Below are positions 1 to 64,000 of a stretch of 64,000 bases of DNA, piece by piece (within the stretch, counting starts at the first letter, position 1; every line of letters begins with the position of its first letter). Source of the stretch: Deltaproteobacteria bacterium (GTDB taxonomy: Bacteria > Myxococcota_A > Polyangia > Polyangiales > Houyiibacteriaceae). The position numbers were made by a program, and so were the translations under genes. The DNA lies in NCBI GenBank assembly GCA_034670305.1, contig JAXMNT010000011.1, positions 64,001 to 128,000 of the forward strand, given 5' to 3'. Under the pieces are notes generated by a model, which was not told the DNA's origin, did no database searches, and saw only the letters and a program-made list of their open reading frames with translations.

Positions 1-685
1 GGCCTGGTCGCTCGTCGGGGTGGATCAGCCCACGTTTGCGCCACCCGACGCGCAACAGCCACGTGTGTGCGCGTGGCATCGGCGGGCCGCAGTCGCGTGG
101 GGGCTCGGGGGCGGACGACCATCCATCGAAGTGCGGCGCCGTGGAACAGGGGTCGACCCAGCCGGGTCGAAACGTGCGGCGGGAACCCGCGTGCTTGCGC
201 TTGTTGTTGAGCACGTAACGAAGCGCGTGGCGGACCTGCGTGGGCGTGGAAAGGACCTCGGCGTGGTAGCGGTCCGGGAACAGCTTGCCCGACCGTCCGA
301 GGTACCTGTTCACTCGCTTCGCGAGCCGGATCAGCAACCCCTGCATGCCACGCGAAAGCGCCTCCGTGCTCTTCGCTTCTACGATGAGGTGGACGTGGTT
401 CGTCTGGATCGAGAAGTGAACGATGCGCATGCCGTTGCGCTCGGCCGCCTGCTCGAAGATCGAGAACAGCAACCGGGTGAGACGACGCCCGCGAAGACTT
501 GGGACGTCCGAAGCCACCTTGATCGTGACGTGGACGGGGTTGCGGTTGGCAACCTTGACCCGCGGCCGATGCGACACGCCCGCGCGTTCTCCCTTGGGCT
601 TGCGACCGGCGCCCGCACGGCGACCTCCCCACGTGCCGGGAAGCGAAAGGTCGAGCTGTTTCGGTTTGCGAGGGCGGCGCGCCAT
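1..685 (-). CDS. rayT: REP-associated tyrosine transposase (RAYT, Y1/HUH family), 3' end runs off window
   Basis: Manual translation from ATG at 685: MARRPRKPKQLDLSLPGTWGGRRAGAGRKP...PVHVT...IVHFSIQTNHVHLIVEA...LFPDRYHA...ALRYVLNN...TWLLRVGWRKRGLI. HUH motif at 383-400, putative catalytic Tyr in RYVLNN, no stop before base 1. Not in the ORF track. Confidence 0.88.
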   Translation of the reverse strand, partial: MARRPRKPKQLDLSLPGTWGGRRAGAGRKPKGERAGVSHRPRVKVANRNPVHVTIKVASDVPSLRGRRLTRLLFSIFEQAAERNGMRIVHFSIQTNHVHLIVEAKSTEALSRGMQGLLIRLAKRVNRYLGRSGKLFPDRYHAEVLSTPTQVRHALRYVLNNKRKHAGSRRTFRPGWVDPCSTAPHFDGWSSAPEPPRDCGPPMPRAHTWLLRVGWRKRGLIHPDERPG

Positions 686-874
686 CTTGATTGAGCAATA
701 GTAGCACAATCCATGTCCAGTTCAAGCAGTCTCTTCCGTGCGCAGCCACTTGTCGGGGGCGTTGGGCTCGACCGCGCGCCGCGCTTGGTGCCGCGAGCCG
801 GCAGCCTCTGCCCCCGCCCGGGCGTAGGAGCCCCGCAGCGGTCAACCGTTCCGGCGACCGTTCCGAACACGGCA

Positions 875-924
875 GTGCTTTCTGAGGGGGGTTCCCCCTC
901 CGGCCCTCGGCCACCTCCCCACCT
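875..924 (-). repeat. REP-like double-hairpin element, copy A
   Basis: Minus strand reads AGGTGGGGAGGTGGCCGAGGGCCGGAGGGGGAACCCCCCTCAGAAAGCAC, with hairpins GGCC-GAG-GGCC and GAGGGGG-AAC-CCCCCTC. Related copies at 40930 and 53809. Confidence 0.75.
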
Positions 925-1330
925 GGTTCAAAGCGGTGCAGCAGCATGCTGCATTGGCCAAGGAGCCCCGTCTGCGCGCCGCCAAGCAGCCCGCTCCTCG
1001 AGCCCACATCGCCCGCCGGAACCCGGCCGCCCTATCCAGCAAACAAGCCCCCGCCTCCGTGGACCCGGCGCTTGCAGATTGCGATCCGCGGTCGAGTGGG
1101 ACAGGCGGGGCGCTCGAGGATGCTGGGCACGCCTGGGTGGATGGGGTTTCGGGTCCGCGAACCGAAGGGCATTGCCAAGGGAAGCGGCCAAGGGGTTCTG
1201 TGGCGAGCTGCTCGGTTGGACCTTCAGGGGCCGGCGTACCGGGGCCGAGGAGTCTTGCGCCACTGCTAGACTGCCTCGTGCCTGTCTCACCCCACCATAC
1301 GCCTCAGGGGGTCTGGGTGCGGTGTCCTCG

Positions 1331-1642
1331 ATGCGGGGGCGCGCGCACTTTCAAACAGCGTTCAGTTTGATCGAACGCCGCCAATGGGGTCGGTGGAAGG
1401 CCTGGCTGCGACCCTACAGCCGCGCGACCGACTTCATGGGGCGGGCCCGCTGGGTGCCGGGAGATCCGGATCCCTCATGGCGCGGGTGGATCGTCATTGA
1501 ACACGATCCGAAACTCTTCCAGTGGAAGCACCCGAGCGGGGGATACCGCGCCACCGGCGAAGGCATCCTCTCCTGCACCCCGTGTGTGACGCGCCGATCC
1601 CACACGCTCGACTGGCCCGCCGACGCGTGGCCCGAACCCTGA
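1331..1642 (+). CDS. possible small Trp-rich hypothetical protein or gene remnant
   Basis: 3' part of ORF 713..1642 from ATG 1331. No recognisable motif. Confidence 0.25.
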   Translation: MRGRAHFQTAFSLIERRQWGRWKAWLRPYSRATDFMGRARWVPGDPDPSWRGWIVIEHDPKLFQWKHPSGGYRATGEGILSCTPCVTRRSHTLDWPADAWPEP

Positions 1643-1815
1643 TGCGGTGAGACCCGCCGCCTATCCCAACCTGGCAAGCCCACCACCACTGCCCTGCGGG
1701 CGGCCCGCAAGGGCCGCATTCCAACCCGGCAAGCCCCACAAAACGGGCACCCCAAGCACAATGATCCGCAACCCCCCGCCGTTCGCCGGCGCCGGGTTGG
1801 ATGTGTGAAGAGCCG

Positions 1816-1845
1816 TTGACACCTCCGAGCTTTGCTCGTTATCGT
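1816..1845 (+). promoter_or_regulatory. putative sigma70-type promoter
   Basis: TTGACA-18 nt-TATCGT, about 140 nt upstream of the ATG at 1985. Confidence 0.45.
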
Positions 1846-1984
1846 CCGCGCGAATCGTACCTCCCCAATTTGTTCGGCTTTCGGGGGGTTTCGAAGGGGT
1901 ATGACCCAGCGGTGCCGGCTGCGAACCAGGGGTTCGAGGCGGCATTCGGGCAACGGCCACTCGAAGTGGCCAGGAGATGGTTCG

Positions 1985-3660
1985 ATGAAGCAGCTCGTCC
2001 TTTCTGTGCTGTTGAGTTTCGTCCTGACGGCGACGTTCGTCGCATGTCACGCCGCGGACGACGACGTCGTCGGTCAGGCCGACGAACTCAGTGATCCCGT
2101 TCGCCGCCAGAACGCGATCAGCAAGATCCAGACGATCTGGTCTCAAGCGCTCGTCGCCGCCGATGGCGACCGGTCTGCGGCCGGGGTCCAGGAAGTGCTC
2201 GACGCGGTCGTCGAGAAGATGTCGAAGGTCTACGTGGAGAACCGCGCGGACACGCAGAACGGCATCGCGATGCTCGCGCTCCTCAAGGAGATGAACGACC
2301 CCCGCGCGATCGATGCGTTCATCAATGCGCTCGACTGGCGCCCGGAAGTCAGCGAGGCCCACGCGGAACGCGCGGCCCAGGCGCTCCAGCGGGTCGAGGT
2401 GCCGGACGGACGCAAGGCCGAGGTGGTCGCGGCGCTCGGAACCGCGCTCGACAAGATCCGCCAGGCCCGCCCAGAGGACAACCGGATGCGCATCGAGATG
2501 ATCCGTGCACTCGGCGCGATCGGCGATCGTTCGGCGACGCCGATCCTCACCAAGATCGCCACGACCCAGAGCGAAGAACAGAACTTCCTGGTGAACCACT
2601 TGGCCGCCTCGCAGCTCGGCTCCCTGGCCGACCCCGCCGCGGTCGAGCCGCTCATCCAGGGCCTGTACCTCTTCGATCCGAACAACCCCGGCATGCGCAT
2701 GAACGACGTCGCGGCATCCGCGCTCGTGAGCATCGGGCGTCCGTCCCTCGAGCCGCTGCTCGGCGTGCTCCGCGGCGAGGACGAAGGCGCGAACGCGATG
2801 GCGACCGCGTACATCGAGGCGGTTCGCCAGCGCAACGCCGAGGCCGCGGACCAGATGAGCGTGGCGCAGGTGGTCGGTTCCGAGGCGACGTTTGCGCTCG
2901 GTTCGCTCGGCTTTCGCGAAGCGCTCGACCCGCTCATGGCCGAGACCAACGCGGAGGACCCGTTCCGGCAGGTCAACGGCTCGCTCGCCATCGTGCGACT
3001 CAACCACGCCGAAGGCGATCGCGCGCAGGTTCGCACGGCGCTGCGCCGCGTCTACACCGGCCTGCCCGACGATGCGCAGGGCGTTCAGTTCAAGGCGCAG
3101 ATGATCGCGGCCATCCGCTCGCTCTACGATCCTGGCTTCCTCGAGTTCTTCCTCGCCGAAGTTCAGAACGACGAGAACCACCCGCAGGTCCGGATCGAAG
3201 CGATGAACGCGTACGCACTCTTGGCGAACAAGAACGAGATGGTCGCGCTCACCCGCTGGATCGCCGGCGCGACCGAGGACGCCTACCACGAGCGTTTTCA
3301 GCAGGAGTCCGAGAAGCCCGTGGCTGTGGCCAACGAGTGCGACGAAGCGATCCCTTGCTACATCGGCAAGCTGGCCGATGGCGATGTGGCCGTGGTGCGC
3401 AAGGCCGCGTTCATGCTGGGACGACTTGGCCGCGGCAACGAAGAGGTCGTGACGGCGCTCGTCGACAAGCTCAACCACATGGACGTGCAGGTTCGCCTGA
3501 CCGCGGTGGCGGCGCTCGACCGCGTCGCGACGGCCGGCAGCCAGGCCGCGATCGACAAGATCTCCGAACTCGAAGAGATGGAAGCAGGCCGCGCAGTCTG
3601 GGTGCAGTTCAGTCGTGAAGCGCTCCCGACCCAGGCGCGGTTGCGCGCACGAATGAGCCA

Positions 3661-3664
<4 letters not shown>
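1985..3664 (+). CDS. HEAT-repeat lipoprotein
   Basis: AGGAG RBS upstream, signal peptide with lipobox FVAC, and HEAT-like repeats (IRALGAIGDRSATPIL, VRKAAFMLGRLG, VRLTAVAALDR). Confidence 0.85.
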
Positions 3665-5586
<1,922 letters not shown>

Positions 5587-5595
5587 AGTTTCACG

Positions 5596-5775
5596 GTGGC
5601 GTGGCTGCGCGAAGGATCCGGCGGGCTGCTCTTGCTCGCGAGTTTGGGCACGCTCTTCTATGCCATCGTGCAGCTTCGCGGACACGACTACGTCGCCGCG
5701 ATCGTGCTGACCTTCATCGGGCTGGCGGTGCTCGGTGCATCGGTCGAACTGCTCCGACCGTCGACGGGGGAGTAG
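5596..5775 (+). CDS. 59-aa two-TM membrane protein
   Basis: GTG start, MAWLREGSGGLLLLASLGTLFYAIVQLRGHDYVAAIVLTFIGLAVLGASVELLRPSTGE. It fills the gap between the flanking genes and is below the ORF-track size cut-off. Confidence 0.7.
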   Translation: MAWLREGSGGLLLLASLGTLFYAIVQLRGHDYVAAIVLTFIGLAVLGASVELLRPSTGE

Positions 5776-5776
5776 C

Positions 5777-6793
5777 GTGCGCCGCCCGCACCGCATGCTG
5801 TCGACCCTGCTCGGGATCGGGTGTCTCGTCGGCTGCGGCGACCCGCCCGCTCCTCCGCCGCAGACCGAGCTCGCGGTCGGCACCGATCGGGTGGGTGGCG
5901 ACATCCTCAGCACGGTCGACGGGGTCGGCATCGCGCGTGAAGACGTGATCGCGTTGATGCAGAGTGGTGGTTTCACCGCCCGCGAGGCGCTCACTCGACT
6001 CCAAGAAGAAGTGTTGCTCAGTCGAGAAGCCGAACGGCGTGGCTACCACCTCGGCGCGCGGGGACAGCGCCTCCTCGACCGCGCCCTCGTCCAGACCCTG
6101 CTGGCCGAACTCGAGACGACGCACGCGGCCGAGGACGTGGGGGTCGCACAGGCGCGTCAGATATTCGACAGCCAGGACCGGGCGATGGCTTCGGAAGAGG
6201 CGCGCCGCTCGCGCCACGTGCTCGTGCGGGTGCCCACCGACGTCGCGCCTGGCTCGTCCGAGGATGCGGACGCGCGCGCGCTCGCAGTGGAGATACTGAC
6301 TGAACTCGCCAGCGCCGAACCCGGCGACGCCTCCGTCTACGAGCGCTGGGCTGCGACCGAACGCGCCCGGTCCGGGGCGGACACCTGGACGGTCTTCGCG
6401 GACGAGTTGCCGCTCCTCCCCCGCAGCGCGGAGGGGCAGCTGGGCACTGCATTTCGCGATGCGCTCTTTGGGGTCGGCTCGGGTCCGCTGGTGGAGAGGA
6501 ACGATGGCCAAGGGCTCGGGCCGGGCGGTCTGGGTGTGCTGCCCGAGCCGGTGCGGACAGAGGCGGGCTGGCACGTGATCTTGGTCGACGAGATCGTGCC
6601 CGCGCGGCGGACGTTCGAGGAGTGGCAGGACGAGATTCGCCGGCAGGTCGCCGACCGAAACCGGGTGACCGAACTGCACCAGCTCATCGAGTCGCTGCGC
6701 ACCCAGGTCGCCGTGGAGCGCAACGAGCGGGCGGAGTCGATCGCGCTGCACGCGACGTTCGAATCGGACGGGGAGGATGGGCATGACTCGTAG
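5777..6793 (+). CDS. PpiC/parvulin-type peptidyl-prolyl isomerase lipoprotein
   Basis: Lipobox LVGC, SurA-like helical region, and parvulin motifs RRSRHVLV and PVRTEAGWHVI. Start is GTG 5777 or ATG 5795. Confidence 0.8.
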   Translation: MRRPHRMLSTLLGIGCLVGCGDPPAPPPQTELAVGTDRVGGDILSTVDGVGIAREDVIALMQSGGFTAREALTRLQEEVLLSREAERRGYHLGARGQRLLDRALVQTLLAELETTHAAEDVGVAQARQIFDSQDRAMASEEARRSRHVLVRVPTDVAPGSSEDADARALAVEILTELASAEPGDASVYERWAATERARSGADTWTVFADELPLLPRSAEGQLGTAFRDALFGVGSGPLVERNDGQGLGPGGLGVLPEPVRTEAGWHVILVDEIVPARRTFEEWQDEIRRQVADRNRVTELHQLIESLRTQVAVERNERAESIALHATFESDGEDGHDS

Positions 6794-7478
6794 CAGTCGA
6801 CCCCGCCGCACCTCGACCGTCCGGTTTCGGAGCGCGCTCGATGAACACGAGCGCGAGGAGTCGGAGACCGGATTCACGCTGGTGCTCCGTGGACTGTTTC
6901 TCACTCAGCCCGCGCTGCAGGCGGTGGTGTTCGTCGACAACCAGGGCGAGTGCGTCGACTACTGCTCGGCCATCCCTCCGTTCGAAGCCAAGGTCTCCGG
7001 TGCCCATGCGCAGATTCTGATGGCGTCGGTCCGGCGGTTCATGGAGGCGATCGACGGAGGCGAACCGGCGATGCTGGAGCTGCATGGTTCCAAGCGCGAC
7101 GTGGTCGTCCGCCGCCTGGGAGAGCAGTACTTGGTGGGTCTGTTGCTCAACAGTGGGGGCGTCGACCAGACCTTGCTGCACGGGCTGGATCAGATGGTGT
7201 CGGCGCTTCGCGACGAAGCGGCGATCGAGGTGCCTTCGTGGGACCCGCAGCGGGACCTCGAAGTCGAGACCCGCTCCGCGATCGGATGGCCGTTTGCGCC
7301 CAGTGCGTACTCCGAGAGCGGGCATGTTCGGCGGCCGATCAAGGCGGTGCTCGGACGATGGGAGGAGCACGGCGGGCTCTCGGCGGACCACTTGGTGTGT
7401 TTCCGGGTTCTCGACGAGGAGGGCGTGGAGCTGACCCTCGCGTACGACATCGAAGAGCGCCGATGGATGCGGTGGTAG
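6777..7478 (+). CDS. Roadblock/LC7-like protein with extra C-terminal domain
   Basis: F..VL..L....PALQAVVFVDNQGECVDY resembles the MglB/MglC roadblock fold. Overlaps the upstream gene. Confidence 0.65.
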   Translation: MGMTRSSRPRRTSTVRFRSALDEHEREESETGFTLVLRGLFLTQPALQAVVFVDNQGECVDYCSAIPPFEAKVSGAHAQILMASVRRFMEAIDGGEPAMLELHGSKRDVVVRRLGEQYLVGLLLNSGGVDQTLLHGLDQMVSALRDEAAIEVPSWDPQRDLEVETRSAIGWPFAPSAYSESGHVRRPIKAVLGRWEEHGGLSADHLVCFRVLDEEGVELTLAYDIEERRWMRW

Positions 7479-7551
7479 GCATTTTGGCGCTGCGACGAAT
7501 GCGAGCGAGAACACCTACCCTTGCGGCGAAAACCGGGTAACATCGGCGCCC

Positions 7552-8781
7552 GTGGCTCGGAAGTGCCCAGAGTGCTCCGCCGAATATGGCGACGACGTGT
7601 TCTTTTGTGGCATGGACGGCACGATCACGATCCAGATCCAGGATCCGACCGACTTCGATCCGCGCCTCGGAAAGAAGCTCGGGCAGTACATCGTGGCCGC
7701 CCGCGTCGCCGACGGCGCGATGGGCCGCGTGTACGAAGGTCGGCACCCTGAGACGAAGCAGCAGATCGCGATCAAAGTCCTCCACGAAGACGTGGCGAAG
7801 GACGAAGTCGCGGTCGAGCGCTTCAAACGCGAGTACGAGAGCGCCGAGGAACTCGACCACGGGGGCATCGTCAAGGTGCTCGAGTTCGGGGAGACGGACG
7901 ACGGTTCGTGGTTCCTCAACATGGAGTACCTGTCCGGGCGTGAGCTGACCAAGGCCATCGAAGAAGAAGGTGCGCTCCGACCCGCTCGGACGCTCCGCGT
8001 CTTCTGCCAGCTCGCCGAGGCGCTTGACCACGCGCACTCGTTCGGTTTCATCCACCGGGATCTGAAGCCCGACAACGTCTTCCTCGTGAACGCGGACGAA
8101 GGCGACGTGGTGCGCGTGTTGGACTTTGGTTCGGTGAAACTCCAGATGGAGGTTGGGCCCAAGCTCACCGCATTTGGAACGACCCTCGGCTCCCCGTATT
8201 ACATGTCGCCCGAGCAGGCGATGGGCAAACTCGACGTCGACCAGCGGACGGACGTCTTCGCGATCGCTGCGATCCTCTGGGAAATGGCCACCGGCCGGGT
8301 GGCGTTCGAGGGGGCGAACGTGGCGCAGATCCTGATGAAGATCGTGAACGAGGATCCGGCCCCGCCCAGCAGCTTCAACGCGGTGTACCCGAAGTCGTTC
8401 GACGACGTGGTCATCCGCGGCGTGCACAAAGACAAGACCAAGCGGCCGGCGTCCGCGGGAGAGCTCGCGGACCTGATCGTCGCGAGCTTCGGGCTCGACG
8501 GCGACCACAAACGCTGGGCCCAGACGACGCTGCCCGACATCGAACGCGCGCTGAGCACGACCGCGCCGCCGCCCCCTGCGGCGTACGGCCAGGAACCGAT
8601 CAAGCCGCCGATCGCGTCCACAAGCGAAGAGACGGGGCGGGTGACGCACGCGATGCCTCCCCCCTCGCAGGTGGAAGTCGCGCCTCAGGCGTCGGGTGGC
8701 AACAGCGGCATGCTGGTGGCGATCGCGGTGGCGGTCGCGGTGTTGGCGGCCGGCGTGGCCGCGTTCATCGCACTCGGCTGA
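7552..8781 (+). CDS. Hanks-type Ser/Thr kinase with N-terminal Cys ribbon and C-terminal TM
   Basis: CPEC..FCGMDG, IAIK, HRDLKPDN, DFG, MSPEQ, DVFA, and a hydrophobic C-terminus. Confidence 0.95.
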   Translation: MARKCPECSAEYGDDVFFCGMDGTITIQIQDPTDFDPRLGKKLGQYIVAARVADGAMGRVYEGRHPETKQQIAIKVLHEDVAKDEVAVERFKREYESAEELDHGGIVKVLEFGETDDGSWFLNMEYLSGRELTKAIEEEGALRPARTLRVFCQLAEALDHAHSFGFIHRDLKPDNVFLVNADEGDVVRVLDFGSVKLQMEVGPKLTAFGTTLGSPYYMSPEQAMGKLDVDQRTDVFAIAAILWEMATGRVAFEGANVAQILMKIVNEDPAPPSSFNAVYPKSFDDVVIRGVHKDKTKRPASAGELADLIVASFGLDGDHKRWAQTTLPDIERALSTTAPPPPAAYGQEPIKPPIASTSEETGRVTHAMPPPSQVEVAPQASGGNSGMLVAIAVAVAVLAAGVAAFIALG

Positions 8782-8818
8782 GCGCGCGCGGGACGGCGGA
8801 CCGAAGCGGGCGCTGCCT

Positions 8819-8960
8819 GCTGATTCTGTAGCTGTGGCTGCTCCTGATTCTGTGGCTGACGCTGCCGCTGATTCTGTGGCTGACCCTGCTGCTGATTCTG
8901 TTGCTGATTCTGTGGCTCACCCTGTTGCTGATTCTGTGGCTGATTCTGTGGCTGACTCTG
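8819..8960 (+). repeat. degenerate 12-mer tandem repeat (GCTGATTCTGTG)n
   Basis: Multiple copies of GCTGATTCTGT[G/T/A] directly 5' of a GCCGAA array. Confidence 0.9.
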
Positions 8961-8968
8961 AGACAGCG

Positions 8969-9090
8969 TCCGAATCCGAATCCGAAGCCGAAGCCGACGC
9001 CGACGCCGAAGCCGAAGCCGAAGCCGAAGCCGACGCCGAAGCCGAATCCGACGCCGAAGCCGACCGCCGAAGCCGACGCCGATCGCCGAC
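8969..9090 (+). repeat. hexamer array (TCCGAA/GCCGAA/GCCGAC)n
   Basis: Directly visible between two convergent genes. Confidence 0.95.
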
Positions 9091-9159
9091 CCCCGACCCC
9101 ACTCATCCTCTCCTTCGGATTCGGATTTGGCCGCTTCCGCTCTACCTCCCGCTCCCCGT

Positions 9160-11163
9160 CTACTGGCGGGTCGCGGGGGCGGTGGGGCGGGGTGGGGTGG
9201 TGAGGGAGGTGCCGCGGAGTTCGAAGATGCGGGTGGCGCGGGTGGGGTGGCGGGTGGGGGAGAGGCGGCTGGAGATGGAGACGGTCTCGGTGCGGCTCGT
9301 GGGGAGGCGGGTGGCGACTTCACCGCGGGTGCGTGCGCCGGCGTCGACGGCGCTGCGGATGAGGTGGAAGGCGTCGAAGGCGCCGGCAGCGTAGAGGTCG
9401 GGGGAGGACTGGTAGCGGGCGCGGTAGGTCTCCGCGAAGGAGCGGGCATAGGGGCTGCTCGATTCGCCGTTGTCTGCGGCGAGGAACGAGCGCGCGAAGA
9501 GGCTGCCTTGGAGGTAGCGGCCGGTGGTGCGGAGGAGGGCTTCGTCGTAGCCGACACTGGGAACGAGGAATCGAACGGCGCGCGCCCCACGCGGGACGGT
9601 GCCTCCGTTGGTGCTGAAGAGGCCGGCCGCGGTGAGTGCCGGGACCAGGGTCATCAGACTGCGGGAATGATCCGGGAGGACGAAGGCGTCGGCTTGGATC
9701 TGGGCAGCGCGTTGGGCGCTCTGCTGCAGCGCCGCCGGGTCGTACTCGACGGTGCCGGCGAACTCGAGACCGAGGTCTTCGCAATGTCCCCGAACGGCTG
9801 ACGTCATCGCTTGCCCGTAGGCATGGGTGGGCGCTACGACCGCGATGCGGCGCGCGCCTCGGTCGCGGGCAGCGGTCACCAGATCGAGCGCTTCGTCGTC
9901 CGCGGTGCCGAGCAGGCGGAAGACCATCGGGCCGGCGTCGACCACGCGGGGATCCGGAGAGAGCGCGAGCATCGGCACGCCGAGTTCCTGGGCGCGGCGG
10001 GCGGCGGCGAGGGAGGCATCGCGTCCCACCGGGCCGACGATGGCGACGACCTGGTGCAGGGTGACGAGGTCGTCGACCGCGCGCGCCGCCCGCTCGGGAT
10101 CGTCGCCGCTGTCGCGGAAGAAGATGCGGGGCGTGGTCGGGGTCGCGGGACCTTCGGACGGAAGCCCGGCCGCGAGCATCAACCCTTCGAGCGCGTGGCG
10201 GCCGACCTCCTGTCCGCGTCCGCTCAGCGGCAGGATGGCCCCCACCGCACGGAGATCGGTCTCGGTGGTGCGCTCGGCGCGAAGGGCCATGGTGCGAAGG
10301 TCGCCGTCGAGCGGGACGCGGTGTTCGCGCAGCGCGCTGGCCACGGTGCGCACCCGATCGAGGTTGGCGTTCTCGAATGCGTCGCGCAGCGCGCGGCGGC
10401 CGACGAGCGGCCAGGCGTGGCCGTCGCGATCGAGGCGGTCGAAGAGGACCTGAACGTCGTCGGTCTGCAGCTGCCGGATGAGTCCCTCGACTTGCGAGCG
10501 GGCGTCGTCGCGGTCCGACGTGGGCACGGCGGAGCGCACCAAGAGATCGAGCGCTTCGACCGCTGCAGGCCGGTCGCCGAGCCGGGCGTGGGCAGCGGCC
10601 AAGGTCTGCAGCAGGAGCGCGGTGTCGGCGGGAGAGACGGTGGTGCCGACCATGGGGCGCAAGAGCTCGAGCGCTTCGGCGCTCTCTCCGCGAAGTTGCA
10701 GCGCGACCCCGGAGTAGAAGCGTCCTCGCTCCGACACCCGGACGTCTTCATGCGCGGCCGCGGCTCGGAACTCCTGCAGGGCCGCGTCGGTCTCGCCGCG
10801 GGCCAGCAGCATGCGTCCGAGGCCGAGTCGGGCGACCGGGGCCAGCGCGTCGTTCGGATGCGTGGTGAGGAACCGTCGGAAGCCGGCCTCGGCGACGTCG
10901 TACTCCTGGTTGTCCATGGCCGCGCGCGCCTCCCGCATGTCGCGCTCTGCGTCCGCGTTGTCGGTGGTCAGGACGGGGAGGGTGGAGTCGGGCCCCCGCT
11001 TGGGGCAGCCGAGGAATGCGCACGCCCACAGGGCGATGACCAGCGGGGCAAAGACGCCGACGGGAGACGTTCGGAGAGGCACGAGGAGCGGTGTAGCACC
11101 GAGACGCTGAAACGGGGACCCGGGGGGCGCGGCCAGCGGCATGGAGAGGGGGAGGGCGATCAT
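9160..11163 (-). CDS. TPR + periplasmic-binding-protein type 1 lipoprotein (LppC/LpoA-like)
   Basis: Lipobox FLGC, TPR region, VGAILPLSG..G, AIVGP and YGQAM motifs typical of PBP1/LppC domains. Start uncertain. Confidence 0.8.
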   Translation of the reverse strand: MIALPLSMPLAAPPGSPFQRLGATPLLVPLRTSPVGVFAPLVIALWACAFLGCPKRGPDSTLPVLTTDNADAERDMREARAAMDNQEYDVAEAGFRRFLTTHPNDALAPVARLGLGRMLLARGETDAALQEFRAAAAHEDVRVSERGRFYSGVALQLRGESAEALELLRPMVGTTVSPADTALLLQTLAAAHARLGDRPAAVEALDLLVRSAVPTSDRDDARSQVEGLIRQLQTDDVQVLFDRLDRDGHAWPLVGRRALRDAFENANLDRVRTVASALREHRVPLDGDLRTMALRAERTTETDLRAVGAILPLSGRGQEVGRHALEGLMLAAGLPSEGPATPTTPRIFFRDSGDDPERAARAVDDLVTLHQVVAIVGPVGRDASLAAARRAQELGVPMLALSPDPRVVDAGPMVFRLLGTADDEALDLVTAARDRGARRIAVVAPTHAYGQAMTSAVRGHCEDLGLEFAGTVEYDPAALQQSAQRAAQIQADAFVLPDHSRSLMTLVPALTAAGLFSTNGGTVPRGARAVRFLVPSVGYDEALLRTTGRYLQGSLFARSFLAADNGESSSPYARSFAETYRARYQSSPDLYAAGAFDAFHLIRSAVDAGARTRGEVATRLPTSRTETVSISSRLSPTRHPTRATRIFELRGTSLTTPPRPTAPATRQ

Positions 11164-11266
11164 GGGTGGTCGAGAACGGGCGTGCCATGGCAGCGCCTGC
11201 GCTCCAAGAAAAGGGGGCGGGAGTTTGAACGCACGACGGTGGAACGGCGGGCTGGCGGGTGTTCTT

Positions 11267-11533
11267 CCCGTGCCCCCGTGCCCGTGCCCGTGCCCGTGCC
11301 CGTGCCCGATTCTCCGAGGCCGAAGCCGAAGCCGATGCCGATGCCGAAGCCGATGCCGAAGCCGATGCCGATGCCGATGCCGAAGCCGAAGCCGAAGCCG
11401 AAATCCGAATCCGAATCCGAATCCGAAGCCGAAATCCGAAATCCGAATCCGAAGCCGACATCCGAATCCGAAGCCGACCGCCCCGACCGCTCAACCCAAG
11501 GGCAAGGGCAGGGGCAAGGGCAGGGGCAAGGGG
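11267..11533 (+). repeat. composite array: (CCCGTG)n - (GCCGAA/GCCGAT/TCCGAA)n - (GGGCA[AG])n
   Basis: Blocks at 11267-11308, 11313-11478 and 11497-11533. The outer blocks are imperfect inverted repeats of each other. Confidence 0.95.
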
Positions 11534-11557
11534 ACACTCGGGCCTTTGGCCCTCCTG

Positions 11558-13750
11558 TCAGCGCACGGTTAGAGAGAACTGTTCGCGGACGCCTCGGCGG
11601 TTGCCGGGGTAGCGCTGGGCGCGGATGAGGGGTTCGACGCAGCTGCGGATGTTCTGCGGCATGTTCAGGCTCGCGATGTTGCCTTCGTCGTCGAGCGCGA
11701 GCACGAGGCGGGCGGTGCGGACTTCGGCTTCGGCGAGGCAGGCGTGGATCTGCGCGCGGATGGGGGCGAGGACCCGTTCGATCATCGGGAGGGTGGCGCG
11801 CTCAGGGCGGTTGTCGCCCGCGACCTGGTCGCCGGTCGTCTCGCCTTCGGTCTCGCCTTCGCCTTCGCCTTCCGCCCCCGCCTCCGCGGCGGCTTCGGCT
11901 TCGGCACGCGCAACTTCGATCGCGGTGAGGGTCACTTGGACGCGGTCGCGCACCGCCCTGGGGGCGAGCTCATCGGTCCGCACCGCGCGCAGAAGCGCTT
12001 CGGCGTCTTCGTCGCCCAGCGCGACGAGCACGTCGCCCGCGGCGCCGATGGCCTGGACCATCGCGTCGCTTTGCGCTTCGGCGTGGTAGAGGCGGACGAA
12101 GTCTCGGAGCGGTTCGGTCGCCGCGGTCCCCTCCAACGCGCCGAGTGCGTCGATCACCAGCTTGAGATCCTCTTCGCTGGTCTGGGGGTCGCGCAGATGG
12201 GCGACGAGGTGCGGGACGGAGGCGGTGGCCCCCATCGAGACCGCGGCGCGTGTCAGCGGTCCGAGGGGACCGGCGGTGGTGCCCGTCAGGTAGCGGGTGT
12301 AGCGGCCGAGCGCGTCGACGACGTGCTGTTCACCGGTGGTCCGAGCGGCGAGCGAGGTGCACGCTTCGTTGCGGACGGCCGGCGGCGCGCTGCGGTCTTC
12401 GCACAGGGCGATGAGGTGTCCCGTGACGTCGTCGTCCTGGATGGCGCGCAGCATGTGGACCGCGAGAATGCGGGCCGGCACGAGACGCGAGTCCGTGCTC
12501 TGGGCCGCCGCGAGCAGCTGGTCGTGCAAGGTGTGCACTTCGCCCTCGGCGGCGCCGTTCGGTTCGAAGTCGCCGCCGCGAATGGTGACGACGAGGGGCT
12601 GGATGTCGGTCGAGGCGTGCCAGTGTCGGCGGCCGTCGACCGCGCTGACGAACCCGAAGTTGCCTTCGGCGTCCGCGACGATCAGGCCGCCGGGCTGCGC
12701 GCTCGCACCCACGATGTCGGCGTCGTGTTCGTACACCCACCGGACGTCGTCCTCGGTCGGGACCAGGCCAAAGATCAGTTTGTAGAAGGTGCCGTAGAGC
12801 ACGTCGCCCGCGAGGGAGACCTCCTCGCCCGATCCCGCCGGACGCCACGAGTAGCGGATGCGGTGCACAGCGCTCTCGGGTGTGGGCGGGGGCCGGTACG
12901 GGTCGACCACGAAGGTCGGGTTGCCGGGAATGTCCCGCAACTGCGGCTCGAAGTACGCGGCGCTCGAGGTGCTTCCACCCGCGATGCTGCTGGTCAGCCG
13001 GAACACGCCGCGCTGCGCGAAGTACACGTCGGCGCCTTCGCGGAAGGCGCGCCCCACGGCGCTGTCGGTGATGCGGATGCGGGCGAGTTCGTCGCCGCTG
13101 GCCGCGTCGAGCACGCTGACGTTCTGAGTGGCCCAAGGCACGAAGACGAGTCCCCCGACGACCGTCGGCGCGCCGAGCGCGAACTCGACTTCTTTCGTCC
13201 ACGCGATGCGGCCGCCGCGCGCGACGACGAGCTTGGAGCGGGCGCTGACGCCGCCGCCGGTGGAGAGTGCGAATGCCACGAGGTCGCCTTCGCCATCGGC
13301 GCCGACGAGGTGCAATCCAGCATCTCCGGTGGTGAACTGGGTGTCGCCGGAGCGGGTGCTGCGGCCCACGATGCCGGCCGACTCATGGGTGAGCACGGTG
13401 CCGCCCGCGAGGAGGGGCGCCGCGACGATCGAGCCCTGCAGGGTCTTGCGCCAGCGGACGCTGCCACCGTTCAGGTCGACGGCGTACAGGGTGTGCGGGG
13501 ACGCGGTGACGCCTACAGCAAGCGGTTCGTCCTGGCGGGCGGGCGCTGCATGCACGCGGGCGAGCACCGCGTCGATGTCGGTCGATCGGTTGTCGGGGAA
13601 GGTGGGCCGGAACGCAGAACCCGAACCGCCGCCACAGGCGCTGGCGATCATGGCCACCGCGCACAGTGCTGCGGTTCCCACAGACGGCAACGTGGTCCAG
13701 AGGTGGGCGGGGGAATCGTTCATGGTCTGGGTGTTCTGTGCGTGCGTCAT
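11558..13750 (-). CDS. PQQ-like (BamB-type) beta-propeller + HEAT-repeat lipoprotein
   Basis: Lipobox ASAC, propeller blades (LYAVDLNGGSVRW, SAVDGRRHW) and a helical HEAT C-terminal half. Start placed at MTHAQ, next to the upstream stop. Confidence 0.8.
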   Translation of the reverse strand: MTHAQNTQTMNDSPAHLWTTLPSVGTAALCAVAMIASACGGGSGSAFRPTFPDNRSTDIDAVLARVHAAPARQDEPLAVGVTASPHTLYAVDLNGGSVRWRKTLQGSIVAAPLLAGGTVLTHESAGIVGRSTRSGDTQFTTGDAGLHLVGADGEGDLVAFALSTGGGVSARSKLVVARGGRIAWTKEVEFALGAPTVVGGLVFVPWATQNVSVLDAASGDELARIRITDSAVGRAFREGADVYFAQRGVFRLTSSIAGGSTSSAAYFEPQLRDIPGNPTFVVDPYRPPPTPESAVHRIRYSWRPAGSGEEVSLAGDVLYGTFYKLIFGLVPTEDDVRWVYEHDADIVGASAQPGGLIVADAEGNFGFVSAVDGRRHWHASTDIQPLVVTIRGGDFEPNGAAEGEVHTLHDQLLAAAQSTDSRLVPARILAVHMLRAIQDDDVTGHLIALCEDRSAPPAVRNEACTSLAARTTGEQHVVDALGRYTRYLTGTTAGPLGPLTRAAVSMGATASVPHLVAHLRDPQTSEEDLKLVIDALGALEGTAATEPLRDFVRLYHAEAQSDAMVQAIGAAGDVLVALGDEDAEALLRAVRTDELAPRAVRDRVQVTLTAIEVARAEAEAAAEAGAEGEGEGETEGETTGDQVAGDNRPERATLPMIERVLAPIRAQIHACLAEAEVRTARLVLALDDEGNIASLNMPQNIRSCVEPLIRAQRYPGNRRGVREQFSLTVR

Positions 13751-13751
13751 G

Positions 13752-14540
13752 TCAGCCCCCCGTGATCCGGCCGGCGGCGGCGCGTGCTTCGTTTTGGATC
13801 GCGCCGGCCGGCAAGGCTTCCGCGAGGCTCTCGAGGTAGGTGCGCACCTCGGGGGTGGCCAGCTCTTCCAGTTTGCCGAGGACCCGCAGTTTGACCCGGG
13901 CCGCGATGTCCGTGCGCGCGAGGATCTCGTCGAGTCCAGGTGTGATCGCATCCAGCGGCTTGCGGCCGAGGTAGGCCAACAATCGGTCTGCGCCAGCGGC
14001 GTCGGCGAGCTGGCCGATCGCAGGGGAGGCTTCGTTCAAACCTCGGTCGAACGCGAGGAACAGGTCGTCGAGCTGAGCAGCGGTTCCGACGGTGCCGAGT
14101 GCGATGGCAGCCGTCGCCCGCACTTGGGGATCGCCATCGGACAGCAGCGTGACGAGGCTCGCTGCCGCACCACGGGGCCGGCACGATCCGATCGCTTCCG
14201 TTGCGGCGACGCGGACTTCGACACGACGGTGGTTCGTCAGCTCGAAGAGCACGGGGCCCGCCTCTGGGCGTCCGAGCACGCCGAGCGTCTGGATCGCCAT
14301 GTCCAGCAACTCCGGGGGCAGCCCGCGACGGATCCGGGCGCTCAACGGCGCCACCGCACGCGCGGTGCCGTTGGTCCCGAGCGCTTCGATGCCGAGCTGG
14401 ACGGTGTCCGAGTCGGACGCGTCCAACATCTCCACCGCTTCGTTCAGCCGCACTTGCGCATCGGCCGTGCCAGCACTCAAAAGCCCCAGAAACGCGCCCA
14501 GCGCGACGACAACCGTCCACCCTCCAAGGCGCGCGTTCAT
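13752..14540 (-). CDS. secreted HEAT-repeat protein
   Basis: Signal peptide ending ADA-Q, with HEAT repeats VRVAATEAIG and VRATAAIALG. Confidence 0.85.
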   Translation of the reverse strand: MNARLGGWTVVVALGAFLGLLSAGTADAQVRLNEAVEMLDASDSDTVQLGIEALGTNGTARAVAPLSARIRRGLPPELLDMAIQTLGVLGRPEAGPVLFELTNHRRVEVRVAATEAIGSCRPRGAAASLVTLLSDGDPQVRATAAIALGTVGTAAQLDDLFLAFDRGLNEASPAIGQLADAAGADRLLAYLGRKPLDAITPGLDEILARTDIAARVKLRVLGKLEELATPEVRTYLESLAEALPAGAIQNEARAAAGRITGG

Positions 14541-14673
14541 TCCCCCACTCGATCCCATGGAACTCTCCGTTCAAAGCGCGACGACGCGCTCAGAGGCCGG
14601 ACTTATCGCGTGCGGCGCTCGGTTTCAATGCCAGTGGTCGAAACGGCCCGCGCCGGGTAGCGTCCCCCCTCCC

Positions 14674-15438
14674 GTGCTCACGACCGCAGATCCCACCTCG
14701 CTCCCAGAACGTGCGCCCGCTTCCGCTTCGGACTCGCCTTCGGCCTCGGCGTCGGATTCGGCTTCGGCGTCGGCTTCGGCTTCGGCTTCGGCTTCGGCGT
14801 CGGCGTCGGCTTCGGCTTCGGCGTCGGATTCGGCTTCGGCGTCGGCGTCGGCGTCGGCTTCGGCTTCGGCTTCGGCGTCGGCGTCGGATTCGGCTTCGGC
14901 TTCGGCTTCGGATTCGGCGTCGGATTCGGCGTCGGCGTCGCCCTCGGCTGCCTCCAAACGCCAACCGGCCCTCCTCGCCCTCGCCATCCTCCTCGTCTCC
15001 ACCTCCCCGGTCCCCACCTTGTCCCAGACCGCCGACGGCGAGGTGCAGGCGGCCCTGGAGGCAGCCCGCGCCGAGCCGATGGAGCTGTCCCGGGTGGTCC
15101 GGGCCCACGCAGACGCCGTCGAGCGGCTGCTCGCGGAGTCTCCCCCGTCGATCGCCGCGGTACGGGCGTCGGCCTACCTCGAAGCGCCGAGCCGGCACCT
15201 CGCGCGGTTGGCGGAAGTCGCGGCTTCGGACGATCCCGAACGGGCACCGGTCGCCGCGTTGGCCGCGTGGCGCATCGCCCGCAACCTCACCGCGGAAGCG
15301 CTGAGCGCGGAGGAGCTGTCGCTTCCCGATGCCGCCCCCTTCGATGCGCTCGCCCAAGACGAACTCGCCCGCCCGGACATCCGCAGGCTCGCCGCCCTGG
15401 TCACGGCCCAAATCGCCTCACTGCGTTCCCCGGGCTGA
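14674..15438 (+). CDS. secreted helical hypothetical protein with in-frame Ser/Ala repeat at N-terminus
   Basis: Good coding character from about 14950, and signal-like [14 protein letters not shown]. The nearest upstream in-frame start is GTG 14674, before the repeat array. Confidence 0.55.
14719..14949 (-). repeat. hexamer array (GCCGAA/GCCGAC/TCCGAC)n on minus strand
   Basis: Plus strand reads (TTCGGC/GTCGGC/GTCGGA)n. Confidence 0.95.
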
Positions 15439-15516
15439 CGCCTGCCTTTCCCCCTCGTACACCGACCGATTCCCGATCCCGGTGGGGAGGGCAGGGCCGT
15501 GGTATCGTGACGCACG

Positions 15517-17154
15517 ATGTGGCGCTGGACGATGGTGTGTGTGTTGGGTTGCTCGGGGGTCATCGCCGACCCGCCCGTCGACCCGCCGGACGATCCCCCG
15601 CTCCCCAGCGGTGAGGTGCTGACGCCGAACGGGATCACCCGATTGTCCGCCCTCGAATACGATCGCAGCGTGGCGATCCTCATCGGGGACGACGCCCGAG
15701 CAGCCCGCGCGCTGCTCCCCGAGGACGCCCGCACCCCCTTCGACAACGACTACGAGACCCAGGACCCGTCGCAGGCCCTGGTCGAAGGCGAAGAGTTGCT
15801 GGCGGTTGAAGCCGCCGAGCGGTTGCTCGAGGACACGCCGCGTCGGGACGAGGTCGTGGGTTGCACGCCCACCGGTGTGGACGACGCCACTTGCATGCGG
15901 AGTTTCGCCCGCCGACTGGTGCGCAACGCGTTCCGCCGCGAAGCCACCGACGAAGACGTCGCGTTCCTCGTGGATGGGGAAGGTCCGGAGCTCGGCCAGT
16001 GGCCCGGGGCCATGCGCATGGCCGCGACGTTCGACGACTTCTACGAAGGCGTCAGCGGCATCGTTCAAGTCGTGCTGATGGATCCCGAGTTCCTCTACCG
16101 GGTGGAGGTCGGCACGCCGGACCCCGACACGGCGAACGTCTACCGACTCAACGACTACGAGATTGCGACCCGGCTGGCGTTCTTCCTGTGGGGCGCGATC
16201 CCCGACGAAGCGCTGCTCGACCGGGCCCAGGCCGGCGGGCTTCAAGATCCCGAGGCGCGCGCCACCGAAGCGATGCGCATGCTCGACCAGCCGCTCGCAC
16301 GGGAACGTTTCGTGCTCTTCCACGCGATGTGGCTCGGCTACGAGAAGTTGCTGGCCGGCGACGAGCTCGGCACCGCGATGCGGGCCGAGACCCGAATGCT
16401 CATGGAGCAAGTGCTCTTCGAAGAAGCCGGCCCCTGGCAAGATCTGTTCACCTACGACCGCACCCACGTGAACGCGCTCCTGGCCGAGAACTACGGACTG
16501 CCGGTGCCGGCGGGCGAAGAGGGCGGCTGGGTCGCGTACGACATGGACGAACGCCGCGGCCTCTTCTCGCACGGCAGCTTTCTGGCGCACGGCGCGCGCA
16601 ACGGCGACACGAGCCCAGTGTTCCGTGGACTCGCGGTTCAGACCCGCGCGTTCTGCCGCACCATTCCGCCGCCGCCTCCGGGGGTGAACACGGACGAAGG
16701 GCCGCAGTCCGAAGCGCTCTGCAAACCCGAACGCTACAGCGCCCACTCCGGTGGCCGGTGCGCGGATTGCCATCAGCACATCGACGGTGTCGGGTTCGGC
16801 CTGGAGAACTTCGACGCGACGGGCGCGTTCCGGACCCACGAGTCCGACAACCCGGAGACGGAGGGCGACGAGTCGACGTGCGCGATCGATGGCGAGGGCT
16901 ACCTGCAGGATGTCGGCAGTTTCCGCGGTCCGGCGGGTCTCGCGGCACTGGGGCTCGAGTCCGGCGCGCTGCGCCACTGCTTCGTGAACCACGTGCACCG
17001 CCTCGTGGTGGGCCGCGGCGATGTGCGGCGCGTCGACGCGGAAGCGATCGTACAGCTCGAGGCGCGGTTGCCCGAGGGTGAGTTCACCTTGAGCGACGTC
17101 GTGCGTGCGGTCGTCACCAGCGAAGGCTTCGGCCTCCGCAGAGAGGACCTCTAG
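15517..17154 (+). CDS. DUF1592/DUF1588/DUF1595-family (PSD) protein with c-type heme motif
   Basis: RLSALEYDRSV, AFRRE, PEFLYRVE, YEIATRLAFFLW..PD, TSPVFRG, CADCH..ID..GFGLENFDATG. Confidence 0.9.
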   Translation: MWRWTMVCVLGCSGVIADPPVDPPDDPPLPSGEVLTPNGITRLSALEYDRSVAILIGDDARAARALLPEDARTPFDNDYETQDPSQALVEGEELLAVEAAERLLEDTPRRDEVVGCTPTGVDDATCMRSFARRLVRNAFRREATDEDVAFLVDGEGPELGQWPGAMRMAATFDDFYEGVSGIVQVVLMDPEFLYRVEVGTPDPDTANVYRLNDYEIATRLAFFLWGAIPDEALLDRAQAGGLQDPEARATEAMRMLDQPLARERFVLFHAMWLGYEKLLAGDELGTAMRAETRMLMEQVLFEEAGPWQDLFTYDRTHVNALLAENYGLPVPAGEEGGWVAYDMDERRGLFSHGSFLAHGARNGDTSPVFRGLAVQTRAFCRTIPPPPPGVNTDEGPQSEALCKPERYSAHSGGRCADCHQHIDGVGFGLENFDATGAFRTHESDNPETEGDESTCAIDGEGYLQDVGSFRGPAGLAALGLESGALRHCFVNHVHRLVVGRGDVRRVDAEAIVQLEARLPEGEFTLSDVVRAVVTSEGFGLRREDL

Positions 17155-18632
17155 TGGCCTACGGACTGACACGACGTTCGCTGTTGCGCGGACTCGGGAC
17201 CGCAGCGCTCGCGTTGCCCGTGCTGGAACTGACCCGGTCCAAGGGCAGCGCGGCCAATGGCCGGCCGAACCGTTTCGTCCTGCTCTACGCAGGGATCTCC
17301 ACGAGCACCGACCGCGCGCCAGGGCAGGTGCTGCTCCGACCCGAACGCACCGGCACCGGCTACGACTTGCCTCGCGCGCTCACGCCACTCGGCTCCGGCA
17401 CCACCGCGTGGGGACAGCCGGGCTACGACGTGCAGGACGAGGTCAGCGTGGTGAGCGGACTGACGATCCCGTGGGGCGCCGATGGTGCGATCCCGCCGGG
17501 CGGCAAGTCGGTGCACTTCCACTACAACACCGCGGAACAACAGACCACGGGCATGCGCCGCGGCGACAACCGCGGCAGCGGTCCAGCCGCTTCGAGCGCG
17601 GATGTCATCGCGGCCGATGCGCTCGGCGAGACGACCCAGGGACACCTCAGCTACCGGGTGCAAGCGGCCCGCTACATCTCCGGATCGAACTCGAGCGGCG
17701 GCGGACTCGACGCGCTCTCGCTGCGCCGGCGCGCCGATGGTTCGCTCCAGTCGATCGATGCGACCACAAGCCCGCGCTTGGCCTACCGCTCGCTCTTCAG
17801 CGGCTTCGTACCGATGGACGAAGGCCGCGAAGAAGCGCTCCGCCGGTTGCGACAGCGGCGCGACATTCTGGCCGCGGTGCGCTCCCGCACGTCGAGCCTG
17901 ATCCCGCGGCTCGGCATGTCGGACCAGCGCCGCATCCAGCAACACCTCGAAGAACTCAACCGCCTCGAAGGGCGGCTCGCGATGATGCCGGAGCCCGGCA
18001 TGGGCGCCTGCGTCGTGCCCACCGATCCTGGCGAGGATCCGCCGATCGCGGACGGACACAACACCCTCGAGAACGGCAACGTCGACTACACGCCGAGCCG
18101 TGCGTGGAGCGAAGAGACGCTGCGCGGCGAGACCATGATCGACATGGTCCGCATGGCGCTCACCTGCGACCTCGCGCGTTCGGTGGGTTTCCGCATCTCG
18201 CTCGACCAGACGTTCCTCAACGCGCAGCAGGCGGTCGGCGTCGCGAACGACATGCACAACACCACGCACTCGGGCACGGCGGACGACTGCTCCGACGCGC
18301 TCGCGTGGCACGTGTCGTTCTTCGCGCGCCTCGTCGCCGGTCTGCGGGACACCGAGGAGGTCGATGGCTCGTCGCTCCTCGACCACACGACCGTCGTCTT
18401 GTTGTTCGAAGGTGGCCACGGCCACGATCCTGAGGGCGTGCAGGACAACCGCGCCCACAGCACCGAGAACATGTCGGCGCTGATCGCGGGCCGGGTCGGC
18501 GGACTGCAGGGCGGACGGCACATCGCGACCGATCGCGCGCACCCGGCGCGGGTGGTGGCGTCCGCGCTCTCGGCGGTGGGTCTCGAAGACAGCCTCGGCG
18601 AGATCAGCGGACGCATCGACGGTCTGTTCTGA
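17154..18632 (+). CDS. DUF1552-family Tat-exported protein
   Basis: Tat motif LTRRSLLRGLG, LALPVLE, MALTCDLAR, MHNTTH (HxxSH-like), SLLDHT, HSTENM. Overlaps its canonical partner gene. Confidence 0.9.
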   Translation: MAYGLTRRSLLRGLGTAALALPVLELTRSKGSAANGRPNRFVLLYAGISTSTDRAPGQVLLRPERTGTGYDLPRALTPLGSGTTAWGQPGYDVQDEVSVVSGLTIPWGADGAIPPGGKSVHFHYNTAEQQTTGMRRGDNRGSGPAASSADVIAADALGETTQGHLSYRVQAARYISGSNSSGGGLDALSLRRRADGSLQSIDATTSPRLAYRSLFSGFVPMDEGREEALRRLRQRRDILAAVRSRTSSLIPRLGMSDQRRIQQHLEELNRLEGRLAMMPEPGMGACVVPTDPGEDPPIADGHNTLENGNVDYTPSRAWSEETLRGETMIDMVRMALTCDLARSVGFRISLDQTFLNAQQAVGVANDMHNTTHSGTADDCSDALAWHVSFFARLVAGLRDTEEVDGSSLLDHTTVVLLFEGGHGHDPEGVQDNRAHSTENMSALIAGRVGGLQGGRHIATDRAHPARVVASALSAVGLEDSLGEISGRIDGLF

Positions 18633-18666
18633 GTCCCCAGCCGTGTAGCCCGCGGTAGCCTTCGCC

Positions 18667-19839
18667 ATGTCGCTCATCGACTCGCTCTTCCGTCCGCTGA
18701 CGGGTCGTACGTTTCTTGAGACGCACTGGGGGGTTCGGGTGGCGCGGTTTCGGCCCGACTGGCCGCTTGCGTCCGACGACGCGCTCACGTCGGAGGCATG
18801 GCGGCGGCTCCCTGCGCTGGAGTACATCGACGCGGCGGGGCGGGACGGACAGGACCAGCACACACAGGTTCGCGTCCGCCGAGAGGACATCGCGGCGGTC
18901 CTCGAACGTGGGGACACGGTCTGCGCCGACCTCACCCACCACGCACCGGTCGTGCGCGTGCTCTCGGACCTGCAACGCGCGCTCGGACTGGGCGTCGGAG
19001 GGTTCGCCAAACTCTACGCGAGCCCGCCCGGTGCGGGGTTTCCGCTGCATCTGGATCCACACCACGTGTTCGTCCTGCAGTGCCAAGGGGAGAAGCGCTG
19101 GCGGCACGGCATGGAGCCGGCCGTACCCTACTCTCGCGAGAACGCGAAACGCGACGCGGAAGGGCGCGCGGTGTTCAGCGGACGCTACGAAGGGGTCGCG
19201 CTGCGGGGAGGTCACGGGACCGTGGATGCGCCAGGCGTCGACGACTTGGTCGAGACGGTGCTGCGGCCAGGCGACGCGCTCTACCTGCCGCCCGGGACCT
19301 GGCACGAGGCCGAGGCCTGCTCCCATTCCGTCGCGGTCAGCCTCAGCCCGCCGCGCATGCACGCGTACGACTTGGTGCTGCGGTGGCTGGAAGCGCAGTC
19401 GCTCGCACGCCCGGAGTGGTTCGTCGACCGCGTCGCCGCCGAGTCGGACCGCGACTCGGTACAGCCGGTCCTCCACGACATCGTGGAGGCCTTGCAGGCG
19501 CTCGACCCAGCCGTGCTCGAGCAGCAGTGGATGATGCGGGTCGCCGAAGGTCAGACGTCTGGTCCGCCATCAGCGGGTCCCGCGATCGAGAAGTCGACTT
19601 GGCTCGTGCGCGAGGAAGCGATCCCCTGGTTCGAAACCGAGGGGGCGCTCGTGTTCGCCGCGGCCGGGGTGGAGTGGCGGCTGCCGGTCGCGGCACGCCC
19701 CTTCCTGAGCAAGCTGGTGTCGTGCACCCGCTTCCGGGCAGACGAAGTCCTCGCGTGGGATCCACAGCTCGGTTGGGACGATGCACGCGCGTTGCTCCAG
19801 GAGCTGCGCGACGCAGGGGTCTTGTCCGTCTCGCTGTGA
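18667..19839 (+). CDS. JmjC/cupin 2-oxoglutarate oxygenase (RoxA/YcfD-like)
   Basis: PLHLDPHHVFVLQCQGEKRW and LRPGDALYLPPGTWHEA give an HxD..H triad. C-terminal winged-helix-like tail. Confidence 0.88.
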   Translation: MSLIDSLFRPLTGRTFLETHWGVRVARFRPDWPLASDDALTSEAWRRLPALEYIDAAGRDGQDQHTQVRVRREDIAAVLERGDTVCADLTHHAPVVRVLSDLQRALGLGVGGFAKLYASPPGAGFPLHLDPHHVFVLQCQGEKRWRHGMEPAVPYSRENAKRDAEGRAVFSGRYEGVALRGGHGTVDAPGVDDLVETVLRPGDALYLPPGTWHEAEACSHSVAVSLSPPRMHAYDLVLRWLEAQSLARPEWFVDRVAAESDRDSVQPVLHDIVEALQALDPAVLEQQWMMRVAEGQTSGPPSAGPAIEKSTWLVREEAIPWFETEGALVFAAAGVEWRLPVAARPFLSKLVSCTRFRADEVLAWDPQLGWDDARALLQELRDAGVLSVSL

Positions 19840-19884
19840 GGCGATCGAGGCGCGGGTGACTCCAACCGCTCGGTGCGCTCGCAG

Positions 19885-20230
19885 CCTGCCCCTTGCCCCT
19901 GCCCTTGCCTTTGCCCTTGCCCGCGGATCAGCGGTGAGATCGCTTGATCAGCGCGACGAGCATCGCGACGACCTGCTCAAGGTGGGCGAGAGCCCGTTCG
20001 ATATTGCTGGTCTCTCGCGGGGTTCCTGCGGGGGGCCCTGGGAAACGGCTCTGCAGCAGAGCCTCCCGCGCGAGAGACAATATCGGGCCTCGATGCCTCG
20101 GCCCGACGGTCCGTGATTTCGAGCGAGGAGACGACCTCGATCGCTCCGATTCGCGGTCTCGCCGTCGCGAAACACACGGCGTCCACGATGCGGGCAAGGG
20201 CACGGGCAAGGGCAACGGCAAGGGAGCAGG
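19885..20230. mobile_element. cassette bounded by ~40-bp inverted hexamer arms (CCCTTG)n ... (CAAGGG)n
   Basis: The left arm 19885-19924 and right arm 20190-20230 are reverse complements with 1 indel and 4 mismatches. Mobility is inferred only. Confidence 0.55.
19928..20186 (-). pseudogene. decayed four-helix-bundle (TIGR02436-like) gene remnant
   Basis: One frame gives AIEVVSSL...AGGSAAE (compare ARGSAxE). Another gives IERALAHLEQVVAMLVALIKR (compare the terminal IVAML helix). Frameshifted, with the central NIAEG motif absent. Confidence 0.45.
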
Positions 20231-20250
20231 TCGCTTTTCAGCGACCTGCT
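20225..20250 (-). terminator. perfect hairpin at stop of lipoprotein gene
   Basis: AGCAGGTCGCT-GAAA-AGCGACCTGCT on the minus strand: 11-bp stem, GNRA loop, no clear U-tract. Confidence 0.5.
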
Positions 20251-20740
20251 AGGGCGCGGGCGAACAGGACCCGTCGATGAGGCCACAGCTCAGGAAGGTT
20301 CGGCTGGGAATGCACTCCCCACCGCACGGAGTGCGGTCGTAGAAGACCTCGATCACTTCCCCGTCCCGTTCTTCCCCGACACGCATGTGACCGCTCCCCG
20401 CCGCGTCGAAGACCCACTGCTGCAAGTCCACCGGATCGAGCGCGCTGTCGCCCATCGGCCGCGGCACACCCCAGGACAAATCCGCCTGCTGAAACCCGTC
20501 GGCGCAACGATGCGCGCAACCACAACCCGAGACGAGCGGCAGGCATCGGCGCGACTGCGGCACGCCCGTGGGCGGCGTGGGAGGCTCGGCTTGGCTCGTT
20601 TGCACCACGGGCGCTTCGGCGGGTGCCTCTTCGGGCGCTTCGTCGGGAGGCGGTTCCGAGGTCGAGGTCGCCCCGTGACCGCTCGGGCCACAGGCCATGA
20701 GGAGACACCCGAACCACCCAGCGAAGTACAACGAGCGCAT
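20249..20740 (-). CDS. small Cys-rich lipoprotein
   Basis: MRSLYFAGWFGCLLMAC lipobox, Pro-rich linker, paired cysteines. Confidence 0.75.
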   Translation of the reverse strand: MRSLYFAGWFGCLLMACGPSGHGATSTSEPPPDEAPEEAPAEAPVVQTSQAEPPTPPTGVPQSRRCLPLVSGCGCAHRCADGFQQADLSWGVPRPMGDSALDPVDLQQWVFDAAGSGHMRVGEERDGEVIEVFYDRTPCGGECIPSRTFLSCGLIDGSCSPAP

Positions 20741-20867
20741 GGCCAGCGTACGTCGGTCCGGACGGTTCCTTCCGTGCGCAGGGGTCGATGGACCCAGTCC
20801 GCTGGTGCCGGCGGCATGGATGGTTTCAGTCACGGCGTCCACGGCTTGGGTTGCTCACCGAGCGCAC

Positions 20868-21671
20868 TCACGTCTCGAGTGCTCGCCGCACCGCTTCGAA
20901 CTGCTCCACCGACAACGTCTCCCCGCGCGCGCTCGGATCGATGCCCACGGCTTGCATGGCGTCGTCGGCACCCTCGATGGACTTCCACGCGTTGTGCAGC
21001 GTCTTGCGGCGCGCGCCGAACGCCGCCTTCACGAGTTGTTTGAACTGCGGGTGTTCCGGATCGGCCCGTGGTGTCGGGAGCGGAATCAGCCGCACCACTG
21101 CGCTGGTCACGCGCGGCGGCGGATGGAACGCGTCGGGCGGCACGATGCGCACCATCTGCACCGCGTAGACGGCGGTCAGGAACACGGTGGGGGCGCCGTA
21201 GGTCTTCGAACCCGGTTCCGCGGCCCAGCGCTCCGCGACCTCCTGCTGAACCATGACCACCGCGCGTTCGATGTCCTTCGACTGCGCCACGACACGACGG
21301 AGGATCGGGCCGGTGATCGCGTAGGGGAGGTTGCCGATCAAGAGCGCGGGCGGGTCGAGGTGATCTCGCACGCAGAGTTTCACCGCGTCCGAGGCGACCA
21401 CCTTCGCGCCCGGCACCTCGGTCCGCAGGATCTCGACCATGCGAGGGTCTTTCTCGAGCGCCGTCACGGTGGCGCCGCGCCGCTCGAGGGCGCTGGTCAA
21501 CGTGCCGACGCCCGGACCGATCTCGAGCACGTGCCGGCCGTCGATCTCCCCGAGCGCACGCGCGATGAACTCGACGTGTTCCTGCGACACCAGGAAGTTC
21601 TGAGAGAACTTCTTGTTCGCTCGAATGCCGTGTCGCGAGAGGACCGTGCGTGGATCCTGCCAGGCGCTCAT
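20868..21671 (-). CDS. rsmA: 16S rRNA m6,2A1518/1519 dimethyltransferase
   Basis: KKFSQNFL, VLEIGPGVG, IGNLPYAIT, MVQQEVAER, AFHPPPRVTSAVV, AFGARRKTL. Confidence 0.97.
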   Translation of the reverse strand: MSAWQDPRTVLSRHGIRANKKFSQNFLVSQEHVEFIARALGEIDGRHVLEIGPGVGTLTSALERRGATVTALEKDPRMVEILRTEVPGAKVVASDAVKLCVRDHLDPPALLIGNLPYAITGPILRRVVAQSKDIERAVVMVQQEVAERWAAEPGSKTYGAPTVFLTAVYAVQMVRIVPPDAFHPPPRVTSAVVRLIPLPTPRADPEHPQFKQLVKAAFGARRKTLHNAWKSIEGADDAMQAVGIDPSARGETLSVEQFEAVRRALET

Positions 21672-23410
21672 GGCTTCGCCCGTCCCGTCCGCGTGGGTCC
21701 CTTCGTCGCTGGCCCCGACGTCGCCGATCCCAGCATCGCGGGTCCTGGCGGCGCGGACGTCGGCCGTTTGCCACGTGCCACCGTCGCGCGAATGCCATGG
21801 CGCGCCAACATGGTGCGGGCCTGGCGCAGCCGCTCGGCTTCGGCTCGCCCGAAGATGGTGGTGAGGTCTGTTGTCAGTTGCGCCCCGTCCGACGGCTCGA
21901 GGAACGTACGCGCGTCCGGCAAGACGAACTGGACCGTGTGCCCGTGGGCGCGCGCCAAGCGAAGCGCGGTGGCCAAGGTCTCGGCCGAGTCGTGAGTCGC
22001 GGTGCTGGCAGTGGGAACCGCGGTGCTGGCTTCGGGAGTCGCAGCGGCGGTTCCGAGCGCCGAGAGCGTCATCGCGTCGAAGTCGGTGCACACCAGGATC
22101 GAACTCGGCGTGCGGGCCTGCGCCACCCAGGTGAGCGACGCGATGAGCGCGTCGGTCTTCTCGTGTTCGATGGGGTGCGCCAGATGTGGAAGCGGCAAAC
22201 CACGCGTGCGGCAGAACCGGCGGAGGGTGCGCGAACCCCGGTCGGCGGCGAGGATCTCCCGTTCGCTGGCGCGTTTGTCGCGGTCCTCCCGCACGAGCCC
22301 ACGCTCGACGTGCGTGATGAGCCCGGCGAGGTCCACGTTCGATCCGCGCCCGAAGTCGATGCCGTCTTGGCGGCGCACGTAGCGCGCGACCTGGGCGACC
22401 AGCGATGCTTCGGAGAGATCGGTGAGATCGGCGTCCACGAGTTCGGTGAGCGAGAGCAACGCTTCGTAGATTCGGATGCGGTGCGCCGCGCCTTCTCCAA
22501 GCGGCACCTGGGTCACGATGCGGCGGTCGAACGCCACCAGTCCCACCCGGTCTCCGGCTTTGACCGCATCGGTGGCTTCCATCGCGGCGAGATCGATCGC
22601 GTGGTCGAGCTTGCGGGAGCCGAGCGGTCCGCCCCGCATCGTCCCGCTGACATCGAGCACGAGCCACCGCGCTTCTTGCACTTCCTGCTCGACCTCTTTG
22701 ACCATCAGCCGGCCGCGGCGAGCGCTCGCCTTCCAGGCGATGGCTTTGAACGGATCCCCGGACTGGTGCTCGCGCAGTTCGTGCAGTTCGGTGCCGCCGC
22801 CGCGGCGTCGCACCATCGTGTGTCCCGCGCGTTCAACCGCCGCCGCTCGCGGCGCACGTGCGGCGGACCGGCGGCGGGCCGCGGCGCGCGGGAGCACTTT
22901 GATCACCAGCGGGTTCGGGAAGTAGAGCGCGGTGCGGAAGAGGCCGAGTGGACCGCGCACGGTGATGGCGAGCCCATGGAGGACCACACGGCCCACGGCG
23001 GCGGCGCGCAGGGACATAGTGAACTCGGTGCGGGTGCGTTCGCCGAGCTGCACGCATTGCGGTGTGCGCAGCACCGTGACGTTCGGGCCGACGATCGGTT
23101 CGAGCGAGTCCACCGAGATGTCGCCGCTCCCGCGGTGGCGCACATAGCAACGGACCAGAAACTCCACGCCCGGTACGACGGCGCCACTCGCGGCGCCGGT
23201 CCCGTGGTCGAGCCACCACGCGAACTCCAGGCGCTGCCGTCGCAGGTCGCGCCCCTTCGGGCGGCTGGCGGCGAGTGCCCACGCGAGCCCGATGAAGCCG
23301 GCGTTCGCGATGGCCACGAGGCCGGCCGTGGAAGTGGTCAGGCCGATGAGCGCCATGATCAGCAACCCGACGAAACTCGCGATCGCGGCGCGGGTTGGGA
23401 TCGGCAGCAT
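21668..23410 (-). CDS. DUF58 (VWA-like) membrane protein
   Basis: ELREHQSGDPFKAIAWKASAR..LMVKE, LDVSGTM, GDRVGL. Lies downstream of a MoxR gene. Confidence 0.9.
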   Translation of the reverse strand: MLPIPTRAAIASFVGLLIMALIGLTTSTAGLVAIANAGFIGLAWALAASRPKGRDLRRQRLEFAWWLDHGTGAASGAVVPGVEFLVRCYVRHRGSGDISVDSLEPIVGPNVTVLRTPQCVQLGERTRTEFTMSLRAAAVGRVVLHGLAITVRGPLGLFRTALYFPNPLVIKVLPRAAARRRSAARAPRAAAVERAGHTMVRRRGGGTELHELREHQSGDPFKAIAWKASARRGRLMVKEVEQEVQEARWLVLDVSGTMRGGPLGSRKLDHAIDLAAMEATDAVKAGDRVGLVAFDRRIVTQVPLGEGAAHRIRIYEALLSLTELVDADLTDLSEASLVAQVARYVRRQDGIDFGRGSNVDLAGLITHVERGLVREDRDKRASEREILAADRGSRTLRRFCRTRGLPLPHLAHPIEHEKTDALIASLTWVAQARTPSSILVCTDFDAMTLSALGTAAATPEASTAVPTASTATHDSAETLATALRLARAHGHTVQFVLPDARTFLEPSDGAQLTTDLTTIFGRAEAERLRQARTMLARHGIRATVARGKRPTSAPPGPAMLGSATSGPATKGPTRTGRAKP

Positions 23411-23412
23411 CG

Positions 23413-24387
23413 TTATCCGTGGCGGGGCGGCACTTGGCCGAGCGCCTGTTGCACGAGCCGCTCGGGCGAGACGCCTTCCATCTCGGCTTCGGGCGTGAGC
23501 ACGAGTCGATGGGCGAGCACGGGCACCGCCAGCTCCCGGATGTCGTCTGGCAACACGAACGAGCGGCCGCGGATCAACGCGAGCGCGCGCGCCGCGCGGA
23601 TGAGTGCGAGCGAGGCGCGCGGGGAGACGCCGAGGAAGAGGCGCGCATGTTCGCGCGTGAACGCGGCGAGTCGAACCACGTAGTCGAGCACCTCGTCCTC
23701 CACGTGGATCGAGTCGACGAGCGACTGCAGCCGCAGGACGTCTTCGGGCGCGAGCACGGTGGCGGCGGCAGGGGTCGACGAGAGGAACCGGCGCAGGATG
23801 CCGCGCTCTTGTTGCGCGTCGGGGTACCCGATGATCAGGCGCACGAGGAACCGGTCGATCTGCGCTTCGGGGAGCGGGTAGGTGCCCGCCTGTTCGACCG
23901 GGTTCTGCGTCGCGAGCACCAGGAAGGGGGAGGGCAGCTGGTGGGTGTCGCCTTCGATGGTGACCTGCTGCTCCTGCATCGCCTCCAGAAGCGCGCTCTG
24001 GGTCTTCGCGGGGGCGCGGTTGATCTCGTCGCCGAGCACGATGTTGGCGAAGATGGGACCGGGCCGCAGCTGGAAGGTCCCTTCCTTCGGAGAGAGCACG
24101 AAGGTGCCCGTGATGTCCGCCGGCAGCAGGTCCGGCGTGAACTGAATCCGGCGAAACGTGCAGCCGAGGGTGGCCGCGAACGCTTTGACCAGCGTCGTCT
24201 TGGCGACGCCGGGCACACCTTCGAGCAGCGCGTGACCGCGGGCCAAGAGGCTGACCAGAAGCAACTCCGGCACTTCGCGGGGGCCCACATAGACCGCGTG
24301 GACTTCGCGGATGACTCGACCGGTGAGTTCGAGCGCTTCTTGAAGGACGGCGTCGGGCAGAGAGTGGACGGTGGCGGGCTCGGTCAA
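23413..24387 (-). CDS. MoxR-family AAA+ ATPase
   Basis: [65 protein letters not shown]. Confidence 0.95.
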   Translation of the reverse strand: MTEPATVHSLPDAVLQEALELTGRVIREVHAVYVGPREVPELLLVSLLARGHALLEGVPGVAKTTLVKAFAATLGCTFRRIQFTPDLLPADITGTFVLSPKEGTFQLRPGPIFANIVLGDEINRAPAKTQSALLEAMQEQQVTIEGDTHQLPSPFLVLATQNPVEQAGTYPLPEAQIDRFLVRLIIGYPDAQQERGILRRFLSSTPAAATVLAPEDVLRLQSLVDSIHVEDEVLDYVVRLAAFTREHARLFLGVSPRASLALIRAARALALIRGRSFVLPDDIRELAVPVLAHRLVLTPEAEMEGVSPERLVQQALGQVPPRHG

Positions 24388-25712
24388 GTCGTTCCCTGGC
24401 TTGCGGAGTGCGGGGGGCCGGACAGTGTGACCAGCTCGGCCACGATTCGTTCCCCGCTATCTACCATGCGTTGTACGTCCTTGGGGGACGGGCGCGGGGG
24501 ACCGGGCGGGAGGTCGGCTCGGCGCCGAAGGTCGTCCAGTTCCAGGAGCAGCGCGCGCAGTGCTTCCCGGTGCGCGGCCGAGAGTCCGCGCGCTTCGGCC
24601 GCGATCAACACCTCGCGCAAGAGCGGCCCGCGGTCCGGGCTCGACACCTCGAGTCCGAGATGGCGGATCAAGAACCCCTCGAGCTCGAACTTGAACACCA
24701 GCAGGGGGTGGAGCAGTTCCCGCTGCTTGCGCCCGAAGAACGCAATCCGTCCGGCCAAGCCGCCGCCCGAAGAGAGGCCCAACATGGCGCCGGTCAGGTA
24801 CGGGGACCGCCGCGGCAGACTCGACACCACGAAGATGAGCGAGATGGTGACCACCACGAGACTGGTGAGGAGCAGCGCGATCGGCGGCGCGTCGGCGTGG
24901 GCGAAGTCGTCCAGCCATCCGCGCAGACTCTCCAGGGATGCATCGCGCGAGCCGGCTTGTCCGATGAGCCGCACGTCGGGCGGCACCAGGTACACCCGAC
25001 CCGGTGGCGCCGCCGGGTCTCGACTGGCTCCGAGATAGGCCAGCAGGTTCTCCGCGAACCGCCGGTTGTCGCGGAACTGGAGCATGTTGTTGATGAGGAT
25101 GCTCGGGTCGCCGATCGACACCAACCGGCCACGCTCGACGGCGCCTGCCAGCACCAACGCACTCTGCCCCTCACCGAACCCGATGATGGGCCGCAGCGTG
25201 TCGTGGCGAAGGCCGGTCGGGTGGTTGGTGACGATGGTGTCGACATCGCGGGTCAGCGGGTGACGCAGTTGCGGCAGGGCCAGGGGCAATTCGGGGTTGC
25301 CCCGCACTCGGGAGAGCGTGTCCTGAGGCGCCGACCGGACGATTCCGTAGACCACGAAGAACTCGTCCGCCTGCCCGAAGTCGTCCGCAATCGCGAGTCG
25401 GCCGCCTCGCCGGACGAACCGACCAAGCGATTCGGAGGGCAACCTGCGGGTCGGATAGACCACCAAGAGGGCGTCGTTCACCCCCAACGTGTCCACGTCG
25501 ATCTCCTCGGGCGAGTCGACGGTCACCCCCGCTGCGTCCGCCGCTCCCAGGAGGTCCGACAGGCCGTTCCACCCCGTGTTCGTCAGGCTGTAGTCTGAAT
25601 CATCCGCGTCCGCAGACAGGGACAATGGGCCCGACGCGTAGACCAGCAGAGCCGCCAATCCGAGCAGGATCGGGAGCCTGAGTCGCGTGGTTCTTGTCAC
25701 AGGGGGCGCCAT
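24384..25712 (-). CDS. DUF4350-like membrane-anchored protein
   Basis: DYSLTNTGWNGLS, GGRLAIADDFG, GDPSILINNML. Signal peptide plus TM, first gene of a MoxR operon. Confidence 0.8.
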   Translation of the reverse strand: MAPPVTRTTRLRLPILLGLAALLVYASGPLSLSADADDSDYSLTNTGWNGLSDLLGAADAAGVTVDSPEEIDVDTLGVNDALLVVYPTRRLPSESLGRFVRRGGRLAIADDFGQADEFFVVYGIVRSAPQDTLSRVRGNPELPLALPQLRHPLTRDVDTIVTNHPTGLRHDTLRPIIGFGEGQSALVLAGAVERGRLVSIGDPSILINNMLQFRDNRRFAENLLAYLGASRDPAAPPGRVYLVPPDVRLIGQAGSRDASLESLRGWLDDFAHADAPPIALLLTSLVVVTISLIFVVSSLPRRSPYLTGAMLGLSSGGGLAGRIAFFGRKQRELLHPLLVFKFELEGFLIRHLGLEVSSPDRGPLLREVLIAAEARGLSAAHREALRALLLELDDLRRRADLPPGPPRPSPKDVQRMVDSGERIVAELVTLSGPPHSASQGTT

Positions 25713-25893
25713 TGTTATAGTGCGGGCAACTCCACCCTTACCCCGTGGTCAACCATGCTCCCTCCGTTCATCATCGATCAAATTCGAAAACGCGAGCAGG
25801 AAGAAATCCAGATCCAGCCGGTTGTGGAGCTTCCCATCCCACCGCGTCCGCCGGCAGATCGAAGCTCAGAAGAGTCGGATCGGGGCGTCGTCG

Positions 25894-26796
25894 TCATCGA
25901 CTTGATGGGCTGAGTTCGACCGAGGTCCGTCCGCGGATCACGTCGCTCCAGACCCCTTCCAGTTCTTCGGCCCGGAACCCACGGCCTTCGACGTGCGCGC
26001 CCGTCGTCTCGCGGGTTTGAATCGCGTAGACCCGGCCCCCGGCCACGCCGAGCACCTCCCCGCAGACCGAACTCGACCCGTCCCGGGTCAGAAAGTCGTA
26101 GAGCGCCGCCGCGTGCGCCGGCGCCATCGAGTCGCCGCCGATCCCCTGGAAGATGGGCAGGTCCTCGGTCAAACGGGTGCGGGCCATCGGAACCACGACG
26201 TTCACGCGGATGTTCCGACGCCGCAGCTCCAGCGCGGCGCAGCGCGCGTAGGCGACCAGTGCGCCCGAGGCCGCGGCTTCGGCGGCGCGCCGGGCGGTCC
26301 CGAAGAACCCGGTTCGGCTCGAGGAGAGCACGATCGATCCGCCCTCGGGCATGTGCTGCGCGCTTGCGCAGACGAGCTCGACCGATGCGAGGAACTGAGT
26401 CTGCATCGTGGGTTCGATGTCGGCGGGGCTGAGTTTCTGAACGCTGCGTTCGACCCGAATGCCGGCACAGGCGATCGCTGCCTGCAGGCCGCCGAACCGT
26501 TCGACGGTCTGCTCCACGATGCGCGTGGTCGTCCCAGCGACCGCGATGTCCGCGTGGTGTACCGCGACCGTGGCGCCGCCCTTGCGGAGAGTCTCCCCGA
26601 AGGCTTCGAGTTCGTTCGGGTCCGGATTCTCACCGGTGAGGGAGACGCCGGAGTCCACGAGCGCGAGGGGAACGGCGCGGGCAGCGAGCGCTTCGGCGAC
26701 CGCGCGACCGATGCCGCGCGCGGCGCCGGTGACGATGGCCGCGCCCTGATCGCTGCGGGGTTCGGATTCGGGTTTCACCGGATCGCGGGGCATCAC
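25894..26796 (-). CDS. SDR-family oxidoreductase, atypical (no YxxxK)
   Basis: TGAARGIG Rossmann motif and NIRVNVVVPMARTRLT. The active-site segment reads AEAAAS. Confidence 0.85.
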   Translation of the reverse strand: MMPRDPVKPESEPRSDQGAAIVTGAARGIGRAVAEALAARAVPLALVDSGVSLTGENPDPNELEAFGETLRKGGATVAVHHADIAVAGTTTRIVEQTVERFGGLQAAIACAGIRVERSVQKLSPADIEPTMQTQFLASVELVCASAQHMPEGGSIVLSSSRTGFFGTARRAAEAAASGALVAYARCAALELRRRNIRVNVVVPMARTRLTEDLPIFQGIGGDSMAPAHAAALYDFLTRDGSSSVCGEVLGVAGGRVYAIQTRETTGAHVEGRGFRAEELEGVWSDVIRGRTSVELSPSSR

Positions 26797-28694
26797 TCGC
26801 CGCTGCCGAGGACCAGCGGGTTCCGAATCAAGACGTAGGCCTGGTCGGCGGACATGTTGTCGTTGACCGTGCTGCCACCAAACGTCTGGAGCGCCCAGAA
26901 CATCATGTTGCGGTTGTCGTTGTAGCGGGTGTCGTCGAGGGGGTCACCACCGCCAAAGGGCGCGCATCCCATCGTCTCGCCGGGTCCGCAGGGGCGGCCG
27001 TTCTCGGTGGAGTGGAAGAGCCCGAGGAAGTGACCGGTCTCGTGCGCGAAGACCTGGCCGGGAATGCTGCTGCCCCCACCGAGCACACCCCACGCCACGA
27101 CGATGCCGCTGTGGCCGGATCCATGGACGCCGGGCGGTCCAGGAATGCCGCCGGCGATGCCGAGGGTGGAGCCGCCGCCGTCGCCATCGATGTCCTGGAC
27201 GAGGAAGATGTTGAGCGCGAGCCCGTCGCGTCCCGCGCTCTGCTGGAAGAGCTGCGCGAGTTCGCTCCCCGGACCATCCGTGCTGTCGATCACCCGGAAG
27301 CGGCTGTCGGTCACGTCGAAGTACGACACGTCGCCCACCGAGATGTCGGCCTGCCCGAAGATGGTGCTGAACCGGGCCAGGCTGGCCTGGAGTTGACTCT
27401 CGCCCGGCGCGCTGGCCGCGTTGAACCCGAGTCCAGGACCGACGAATACGTTCACGTCGAGGTTGTTGCCGGTCCGGCGTTTCACGAGCGCGCGCACCCG
27501 AATGCGCACCGAGCCGTCGCCCCCACCAAGCGCCGCGACCGTGAACCCGTGGCGACCCGGCAGGTACCGCGTCTCGGGCGTGTTTGGGATCAGCATCGCG
27601 ATGGCGCCTTCGCTGTCGAGCGGGAACCATCGGATCGGCTGGTCGATCAACATCGAGATCTCGTTGAGGTCGAAGAGGCGCGCGTTGTTCGGGTCGAACA
27701 CGCTCACGAACGAGAGCGGCAGGTTGTCGCCCGATACCCGCTCGGCGACGAGGGTGACGCTCCGCGAACCGTTCGCGGTCGCGAAGTCGAGCCGGCGCGT
27801 GCCGGAGCCTTCGTCCACGTCGAACTCGCCGAAGTCGATCACGTCCACCGTGCCGTCCAGGTCCGCGTAGCCGCAGCCTTGCCAGGTGTTCCCGTCGGCG
27901 TCTTCGAGGTCGCGGCACACCTGGCCCGCGAGGCAGTCGTCCGCCGTCGCGCACGGTTCGGTGCACTGGCTGGCCACACAGGTGTAGGCGTCGCACTCGG
28001 TCAATCCGCGCGCGACCGCGCAGCGTCCACCGAGCAACGCTCCGTCCAGGTTCGGTGCGAGGCAGACGGTCTCGGCAGCGCCGTCGCCGTCCGTGTCGCC
28101 AACCACTGCGCAGGCGTCGACGCCAGGGCAAGCCAGCCGGCGATCGCACCGGACGCGGCAGCCACCGCCGTACTCCGCGCCGACGCACACGCCGTCGCAG
28201 GTCGCGGGATCACAATCGGTCGGTCCGGCGTCGACCGGCATCGGCACACACATCTCGTCGACGCAGATGTCGGTCCCGGGACACTCGTCCGACGTCGTGC
28301 ATTCCGGGCCGCCGCAGGTGCCGGTCTCGGTGTCGCAGACGGATTCGGCGCCGCACTCTCCATCCGAAGAACACGGCGGGCGGCAGGTGCCGCGCCAACA
28401 GCGGTATCCATCGCGGCAATCGGCTGGGCCGCTGCACATCGCCAAACAGAGGGGCAATCCGAGATCCGGGACGCACGTCGCGATGTCGGGACAGGGGGTC
28501 TCGTCGTCGCAGACCGAGGTGCAGTAGCCCCCCGGGAACCGTCCGTCGTCCACGCAGGCCAGACCTTCGCAGCCATCGGCGCAGGCACCACCGAACGGAA
28601 GGTCGGGCGGATCCGGCGGCGGCATGGAGGACTTGGAACAGGCTCCGGCGACGAGGGTCAGTCCGAGCAGCGCGAGGAGGGTGGGTCGAATCAT
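26793..28694 (-). CDS. Cys-rich lipoprotein with C-terminal metzincin zinc metalloprotease
   Basis: Lipobox AGAC, many disulfide repeats, HETGHFLGLFH and Met-turn NMMFW. Confidence 0.88.
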   Translation of the reverse strand: MIRPTLLALLGLTLVAGACSKSSMPPPDPPDLPFGGACADGCEGLACVDDGRFPGGYCTSVCDDETPCPDIATCVPDLGLPLCLAMCSGPADCRDGYRCWRGTCRPPCSSDGECGAESVCDTETGTCGGPECTTSDECPGTDICVDEMCVPMPVDAGPTDCDPATCDGVCVGAEYGGGCRVRCDRRLACPGVDACAVVGDTDGDGAAETVCLAPNLDGALLGGRCAVARGLTECDAYTCVASQCTEPCATADDCLAGQVCRDLEDADGNTWQGCGYADLDGTVDVIDFGEFDVDEGSGTRRLDFATANGSRSVTLVAERVSGDNLPLSFVSVFDPNNARLFDLNEISMLIDQPIRWFPLDSEGAIAMLIPNTPETRYLPGRHGFTVAALGGGDGSVRIRVRALVKRRTGNNLDVNVFVGPGLGFNAASAPGESQLQASLARFSTIFGQADISVGDVSYFDVTDSRFRVIDSTDGPGSELAQLFQQSAGRDGLALNIFLVQDIDGDGGGSTLGIAGGIPGPPGVHGSGHSGIVVAWGVLGGGSSIPGQVFAHETGHFLGLFHSTENGRPCGPGETMGCAPFGGGDPLDDTRYNDNRNMMFWALQTFGGSTVNDNMSADQAYVLIRNPLVLGSGE

Positions 28695-28839
28695 GAAAGC
28701 TGAGTGGGCCGCTGTGGCGAGTGGCAGGAAGCAAACTGGTGGGCGCGCGATGCGGCTCACGCTGGTAGAGTATACGCGGGAATCGCAACGCGTCGGGCGC
28801 TCAGTCGGACTGCAACGGGAGTGAAGGGTTGAGCGCAGG

Positions 28840-30093
28840 GTGACAGGGACCTCCTACGGACGTTTCGAGCTGATTCGGAAGATCGCAGCCGGTGGCATGG
28901 CGGAGATCTTTCTCGGTCGCCAGTGGGGGGAGGGCGGCTTCTTCCGGGACGTCGTCATCAAGCGTCTGTTCCAGAACTTCGTCGAGCACGAGCCGACGCT
29001 GCGCATGTTCCACTACGAGGCGCGCCTGCTCGCCCACCTCTCGCACCCGAACATCCCGCAGGTCTTCGACCTCGGGTTCGCGGACGGCACCTGGTTCCTC
29101 GCGATGGAGTACGTCGACGGGTGGAACGTGGCCGACGTGTGGCGGGCCGGCTCCCGCACGAAGCTCCCCATGCCACTGCACGTGACGATCGGCGTCGTGA
29201 TGCAGGTCTGCGAAGCGCTTCACCATGCCCACGAGTGCCGTGACAAAGCCGACCGGCCGCTCCGCATCATTCACCGCGACGTCACCCCTCAGAACGTGAT
29301 GCTGACCCGCGATGGCGTCGCCAAGTTGATGGACTTCGGTGTGGCGAAGACCGACGCGCGGCCTGCGACCGAAGCGGGTCTGGTCAAAGGCACCTTCAGC
29401 TACATGGCGCCCGAGCAGGTGCGCAGCCGCCCCATCGATCGCCGCGCCGACGTGTTCTCGCTCGGGGTCATTCTGTACGAGCTCACCACCGGCAGCCGGC
29501 TCTTCCGCGGCAACGACATGCAGGTGATGACCCAGGTCGTCGAGACCGACGCGCCCTCGCCCCGCACGCGCATCCCGGACTACCCAGAGGACCTGGAAGA
29601 GATCGTGCTCGCGGCGCTTCGGCGGGACGCGCGCGGCCGGATTGGGAGCGCCGCGGATCTCGCGCTGCACCTCGAACACTTCGCGCTCCGACACGGGCTG
29701 CTGGTCGGTCCGCGCGCCATCGCGACCTACCTCTCGCAGCTCTTTCCTTCCGAGCGGGTCGCGGAGCACGAGATGGGCCTCGTGCCGCCTTCGGACGCAC
29801 CGCACGCGCACGCGGATCCCGCGTCCACCGACGCGCTCCTGGTGGACGACGCCGACTTCGAAGAGGTGGATGAGGACGCGGCGCGACCACTGGACGCGCC
29901 GGAGATCGCCGACGACAGCTTGCCTGGGTTTCTCCCGATCTCGATCGACGAGACCGGAGGGCGGCCGGTGGTGCTGCTCGACGCCAAGAAGAAGCGTAGC
30001 AAACGCGAAGACGAGACCCCGGTCGCGCCAGCCGACGGGTATCTGGAAGATCTGATGCGGCGGCTCGAAGAAGAGGGCGAAGGCAACACCTAG
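28840..30093 (+). CDS. cytoplasmic Hanks-type Ser/Thr kinase
   Basis: AAGGMAEIF, VVIKR, HRDVTPQN, DFG, YMAPEQ, and an acidic C-terminal tail. Confidence 0.95.
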   Translation: MTGTSYGRFELIRKIAAGGMAEIFLGRQWGEGGFFRDVVIKRLFQNFVEHEPTLRMFHYEARLLAHLSHPNIPQVFDLGFADGTWFLAMEYVDGWNVADVWRAGSRTKLPMPLHVTIGVVMQVCEALHHAHECRDKADRPLRIIHRDVTPQNVMLTRDGVAKLMDFGVAKTDARPATEAGLVKGTFSYMAPEQVRSRPIDRRADVFSLGVILYELTTGSRLFRGNDMQVMTQVVETDAPSPRTRIPDYPEDLEEIVLAALRRDARGRIGSAADLALHLEHFALRHGLLVGPRAIATYLSQLFPSERVAEHEMGLVPPSDAPHAHADPASTDALLVDDADFEEVDEDAARPLDAPEIADDSLPGFLPISIDETGGRPVVLLDAKKKRSKREDETPVAPADGYLEDLMRRLEEEGEGNT

Positions 30094-30238
30094 GAGGTGT
30101 TGCCGTAGGTCGGAGCACGGCTCGCGTCTCAGCCTCTGCCGCGGGGGTTCGCGGCACCTGGTGCTGATTTCTGAGCAGACACACGAACTGCTGCACCTGA
30201 CGGTGTGCCTGGTCCTGGAATCCAGCTAGGGTGGGCGC

Positions 30239-32764
30239 GTGGCACACACAGGCGCAGAGCGAATCGTCCAGGCACGGAAAGAGGCGGTGTCCGACCAGGA
30301 CTGGGCACGGTTTGTCACCACTTGCGCCGATGTGGTGGCGCAGGTCGACTCCGAAGGGGACCTCGCCGGGGCGCTGCGGTTGATCGAAGAAGTGCTCGCC
30401 GATGGGGTCGAGAGCGGGGATCCGGGCCTCCTTCACGCGTGGCGGTCGACCTTGATGGCGGCCCTTGGGGACGTGGATGGCGCGCGCGGCGCGTACGAGC
30501 AGGCGGTGGCCTCGGCGGATGCGTCGGTGCTCTCGTCCGCGATCGTGCCGGTCAGCGCCCGCGCGATGGGACGGATCGCGCTGCTCACCGGCGAGACCGA
30601 GACGGCGCTGGTGAAGTTCGAAGAGGCGGCCCGCGGGGCGACGTCGAGCGGTGCGTTGGGCGAGCAGTGTCGCGCGCTCCTCGAGGCGGCGGCGGCGTTG
30701 CTCGAACGGGATGGGCCGGCGGATGGATCGGCGGCGGTGGGCAAGCTGGCGCGGGTGCGGACGGTGCTCGACGCGGAGGACGGACTCGAAGCGATGCGGC
30801 TGCCGTTGAGGCTTCTGCTCGCGCGCGCGCGAGCGGTCACCGGCGATGTCGATGGCGGGGTGGAGGACACCGAGACGGTGATCGAGCTCGCGAAGTCGGC
30901 CGGTCGGCGCGATGTGCATTGGCGCGCACTCGCGGCGCTCGCGCAGTTGCAGTCGATGCGCGGCGCGGACTTCGTGGCACGGCGTCACGACCAAGCGGCG
31001 ATGGAGGTCCTGGAGTCGGTGGTGCTCTCGCTGCCGCTGAAGGTCCGCGAAGCGTTCTGGCGCGACCCGATTCGGCGCGCGGTGCGGCTGCGTGCGAGCG
31101 CCGCCACCGATCGGCACTCGCAGGTCGCGCGAGTCGAACCGACGGGTCTGTTCGACTCGCGGACCATGAAGCTGCTCGACGTGCTCAAGCGGCTCGCCTC
31201 GGAACACGAGCTCGATCGGCTGCTCGAGCGCATCACCGACGCGGCGGTCGAGCTGAGCGGCGCCGAACGCGGCTTCGTGCTGATGCCGAACGCCGAAGGC
31301 GCGCTCGAACCCAAACTCGTGCGCGCGGCGGCGGCCCACCCGGACGATCCTTCGGTCGCATTCAGCCAGTCCATCGCCGAAGCGGTGCTGATCGATGGTG
31401 AGCCGATCGTCACGGTGGACGCGCAGGGCGACCGGCGGCTGAGCGAGTACCTCTCGGTGCACAAGTTGATGTTGCGCTCGGTGGCGTGTCTGCCGATCCG
31501 CGGACCCTCGGGCCCGGTCGGGGTGCTCTACCTCGAACACCGGATGCGGCGCGGCCGGTTCCCGGAAGACGAACTCGATCTGCTCTTGGCGTTCGCAGAC
31601 CAGGCGGCCATCGCGCTCGAGAACGCGCGGCTCGTCGGTGAACTCGAGCGACGCAAACTCGAGCTCGAGAAAGCGAACCAAGAACTCGAGGCGGCGAAGG
31701 CCCAGGTGGAACGGGTGCTCGTCGCGCGCACCGACGAACTCGAAGACACCCGGCGCGAACTCGACCGGACCCGACTCGATGCGCGCAAGCGGTACCAGCG
31801 ACGCGGCATCATCGGTCGCTCGGAACCGATGCGGCGCGTCTTCGCGGTGATCGACCGCGTGGCGGAGACCGACGTGCCCGTGGTGGTCCAGGGCGAGAGC
31901 GGCACCGGCAAAGAGCTCGTGGCCCGCGCGGTCCACTACACCGGCACCCGCAGCAAACGATCGTTTGTGGCGCTCAACTGCGCGGCGATCCCCGAAGCGC
32001 TGATGGAGAGCGAACTCTTCGGCCACGTGCGGGGCGCGTTCACCGGCGCCGACCGCGATCGGCGCGGGGTGCTCTCGCGCGCGAGCGGCGGCACGCTCTT
32101 CCTCGACGAGGTCGGCGACATGCCGCCGAAGATGCAGGTGGATCTTCTGCGTGTGCTCCAGGACGGCAAGGTCCGCCCGGTCGGCGGCGAGGTCGACGAG
32201 GACGTGGATGTGCGCATCGTCAGTGCATCGAACAAGTCGCTGCGGGATCTGGTGGCGAGCGGCGCCTTCCGCGAAGATCTCTACTACCGGCTGAACGTGG
32301 TCGAGATTCGACTGCCGCCGCTCCGCGAACGCCACGGGGACGTCGAGATCCTGTGCGAACACTTCCTCGAGCGCATCGCCGAGCAAGAGGAGCGCCCGAA
32401 GAAGCGACTCTCACGCGAGGCGCTGGACCGGCTCCGGACCCACCCGTTGCCGGGCAACGTGCGGCAGCTCGAACACGTGCTCTTGAACGCCTGCGTGATG
32501 GTCGAAGGCGACGAGATCGCGGCGTCGGATCTCGCACTCGGCGACGTGTCCAGCAACGAGCTGGTCGTGGTCGCACAGCCCGCCGCACCCGCCCCCAGCG
32601 CGTTGCCGCCCGCGCAGACCTTCGAAGACTTCAAAGACACCGAGAAGCAGAAGATTTTGGAAGCGCTCGAGGCGCACAACTGGAACCGCGCCAAAGCCGC
32701 GCGCGCGCTCGGCATTCCTCGGCGCACCTTCTATCGACGACTCAAAGAGCACGGGATACTGTGA
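30239..32764 (+). CDS. sigma54-dependent enhancer-binding protein, TPR-GAF-coiled coil-AAA+-HTH
   Basis: GAF (GAERGFV..SVACLP), GESGTGKE, ESELFGHVRGAFTGA, PGNVRQLE, and HTH NRAKAARALGI. Confidence 0.95.
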   Translation: MAHTGAERIVQARKEAVSDQDWARFVTTCADVVAQVDSEGDLAGALRLIEEVLADGVESGDPGLLHAWRSTLMAALGDVDGARGAYEQAVASADASVLSSAIVPVSARAMGRIALLTGETETALVKFEEAARGATSSGALGEQCRALLEAAAALLERDGPADGSAAVGKLARVRTVLDAEDGLEAMRLPLRLLLARARAVTGDVDGGVEDTETVIELAKSAGRRDVHWRALAALAQLQSMRGADFVARRHDQAAMEVLESVVLSLPLKVREAFWRDPIRRAVRLRASAATDRHSQVARVEPTGLFDSRTMKLLDVLKRLASEHELDRLLERITDAAVELSGAERGFVLMPNAEGALEPKLVRAAAAHPDDPSVAFSQSIAEAVLIDGEPIVTVDAQGDRRLSEYLSVHKLMLRSVACLPIRGPSGPVGVLYLEHRMRRGRFPEDELDLLLAFADQAAIALENARLVGELERRKLELEKANQELEAAKAQVERVLVARTDELEDTRRELDRTRLDARKRYQRRGIIGRSEPMRRVFAVIDRVAETDVPVVVQGESGTGKELVARAVHYTGTRSKRSFVALNCAAIPEALMESELFGHVRGAFTGADRDRRGVLSRASGGTLFLDEVGDMPPKMQVDLLRVLQDGKVRPVGGEVDEDVDVRIVSASNKSLRDLVASGAFREDLYYRLNVVEIRLPPLRERHGDVEILCEHFLERIAEQEERPKKRLSREALDRLRTHPLPGNVRQLEHVLLNACVMVEGDEIAASDLALGDVSSNELVVVAQPAAPAPSALPPAQTFEDFKDTEKQKILEALEAHNWNRAKAARALGIPRRTFYRRLKEHGIL

Positions 32765-32769
32765 CCGGG

Positions 32770-33033
32770 ATGCGTGAACCGACGTCGGGCTCTGCCAGCC
32801 AGCTGCGCCCCCCCATCCCGCGGTGGATCACGGGCCCACTGGGACTCGCCGCGCTGCTGGTGCTCACCTCGGGATGCCCGCGCGACGTGAACGAACCCGA
32901 GCCACCGCCTGCTGCGCCCTGCACGACCAACGCGGAGTGCACGCCTGAAGGCGCCGAGTGCGGCCTGGTCTTCGTCTGCATCGACGGACTCTGCGAGACC
33001 ACGCCGAGCCGCCGCGTCCCCTGCGAACGGTAA
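32770..33033 (+). CDS. small Cys-rich lipoprotein
   Basis: LAALLVLTSGC lipobox followed by six Cys. Start is GTG 32761 or ATG 32770. Confidence 0.7.
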   Translation: MREPTSGSASQLRPPIPRWITGPLGLAALLVLTSGCPRDVNEPEPPPAAPCTTNAECTPEGAECGLVFVCIDGLCETTPSRRVPCER

Positions 33034-33038
33034 GGGCG

Positions 33039-34025
33039 CTAGCCTTCGCCTTCGCCGTCGGCTTCTTCGTCTTCTTCTTCGTCTTCGTCGGGTTCTGGAT
33101 CGCGTTCGCCCGGGTCCACCGTTTCTCGCTCGGCGCGGTCTCGCACGTAGCGGGCGGTTTCACCGGGACCGGAGCGGTCGACCCAGTACGCCTTTCGATC
33201 GCGCACATCCACGTGCACGAAGGTGCTGTTCGGGTAGTAGCCGACGCCCACCTGCGCGAGCGTCCGCAGGTAGTTGCGCAGGATCCGGTTCGAGACGCCC
33301 TGGACTCGGATGTCCGCGGCGCTTCCGCTGGTGTGGCGGCTCTCGCCACCCGAGGACTCAGACCCCGGACGGTAGCCACTGAGGATGTTCAGGGTGCGGC
33401 CCCCAAAGTGGTCCGAGACCTGGACCAGCACCCGCAGCAGCCGCGCGCTCAGTTCGTGTTCGCGGTTGGTCTGGTGATGGCGGAACAGGTGCGAGAGCCG
33501 GCGGCGCGCCGCCCGGCGCGGTCGGCCACGTGAATCGAGCACCCGGATTCGGATGCGTTCGCGCTTCGAGACCCGGAAGAAGCTCACGACCCCACGGTTG
33601 CGGGGCGAGCCCCACCGCTCCTCGGCCTCGGCCCGTACTTCGAGGTTGTCGCTCCCGGGCAGCACCAGCCGCTGCCCGAGACGCACCTGCGCGGTGACGG
33701 AGATGTCGTTCGCACGGGCCAGCTCTCGCACGTTCACACCGCGCCGGCGCGCGATGCGGCTCAGCGTCTCGCCGCGCGCGACGTAGTGCACCCCACGCTC
33801 TGGAATCACCAACCGGCTTCCGAGCTGGAGCTCGTCGGTCACCCGCAGTCCATTGGCAGCGGCCAAGTCGTGCACCCGCACGCCGTATCGGCGGGCCACC
33901 CGGCTGAGGCTGTGCCCCTGCCTCACCACGTGCTCCCGTTGGGCCTCCGCGACGCTGGGAGAGACCAGCTCTCCAAGGAAGAGGAGTGCGCAGAGCGAGA
34001 AAACGAACTCAATCCGACCGAACAT
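33039..34025 (-). CDS. LysM-repeat + DUF882/peptidase M15 (YcbK/MepK-like) protein
   Basis: Signal peptide, LysM motifs (HVVRQGHSLSRVA, HYVARGETLSRIA), SGYR, SRHTSGSAADI, GVGYY, FVHVD, and an acidic tail. Confidence 0.9.
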   Translation of the reverse strand: MFGRIEFVFSLCALLFLGELVSPSVAEAQREHVVRQGHSLSRVARRYGVRVHDLAAANGLRVTDELQLGSRLVIPERGVHYVARGETLSRIARRRGVNVRELARANDISVTAQVRLGQRLVLPGSDNLEVRAEAEERWGSPRNRGVVSFFRVSKRERIRIRVLDSRGRPRRAARRRLSHLFRHHQTNREHELSARLLRVLVQVSDHFGGRTLNILSGYRPGSESSGGESRHTSGSAADIRVQGVSNRILRNYLRTLAQVGVGYYPNSTFVHVDVRDRKAYWVDRSGPGETARYVRDRAERETVDPGERDPEPDEDEEEDEEADGEGEG

Positions 34026-34058
34026 GACGGGATGGCGTGTCACGAATGGTGCCCCGTT

Positions 34059-34074
34059 CGCAACCCCTCGGCCC
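34059..34074 (-). promoter_or_regulatory. putative sigma54 -24/-12 promoter
   Basis: Minus strand GGGCCGAGGGGTTGCG gives GG-N10-GC with TTGC, about 35 nt upstream of ATG 34025. Confidence 0.45.
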
Positions 34075-34108
34075 CCGGTTCCTGAGGGCTCTTCAGAAAG
34101 TCCTGTGA

Positions 34109-34121
34109 AATCAAGAGGTTG
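34109..34121 (+). promoter_or_regulatory. IHF consensus site
   Basis: AATCAAGAGGTTG matches WATCAANNNNTTR. Confidence 0.5.
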
Positions 34122-34371
34122 CGAGAGGTGTCTCGAAGAGGGCAGCGCAAAACGCCTGCGTGGATCCCTCTTCCCCTCTTTTTTGCCCTGCTGGGACAGG
34201 GGTGCGACCCTTGCGTTGGTTAGGTCGTTCGTTGACAACCGAGAGTTTGCGTCAGGGCTGCCTCCTAGGGCAGCTCGGAGGGTCGGATCCGTGGATCCGT
34301 CACTCCACGAAAAGATCGTGTGAAATACCTATAATTTACATCTAATTGTAGTGCCAATTAGCGAGAATTGC

Positions 34372-34400
34372 TTGACGATCCAGGGTTCCCACCATACCGT
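34372..34400 (+). promoter_or_regulatory. putative sigma70-type promoter for XRE-pil operon
   Basis: TTGACG-17 nt-TACCGT, preceded by a strongly AT-rich tract. Confidence 0.55.
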
Positions 34401-34436
34401 TTGGGAGCGTCTCGACCCCGAGATCGAAGCCCCCAA

Positions 34437-34865
34437 ATGAACAACCCAGAGACGGCACCGGAGGCCATTCCGGCCCACGACGAGGCCGCCCAAGAAGTGG
34501 CGGCAGATCAGGGTATGGAAGGCAGCCGAACCCTCGAAGTCGAAGACTTCGAGACCACCGACCCGGGTGACCGGGGAGGGGACGTCGCGTCCGAATCCGA
34601 ACCGGATCGGCCCGCAGCGGCTGCACCCAAGCCGAAGACGAAGCCAAAGGCAGCAGCCAAGCTGAAGCCGAACAACGTGAAGAAACTCCGCATCGAGCGG
34701 ATGATGTCCAAAGCGGAGCTGGCCCGACGCGCAAACCTCTCGGTTCTGACGATCGATCGTGTTGAAAAGGGTTTCGGCTCGCGGATGAATACCAAACGCA
34801 AGATTCTCGAAGCCCTAGGTCTCAGCCTCGCAGATCGCGTGAAAGTGTTTGGCGAGGAGGAGTGA
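34437..34865 (+). CDS. XRE-family HTH regulator with acidic disordered N-terminus
   Basis: NNVKKLRIERMMSKAELARRANLSVLTIDRVEKG. Ends 9 nt upstream of pilM; start uncertain. Confidence 0.85.
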   Translation: MNNPETAPEAIPAHDEAAQEVAADQGMEGSRTLEVEDFETTDPGDRGGDVASESEPDRPAAAAPKPKTKPKAAAKLKPNNVKKLRIERMMSKAELARRANLSVLTIDRVEKGFGSRMNTKRKILEALGLSLADRVKVFGEEE

Positions 34866-34874
34866 TGCGGCTCG

Positions 34875-35927
34875 ATGGCTTCCGAAGGCAAGAACTTGAT
34901 TGGGGTCGACATTGGTTCGACCTCCATCAAAGTTTGTGAGATCAAGGAGAGCCGCGGAACGCGGAAGTTGGTGCGTTTTGCGTACCACCCGCTCCCTGCG
35001 GAGACCATCGTCGATGGTCACGTGATCAACTCCGGTGCGGTTGTGGAAGGGCTTGAAATGCTCTTCCACAAGCAGCGCCGAAGAAACGTCGCGCTCCGGG
35101 CGAGTGGGCACAGTGTGATCATCAAGAAGATCGCCATGCCCCTCATGACCTCCGCCGAGCTGGCGGAGCAGATCACGTGGGAGGCGGAGCAGCACATTCC
35201 CTTCGACCTCTCCGAGGTGCACATCGACCACCAAGTCCTGCACCGCCGCGAGGCCGAGGGACAGATGGACGTGCTCTTGGTGGCCGCCAAACAGGAAGAG
35301 ATTGCAGACCTCACCAACCTGGCGCGCGAGGCCCGGCTCAAGCCGATGGTCGTCGACCTGGATGCGTTCTCTGTGCAGAACGTCTTCGAGACCGGGTACG
35401 GCACCCCCGCGCCCCACGAGACCGTGGTCCTCATCCATGTGGGTGCGTCGCTCACGACCGTGAACATCCTCGCGGGTGGCACGACGGCTTTCACCCGGGA
35501 CATCGCCAACGGCGGCAACGCGATCACCGAAGACATCCAGCGTCAGCTGAGCATCAGTCGGGACGAAGCCGAAGCGTACAAGTGCGGTGGAGACGGGCGC
35601 GGCATCGTGCCTCGCGAGGTGCCCGAGATCATCACGCAGGTCGTCGAGCAGCTCGCGGGAGAGATTCAGCGCTCGCTCGACTTCTACCTGGCGACGAGCG
35701 GCGACCGCGACTTGAGCCGAATCTTCGTGTCGGGCGGAACCGCCAACGTGCGTGCGCTGCTCGACGCGATTCATGAGCGGGCCCGCGTGCCCGTCGAGGT
35801 GCTCGACCCCCTGAAGGTGGCGCCTCCCGACTCGAAGGTGGACCCGATGGTGTTGCAGGGAAGGACCGCACAGGCCGTCGTCGCGACGGGCCTCGCGCTG
35901 CGCAAAGAGCGGGAGCGGAGAAGCTGA
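34875..35927 (+). CDS. pilM: type IV pilus assembly protein PilM
   Basis: IGVDIGSTSIK, EAEQHIPF, VLLVAAK, EIQRSLDFY, VSGGTA, GLALR. Confidence 0.97.
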   Translation: MASEGKNLIGVDIGSTSIKVCEIKESRGTRKLVRFAYHPLPAETIVDGHVINSGAVVEGLEMLFHKQRRRNVALRASGHSVIIKKIAMPLMTSAELAEQITWEAEQHIPFDLSEVHIDHQVLHRREAEGQMDVLLVAAKQEEIADLTNLAREARLKPMVVDLDAFSVQNVFETGYGTPAPHETVVLIHVGASLTTVNILAGGTTAFTRDIANGGNAITEDIQRQLSISRDEAEAYKCGGDGRGIVPREVPEIITQVVEQLAGEIQRSLDFYLATSGDRDLSRIFVSGGTANVRALLDAIHERARVPVEVLDPLKVAPPDSKVDPMVLQGRTAQAVVATGLALRKERERRS

Positions 35928-36613
35928 TGATTCGCATCAACCTATTGCCGCAGACCAAACGTGCGGCTCGATCGGCTGGCGGCGGTGGCGGCTCTGGCGG
36001 CAGTCAGCTCTGGGGCGGCATCTACCTCGTCGCGCTCGTGGTGTGGCTGGCCGTTCTCGCGGTCATCTACTTCAGCTTCGACGGCGAGCTGGAGGAGAAG
36101 CTGAAGAACAACCGCGACCTGCAAGCGCAGATCACGGAGCTGACCGCACGCAGCGAACGCCTCGACGATGTGCGCGCCGAACTCGAGTCGAGCCGCGCCC
36201 TTGAAGAGGTCGTCAACGAGCTCAACGCAGCACGCACCGGTCCGACCCGCGCGCTGATGGAGCTCTCCAAGATTCTCTCCGCGTGTCCGGCCGACCGAAC
36301 CGGCTGTGACGACGTGGGACCGACCATCGATCCTCAGGCGCTCGAAGACCTTCGACGCGACAACCCCCACGCCGGCTTCAACCGCATCTGGGATGTGCGC
36401 CGACTCTGGGTGACGAACTTCGAAGAAGAAGCCCGCGAGTGTTCGATGGAGGGCATCGGCCGCACCAACGAGGACGTCGCGGAGTTCCTGCGCCGCCTCG
36501 CGCTGTCCGAGCTCTTCGACCAGGTCACGCTCACGCGCACCTCGTCGGAACGGGACACCGAACTCAACCTCGAGCTCATCAAGTTCGAGCTGACCTGCCA
36601 GGTGATCTACTGA
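35927..36613 (+). CDS. pilN: type IV pilus assembly protein PilN
   Basis: MIRINLLP, TM and coiled coil, located after pilM. Confidence 0.95.
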   Translation: MIRINLLPQTKRAARSAGGGGGSGGSQLWGGIYLVALVVWLAVLAVIYFSFDGELEEKLKNNRDLQAQITELTARSERLDDVRAELESSRALEEVVNELNAARTGPTRALMELSKILSACPADRTGCDDVGPTIDPQALEDLRRDNPHAGFNRIWDVRRLWVTNFEEEARECSMEGIGRTNEDVAEFLRRLALSELFDQVTLTRTSSERDTELNLELIKFELTCQVIY

Positions 36614-37251
36614 TGGCCAAGTCGAACAGCTCCTCCTTCGAGAACCTCTCGCTCGGCGGCCGGATCCTCATCCTCGTCGTCATCCTCGGGTTCGCCGGCG
36701 CGATCTACTACTTCGCGTTTCACATGAGTCTGGCGGAAGACATCGAGACCGCCGAACAGCGGTACGCCACGCTCCAGAACGACCTGGTCGCCGCCGAGCA
36801 GCGGCAGCAGGACTACCTGCGACTCACGCAGGAACTGGCGAGTCGCGAACCGATCGACCGCGCCAACAAGCGGGTGCTGCCCGAGGACGCGGAGATCCCG
36901 GCGTTTCTCCAGGACCTGAACCGTCAGGCGGAATTGAGCGGGCTCGAGATCGAACTGGTGGAACCGCGTCCTGAAGAGACCGAGCAACTCTACGTTCGCA
37001 TCCCGGTCGCGCTCCGGGTCTCCGGCAAGTTCCACCAGGTCACGAAGTTCTTCTACAACATCAGCGGTCTGCCGCGCGCCATCAACATGGCGAACATCTC
37101 GCTCTCCGATCCCCAGATCACAGAGGCGGACGAGGTGGTGCTTCAGGTCGATGCGCTGGCGACCACGTTCCGCAGACCGGCGGAGACCCCGGCGGGTGCC
37201 GCTCCGGCGGCGGCCACACCCGGCGCTCCGGCGGCAGGGGGTGCCCGATGA
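36613..37251 (+). CDS. pilO: type IV pilus assembly protein PilO
   Basis: TM, coiled coil, LPEDAEIPAFL, SGL, GKFH..LPRAI, TFR. TGATG coupling to pilN. Confidence 0.93.
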   Translation: MAKSNSSSFENLSLGGRILILVVILGFAGAIYYFAFHMSLAEDIETAEQRYATLQNDLVAAEQRQQDYLRLTQELASREPIDRANKRVLPEDAEIPAFLQDLNRQAELSGLEIELVEPRPEETEQLYVRIPVALRVSGKFHQVTKFFYNISGLPRAINMANISLSDPQITEADEVVLQVDALATTFRRPAETPAGAAPAAATPGAPAAGGAR

Positions 37252-37967
37252 ACCGCGCGATGCAGACCTTGATGTGCGCGGCCGTCCTGATGGGACTGGT
37301 CGGCTGTGGCGACCCGGTCGTGGTGGGCGAAAACCCCGCCCCGACCCCGTCGCCGACTCCGACCGCGCCGACCCCCGCCCCCGAGCCGGTGGTGCTGGAA
37401 GTCGATGCCGGCGTCGAAGACGCAGGCCTCGCGTACCAGGACGACGACTTCGTCGAGCTGGACGTCGAGCACCGCGACCCGTTCCGCAGTTTCGCAGCCA
37501 GCTTCCGTCAGGTGGCCACCGGCCGCGACGTGGAGACGGTGCACAGCATCATGTCCACCAGCACGATCGACGAGATGCGCCTCATCGCGATCATCAGTGG
37601 CGTCGTGCGTCCGCGCGCCATGCTGCTCGACGGCGAAGGCGTCGGACACACCGTCGAACGTGGCGACTACATCGGTCGACCCGAAGTGATTCAAGTGGGC
37701 GGCGCCGACAGCATGCCGGTCCCCCTCCACTGGCGCGTCGCCCGCATCCGCTCCGGCGAGGTCGTCCTCACCCGCGACGATCCGACCGCCCCCGACCGCC
37801 CGCCCTTGACCCGCGTCCTCCCGCTCTACGAAGAGGGCGAAGACCCAGTCGAGATGCGCCGCCGCGCCCTCGAACGCGAACGCGAACGCCTCGAAGCCTC
37901 CGGCGAGGGCGCCTCCGCCAGACCCCCACCCGGCGCCCCGCCCCAGACGACGCAACAAACGCTCTAG
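37248..37967 (+). CDS. pilP: type IV pilus lipoprotein PilP
   Basis: Lipobox LVGC, RDPFR, RLIAII..RAMLLD..G..V..GDYIGR. Confidence 0.9.
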   Translation: MNRAMQTLMCAAVLMGLVGCGDPVVVGENPAPTPSPTPTAPTPAPEPVVLEVDAGVEDAGLAYQDDDFVELDVEHRDPFRSFAASFRQVATGRDVETVHSIMSTSTIDEMRLIAIISGVVRPRAMLLDGEGVGHTVERGDYIGRPEVIQVGGADSMPVPLHWRVARIRSGEVVLTRDDPTAPDRPPLTRVLPLYEEGEDPVEMRRRALERERERLEASGEGASARPPPGAPPQTTQQTL

Positions 37968-37991
37968 CAGCGAGAGACAGCAAGAGAGCCA

Positions 37992-38032
37992 GAGAGAGCC
38001 GCGCGCCCAAACGAAGGCGACGCGGCTTTCTC
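37992..38032 (+). terminator. hairpin after pilP (terminator-like)
   Basis: GAGAGAGCCGCGCGCC...GGCGACGCGGCTTTCTC with one bulge. Confidence 0.5.
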
Positions 38033-38040
38033 GCGTCTGG

Positions 38041-38214
38041 TCGGCATCGGAGCGGCGGATTCGGGTCGGCTTCGGCTTCGGCTTCGGCTTCGGATTCGGA
38101 TTCGGCTTCGGCTTCGGCTTCGGGTTCGGCTTCGGATTCGGCTTCGGGATCGGCTTCGGCTTCGGGATCGGCTTCGGCTTCGGATTCGGCTTCGGCTTCG
38201 GCTTCGGCTTCGGC
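38041..38214 (-). repeat. hexamer array (GCCGAA/TCCGAA/CCCGAA)n on minus strand
   Basis: Plus strand reads (TTCGGC/TTCGGA/TTCGGG)n. Confidence 0.95.
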
Positions 38215-38448
38215 AGCTACAGAGACAGAGACAGAGACAGCAGCAGCGACAGCAGCAGAGACAGCAGCAGCGACAGCAGCAGCGACAGCAGCAGCGACAG
38301 CAGCAGCGACAGCAGCAGCGACAGCAGCAGCGACAGCAGCAGGGACAGCAGCAGAGACAGCAGCAGAGACAGCAGCAGCGACAGCAGAGACAGCAGCAGA
38401 GACAGCAGCAGAGACAGCAGCAGAGACAGCAGCAGAGACAGCAGCAGC
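38215..38448 (-). repeat. 12-mer tandem repeat (CAGCAGCAG[C/A]GA)n
   Basis: Directly visible. Minus strand reads GCTGTC/TCTGCT/GCTGCT hexamers. Confidence 0.95.
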
Positions 38449-38613
38449 TCGCCCTCGGATCACGCGGTTCGCGCACCGAACCAACACCGCTCTGCACCGC
38501 ACCCGCGCTCCGATCGTCGGGCTTTCCCGCCGACCGCGCTTCCAGACACGCCACTTTTTTGATCCCGCGGAGCACTGCACGGGACAATCCGAAATGAGCC
38601 GTCTTCCAAGGAG

Positions 38614-40818
38614 ATGAGAATGCGTCGCAACGTTGCGCTGGCAGCCCTTACCGGTCTGCTGGGAATTTCGAACATCGCTAGTGCGGATCCCCCCGTCATC
38701 GAATCCATCGAGGTCCGAGGGGAAGGGGAACGCGTCGAAGTCGCGGTGCGGGGACAATTCGAGATCCCGACCTACGCGGTGCGCACCCGCGACGACGGCC
38801 GCACGGTGGTGCTCGACGTCGCCGACGCACGTCTGCCAGACGACGGGCTCGAGCAGACGGGCTCGTCTCTCCTCGTCGAAGGCGTCGTCGGTCAGACGAC
38901 GGCGCGCGGCGTGCGGATCGAACTGCGCTTGCGGCAGCCGGTGCGCTACCGCGCCCGATCGCGCAGCGACCGGATCTTCGTTCAACTCGACCGCATGACC
39001 CAGCGGGACGGCGCACCCTCGGACGCAGCGGGAGAAGGCACGGCTCAGTCGGCTCCGGATGCACCCGAAGAAGCGTCGGCCACCACCGTTCGCGACGTGG
39101 TCATCGAACGACGCGATGGACGCGAGCGGGTGGTCATCGAACTCGACCGCCCGGCGCGTTTCCGCCTCGACCGCGACGCGACCGGTCCCGCCCGTCTCCA
39201 CATTCGCGACGCCCGCTTGGGCTCGCAGCTTCAGCGGCAGCGACGGGGTCTTCCTCAGTCGCTCGTTCGTCGAGTGAACGTGCGCTACGCCAACGGCGCC
39301 GCGACGATCGAAGTCGACCGCGCCGAAGGCGCCACGGGCACCGCGATCCGCAGCGGCAACCGCATCGTATGGATGTTCGACGCACCGGAAGGCGCCACGC
39401 GCCCCCGTTCGCGAACGGTTGCCCGTGAACGCGACTACGCCGCGGAGACGCCCGAGGTCGCCGCGTTCCTCAGCGACGTACCCCTGCAGGTGCGCGGTGC
39501 GCGGACGGGCCGCCGGTTCTCCGGCCGCCGCATCGACCTCGACTTCAAGGACGCGGACATTCACAACATCCTTCGGCTCCTCGCCGAGGTCGGTGGCGTG
39601 AACATCGTCACCGCCGACGACGTGCAGGGCTCGGTCACCATCCGCATGCGCAACGTGCCGTGGGACCAAGCGCTGGACGTCATCCTTCAGGCCAAGGGGC
39701 TCGGCATGGTCCGCCGCGGCAACCTCATTCGAGTCGCGCCCCTCTCGACGCTGGAACAAGAGCGCGAGGCCGCCATCGCGCGGCGCAAGCAGCAGGAGCA
39801 GCTCGCGCCGCTCGAGACCCGCATCATCCCGGTCAGCTACGCGTACATCGCGAAGCTTCAGCCCCGGGTCGCGGAACTTCTCAGCGAACGCGGCAACGTG
39901 AGCATCGACGAGCGCACCAGCGTGCTCATCGTTCGGGACATCGTCGACTCGCTCGACGACGTCGAAGAGCTCGTGCGCACGCTCGACACCCAGACGCCGC
40001 AGGTGCTCATCGAAGCACGCATCGTGGAGGCGACCAGCCAGTACTCGCGCGATGTCGGCATCCAGTGGGGTGGCGACGTCACGGCCAGCAGCGCCAACGG
40101 CAACCCGACCGGACTCGTCTTCCCGAGCAACATCGGCGTCGTCGGTGGCAACGCGGATCCCCAGACACCGACCGGCGGTCTCTCTCCGTTCCAGTCGCAG
40201 GTCACGAACCCGAACTTCGCCGTCAACCTGCCCGCCATCACCGGCGCCGGACAGGGTGGTGCGCTCGGTCTCACGCTCGGCAGCGTCGGCGGCAACGTCA
40301 ACCTCAACGTGCGTCTGTCGGCGGCGGAAGCGAACGGCACCGTCCGCATCATCAGCAGCCCGCGCATCTTGACGCTGCACAACCACGAAGCGCACATCGC
40401 TCAGGGCACGCTGATTCCGTTCTCCCAGGTCAGCGCGCAGGGCGTCAACACGGCCTTCCAGGAGGCGAAACTCGAACTTCGTGTCACGCCTCGTGTGACG
40501 GCGGACGGCGCGGTGTTGATGGAAGTGCACATCACGCGCGACGAGCCGGACTTCACGCGGACCTCGGTTCGTGGTGACCCGACGATCCTCAAGCGGGAAG
40601 CCGAGACGACCTTGCTCGTCCCGGACAGCAACACAGCGGTCATCGGCGGCATCTACACCCGGAACACCGGTCGGAACATCGACCAGATCCCGTTCTTCGG
40701 AGACATCCCCGTGCTCGGCGTCTTGTTCCAGCGCCGCCGGGTGCGCGACGAACGCAACGAGCTTCTGATCTTCTTGACCCCGCGCATCGTCAACCGCGCC
40801 GAAGCGCTGCCCGAGTAA
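38614..40818 (+). CDS. pilQ: type IV pilus secretin PilQ
   Basis: Signal peptide, AMIN-like domains, GRRIDLDFKDADI, NVPWDQALD, PQVLIEARIVE, IPFFGDIPVLG, ELLIFLTPRI. Confidence 0.97.
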   Translation: MRMRRNVALAALTGLLGISNIASADPPVIESIEVRGEGERVEVAVRGQFEIPTYAVRTRDDGRTVVLDVADARLPDDGLEQTGSSLLVEGVVGQTTARGVRIELRLRQPVRYRARSRSDRIFVQLDRMTQRDGAPSDAAGEGTAQSAPDAPEEASATTVRDVVIERRDGRERVVIELDRPARFRLDRDATGPARLHIRDARLGSQLQRQRRGLPQSLVRRVNVRYANGAATIEVDRAEGATGTAIRSGNRIVWMFDAPEGATRPRSRTVARERDYAAETPEVAAFLSDVPLQVRGARTGRRFSGRRIDLDFKDADIHNILRLLAEVGGVNIVTADDVQGSVTIRMRNVPWDQALDVILQAKGLGMVRRGNLIRVAPLSTLEQEREAAIARRKQQEQLAPLETRIIPVSYAYIAKLQPRVAELLSERGNVSIDERTSVLIVRDIVDSLDDVEELVRTLDTQTPQVLIEARIVEATSQYSRDVGIQWGGDVTASSANGNPTGLVFPSNIGVVGGNADPQTPTGGLSPFQSQVTNPNFAVNLPAITGAGQGGALGLTLGSVGGNVNLNVRLSAAEANGTVRIISSPRILTLHNHEAHIAQGTLIPFSQVSAQGVNTAFQEAKLELRVTPRVTADGAVLMEVHITRDEPDFTRTSVRGDPTILKREAETTLLVPDSNTAVIGGIYTRNTGRNIDQIPFFGDIPVLGVLFQRRRVRDERNELLIFLTPRIVNRAEALPE

Positions 40819-40835
40819 GAACACATAGCGACGAA

Positions 40836-40870
40836 GAAGAGGGCCGGTCCGCAAGGGCTGGCCCTTTTTC
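40836..40870 (+). terminator. Rho-independent terminator after pilQ
   Basis: AGGGCCGGTCC-GCAA-GGGCTGGCCCT followed by TTTT. Confidence 0.8.
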
Positions 40871-40929
40871 TTGGTCTCGGCGCTGCTGAGCGCCGAAGAC
40901 CGCCAAGGTAGAGCCTTGGCGCGAAGCGA

Positions 40930-40997
40930 AGTTGGGGAGGAGGCCCGTGGGGCTTTGTCCCGCCGGCCGCAAAGGGATGCGCCATCCCCGACACAAC
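40930..40997 (+). repeat. REP-like double-hairpin element, copy C
   Basis: AGTTGGGGAGGAGGCC[19 nt]GGCCG...GGGATG-CGC-CATCCC-CGACACAAC, similar to copies A and B. Confidence 0.6.
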
Positions 40998-41049
40998 GGA
41001 GTCCTGCGATCGGCTGCCGCACCGGGCTGGGATCGGGTAGACCTCAGTC

Positions 41050-42582
41050 GTGCGCATCTTTCTCTCTGGGCCGATGGGGGCCGGCAAGTCGACCTTGGCG
41101 GCGCCGCTCGCGGAGGCACTCGGGCTGAGGTCGATCGACCTCGACGAAGCGATCGTGGCCGACGCCGGCAAGTCGATCGCGCGCATCTTCGCGGACGACG
41201 GGGAGGTGGCGTTTCGCGCGCTCGAAGGCAAAGCCGCGTGCCGGCTGCTCGGGGACGACGGGTACGTGGTCGCCCTCGGCGGCGGTACGGTGACCCACCC
41301 GGTGACCCGGCGCGCGCTCCTCCACGCCGGCGTGCTTCTGACCCTCCGCGCACCGATCGATGTGCTGGTGCAGCGGGTGGGCCAGACCGAACACCGACCG
41401 TTGCTCGCGGGCGACCCGAAGGCGCGGCTCGAGACGCTGCTCGCGGCGCGGCGGGGCGCCTACGCCGAGTGCCATGGGTTCATCGACGCCGAGCAGCCGC
41501 TCGAAACGCAGGTTCGCGAGGCGACCCGCATCGTTCGAGAGCGACCGATCGCGGTGCCGCTTGGCGAGCGGTCCTACGTCGTCGAGATCGGGACCGGCAT
41601 CCGGTCTCGCACCGCCGCGAAGCTGCCCGACCGACCCTGCGTGTTCGTCGCGGACGAACACACCGAGACGTGGCGCGACCCGCTGGCGCGAGACGGCGAC
41701 GTGCGCGTCACGTTGCGGGCGGGTGAAGCCCACAAGACGATCGAGGCGGCAGCGCGCATCTGGGACGCTGCGCTCGAAGCGCAGGTCGACCGAACCTCGT
41801 GCGTGGTCGCGGTCGGTGGTGGGGTCGTCGGCGACCTGAGTGGCTTCGCCGCGGCGACGTTGCTGCGCGGGGTGGGCTTCGGGCAAGTGCCCACCAGTCT
41901 GCTTGCGATGGTCGACAGTTCGGTCGGCGGCAAGACCGGGTTCAACCGCGCCGCTGGCAAGAACCTCGTCGGCGCGTTTCACCAGCCGAAGTTCGTGCTC
42001 TGCGACGTCGAGACGCTCACGACGCTGCCGGACGAAGAACGCACGAGCGGGCTCGCCGAGGTCGTGAAGTCCGCCTGGCTGGCGGGCGAAGAGGCGGTGG
42101 CCGAGCTCGAACGAGATGCGGCGCTTCTCGTTGGCAAGGACCCGGAAGCGACCGAACGGTGCATCCGCCGGAGCGTCGCGCTGAAGGCGTCGATCGTCGA
42201 AGCGGACGAGCGGGAGTCCGGTCCACGCATGCTCCTGAACCTCGGCCACACGGTGGGTCATGGGCTCGAAGCGGACGCCGGATACGGCGGGCTGCGGCAC
42301 GGTGACGCGGTGGCGCTTGGACTCGTGGCCGCGACCCGGGTCGCCCGCGGGCTCGGAGCGATGGGGGCGGACCAGGCGGAGCGGCTCGTCCGGTTGATCG
42401 GTCGCCTCGGATTGCCGACCGATTTGGACCCGCGACTGCGCAAGGAGGTCTGGCGCTTCGTGGCGGGCGACAAGAAGCGATCGGGCGACCAGATCCGCTT
42501 CGTCGTGCCGTCCGAGCCGGGGCGGGCGCGGATCGAACCGCTCGCGCTCCACCGGGTGCAGGCGCTGGTCGAGCGGGCCTGA
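41050..42582 (+). CDS. aroKB: bifunctional shikimate kinase / 3-dehydroquinate synthase
   Basis: GPMGAGKST, FRALE, LGGG and RPLL, then GGGVVGDLSGFAAA, PTSLLAMVDSSVGGKT, LNLGHTVGH and LRHGDAV. Confidence 0.95.
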   Translation: MRIFLSGPMGAGKSTLAAPLAEALGLRSIDLDEAIVADAGKSIARIFADDGEVAFRALEGKAACRLLGDDGYVVALGGGTVTHPVTRRALLHAGVLLTLRAPIDVLVQRVGQTEHRPLLAGDPKARLETLLAARRGAYAECHGFIDAEQPLETQVREATRIVRERPIAVPLGERSYVVEIGTGIRSRTAAKLPDRPCVFVADEHTETWRDPLARDGDVRVTLRAGEAHKTIEAAARIWDAALEAQVDRTSCVVAVGGGVVGDLSGFAAATLLRGVGFGQVPTSLLAMVDSSVGGKTGFNRAAGKNLVGAFHQPKFVLCDVETLTTLPDEERTSGLAEVVKSAWLAGEEAVAELERDAALLVGKDPEATERCIRRSVALKASIVEADERESGPRMLLNLGHTVGHGLEADAGYGGLRHGDAVALGLVAATRVARGLGAMGADQAERLVRLIGRLGLPTDLDPRLRKEVWRFVAGDKKRSGDQIRFVVPSEPGRARIEPLALHRVQALVERA

Positions 42583-42716
42583 ACCCGCCGAGGCCACACC
42601 GAGCCCCATCTTCTGCCTTTCGGTGGTTCGTGCCTGCGCGAAATTTGGTTCCGGGGACCGGGCCCGGTACGATCTCCTTACCGCCCTTCGTTTGTCGACG
42701 TGCGGTGGAGGAGTCC

Positions 42717-43397
42717 ATGGTCCGTCTGCGTCCCAGTTCCAAGTCTGCGCTCATGATGTGTTCCGTCCTGCTCGGCATGACCGGTGTCAGCGGGTGTGCG
42801 GACGACAACGTCTCCCTCTTCGTGCGCGGCCCGGTGCCGCCCATGGCGTCGATGGGCAGTTGCACGTTCGACCCGAGCGGCGACCTCCAGTTCGATGGGA
42901 CGTTCGACGTGGGCAGCACGTTTCCGCGCCGCACCGGCTACAAACTCGGACTGGCGGTTCAGAACCAGCTCCAGGCCCGCGCCACCAGTGGCCGCGCGGA
43001 GCCGAACGGCATCCACATCACCCGCGCGGAGATCCGGCTCGAGGACATTGGCGGCAACCTCATCCTGCCGGCGTACTCCGTGCCGACGGCGGGCTATGTG
43101 CCTCCCGGCGCAGACGCGACGAACCCAGGGCAGGGCATCGTGACGGTGGAGGTCATTCCGGTCTCCGTGATTCCGGCACTCGCCGGGGTGGGAGACGGCG
43201 CGACCGTCGTTTCGTACATCCGCCTCTTCGGAGAGACGAATGGCACCATCGACATCGAGACCGGGGACTACGTGTGGCCGATCTCGCTGTGCAACGGATG
43301 CCTCTTCCTCTGCTTGGACGATCCCGATGCCTCGCAAGAGCTGGCGTGCATTCCTGGGCAGGACTCGGTGAGTCTGATCCAGTGCGGCGCGATGTAG
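42717..43397 (+). CDS. hypothetical beta-rich lipoprotein
   Basis: GGAGGAG RBS, lipobox VSGC, and a C-terminal Cys cluster (LCNGCLFLC..CIPGQD). Confidence 0.8.
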   Translation: MVRLRPSSKSALMMCSVLLGMTGVSGCADDNVSLFVRGPVPPMASMGSCTFDPSGDLQFDGTFDVGSTFPRRTGYKLGLAVQNQLQARATSGRAEPNGIHITRAEIRLEDIGGNLILPAYSVPTAGYVPPGADATNPGQGIVTVEVIPVSVIPALAGVGDGATVVSYIRLFGETNGTIDIETGDYVWPISLCNGCLFLCLDDPDASQELACIPGQDSVSLIQCGAM

Positions 43398-43420
43398 CGG
43401 TTTGCGGATTCTGAGAAGCG

Positions 43421-43450
43421 GAAGCGCTCGCCGGAAGGCGGGCGCTTTTT
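43421..43450 (+). terminator. Rho-independent terminator
   Basis: AAGCGCTCGCC-GGAA-GGCGGGCGCTT followed by TTT. Confidence 0.8.
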
Positions 43451-43455
43451 CGTGT

Positions 43456-43773
<318 letters not shown>

Positions 43774-43787
43774 GTTGTGGCCGACTT

Positions 43788-45746
43788 CTAGGCGGGCTTG
43801 GGGCGGCGGAGGCGGGTGATGCCTTCGGCGAGGAGGGTGGCGCCGGCGAGGAGGAAGAGCCAGGGGGCGAGGGGGCGGCGGGAGCGGCCGCCGGATTCGG
43901 TCACGGTCTCTGGCGGGAGTTCGGGGAGGGCGGCGGTGCGGAGGTCGGATTCGGCGGCGGGTGGGGCGACGATGAAACGGCCCCGCACTTCGTCGTCGGC
44001 ATCGCGCCACTCGTACACGCCGCTCGCGTACGTCTCGGTGAAGGGGCCGGCCAACTCCACACGCTCGCCGTTCGGAAGCCGCACGTGGGTGGCGCCCTCG
44101 GGCGGTTCGCTGGGGGCGCCGGCTTCGATGCGCTGACTCGGCGCGGTGCGTCCGGAGGAGAGCCGTCCACACAACTCATGGGCGAGCGCGACGTAGCCGG
44201 GATGGTAGGGGAGGTCGGTGCCCGCGTCGTCGAGGGTGGTGGCCAGCATCGCGACCCGGCCGAGGCCGACCCGGCCTTCGATCAACACCGGACTGCCGTT
44301 TCCCGTCCGCGCGACGACGGTCGCGTCCGTGTTTGGATCCAGCTCGTAGAGTCGACGGATGCGTGCGTTGCCGAACTCCAGGATCCCTGCGCCCTCTGCA
44401 ACGATCGCTTCGTCCACGGTGCGCGCGGGCTGCACTCGTGCGATCGCCGCCCGTCCGAGCCGCCGCGTGAGCGTGGGACCGTCCATCTTCTGGCCCATGG
44501 CGATGAGCAGGCCACCGCCCGCCTCGACGAAACGCCGCAGCGCCGCGCTCGCGCGCGCGGTCGGGATCGCGTTCGCGAGCACCACGACGTCGACTTCGCC
44601 CAAGTCGTCCGCGCCGAAGCGGTCGGCGTCGATGATGCGGTGGCGCACGCGGCCGACCCGGCCGGCCGCCGGGCTCTCGAGTGCGCGCGCGAACCAGCCG
44701 ACCTCGTCGCGGGTCGGGGTGGGATGGGGATCTCCATCCACCAGCAGCGCGCGGATCGCGGCCGGAGGTTGCAGCATGAGCGGCCGGCGGTCGTCGGCGG
44801 GCAGAAGTTCGTCCCCGCTGGTCTCTTTCCAGCGTGCGAAGGCGACCGGGGTCGCTTGCGCAGGCACATGCAGCGTCAGCGCGGTGGTCGGACCGGTGGC
44901 CTGGGCGGTGCCCTCCGCCAGCACCTCGCCGGACTCGTCTTCGATCACGATCGCGTTCGCGACGCCGTCGTCCTCGTGATGTGGGGTGCGCAGCAGCAGC
45001 CGGACCGACACTTGGCCCGGCGTGGTCGGGTCGGGTGCCCCTTCGGCTTCGAGCACCGCGCGGTTCGGGGTGTCTTCGGCGCCAAGCCGTTCGATCGCGA
45101 CCTGCACCCCGCGTTCCGGCCACGCGATGCTCCGAGGGTTCGCGTGCACCGCGAAGTCCGAGAGCACGAGGAGCCGCCGGTCGTGCCGCGCGGCGGAGAG
45201 GCTGCGCCGCGCCAGGTCGACGGCGCCGGGAAGGTCCGAACCGCGCGCCGAAGTCTCCGGCAGGGTTCGGAGCACCCGCAAGGCGGGCTCGGTTGCGTCG
45301 CTTCGTTCGGCCACGAGCCGGGCCGGATGTCCGGCGAAGACGAGGGAGACCTCCGAGCCGGTGGGCAGGGCTTCGATGGTGCGCACCGCGAGTGCGACCG
45401 CGTCTTCGATCCGAGTGCCGTTTTCGCCGTCCTGGGTCCACATGGACATCGAGTCGTCGAGCACGATGGCGACGCTCGACCGGTGCCCGTCGTCGAATGC
45501 CGCGCGGGTGGTGACGAACGGAGACGCGATCGCGAACACCACCAGCGCGAGCAGGAGCAGGCGCAGCGCGAGCAGCCACACGTCGCGAAGTTGCAGGCGG
45601 CGCCGGCTCGTCGCGGTCGCGCGCCCGAGCAGCACCACGGTGGGCAGCGTCAACTTCGGCAGGTCCTTGCGCCGAAGCAGGTGGATGGCGATCGGAAGTC
45701 CGAGCGCGAAGAGCCCCAACAAGGCCACCGGGAGCGCGAGGCCCAT
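43788..45746 (-). CDS. BatA-domain / VWA membrane protein
   Basis: LPIAIHLL..LLLALRLLLLALVVFAIASP, MIDAS LDDSMSM, LSDF, GGGLL, AAESDL and a C-terminal TM. Confidence 0.9.
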   Translation of the reverse strand: MGLALPVALLGLFALGLPIAIHLLRRKDLPKLTLPTVVLLGRATATSRRRLQLRDVWLLALRLLLLALVVFAIASPFVTTRAAFDDGHRSSVAIVLDDSMSMWTQDGENGTRIEDAVALAVRTIEALPTGSEVSLVFAGHPARLVAERSDATEPALRVLRTLPETSARGSDLPGAVDLARRSLSAARHDRRLLVLSDFAVHANPRSIAWPERGVQVAIERLGAEDTPNRAVLEAEGAPDPTTPGQVSVRLLLRTPHHEDDGVANAIVIEDESGEVLAEGTAQATGPTTALTLHVPAQATPVAFARWKETSGDELLPADDRRPLMLQPPAAIRALLVDGDPHPTPTRDEVGWFARALESPAAGRVGRVRHRIIDADRFGADDLGEVDVVVLANAIPTARASAALRRFVEAGGGLLIAMGQKMDGPTLTRRLGRAAIARVQPARTVDEAIVAEGAGILEFGNARIRRLYELDPNTDATVVARTGNGSPVLIEGRVGLGRVAMLATTLDDAGTDLPYHPGYVALAHELCGRLSSGRTAPSQRIEAGAPSEPPEGATHVRLPNGERVELAGPFTETYASGVYEWRDADDEVRGRFIVAPPAAESDLRTAALPELPPETVTESGGRSRRPLAPWLFLLAGATLLAEGITRLRRPKPA

Positions 45747-46720
45747 CAGCGGCTCCACCCAGCACGGCTGCGGCGAAGAAGCCGCGCGAGCACCCGCTCC
45801 ACCGGGACATGGGTGGGGGCCAACTCGTAGCGGGCCCCCGCAGCGGTGCACCGCAACCGGGCATCCTCCAGGAAGCGCTCGATTTCCTCTGCATACTGCG
45901 CGCGGGCGGTGTGGGTGTCCGCTTCGACCCGCGCTTCGTCTTCGAGCCCCTCGAAGCGCGCGGCACCGACGTCGGGCAATTCGAGTTCGTCCGAGTGCAG
46001 CACGTGCAACACGATCACCATGTGCCCTCGGGCATGCAGCTGCGCGATCGGCGCGAGCGCATCTGGGGAGAGGTCGAGCAGGTCGCTTGCGATCACCACG
46101 AGCCCTCGGCGTCCGGCCGGTTCCAGGGCCTCCACCAGCGACCGATGCAGCCCCGTCGAGGCCCGGCCACGGTTGGCGTCGGCCCGCACCGCCAGGCGTC
46201 GGAAGACGAGGTCGAGATGCGCTGCCCGCGAGCGCGGTCGGACGATGTCGCCCTCGAGCCCATCGCCGAAGCCGGCCACGCCAACCGCGTCTCCCTGATG
46301 GATCAGCAGCAGCGCGAACGCAGCCAGGAGCTCGGCGGCGTGGTCGTCCTTGCGTCGACCCTCGTCGGTCTCGTGCTTGGGGGGCACACAGCCTCCGAAC
46401 GCCATCGACCCACTCTCGTCGCGCAACAGCAGTGCTCGGAGCTGGGTCTCCTGCTCGAACCGCTTGATCATGTGCCGGTCGGTGCGGGCGAACGCGCGCC
46501 AATCGATCAACCGTGGTTCGTCGCCGGGGCGGTACTCGCGGTGTTCGACGAACACAACGCTCGCGCCGCGGTGCGGGCTGCGGTGTTGGCCGCTGAGCAA
46601 TCCTTCGACCGCGCGTGTGGCCCGAAAGGAGAGTGCGCGTGCGCGGGCCGCGACGCCCGGATCCAGCACCTCCGGTGCGGAGTCGACTTCGCGCGCCGCC
46701 GCTCGTCGGGGCGGGCTCAC
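45746..46720 (-). CDS. DUF58 protein
   Basis: [47 protein letters not shown]. Confidence 0.93.
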
Positions 46721-47799
46721 GGCTTGGTGGCGTCGAGGACCGCGTCGACGATGTCGGCCGGCGTCACGCCTTCGGCTTCGGCGCGAAAGCTCGGTACCAA
46801 ACGATGTCGGAGGACGGGCCGGGCGAGTGCGCGCACGTCCTCGATCTCAGCCGCGAAGCGGCCGTCGAGCACCGCGCGTGCTTTGGCCCCGAGAATGAGC
46901 GCCTGGCTCGCACGGGGTCCGGCGCCGAACGCGAGGAACCGCTCCACCGGCTCCACGCCCTTGTCCTGTCCCGAGTCGGGCCGGGTCGAGCGCACGATCG
47001 CCACCGCGTGGGCGAGCACGTGGTCGGCGACCGGCACGCGCGGCACGAGCGCCTGAAGTGCGAGGATCTCCTCCCGATCGAGCACCGGTTCCGGCGCCGC
47101 GAGTTGGGGGGAGGTGGTGCGCCGCACGATCTCGATCTCTTCTTCCGCGCTCGGGTAGCCGACATCCACCTGGAAGAGGAACCGGTCGAGCTGCGCTTCG
47201 GGGAGCGGGTACGTGCCTTCCTGTTCGATCGGGTTCTGGGTGGCGAAGACCAGGAAGGGGGCGTCGAGCGTGTGGGTTCGACCACCGGCGGTGACTTGGC
47301 CCTCTGCCATCGCCTGGAGCAGGGCGGCCTGGGTCTTCGGCGGGGTCCGGTTGATCTCATCCGCCAAGAGAATGTTGGCGAACACGGGGCCCTTCATGAA
47401 ACGAAACCGCCGTTTGCCGGTCTCCGGGCTCTCTTCGAGCACGTCGGTGCCGGTGATGTCGCTCGGCATCAGGTCTGGGGTGAACTGGATCCGCCGGAAA
47501 CCGAGGGTGAGCACATCGGCCAGCGACTGGATCAACAACGTCTTCGCGAGGCCCGGGACGCCGACGAAGAGGCCGTGCCCACGGGCGAACAACGCCACCA
47601 AGAGCAGTTCCAGCACTTCGTCTTGCCCGACGATGCGTCGGTGGACCTGCGCACGGATGTTCCGCTTGGCGTCCGCCAGCTGCTGCACCCGCTCGACGTC
47701 GGTCGGCCCAGCGACGACCGGGGGCTCCGAAGGGGTCGCCGATGGGGCGTCCGCAGGGGCTTTCGAGGGCTCCGGGGGCAAGGAAGAGACGTCCGTCAC
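46717..47799 (-). CDS. MoxR-family AAA+ ATPase
   Basis: [60 protein letters not shown]. Confidence 0.95.
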
Positions 47800-47959
47800 G
47801 ATCTTCTTCCTACCGAAACGGTTTGAAGATGCACGTCTTTTCTGAATCGAACCGGCTGGATGCGCGTTTGCGGTCGGAGGGCTGCGCGCAAAGCGCCGCC
47901 GACGCTTCCACGGTCGAGGGCGTTTGACGCCGCTCTTGGCGCGTTGCCCGGGTCAACCG

Positions 47960-49429
47960 ATGAGACTACGTTCCGCCGCCATGGGCCCCCGCCCCCACCA
48001 TATCCTTCGCCGCGCGACGGCAATCTTCCTGCTTTTCCTGGGAATCGGCTGCGACCAGTCGGGCGAGCCGCCCCCTCCGGCGCGGCTCAACTTTCCCATC
48101 GCCATCGGGATCTCCCCCGACCAGCAGGTCCTGTTCATCGCGAACTCCAACTTCGACCTGGCGTTCAACTCGTCGTCGCTCCAGGCCTACTCCCTGTCCG
48201 TGCTGAACGACAGCCTGGACGCACAGGCCTGCTCCGAAGACGTGGCCGACCGCTGCGGCGTCATTCCGGTCGAGGACGCCCGCGACGATCTGGCCTCGCT
48301 CGACATCGAGCCCATCTCCGGATTGCTGCTCAGCGAGGTCTACATCGGCTCCTACGCGAGCGGCATGGGGGTCGGGACCCGCGCGGGTGGCGGACACCGG
48401 GTGTACCTGCCGGTGCGTTCGGACGCGAACCTCACGTTCGTCGATGTCGACACCAGCGGCCGGCTCTCCTGCGGGGAAGGGTTCGCCGCACCAGGGGCCC
48501 CGTACGCTTGCACCGATGCGTTCCGTCAGGGGAACGACGAGACGGCCACGGTGCGCTCCATCGAGCTGCCTTCGGATCCCGTTGGCATCCACGTGGGCCC
48601 GCTGTCCGATGTCGTCACCGGCGGCGGTGCGGTCTTGCCCGAAGCCAACTACGTCATGCTCGCGCACCGCGATGGCCGGGCCAGCTTGTTCTTCGACGAG
48701 GAGGCCGGCTTCGACGTCGCGCCCCGTCTGATTCACACCATCGCCGGCCTGCCGCGTGAGCTCGTCGGCCTCACGGTGGACCCAGTCACCAAGATGGCCT
48801 GGGCCCCGAGCGCCTTCGTTCCCCTGGTGGGACGCGTCGGGGTCGCGTTCGACGGGGCCGTCGACGAACCCGATCGTTCGTTCCTCTTCAACGCGGGGGA
48901 CCTGGTCGTGCGCGGCATCGACACCGGCCGCAGCGGCGTTGGCGACACCCGGGCGGTGCGCTTCGATCCCCGGCCCGATGTGCGCCGGGCGTACATCCTC
49001 TCGCGCCTCCCCCGCGCCATGCTGACGGTGGACATCGACGACAGCGTCGGCGAGCTGAGTCTGACCGGTATCGTGGAACTCGGTCTCGGACCCTCGCGCT
49101 TCGAGGTCTCCCACTTCGAGGCCGAAGGGCGGACCCTGGCGTTCGTCTCCTGTTTCGACGCGGGGGACCTCTACGTCATCGATGTGGATCTGCAGCGCCT
49201 CATCGGCATCGCCCGCGGCATCGGCGGTCCGTTTGAGATCGCCATCGACTCGGTGACGCCCGGCCGCCGCCGCATCTACGTGCTCGACTTCCGCCAGTCG
49301 GTGGTTCGGGTGCTCGACCTCGAGCCCACGCTCGACTGTCTCTCCGATCCCGCCACGACCGTCGAGTCGTGCTCGCCGCGGCAGATCGGTGTGCTCGGTC
49401 GGCCGGTCTCGGTGCAGGAGCTTCGTTGA
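47960..49429 (+). CDS. beta-propeller-like lipoprotein
   Basis: Lipobox GIGC and YncE-like blades (FPIAIGISPD..LFIANSNFD, LAFVSCF..LYVID). Start is 47960 or 47981. Confidence 0.8.
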   Translation: MRLRSAAMGPRPHHILRRATAIFLLFLGIGCDQSGEPPPPARLNFPIAIGISPDQQVLFIANSNFDLAFNSSSLQAYSLSVLNDSLDAQACSEDVADRCGVIPVEDARDDLASLDIEPISGLLLSEVYIGSYASGMGVGTRAGGGHRVYLPVRSDANLTFVDVDTSGRLSCGEGFAAPGAPYACTDAFRQGNDETATVRSIELPSDPVGIHVGPLSDVVTGGGAVLPEANYVMLAHRDGRASLFFDEEAGFDVAPRLIHTIAGLPRELVGLTVDPVTKMAWAPSAFVPLVGRVGVAFDGAVDEPDRSFLFNAGDLVVRGIDTGRSGVGDTRAVRFDPRPDVRRAYILSRLPRAMLTVDIDDSVGELSLTGIVELGLGPSRFEVSHFEAEGRTLAFVSCFDAGDLYVIDVDLQRLIGIARGIGGPFEIAIDSVTPGRRRIYVLDFRQSVVRVLDLEPTLDCLSDPATTVESCSPRQIGVLGRPVSVQELR

Positions 49430-51846
49430 TGTCGCAGCCCTTCCGCGTGCGTCAGCGCGCGCGACGTGTTTCGTGGGTGCTCGCCGGTTGGTTCCTCGCC
49501 GCCACCGCGTGCGGCAACGACCCGACCATCGTGCAGCCCCCGACCTTCGAACGCCCCGGGGACGTCGGGTTCGTGTGTTACGACACCCAGGATCGCGCCC
49601 TCGTCTCGCTCGAGACCTGCCGCGGCCTGACCGGCACCACCGAAGACCGCTACGCGATGACCGCGCTCGTCACCCAGACGGCGAGTGGCGAGGTCGGCGC
49701 GGTGGACCTGCGCACCCAGCAGGTGCTCGACGCGGACCCGCGCGTGCCCGGGTTCACCTTCGTACGCGTCGGTGAGTTCCCGACCGACATCCTCGTCTCG
49801 CCGACCGAGCCGGGGGTCACCTATGTCGCCTCGTTCGGGTCCCGTCGCGTGGAGTACTACGCCACGTCCCGCTTCCGTCCGGACATCGCGGCGCCCGCGA
49901 TTCCGTTCGAGCGCGAAGGCACGGTCCCGCTCGGGTTCGGTCCGATCGACCTGGCGATGGCGCCGGACGGCGGGAGCATCTTCGCCGCGCTCCCTCGGGC
50001 CGGCATGATCGCGCGCATTCCCGTCGAAGCGGATCTGACTCTGTCCGAGACGTTCGAGATGATCGCGCTCGATCCCGCCCTCGGTGTGCCCGTCGCCGCC
50101 CCTGAAGAAGGGAGCGCCTACCAACGCGTCTGCTTGTCGGCGGGCGTGGTCGGGACCTCCGCGAACACCCGCGCAGCGTCCGGCGTGCGCGACCTCTCGA
50201 TCGAGCTGAGCGACACCACCCGGCCGGTTCGGTTGCTGGTCACGGGCGACCAACTGCTGGTCGCCGATGCATCGCGACCCGTGCTCCACCGCTTCCGGAT
50301 CGGCGACACGCTCGAACCGCTGCCGCCGATCGCGACGGGCGTGCCGCTGAGCGACATCGCGGTCACCCCCGAGGTGCCGGCGACCTCCGCATTCGACGAG
50401 ACGGCCACAGAACGGTTCCTCTACGCGATCGACGCCACCGACCAAACCGTGCTCGCGATCGATTTCCTCGAGGGTTCACCCACGTTCGGTGCGGTTCTGC
50501 CTGTGCACGTCGGCGACGGTCCAAGCGATCGCATCCGCCTCCTCACCGATGCCCGCACGATCGCGGTCGTCACACCGGACTTCCCGGAGGGCGAGGCCTG
50601 CGAGATCAGCGGCGAGGTCATCGGCGCCGGCCAGGAGCCCAGCACGCTCACCTCCGGACATCTGCGGGGGGTCTTCCTCGCGGTCGGGCTGAACAACGGG
50701 CTCATCCAGATGGTCGACGTCCACGACCTCAATGCCAACTGCCGAGGCGGCAGCGGCTGCACCACCCCTCCGAACGACTCGGACGTACAGGTCTGGATCC
50801 GTCGCCACGTCGCGCGACGGGCCACCTTCATCAGCACCGGCCTCGGGGTCGTGGGCACGCCGACCTTCAGCTTCGAAGGCGCGCCCGGACGGCTCGAGAA
50901 CGACGGCAGCACCGACGGCGGACCGCGGCTCACGTCCATCGAGTGTCCCACGTTCAACGCACAGGTCTTCCCTGAGACCGGCGACCCGGTGATCTGCGCC
51001 ACCAGCGAAGTCTGGGCCGCCCGCTCCGAGACCTGGACGACGACCTACGAAGGCGCGATTCCCGGCGCGACCAGCGGACGGGCGCGCATCGAAGCGGATG
51101 TGGCGATCGTCGAAGGCGGAAGCTTCTGTCGGCGCGGGGTGCTCGGCACCGCCAACGTGCTGCGCAGCATGCTCGACGCCGAGGATCCCGAACGGGAGTA
51201 TCTCGGAGACCAGCTCGTCGTGACGAGCGACCCGCCGTCCAGCCGCGCGAGCGAGTGCGCCGATTACTTCTACGACGAGATCCTCGAAGAGCGGGCGCGC
51301 GAGATCCAGATCCCGATCGTGGACGCATTCCAAGACCGGCTCGTGCTGGATCCTTCGAGCCCAGGCCTTGCGGAGCTCTCGCGCTGCTACCCGTCGCTCT
51401 TCGGCATCGAAGTGCGCACCCGCGGTGCGTTCACGGTGCAGGGCTCGGTCAGCGGCTTCAGCCACCGGGTCGTCGCAGGGGACGAAGGACGGTGCCTCGT
51501 CGACCGCGTCGGGCAGCCCATCGACCCAACGGATTCGAGCAGCTTCCGCAACAGCCGCGCGTTCAACAACCGCTTCTACCAGAACCCTTACGTCGCATTT
51601 CAGATCTCCCACCCGGAGTTCAGTGTGATGACCGGCGTGGACGCGGCCCTGACCTTCGTGGTGGGCGGCGTGCCGCCTGTGCTCGTGGCCGACCCCGGCC
51701 TGCGCGGATCGGGACGGCGGCCCGTCATCCTCGAGCGCTTGGTGTTCAACGACGTCGACGACCACATGTACGTCGTGGACAGCAACTCGGATGGCTTCGT
51801 CCAGTACGGCCTCGATCCTCTGACGGCGAACCTCACCTTCGAGTAG
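49429..51846 (+). CDS. large beta-rich lipoprotein
   Basis: Lipobox ATAC, propeller-like N-terminal half, paired Cys, TGATG coupling to the upstream gene. Confidence 0.8.
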
Positions 51847-51857
51847 GCTCCGTCGCG

Positions 51858-54674
51858 ATGGCGACCGGCTCCAAGACGCCCGCGGATGCGGCCACGCCCA
51901 AGGGCCAGTCGTCCGCGCCGGCGAAGCCCTCGAAGAAAAAGGGTCGGAAGAAGAGCGGCAAGGACAAGGGGCACACCCCAGTCATGCTGCAGTTCCTCCG
52001 CGCGAAGGAACAGTATCCGAACGCGCTCCTCTTCTTCCGAATGGGCGACTTCTACGAGATGTTCTACGACGACGCGGTGCGCGCGTCGGAGCTGCTCCAG
52101 ATCGCGCTCACCTCCCGCGGCACCGGTCCCGAGGGAGAGGACATTCCGATGGCCGGCGTGCCCCACCATGCGGCCGCCGGCTACCTCATCAAGTTGCTTG
52201 GGCTCGGCGTGACGGTGGCCATCTGCGAGCAGATGGCGGACCCGAAGACTGTGAAGGGCATCGTCCCGCGCGAAGTGGTCCGCGTGATCACCCCGGGACT
52301 CTGCCTGGAAGAAGAAGCCCTCGACGACCGGACCGATCACCACCTGGTCGCGTTGGCGCGCGAGGGGAAACAGGTCGGTTTGGCAGCGCTCGAGATGAGC
52401 GCTGGGCGGCTTCGGGCGGCGAGCTTCGAAGACCCGAGCGCGCTTCTGGCGGAACTCGTTCGTCTGGAACCGCGCGAGCTGCTCTTGCCAGCGGAAGGCA
52501 TCAAGGCGCTCGGGTTCGACGACGGGTTCGCCGCGGGGGTGCGCGGGCTGCTGCGCGATGTGCCCACCCAATCGTGGACCGCGCCCGATGCCGAAGAGTC
52601 CGCGCTGGTCGCGGCGGTCGGCGCGGAAGAAGCGGCCGCCGGACGCGAGAAGTTCTCGCCCGCCGCGCTCTTGGCGATCGAAGCGGCGCTCTCCTATGCG
52701 CGTTCAACCCAGCCCAAGACCCCGCTCGATGTCCGGCAGATCGATCCCTACGATCCGCACGACCAGCTGGTGCTCGACGAGTCGGCGGTCCGGAACCTCG
52801 AGCTGGTGCGGACGTTGGCTGGAGAGCGCAAAGGCTCGCTGCTCTCGTTGGTCGATTCCACCCGCACCGCGCTCGGCGCGCGTCTTCTCCGGCGCCGGAT
52901 TCTGGCGCCGCTGATCGACCTCGCCGGCATTCGGAGGCGCCACGACGCGGTGGAGGCGTTCGTGCGAGACGCGACCTTGCGGGAGTCGCTGCGGGACGCG
53001 CTCAAGGGCCTTGGGGATCTCGAGCGACTGACCACCCGCGCCTCCCACGGTCTGGCCACCCCGAGGGATCTCGGCCTCATTCGCCACGCACTTCGTGGTG
53101 CCGCGGGCGTCGCGGCGCTGCTCGCGTCCGGCGCGGACCGCACGACCGACGACGCGCTTCAGAGGCTGGTGCCGAGCGACGTGTGCGCCGACGTGCGCGA
53201 CCTGCTGGAGACCGCGCTTCTGGAAGAGGGCTTGCCGGTGGTCGTGAGCGGCGGCGGCATCATCCGCGAGAAGGTGGATCCCGACCTGGACGACCTGCGC
53301 ACGCTCTCGGCCGAAGCCAAGGACGTCATCCTCGAACTCGAGGCACGCGAGCGCAAACGCACCGGCATCGCCTCGTTGAAGGTCAAGTACACGAAGGTGT
53401 TCGGCTACTACATCGAGGTCACGCGCGCGAACCTCGCGTCGGTGCCGGACGACTACGTTCGCAAGCAGACGATCGCGAACGGCGAACGCTACGTCACCGA
53501 AGAACTCTCGGACCTGCAGGAGAAGATCCTCGGCGCGGACGAGCGGGCCAAAGCGCTCGAGCAGCAGATGTTCGAGGACCTCCGCGTCCGGGTCGCGAAA
53601 GAAGCGTACCGGTTGCGGCGGCTCGCTTCGCAGATCGCCGCGCTCGACGTACACGCGTCGTTCGCGGACCAAGCGCACCGGTACGATTACTGCCGTCCGA
53701 CGGTCGACGACTCCCGGCGGCTCGAGTTGAAGGACGCGCGGCATCCGATCGTGGAACGTCTCGCCGCCGACGGTTCGTTCGTGCCGAACGACGTGGTGCT
53801 CGATGCCGAGGTCGGGAGCAGGCCGAAGGCCGGAGGGGATGCCCCATCCCCTCAGACAACACAGGGCAACCGGCTGATGATCCTCACGGGCCCCAACATG
53901 TCGGGCAAGTCGACCGCGATGCGGCAGGCGGCGCTCGCGGTGATCCTCGCCCAAGCCGGCGGATTCGTGCCCGCGTCCGCCGCGCACATCGGCTGTGTGG
54001 ATCGTGTCTACACCCGCGTCGGCGCGAGCGACGCGCTCGGGGAAGGGCGCAGCACGTTCATGGTGGAGATGAGCGAAGCGGCCACGATCCTGCGCCACGC
54101 CACCGCACGTTCGCTGGTGGTGCTCGACGAGATCGGGCGCGGCACCAGCACCTACGACGGACTGGCCATCGCCTGGGCGATCGCCGAGCACCTCCACGAC
54201 CACGTGCGCTGCCGAGCGATGTTCGCGACCCACTACCACGAACTGTGCGAGCTCGCGGTGACCCACGAAGGCGCGTTCAACATGAACGTGGCCGCCACGG
54301 AGTACGAAGACGACGTGGTCTTCCTCCACAAACTCGTGCCGGGTGGGAGCAGCCGCAGCTACGGCGTCGCGGTCGCTCGGCTCGCCGGGGTTCCGCCGAT
54401 CGTCATCGCGCGCGCCAAAGCGATCCTCAAAGACCTCGAGTCCGGCACCGCGCTGCCGTCCGGCGAACCCTCGCGCCTGCGCCCCGTCGACACGCAGGGG
54501 CGTGCGCAGCTGGATCTGTTCGCGTCGCCCGCCGACGTCGAGCCCGCCGCGCCTGCGCCCACCCCCTCGAAAGTGGAGGCGACCCTCGCGGAACTCGACG
54601 TCGAGCGCATGACCCCGGTGCAAGCGTTGGTCGCGCTCTCACGTCTACGGGATCTCCTGGCCCAGAAAGAGTAA
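51858..54674 (+). CDS. mutS: DNA mismatch repair protein MutS
   Basis: [58 protein letters not shown]. Confidence 0.98.
53809..53862 (+). repeat. REP-like double-hairpin element, copy B, in frame inside mutS
   Basis: AGGTCGGGAGCAGGCCGAAGGCCGGAGGGGATGCCCCATCCCCTCAGACAACAC (54 nt). Confidence 0.78.
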
Positions 54675-54685
54675 CCTCGGCTGAG

Positions 54686-55738
54686 ATGAGCGACGACCCG
54701 CCCGACCGATGGATCGAAGAGATCGAAGCCGCCGACGTGGCATTGGCCGAAGCACTCGACAAGCGCGCGCGCGCATGCCGTGAGCTGCACCGCATTCAGA
54801 CCGACTCGCCGGAGGCGTTCTTTCGCATGCCACGTGCGGACGACGTCGTGACGCGGCTCACCGGGCGCATGTCCGACTTCCCCGTGTCCGGACTCGGACC
54901 GATCGTCCGCGAAGTGATCTCGGCGTGCGACAGCCTCACCACGCCCACCGAGGTGGGCTACTTCGGAACGCCGGGCAGCTTCGCCCACTTGGCCGCGCGT
55001 CAGCATTTTGGGCACGCCGCACACTTCGTTGCGCTCGCCACCACCGCAGAGGTCCTCGAGCGCGTGGCGCGGGGTCGCCTGCAGTTCGGTCTGCTTCCGC
55101 TCGAGACCAGCTCCGACGGGGCGGTCACTGCGACGTTGACCGGGCTCTCCCAGAGCGAGGCGTGCATCTGCGCCGAGGTCGAGGTCGAACACTCGTACCA
55201 CCTGCTCAGCACGACGGGGAACTCGACCGACATCGAAAAGGTGTATGGCACCCGTGCCGCGCTGGCGGCCTCGCAGTTGTTCCTCGCGCGCGAGTTGCCG
55301 CGGGCCACCCTGATGGACGTGCCCAGTGGAGAACTCGCCGCAGACCTCGCCCGATCCGACCACGGCGCGGGGGTGGTCGGCACCCGCATGCTGGAGGAGC
55401 TCTTCTCGCTTCGGGTCGCCGTCGAGGCGATCAGTCCTCGAACGAGCACCCGCTACGCCGTGGTGAGCACCGAACTGCCCAGCCGGAGCGGCAAGGATCG
55501 GACGGTGATCACGATGGCCGTGCACGACGCGCCCGGTGCGCTCTACGAGAGCCTCAAACCCTTCGCGTCCCGCGACGTGAACCTGACCAACGTGGAATCC
55601 CGTCCGACCGAACAGTGGCGATACCTCTTCTTCGTGGAGATGGAAGGGCACGTGACCGACCGGCCGATCCTGACGGCGCTCGAAGAGCTGCGCAGCATCA
55701 GCCGGTTCGTCAAAGTGCTGGGCAGTTACCCACTCTGA
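54686..55738 (+). CDS. pheA: chorismate mutase / prephenate dehydratase (P-protein), divergent
   Basis: CM-like helix, YFGTPGSFAHLAA, STRY, ACT domain PGALYESL..LTNVESRP, terminal VLGSYP, and position before hisC. Confidence 0.88.
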   Translation: MSDDPPDRWIEEIEAADVALAEALDKRARACRELHRIQTDSPEAFFRMPRADDVVTRLTGRMSDFPVSGLGPIVREVISACDSLTTPTEVGYFGTPGSFAHLAARQHFGHAAHFVALATTAEVLERVARGRLQFGLLPLETSSDGAVTATLTGLSQSEACICAEVEVEHSYHLLSTTGNSTDIEKVYGTRAALAASQLFLARELPRATLMDVPSGELAADLARSDHGAGVVGTRMLEELFSLRVAVEAISPRTSTRYAVVSTELPSRSGKDRTVITMAVHDAPGALYESLKPFASRDVNLTNVESRPTEQWRYLFFVEMEGHVTDRPILTALEELRSISRFVKVLGSYPL

Positions 55739-55818
55739 GTGCTCCCGGACGACGCCCAGGCCCGATTCCCTGGGGCCGCGCTTGCGTCTGCCGGGCTCCG
55801 CCACCATCCTCCCTCGCC

Positions 55819-56958
55819 ATGGCCGAACCCGAGTCTCGTCAAGCCACCGGTGGCCACCCCGACCCGCTCGTGGCGCCCCATGTCGCCCGGATGGTTCCCT
55901 ACAAACCCGGCAAACCCGTCGCGGAACTCGAGCGCGAGCTCGGCATCCGCAATGCGATCAAACTTGCGTCCAACGAGAACCCGCTCGGGCCCTCGCCCCA
56001 CGTGGCTGCGTTGCTCGGCGAAGCCGGTCTGCGCCCGGAGATCTACCCGGACGGCTCGGGTTTCGAGCTTCGCCAAGCACTGGCCGCGCACCACGACGTC
56101 GCCATGAACCAGGTCGTCCTCGGCAACGGAAGCAACGAGCTCATCGATCTGGTTTGCCGCACGTTCGCCTATGGCGACGACCACCTGGTCTTCGGAAAAC
56201 CGAGCTTCGTTTGTTACTGGCTCGGCTCGGTGGCTTCGAACCTCGCGTACACCGAAGCACCGCTGAAGGACGACCTCGCGTGGGACGTCGACGCGCTGCT
56301 CTCCGCGGTCACGCCGAAGACGAAGATCGTGTTCGTCGCCAACCCGAACAACCCCACCGGCGCGCACATGACGCGGGCCGACCTCGCGCGACTGGTGCAC
56401 GAACTGCCGCCGCGCGTCGTGCTCGTGCTGGACGAAGCGTACGTCGAGTTCGCCGATGCGGACGACTTCGCGAGCGCGTTCGAGTTTCGCGCCGAGCGGG
56501 AGCGCTTGTTGGTGCTCCGCACCTTCAGCAAGGCCTACGGGCTGGCGGCGCTGCGGGTCGGCTACGTCGTCGGTGCACCCGAGCTCATCGACTACCTCAA
56601 CCGGATGCGCGCGCCGTTCAATGTGAACGCGCTGGCGCAGCGGGCCGCGCTCGCCGCCCTTGGCGACCCGGAACATGTCGCGAAGTACGTCGCGCTCAAC
56701 CGCGTCGAACGGGCGCGGGTGGGCGAGCGACTCGAGGCGCTCGGCCTCACGGTGGCGCCGTCCCAAGCGAACTTCTTGCTGGTCGACGTGCGACCGCGTG
56801 GGTTCACGGGCGCTCAGGTATACGACGCGCTGCTGAGCAAGGGTGTGATCGTGCGGCCGATGCCGCCGCCGCTGGAGGGATTCGTGAGGATCACCATCGG
56901 GCTCGAAACATGGAACGACCGGCTGCTGGAAGTGGCCACGGAGGTTTGCGGTGGCTGA
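55819..56958 (+). CDS. hisC: histidinol-phosphate aminotransferase
   Basis: KLASNENPLG, GNGSNELI, NPNNPTG, DEAY, RTFSKAYGLAALRVGY. Confidence 0.96.
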   Translation: MAEPESRQATGGHPDPLVAPHVARMVPYKPGKPVAELERELGIRNAIKLASNENPLGPSPHVAALLGEAGLRPEIYPDGSGFELRQALAAHHDVAMNQVVLGNGSNELIDLVCRTFAYGDDHLVFGKPSFVCYWLGSVASNLAYTEAPLKDDLAWDVDALLSAVTPKTKIVFVANPNNPTGAHMTRADLARLVHELPPRVVLVLDEAYVEFADADDFASAFEFRAERERLLVLRTFSKAYGLAALRVGYVVGAPELIDYLNRMRAPFNVNALAQRAALAALGDPEHVAKYVALNRVERARVGERLEALGLTVAPSQANFLLVDVRPRGFTGAQVYDALLSKGVIVRPMPPPLEGFVRITIGLETWNDRLLEVATEVCGG

Positions 56959-56980
56959 CTTGACGAACGAATGGACGGGT

Positions 56981-58018
56981 ATGCGCGCGCGGGTACACGC
57001 GGCGTCGTGGATGCTCCTCGCGGGCGTTCTCGGATGCGGCGGCGGCACCCAGGTCGAAGGCGAGACGACGCCGGTGGAGGTGCAGCACGTCGAGGTCGCC
57101 GCGGCGCCGACGCCGATCGAGGTGCTTCACCCCGACAGCTTCGCCCTCATCGAAGTGGACGTCGCCCGCGCTCGGAACTCGCCGTACTACCCCATCGTAT
57201 GGCCCTGGATCGTCGGCTTGATCGAAGACGAAGCCCGGGACGAAGCGCCGCGCCTCATCGAGGCGCTCAACCAGGCGATTCAAGATGTCGACCGAGTCTA
57301 CGCGTCGTTCGTGCCCCGCAACTCGGGAAGCTACGACCTCGGCTCGGTGGTCGTCGAAGGGCGCTTCGAACCCGGCGAAGTCGAGGGCTGGCTCCGGAGC
57401 GCGGTACCGCCCGAACGCGCGGCCCGGCTCACGCCGACGCAGATCGGAAACTACCGCGGCTTCTCGATGGGTGACGAAACGAGCGCCAGCTCGGGCGCGC
57501 TCATCGAAGTCAGTCCCTCGATCTGGGTCCTCGGACCGCGGAGCGCGCTCGAAGCGCCCCTCGCGAACCCTGCGGCACCGGCTGCGTTCTCGGACGCGTC
57601 CTTCCTCGAGGCGCGCACGCGTCTGTCGATCGCACAGCCGATGGCGACCTGCGTCGTACTCGGCACCGAAGAGGGCAAACGACTCTTGCGCCGGGACTCT
57701 CCGCTCGAGAGGCAAGCGGAGTCCGCGCGCAGCGCCGCCGTCTCCGTCGACGCGACCTCGGGCGTGCAGCTCGACTCGATCGCACTCTTCGACTCCCCAG
57801 AGCCAGCCAGCGTCTTGGTCGGTCGGCTGTCGGAGCTGCGCAACGAAGCCGCGAACTCGATGCCCATCCGCATGATGCCGCGCGTCTCCAGCGCGATCGA
57901 GTCCATCGCGATCCAGCAGGATGCGTCGGACGTCGGGGTGGCTTTCCAGATGCCTGACGCAGAGCTTCGCCCGCTGCTCGAGACGCTTGGCGGCTTCATC
58001 TCCATGGCCCGCAACTGA
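56981..58018 (+). CDS. hypothetical lipoprotein
   Basis: MRARVHAASWMLLAGVLGC lipobox. Alternative start GTG 56951. Confidence 0.8.
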   Translation: MRARVHAASWMLLAGVLGCGGGTQVEGETTPVEVQHVEVAAAPTPIEVLHPDSFALIEVDVARARNSPYYPIVWPWIVGLIEDEARDEAPRLIEALNQAIQDVDRVYASFVPRNSGSYDLGSVVVEGRFEPGEVEGWLRSAVPPERAARLTPTQIGNYRGFSMGDETSASSGALIEVSPSIWVLGPRSALEAPLANPAAPAAFSDASFLEARTRLSIAQPMATCVVLGTEEGKRLLRRDSPLERQAESARSAAVSVDATSGVQLDSIALFDSPEPASVLVGRLSELRNEAANSMPIRMMPRVSSAIESIAIQQDASDVGVAFQMPDAELRPLLETLGGFISMARN

Positions 58019-58043
58019 TCGAAAGCGCGGCCTCGCCCCAACC

Positions 58044-59417
58044 ATGAGTTCATTCATCGTTCGACCTTCCGGACCCCTTCGCGGAGACGCGCGGGTGCCC
58101 GGCGACAAGTCCATCGGCCACCGCGGCGTGCTCTTCGGATCGCTCGCGCGCGGTCGCTGCGTCTTGCGTGGGCTCGCGGCGGGCGAGGACAACCGGTCGA
58201 CGGTGGAGGCGATGCGCGCGATGGGCGTGTCGATCGAACTGGTGGAGACGCCCATCGGACTGACCGCGACCATCGACGGGGTGGGGCTTCGAGGGCTGCG
58301 GCTCCCGAGTGGGGCCATCGACTGCGGCAACTCCGGCACCACCATGCGGCTGCTCATCGGCCTGATGTCGGGGCAACGCTTCGGCACCCGGTTGACCGGC
58401 GATGCATCGCTGACGCGTCGGCCGATGGGTCGCGTCGTCGCGCCGCTGCGCGCCCGCGGTGCCCATGTGCAGGGCAGCAGCCCCGAAGGGCGCGCGGCCC
58501 GAACCGAAGACGACTGTTACCCGCCGTTGAGCGTGGCCCCGCTCGTCGAAGGCGAAGCGTTGCTCGGGCTCGAGTACGACATGCCGGTGGCGAGCGCGCA
58601 GGTGAAGAGTTGTCTCCTGCTCAGTGGCCTCTACGCGGGCGGACCGACCATCCTCAAAGAACCAGTGGTGAGTCGGGACCACACCGAACGCATGCTGGTC
58701 GCGCTCGGCGTGCCGCTCCAGACCGTGGGCCCGATGGTGGCCTTCGATCCAGACGACCCGGAATGGAAGGGCGGCTGGGATCCCTTCGACTGGGAGGTCC
58801 CCGGTGATCTCTCGAGCGCGGCGTTTCTGCTCGCGGGCGCACTGATGGTTCCGGGCAGCGAGGTCGTGGTGCGCGGCGTCGGCACGAACCCGACCCGCAC
58901 GGGGATTCTCGACGTGGTGCGTTTGATGGGCGCCGGCGCCCAAGCGGCGCCCATCGAAGAAGGCGCCGGTGGGGAGCCGCGCGCCGACCTCCACGTCGCC
59001 CACACCCAGCCCCGCGGCGTGGCGTTCGGCGGAGAACTCCTGGTCCGCATGATCGACGAAGTGCCCGCCCTGTGTGCGGTCGCCGCGGCGTCCTCGGGCA
59101 CGACGGAGATCCGCGACGCGCAGGAACTGCGGGTCAAGGAGTCGGACCGCATCGCCGCGATGGCATCCGTACTGACCGCGTTTGGCTGCGCCAACGAAGA
59201 ACTCGAGGACGGCATCCGCATCCACGGTGGAAGCGCTCTTCGCGCGGCCACCGTGGAGAGCCGCGGCGACCACCGCATCGCGATGAGTGCGGCGCTGCTC
59301 GGTCTGATCGCCGACGGCGAGACCGTGGTGGAAGACGTCGATTGCGTGGCCACCAGCTTCCCGACCTTTGCCGACACGTTGCGCAAACTCGGTGCGGATG
59401 TAGAGCACCGGACATGA
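58044..59417 (+). CDS. aroA: 3-phosphoshikimate 1-carboxyvinyltransferase
   Basis: PGDKSIGHR, CGNSGTTMR, SAQVKS, RDHTE, LRVKESDRI, DHRIAM. Confidence 0.97.
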   Translation: MSSFIVRPSGPLRGDARVPGDKSIGHRGVLFGSLARGRCVLRGLAAGEDNRSTVEAMRAMGVSIELVETPIGLTATIDGVGLRGLRLPSGAIDCGNSGTTMRLLIGLMSGQRFGTRLTGDASLTRRPMGRVVAPLRARGAHVQGSSPEGRAARTEDDCYPPLSVAPLVEGEALLGLEYDMPVASAQVKSCLLLSGLYAGGPTILKEPVVSRDHTERMLVALGVPLQTVGPMVAFDPDDPEWKGGWDPFDWEVPGDLSSAAFLLAGALMVPGSEVVVRGVGTNPTRTGILDVVRLMGAGAQAAPIEEGAGGEPRADLHVAHTQPRGVAFGGELLVRMIDEVPALCAVAAASSGTTEIRDAQELRVKESDRIAAMASVLTAFGCANEELEDGIRIHGGSALRAATVESRGDHRIAMSAALLGLIADGETVVEDVDCVATSFPTFADTLRKLGADVEHRT

Positions 59418-60094
59418 GCCGTCTGCATCCCATCGTCGCCATCGACGGCCCGGCCGGCGCGGGCAAGAGTTCCGTTGCACGCGAAGTCGCCAAAGCCCTC
59501 GGCTACGTGCTGGTGGACACCGGCGCGCTCTACCGCGGGCTGGCGCTGGCCGCGCGCGAGCGGGGGATCGCCTGGACCGACGGCCCGGCCCTCGGCACAC
59601 TCGCCGATGCCCTCGAGCTGCATTTCGAGGTCTCGGACGACGGCCCGCTCCTCCACATCGACGGCGTGAACCGCGCAGACGACATCCGGAGCCCCGACGT
59701 CTCCGAGGGCGCGAGCCAGGTGTCCGCCCACCCCGCGGTGCGCAACGCATTGCTCGGCATCCAGCGCCGGCTCGGGGCCGAGGGTGGGGTGGTGCTCGAA
59801 GGCCGCGACATCGGGACCGTCGTCTTCCCGGACGCCGAGGTGAAGTTCTTCCTGACCGCGAGCCCGGAGGAACGTGCCCGCCGGCGGGTCCAGGACCTCG
59901 AAGGCCGTGGTGTGGTCGCGAACTTCGACGAGGTCCTGGCGAGCATCCGGGTCCGAGACGACCGGGACTCGGCACGCGAAGTAGCGCCGCTGAAGCCCGC
60001 GTCGGACGCCACGGAACTCGACAGCACCGAGCTGCAGCGCGACGAAGTCGTGGCCACCATCGTGGCGGCCGTGGCCGAACATCTGGGCCGCTGA
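59414..60094 (+). CDS. cmk: cytidylate kinase
   Basis: AIDGPAGAGKSS, DTGALYR, EGRDIGTVVFPDA, RD..D..R.VAPL. Confidence 0.97.
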   Translation: MSRLHPIVAIDGPAGAGKSSVAREVAKALGYVLVDTGALYRGLALAARERGIAWTDGPALGTLADALELHFEVSDDGPLLHIDGVNRADDIRSPDVSEGASQVSAHPAVRNALLGIQRRLGAEGGVVLEGRDIGTVVFPDAEVKFFLTASPEERARRRVQDLEGRGVVANFDEVLASIRVRDDRDSAREVAPLKPASDATELDSTELQRDEVVATIVAAVAEHLGR

Positions 60095-60192
60095 ACGGGT
60101 CCCCAGGCCGGTCGCTGTGACATCGGCTGGCCATCGAGCCATCCGAGACCCGATCCCTCGGCGCTGGCGACCGAAACGTGGGTCGCCCCCGA

Positions 60193-60221
60193 TTGACAGC
60201 ATGGGTGGGCACTGCTAACCC
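60193..60221 (+). promoter_or_regulatory. putative internal promoter for rpsA
   Basis: TTGACA-17 nt-TAACCC with TG just upstream of a weak -10 box. Confidence 0.4.
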
Positions 60222-60343
60222 GCGCGTCCGCGACGCCGTTGTCGCACCCGTCCGCCAATTTGGAGTGCGGCCGGTTTGTAGACCCTAGCCGGGATGCTGT
60301 CTCACGTCGCGACTCCGACCGCGTGAGCCCACCCGCCACCAAA

Positions 60344-62155
60344 ATGACCACTGAATCCACTACTGAAACCTCTGAACCGGTTCACGAACCGGGTAGCTTC
60401 GCGGCCCTCTTCGAGGCCTCCACCACCCGCACCGACCAACTGCGCGAGGGCGACATCGTCGCCGGCTCCGTCATCAAGGTCGGCAAGGACTCCGTTGTCG
60501 TAGACATCGGATACAAGTCCGAGGGCGTCATTCCCATTCACGAGTTCATCGACGAGACCGGTTCGGTCAAGGTCACCCCCGGGGACCAGGTCGACGTGCT
60601 CGTCGAGGCCAAAGAGAACGAGTACGGACTCGTGCTCCTCTCGAAAGAGAAGGCCGACAAGCTCAAGGTCTGGGACGAGATCAGCGCCGCGTGCGAGCGC
60701 GACGAGCTCATCGCCGGCACCATCACCCAGCGCGTGAAGGGCGGCCTCTCGGTCACCATCCGCGGTGGCGTCAAAGCGTTCCTTCCGGGATCGCAGGTCG
60801 ACCTTCGACCGGTGCGCAACCTGGACAAGCTTCTTGGACAGACCTTCGATTTCAAGGTCATCAAGTTCAACAAGAAGCGCGGCAACATCGTGCTCAGTCG
60901 GCGCGTCCTGCTCGAGAAGGAGCGCGACCGCCTCAAGGCCAAGACGCTCGAGAAGCTCGAAGAGGGCATGATCGTCACGGGCACCATCAAGAACATCACC
61001 GAGTACGGTGCGTTCGTGGACCTCGGCGGCATCGACGGCCTCCTGCACATCACGGACATGTCCTGGGGTCGCGTCAGCCACCCGTCGGAGCTGTTCACGG
61101 TGGGCGACGAAGTCACCGTCAAGGTGCTCAAGTACAACCCGGAGACGGAGCGCGTGTCGCTCGGTCTCAAGCAGATGGGCGAGGACCCGTGGAACTTCGC
61201 AGCCGAGCGCTTCAAGCCGGACACGAAGGTCAGCGGTAAGGTCGTCTCCCTCACCGATTACGGCGCGTTCGTCGAACTCGAAGAGGGCGTCGAAGGCCTC
61301 ATTCACGTCAGCGAGATGACGTGGACCAAGCCGAAGCACCCGTCGAAGATCCTCGAGCTCGGCGAAGACGTCGAAGCCGTGGTGCTCGACATCGACATCC
61401 AGCACAAGCGCATCAGCCTCGGTCTGAAGCAGCTCAAGCCGGATCCGTGGACCCTGTTCACCAAGAAGTACGAAGCGGGTCAGACCATCCAGGGTCGCGT
61501 CCGGTCCATCACGGACTACGGCGTGTTCATCGGGATCGAAGACGGCGTGGACGGCATGGTCCACAAGTCGGACCTCAGCTGGACGCAGAAGATCAACAAC
61601 CCGGCCGACGTCTACAAAAAGGGCGACGAGGTCGAGGCGATCATTCTCGCGATCAACCACGAAGAGCAGAAGGTCAGCCTCGGCATCAAGCAGCTCTGGG
61701 AGGACCCGTGGTCCTACATCCCGGAGCGTTACCCCGAGGGCACCGTGCTCGAAGTGCGCATCACGCACGTCAACGAGTACGAGGCCGCAGTCGAGCTGGA
61801 AGAGGACGTCGAGGGCTCCGTGCCGCGCGCCGAAATCGGCAACGACATGAGCGTCGACCCGAGCCAGCTGGTCAAGGTCGGAGAGATCCTCAAGGCGCAG
61901 GTCATTCGTCTCGACGAAGACGAGCGCCGCATCAGCCTCTCGTTCAAGAGCGCCGACAACAAGGAACTCGACGAGAAGATGAAGTTCGTCGCCGAACGCC
62001 GCGCCAAGAAGGCCGGTCCGGCTGCCGCGATGGGACGCCAGGCTGCAACGCTTGGCGACCTCCTCAAGGACAAGCTGAGCGCGATTGCCGCGGCCGACGG
62101 CGATGCCGATGGCGAGTCCGACGCTCCGGCCGATGCAGGCAGCGAAGAAGAGTAG
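60344..62155 (+). CDS. rpsA: 30S ribosomal protein S1
   Basis: VDIGYKSEG, AFLPGSQVD, YGAFVDLGGIDGLLHITDMSW and repeated S1 domains. Confidence 0.98.
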   Translation: MTTESTTETSEPVHEPGSFAALFEASTTRTDQLREGDIVAGSVIKVGKDSVVVDIGYKSEGVIPIHEFIDETGSVKVTPGDQVDVLVEAKENEYGLVLLSKEKADKLKVWDEISAACERDELIAGTITQRVKGGLSVTIRGGVKAFLPGSQVDLRPVRNLDKLLGQTFDFKVIKFNKKRGNIVLSRRVLLEKERDRLKAKTLEKLEEGMIVTGTIKNITEYGAFVDLGGIDGLLHITDMSWGRVSHPSELFTVGDEVTVKVLKYNPETERVSLGLKQMGEDPWNFAAERFKPDTKVSGKVVSLTDYGAFVELEEGVEGLIHVSEMTWTKPKHPSKILELGEDVEAVVLDIDIQHKRISLGLKQLKPDPWTLFTKKYEAGQTIQGRVRSITDYGVFIGIEDGVDGMVHKSDLSWTQKINNPADVYKKGDEVEAIILAINHEEQKVSLGIKQLWEDPWSYIPERYPEGTVLEVRITHVNEYEAAVELEEDVEGSVPRAEIGNDMSVDPSQLVKVGEILKAQVIRLDEDERRISLSFKSADNKELDEKMKFVAERRAKKAGPAAAMGRQAATLGDLLKDKLSAIAAADGDADGESDAPADAGSEEE

Positions 62156-62185
62156 ACCTCCGGGTTCACACTTTCTGAAGTAGAA

Positions 62186-62222
62186 GACGCCGCGTTCCTC
62201 CGGGAGCGCGGCGTTTCTCTTT
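62186..62222 (+). terminator. Rho-independent terminator after rpsA
   Basis: GACGCCGCGTTCC-TCCG-GGAGCGCGGCGTT followed by TCTCTTT. Confidence 0.75.
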
Positions 62223-62324
62223 GTCATGGGCCCAGAGCCTCCCGCGCGAGAGACCTCTGGGCTTGAATCGCGGTGGGTTCTCTGCGTCTCCTCTCGCAAC
62301 CTCAGACCTTCACAAGGGCCCTCG

Positions 62325-62912
62325 ATGCGATTCCTTCTCCCCCTCCTACTTGTCTCCGCGCTTGCATGCGTTGGCCCCCCCGCCCCCGATCGCGTCGACG
62401 ACGAACCCACGGGTGGCGGTCACGAGGTCAGCGATCCTGGTACCGCGCCAGGCGATCCCGGCTGTCCGCCGCCGGCCGAGTCGGCGGACATGTGCGCGGC
62501 GGTGATGGTCTACGCGCAGCATCCGGACACCGGCGCGTGCTGCGAGTACAGCTCGCCCTGTGTGGCGCCCCAGGGCTGGGCCGCGTTCGGCGATCCGGCG
62601 GAGTGCGCCGCGGCCTCCTCGGCTCCGGCATCCACATCGGCGTACGCCGATCTCGAAGCCCCCGACCCGGCGTGGCTGAGCTGTGGGACCGACGCGGACT
62701 GCGCGGTGGTGGAGATCGGCTGCTGCGATCACTGCAACGGCGGCCGGGTGATCCCAGTCAACACCAGCTCGGCCGGTGAAGCCGAGACCCGCTACCACGC
62801 GGAGTGCCCGGACGATCAGCGCTGCACCATGCGCGGGTGTTTCGGGCCCGAGGCGGCGTGCGAGAGCGGGCAGTGTGCGTTGCGGCGCGTGGAGCCGAAC
62901 CTCCCGCGGTAG
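62325..62912 (+). CDS. Cys-rich lipoprotein
   Basis: [15 protein letters not shown] lipobox and two disulfide-rich modules (C..D.DC....GCCDHCNGG). Confidence 0.82.
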
Positions 62913-62931
62913 CGCGCCAAACGATGGTTGT

Positions 62932-62971
62932 GGACGCCGCGCGTGTTTTGCACGCGTGGCGTCTTCCTTTT
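62932..62971 (+). terminator. terminator-like hairpin
   Basis: GGACGCCGCGCGTG-TTTTG-CACGCGTGGCGTCT followed by TCCTTTT. Confidence 0.65.
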
Positions 62972-63004
62972 GGGGAGGCCGATACCGCCGCTGCCGAATC
63001 GGTT

Positions 63005-63231
63005 CCCGTGCCCGTGCCCGTGCCCACGGTTGTCATCCGAAGCCGAATCCGATGCCGATGCCGAAGCCGAAGCCGACGCCGAAGCCGATGCCGAAGCCGA
63101 CGCCGAAGCCGATGCCGAAGCCGAAGCCGACGCCGAAGCCGAGGCCGAAGCCGATGCCGAAGCCGCGGTTCCGTGCCCGTGCCCGTGCTTTGCCAGCGAA
63201 GCCGACGCCGACTGCCGACGCCGACTCCGGC
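63005..63231 (+). repeat. composite array (CCCGTG)n-(GCCGAA/GCCGAT/GCCGAC)n-(CCCGTG)n
   Basis: Directly visible between convergent genes. Confidence 0.95.
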
Positions 63232-64000
63232 CTAGTGGGTCGCTGGGGGAAGGCGGGCGGGATCGATGGTCGTGGTTTCGTAGGTCGCGCGAATCGATGG
63301 GCAGGGAGGCCCGTCTCCGAGCGTCATGCCGTCCGCGTAGGACCAGAGGACGACGCGGCCGGTCTCTGGGTGGTACGCGGCTCCGTAGCCCATGCCGCAC
63401 GTGGCCCGGTTGTCGTAACGCATGGTGTGCACCACCTCCTCACCGAGGCGCAGCGCGCCGTCGGTCAGGGACAAGCCGCTCGTCGACCTGCCCTCTGCGA
63501 CTTCCATCAGCGGGACCGCGCCGGCGAGGGCGCTGGTCAGTCCTTCCGCGTAGGCCCGGAGCGCTCCGAGATCGTCGCGGGGCGGGGTTCGGGTCAGCAC
63601 GCGTCGACCCCGCACGAAGTCGGCCCGCAACGATGCTTGATGGTCGTCGGCAGGCGCGACCACAAAGGTGCCGTCGGGCAGCAGTGCGGGCAGTCCTGGA
63701 ATGCCTTGACGGACGAGGGCGGGCAGTTCGTCGTCCGTGGCGGAGTCGTAGAGTTCTCCGAGTCGGCGGGCATCTCGGGCGACCGCGATCTCCGCCCAGG
63801 GAGGCAGCGGTTCGCACGCGTCGTCCTCGGGTGGCTGGCGCCAGAGCCGCACGTAGTCGACGCAGCCGAGCGAGGTCGGTCGGTCGGTTCGGAACCCGTA
63901 CTTCGCGCAGTGGAAACCATAGTAGCGAAGCGCGCAGGAGTGAGAGGTCGTCGGGCACCCGCCGTCGTGCAGGCGACCGAGCACCGCGCAGGAGGCCGTC
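63232..64000 (-). CDS. hypothetical Cys-containing protein, 5' end outside window
   Basis: Frame is open to the window edge with high-GC coding pattern. No motif recognised. Confidence 0.7.

Follow-up and report, generated by a model that had tools for sequence, protein, structure and literature searches.

An in-frame unit of a dispersed double-hairpin repeat family probably lengthens a loop near the Walker A motif of MutS in a Myxococcota bacterium

Positions 53811-53864 of the window (the whole 64,000-nucleotide stretch of DNA analysed here) are very probably occupied by a double-hairpin repeat unit of the REP/MITE kind that was inserted into mutS, where it would be carried as a neutral or slightly harmful passenger. 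We conclude that a mobile-type repeat has added peptide to MutS because the block is a family member, is absent from relatives, and lies in frame in an intact mutS gene. An earlier reading of these letters alone (the sequence-only reading) had proposed such an addition by a mobile repeat, and the proposal is now supported by a 52-copy family, by presence/absence of its members at sites elsewhere, by the lack of the block in relatives, and by the preserved reading frame of the gene. If so, repeat DNA has given a core, conserved enzyme new sequence 8 residues from its ATP-binding loop with the gene left unbroken.

The window derives from a 105-contig draft of a 7.9-Mb Myxococcota genome (Polyangia-like) with 68% GC. 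The features of mutS that are needed for the analysis are as follows.

51858-54674, plus strand: mutS, 938 aa, MutS1 type, intact reading frame (open reading frame and start, profile models, fold).
53778-53789, plus strand: FVPN codons in the strand preceding the loop (invariant among 42 aligned MutS proteins; modelled strand E104-109).
53811-53864, plus strand: in-frame repeat unit of 54 nt, equal to 18 codons (missing in the mutS DNA and protein of relatives; family profile; covariance model).
53821-53831, plus strand: hairpin 1, GGCC, GAA loop, GGCC (RNA and DNA folds).
53833-53853, plus strand: hairpin 2, CCC loop closed by a perfect 9-bp stem (GAGGGGATG / CATCCCCTC) (RNA and DNA folds).
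53889-53915, plus strand: Walker A codons (GPNMSGKST), 8 codons past the insert (reading frame and alignment of 42 MutS proteins).

Despite the insert, the gene looks intact. Its product scores 953.5 bits against the NCBIfam MutS equivalog NF003810 (cut-off 480) and 886 bits against TIGR01070, and the model of its C-terminal part has E. coli MutS structures as its best Foldseek matches, with agreement in fold. The mismatch-binding motif, Walker A and Walker B (DEIGRGTS) are all present and undamaged. This is the sole MutS1-type gene found in the genome, which also carries mutL (415.9 bits). Modelling of the loop, which the sequence-only reading had named as a check, yields a low-confidence coil between confident strands (AlphaFold2; pLDDT of 56-59 for the insert, block means of 87-89 for the flanking strands). 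Judged from sequence, a MutS protein with this 18-residue insert most likely still works.

The bounds of the insert were set against the mutS DNA of relatives, which yields a block reading GTCGGG...ACACAG whose edges may move by 1 nt. The block had previously been placed at 53809-53862; its length of 54 nt and 18 codons stands, and the coordinates do not, as they fall 2 nt off the codon phase. The insert starts with GT(C)GGG and finishes with ACAACACAG, and these are also the edges of a 74-nt repeat unit on contig C2. The encoded 18 residues are rich in Gly, Pro, Ser and Thr. Insertion would have occurred in the turn between the FVPN beta-strand and the beta-strand leading to the Walker A loop. 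Since 54 nt divide evenly by three and none of the forward frames contains a stop, translation would run straight through the insert and yield an 18-residue Gly/Pro/Ser/Thr-rich loop at the surface, and the altered MutS is presumably made and active.

A short loop is indeed the norm at this point of MutS, as the sequence-only reading had stated. In 21 of 29 relatives the spacing from FVPN to TGPNM is 23 aa, compared with 41 aa here, such that alignment of MutS proteins from relatives reveals the predicted 18-aa gap in those 21, and the remaining eight have just 2 to 8 extra residues encoded by unrelated DNA. No relative shares the loop, as the block is absent from every MutS relative examined. 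Spacing is likewise 23 aa in 96 of the 119 database homologues with the motif (120 listed), and 73 of 80 metagenome loci have 22-23 aa. The human MSH3 structure shows a gap of exactly 18 residues relative to the MutS model, and the E. coli MutS structure covers about 20 fewer residues over the insert stretch in the Foldseek listing. The relatives include no genome of the same genus, and their closest MutS is 71% identical; the best protein-database match reaches 76% identity over residues 540-800 only, and the metagenome scan returned MutS of at most 55% identity among the matches listed. No empty mutS allele was found in any close relative in the relatives set or the protein database. Two marine-metagenome runs from another study contain mutS pieces of ~95-100% identity, with no contig crossing 53659-53996.

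The other 23 of the 119 homologues carry different insertions in the same loop, with spacings of 25-52 aa. From these comparisons, the loop before Walker A appears to be an indel hot spot that tolerates insertions across this bacterial order, and it is probably because of this tolerance that selection did not remove the insert, leaving MutS functional.

Covariance model R1 matches 52 copies of the repeat family in the genome, and iterated nhmmer finds 53. Units occur as a form of 51-54 nt with two hairpins and as a long subfamily of 72-74 nt with three hairpins; contig C2 carries the 74-nt unit as a head-to-tail array of three, and contig C37 has three copies, all in one orientation. No inverted doublets of the unit were seen among the family copies. 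The 5′ part of the unit consists of GTGG, GTTG or GTCG, then ~9 purine-rich bases, then the first stem. By a codon-position GC test applied to 51 copies, 44 have no coding signature on either side, six lie just upstream of one, and the mutS copy is the only intragenic member. Two further copies lie within the window.

877-927, minus strand: 51-nt second member of the family, lying within the upstream terminal inverted repeat of a Y1-transposase unit (three-unit alignment, profile, R1).
40926-40998, plus strand: third copy, a degenerate long form (R1 E = 0.0019).

The 72-nt matches were also considered as tRNA genes and rejected: ARAGORN finds none in the window, and these matches are the long subfamily with its extra hairpin. 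Rfam likewise reports no family at gathering score anywhere in the 64-kb window. Only one of 60 genomes of relatives has a match to the repeat, single and weak. A search of species-representative genomes, among which the present genome may be absent, with the core pattern of the family yielded four single matches in unrelated taxa, which we take as chance. The family is previously undescribed and lineage-restricted in Myxococcota. The genome carries several other abundant repeat families as well.

Membership of the mutS insert in this family is evident from several tests of nucleotide similarity. The alignment to the reverse complement of 875-924, from which the sequence-only reading started, holds with 42 identities in 54 columns (score 46), and this score was reached by none of 2000 dinucleotide-preserving shuffles (maximum 31). 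Three of 3000 random pieces of the window also reached it, with both copies left in the sampling and the maximum of 92 being the self-match. A profile built from 45 family copies, leaving out both copies on the mutS contig, recovers the mutS copy with E = 9.9e-10 (39.6 bits) and the 877-927 copy with E = 5.2e-7, and finds no match at E <= 10 in a genome simulated in full with a first-order Markov model. R1 scores for the same two copies are 70.1 and 63.1 bits.

These results bear on the alternative that the loop grew by local slippage or duplication, and that its likeness to the repeat arises from chance or from GC-rich composition. In other lineages, L009 and L002 among them, this loop has grown by unrelated sequence that is in part tandemly duplicated, and the high GC content of the genome would favor fortuitous resemblance. 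However, the leave-out profile, the empty simulated genome and the shuffles all argue against local growth, as do the edges of the insert, which are those of the family unit, and the hairpin architecture common to both. We consider it extremely unlikely, and favor insertion of a repeat unit.

Both stems are kept in both copies, as had been claimed from the letters alone, and comprise the GGCC-loop-GGCC element and a G-rich stem that is 9 bp long in mutS. For pair 25-49 of the family alignment, which belongs to hairpin 1, GC is found 18 times, AU twice, and CG and GU once each. Inner stems differ between the subfamilies yet stay self-complementary. Covariation is modest, with both sides changed in one of 15 pairs, and the hairpin folding energy is unexceptional for GC-rich sequence (z = -1.4 for RNA and -1.8 for DNA).

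The codons of the insert are not adapted to mutS and point to a foreign origin. The third codon position is G or C in 12 of its 18 codons compared to 798 of 920 in the remainder of the gene (binomial P = 0.024), and the insert uses the rare codons ACA (none of 47 Thr codons elsewhere in mutS), CCT (1/45) and CCA (2/45). These codons are relevant to the reverse direction of transfer, wherein the family would derive from a captured and amplified piece of mutS. The shared sequence by itself would be compatible with either direction, but the loop is absent from all relatives and the codons are atypical for the gene it would have come from. Moreover, the mutS copy has no central place in the family, combining traits of the short and long subfamilies with private substitutions that are absent from other copies. 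Derivation of the family from mutS therefore has next to no probability, and we retain movement of the repeat into the gene.

The same private substitutions speak against an assembly artefact, in which reads of the repeat would have been misthreaded into mutS of this metagenome-assembled genome. A 105-contig draft with a multi-copy repeat invites such errors, and short repeat contigs stack at 53804-53838 in the sequencing runs. Against this, 53400-54300 is covered without differences by Logan contigs from two runs (13 kb and 19 kb), although the two runs are weakly independent because both are possible sources of the DNA and belong to one study. In addition, the unit sits exactly in frame and at the one insertion-tolerant loop. 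A misassembly is thus highly improbable, and a genuine insertion is the better account.

Elsewhere in the genome, filled and empty versions of the same sites can be compared directly. When three paralogous transposase units on contigs C11, C15 and C55 are aligned, the 877-927 copy appears as a clean insertion in C11, and C15 and C55 lack the unit at the corresponding arm. Within the terminal inverted repeat, the unit sits at one and the same position in the left arm of C11 and in the right arm of C15, and the other arms are empty. A second repeat family (GGCGGCGAGCACGT...TTAGGGC) also serves as host, with 12 filled and 44 empty copies that differ by 53/54 nt, and the filled copies are spread over four subtypes. 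The presence/absence edges are sharp in both settings. The unit therefore behaves as mobile DNA, being present or absent at fixed sites with sharp edges, and it nests in other repeats and in the ends of transposase elements. There is no consistent target duplication in mutS, in the transposase-element inverted repeat (two cases) or in the four host-repeat subtypes. Because the insertions have different sequences on their left (TTTGA, GGCAG, ATGTG, CCGAG), no conserved target of the IS200/IS605 type is apparent, and folding of natural empty target sites gave no consistent placement of insertions in hairpin loops.

A candidate source of the mobilizing activity lies at the start of the window.

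1-685, minus strand: gene for a RAYT-like or TIR-flanked Y1 (HUH) transposase, truncated by the window start (237 aa as a complete open reading frame, L036:1267-1980).

The encoded protein scores 35.4 bits against the Pfam model Y1_Tnp (PF01797), above the cut-off of 23, and 40.8 bits against NF047646 (REP-associated tyrosine transposase), under the cut-off of 80. The genome has 11 paralogues of this Y1 HUH transposase, whose best-scoring model is the REP-associated tyrosine transposase. All 11 genes are flanked by inverted repeats of ~55 nt unrelated to the unit, which is found at only two Y1 loci, in each case as an insertion in one flanking arm. Full-length homologues of the transposase exist in six of 60 relatives, none of which has the repeat; the cognate repeats may differ between genomes. 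We tentatively propose that such a transposase, supplied in trans, might move the unit as a single-stranded hairpin without target duplication, an idea that we rate as possible rather than probable.

The passenger reading can be weighed against the view that the insert is not neutral. The longer turn might alter ATPase cycling by MutS and weaken or modulate mismatch repair, giving rise to a mild mutator or hyper-recombiner. The insert does end close to GPNMSGKST, it is the lone intragenic copy, which fits the repair-gene pattern described in PMC3733652, and the genome holds abundant repeat families of several kinds. Also, a five-unit hexanucleotide pattern has 6230 matches here but no more than 390 in any one of 40 relatives, with none in 26 of the 40. 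However, the loop is a hot spot in which other homologues have their own insertions, the insert is modelled as disordered coil between confident strands, and the MutS motifs and mutL are intact. The microsatellite excess has, moreover, been observed only once, and bacterial MutS handles 6-nt loops poorly. An effect on repair is accordingly unlikely. Still less likely, to the point of being very doubtful, is a causal tie between an altered MutS and the repeat load of the genome, comprising ~16 times the hexanucleotide matches of the richest relative (n=40) and amplified hairpin families. If true, however, it would mean that selfish hairpin DNA has, in a natural setting, attenuated the repair that limits repeat instability and recombination, which is the mutator or hyper-recombiner outcome that Di Nocera et al. 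speculate upon for REP-tagged repair genes (PMC3733652). More generally, any change in MutS activity caused by the loop would tie selfish repeats to mutation-rate evolution. The neutral or slightly harmful passenger remains our preferred reading.

In-frame insertion of a repeat into a repair gene is a known phenomenon, of which the mutS case is a new example. REP insertions that are read in frame have been described, often in replication or repair genes, and repair genes are often the sole REP-tagged coding sequences of a genome (Di Nocera, De Gregorio and Rocco, 2013; PMC3733652). A mismatch-repair gene now joins the genes tagged in this way in PMC3733652, although the target differs from those discussed there in that the word 'MutS' is absent from its main text. 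Within the literature outside subscription journals, we found no report of a repeat insertion in mutS and nothing on an intragenic REPIN with a RAYT, and, judged by title and abstract, nothing relevant on RAYT and REP in Myxococcota among the matches listed. The present case resembles the intragenic REPs of PMC3733652 in that a mostly intergenic hairpin repeat has a rare in-frame copy in a DNA-repair gene, which is the only tagged coding sequence, and in that ~20 residues are added in what is thought to be a flexible loop.

The repeat shares with REPs its many dispersed, mostly intergenic copies, but its architecture is distinct. REP superfamilies as outlined in PMC3733652 are single stem-loops of 20-40 bp with a GTAG or CGTC tag at the stem end, whereas the unit here has two hairpins in 51-54 nt or three in 74 nt, and no GTAG or CGTC tag abuts any stem. 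As in the REP/REPIN-RAYT systems of PMC3733652, insertion of the unit leaves no target duplication, which is the behavior expected of the enzyme class. Unlike a REPtron or REPIN-RAYT arrangement, the transposase genes are not bordered by inverted copies of the unit, and the transposase falls under the curated RAYT cut-off. The long inverted repeats around the Y1 genes resemble those of the TIRtrons/TIRYTs of PMC3733652. Palindrome-associated elements derived from IS200/IS605 differ as well, in that no conserved tetra- or pentanucleotide precedes the insertions seen here.

The sequence-only reading had drawn a parallel to the RPEs of Rickettsia, which are ~100-150 bp long, are restricted to that genus, and in three families reside in ORFs in nearly half of the cases (PMC10969869, PMC3733652). 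As an analogy of outcome this parallel is sound, since in both systems palindromic selfish DNA is read in frame in functional-looking genes and adds peptide (PMC10969869, PMC3733652). It does not extend to frequent insertion in frame into many unrelated genes: RPEs are commonly found within genes (PMC10969869), compared with one copy in 51 here. Both host and length differ, the unit being 54 nt long and residing in a myxobacterium of free-living type. Bacterial MITEs are alike in being small and non-coding, in showing presence/absence polymorphism, and in allowing in-frame fusions (PMC10969869), but the unit described here differs from them in having neither clear terminal inverted repeats nor a consistent target-site duplication at the four types of site for which filled and empty versions were compared.

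The mutS gene on contig C11 of the host genome (7.93 Mb, 105 contigs, 68% GC) encodes a protein that scores 953.5 bits against the curated MutS equivalog (cut-off 480) and retains all the motifs for mismatch binding, Walker A and Walker B. No other MutS1-type gene was found in the genome, where mutL is present, and the nearest database proteins among the best 120 homologues carry the labels of Myxococcota, Polyangiaceae or Sandaracinaceae MAGs. A sequence-only reading had placed a palindromic repeat in this gene at 53809-53862. This was the right object, but the coordinates were off by 2 nt: the measured block is 53811-53864, its edges placed by the DNA of relatives (e.g. GCC GAG and, across the junction, GGC GAG CGC CTG ATG). 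The same edges bound a tandemly repeated unit on contig C2, which begins GTTGGGG and finishes ACAACAAAC. The relevant features of the window are as follows.

1-685, minus strand: Y1 transposase gene truncated by the window start, one of 11 paralogues
1-955: Y1 element extending upstream of the window (handles L036/L069), one of 11 units of ~1.1-1.5 kb
~40926-40998: third copy of the repeat family, decayed, from the covariance model and sequence inspection
51858-54674, plus strand: mutS, 938 aa
53811-53864, plus strand: in-frame insert of 18 codons in mutS, edges set by relatives' DNA

The 54 nt of the insert had been read as a relative of the reverse complement of 875-924, and this relationship holds: the alignment has 42 identities in 54 columns, and its score was reached by none of 2000 dinucleotide-preserving shuffles. 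The similarity is one of shared family membership, beyond a pairwise likeness. An iterated nhmmer search of the whole genome converged at 53 matches, and a covariance model trained on 22 copies gave 52 genome matches at E <= 0.01. A profile trained on 45 copies, neither the mutS copy nor the one at 877-927 among them, recovers the former with E = 9.9e-10 and the latter with E = 5.2e-7; the family profile yielded 0 matches at E <= 10 in a simulated whole genome (first-order Markov). No Rfam family matched anywhere in the window.

The short form of the unit (51-54 nt) consists of a purine-rich 5′ part (AGGTGGGGAGGAGG), a first hairpin in which a 3-nt loop separates GGCC from GGCC, a second hairpin whose G-rich stem has 7-10 bp, and finally CAGAAA or GGACAACAAAC as a tail. 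A long form (72-74 nt) carries a third hairpin nested inside the loop of hairpin 1 and is usually attached to a conserved 5′ module of ~70 nt. An array on contig C2 (G000:C2:163714-163933) holds three 74-nt long-form units in head-to-tail order, and the start of the 5′ module recurs after it, which suggests that the arrays are modular. At least three sequence versions of hairpin 2 occur, each self-complementary (GAA-CCC-TTC, GATG-CGCC-CATC and ATG-CCC-CAT). Across the family alignment, 97% of stem cells are paired, versus 42-67% when the partner is slid, and one hairpin 1 pair occurs as GC 18 times, AU twice, and CG and GU once each. As only 1 of 15 stem pairs is changed on both sides, covariation lends the stems modest support. 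The mutS copy joins a short-form hairpin 1 to a hairpin 2 and tail like those of the long form, has private substitutions within its 5′ part, and has a folding energy ordinary for its composition (z = -1.4 as RNA, -1.8 as DNA).

The normal MutS loop at this position had been described as short, with an expected gap of ~18 residues in relatives, and both points are borne out. The spacing between FVPN and TGPNM is 41 aa in the window's MutS, versus 23 aa in 21 of 29 relatives (family or order level, none of the same genus; best identity 71%) and 25-31 aa in the other eight, whose extra loop DNA is unrelated to the repeat. Among the best 120 database homologues, 119 match the motif, with 23 aa in 96 and 25-52 aa in 23. 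For the 80 distant metagenome MutS genes among the matches listed, the spacing is 22-23 aa in 73 and 29 aa in one, and 6 did not fit the motif pattern. Human MSH3 aligns with a gap of exactly 18 residues across the insert, and E. coli MutS, judged by listed coverage rather than an inspected alignment, has ~20 fewer residues over this stretch. The same loop, which precedes the Walker A strand, has been lengthened by 2-29 residues of unrelated sequence in 8 of the 29 relatives (among them L002, L009, L010 and L028) and in 23 of the 119 homologues (e.g. P0020, P0024); some of these insertions resemble local tandem duplications (e.g. L009).

The codons of the insert show no adaptation to mutS: GC3 is 12/18, versus 798/920 in the remainder of the gene (P = 0.024), and ACA occurs twice, versus 0 of the 47 other Thr codons. 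Two public runs yield contigs (13 kb and 19 kb) that cross 53400-54300 with 0 differences; since the genome may derive from these very runs, this agreement excludes only an error confined to a single assembly.

Modelling of the loop, as had been proposed, places the insert in a low-confidence coil between confident strands. In an AlphaFold2 model of MutS residues 541-938 (42 aligned sequences; mean pLDDT 80.8; best structural matches E. coli MutS), the insert spans model residues 111-128 with block pLDDT values of 59 and 56, and the strands around it, 104-109 (FVPNDV) and 133-137 (LMILT), have values of 89 and 87. The simplest reading is that the insert would be a tolerated, unstructured surface loop. 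Within this order, indels recur in the loop before the Walker A strand. Three properties probably let the insertion persist: a length divisible by three, forward frames that are all open, and a permissive loop as its landing site.

Dense tandem arrays of (G/T)CCGA(A/C/T) hexanucleotides and their complement occupy 8.8-9.1, 11.3-11.9, 14.7-15.0, 38.0-38.5, 43.4-43.8 and 63.0-63.2 kb of the window. A five-unit pattern has 6230 matches in the genome, versus at most 390 in each of 40 relatives and none in 26 of them. It is very improbable that this excess stems from the altered MutS, as the association is a single-case coincidence, and the link is further weakened because bacterial MutS copes badly with 6-nt loops.

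Filled and empty sites elsewhere point to the unit as mobile DNA. Y1 elements on C11, C15 and C55 can be aligned over ~1.5 kb, and the unit sits at one identical point (...CTTTGA^ACTGCC...) in the C11 upstream arm (the 877-927 copy) and the C15 downstream arm; the four remaining arms lack it. A second repeat, GGCGGCGAGCACGT...TTAGGGC, has 44 empty copies (core 20-21 nt) and 12 filled with the unit (+53/54 nt), the latter spanning four sequence subtypes that each include empty copies. Together with family membership and relatives lacking the block, these sites support the earlier proposal that a mobile-type repeat has added peptide sequence to MutS. Abundant repeat families also occur as clusters (e.g. 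G000:C1:95400-96250, C37:51700-52200, C2:73900-74200), namely GGCGGCGAGCACGT...TTAGGGCCGCC (~70 copies) and the motif GCGAAGCGAGCCAG (196 copies); the unit is often nested in them or adjoins them.

When filled sites were compared with empty ones, neither a consistent target duplication nor a conserved target in the flanks was seen. The absent duplication and the hairpin architecture would be consistent with single-strand transposition by a Y1 (HUH) enzyme, and Y1 genes of the long-terminal-inverted-repeat type abound in the genome. The 11 paralogues (233-249 aa; 35 bits on Pfam Y1_Tnp) find their best NCBIfam match in the model for REP-associated tyrosine transposase, where 40.8 bits falls short of the cut-off of 80, and lie in elements whose ~55-nt terminal inverted repeats are each built from two small palindromes. 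However, the unit neither flanks Y1 genes nor shares sequence with their inverted repeats, and the six of 60 relatives with full-length transposase homologues, all from other families of the order, hold no copy. We consider this enzyme family a tentative candidate for the mobiliser, somewhat on the doubtful side.

The unit family was not detected in 59 of the 60 related genomes, with one weak match in the other, and its core pattern has four isolated matches among species-representative genomes. By a codon-position GC test of 51 copies, 44 are intergenic, six sit a short way upstream of a coding-like frame, and one, in mutS, has coding sequence on both sides. Short-form copies are present in two marine-metagenome runs of another study (X5 and X6), as short high-depth contigs at window 53804-53838 with host-repeat flanks. 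These runs also hold mutS pieces of roughly 95-100% identity, and from both we infer that the organism or a close relative lives outside the source study.

The observation of a repeat inserted in frame is confirmed, and its interpretation is supported. The classical examples of palindromes inserted in frame are the RPEs of Rickettsia, as the sequence-only reading had stated and PMC10969869 confirms. Di Nocera et al. describe intragenic REPs in replication and repair genes, often the only tagged coding sequences of a genome, and speculate on mutator effects (PMC3733652); ‘MutS’ was not found in the main text of that paper. The mutS case works like both, as an in-frame hairpin repeat. The genome's Y1 elements match the TIRYT/TIRtron type, the term of the same authors for Y1 genes with long terminal inverted repeats (PMC3733652). 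The unit itself does not belong with GTAG/CGTC REPs, REPtrons, MITEs, IS200/IS605-derived elements or RPEs, being set apart from the last by description rather than by RPE sequence. The most fitting description is that of a new double-hairpin repeat family, restricted to this lineage and previously undescribed together with its nesting behaviour, with one in-frame copy in a core repair ATPase, adjoining the Walker A motif.
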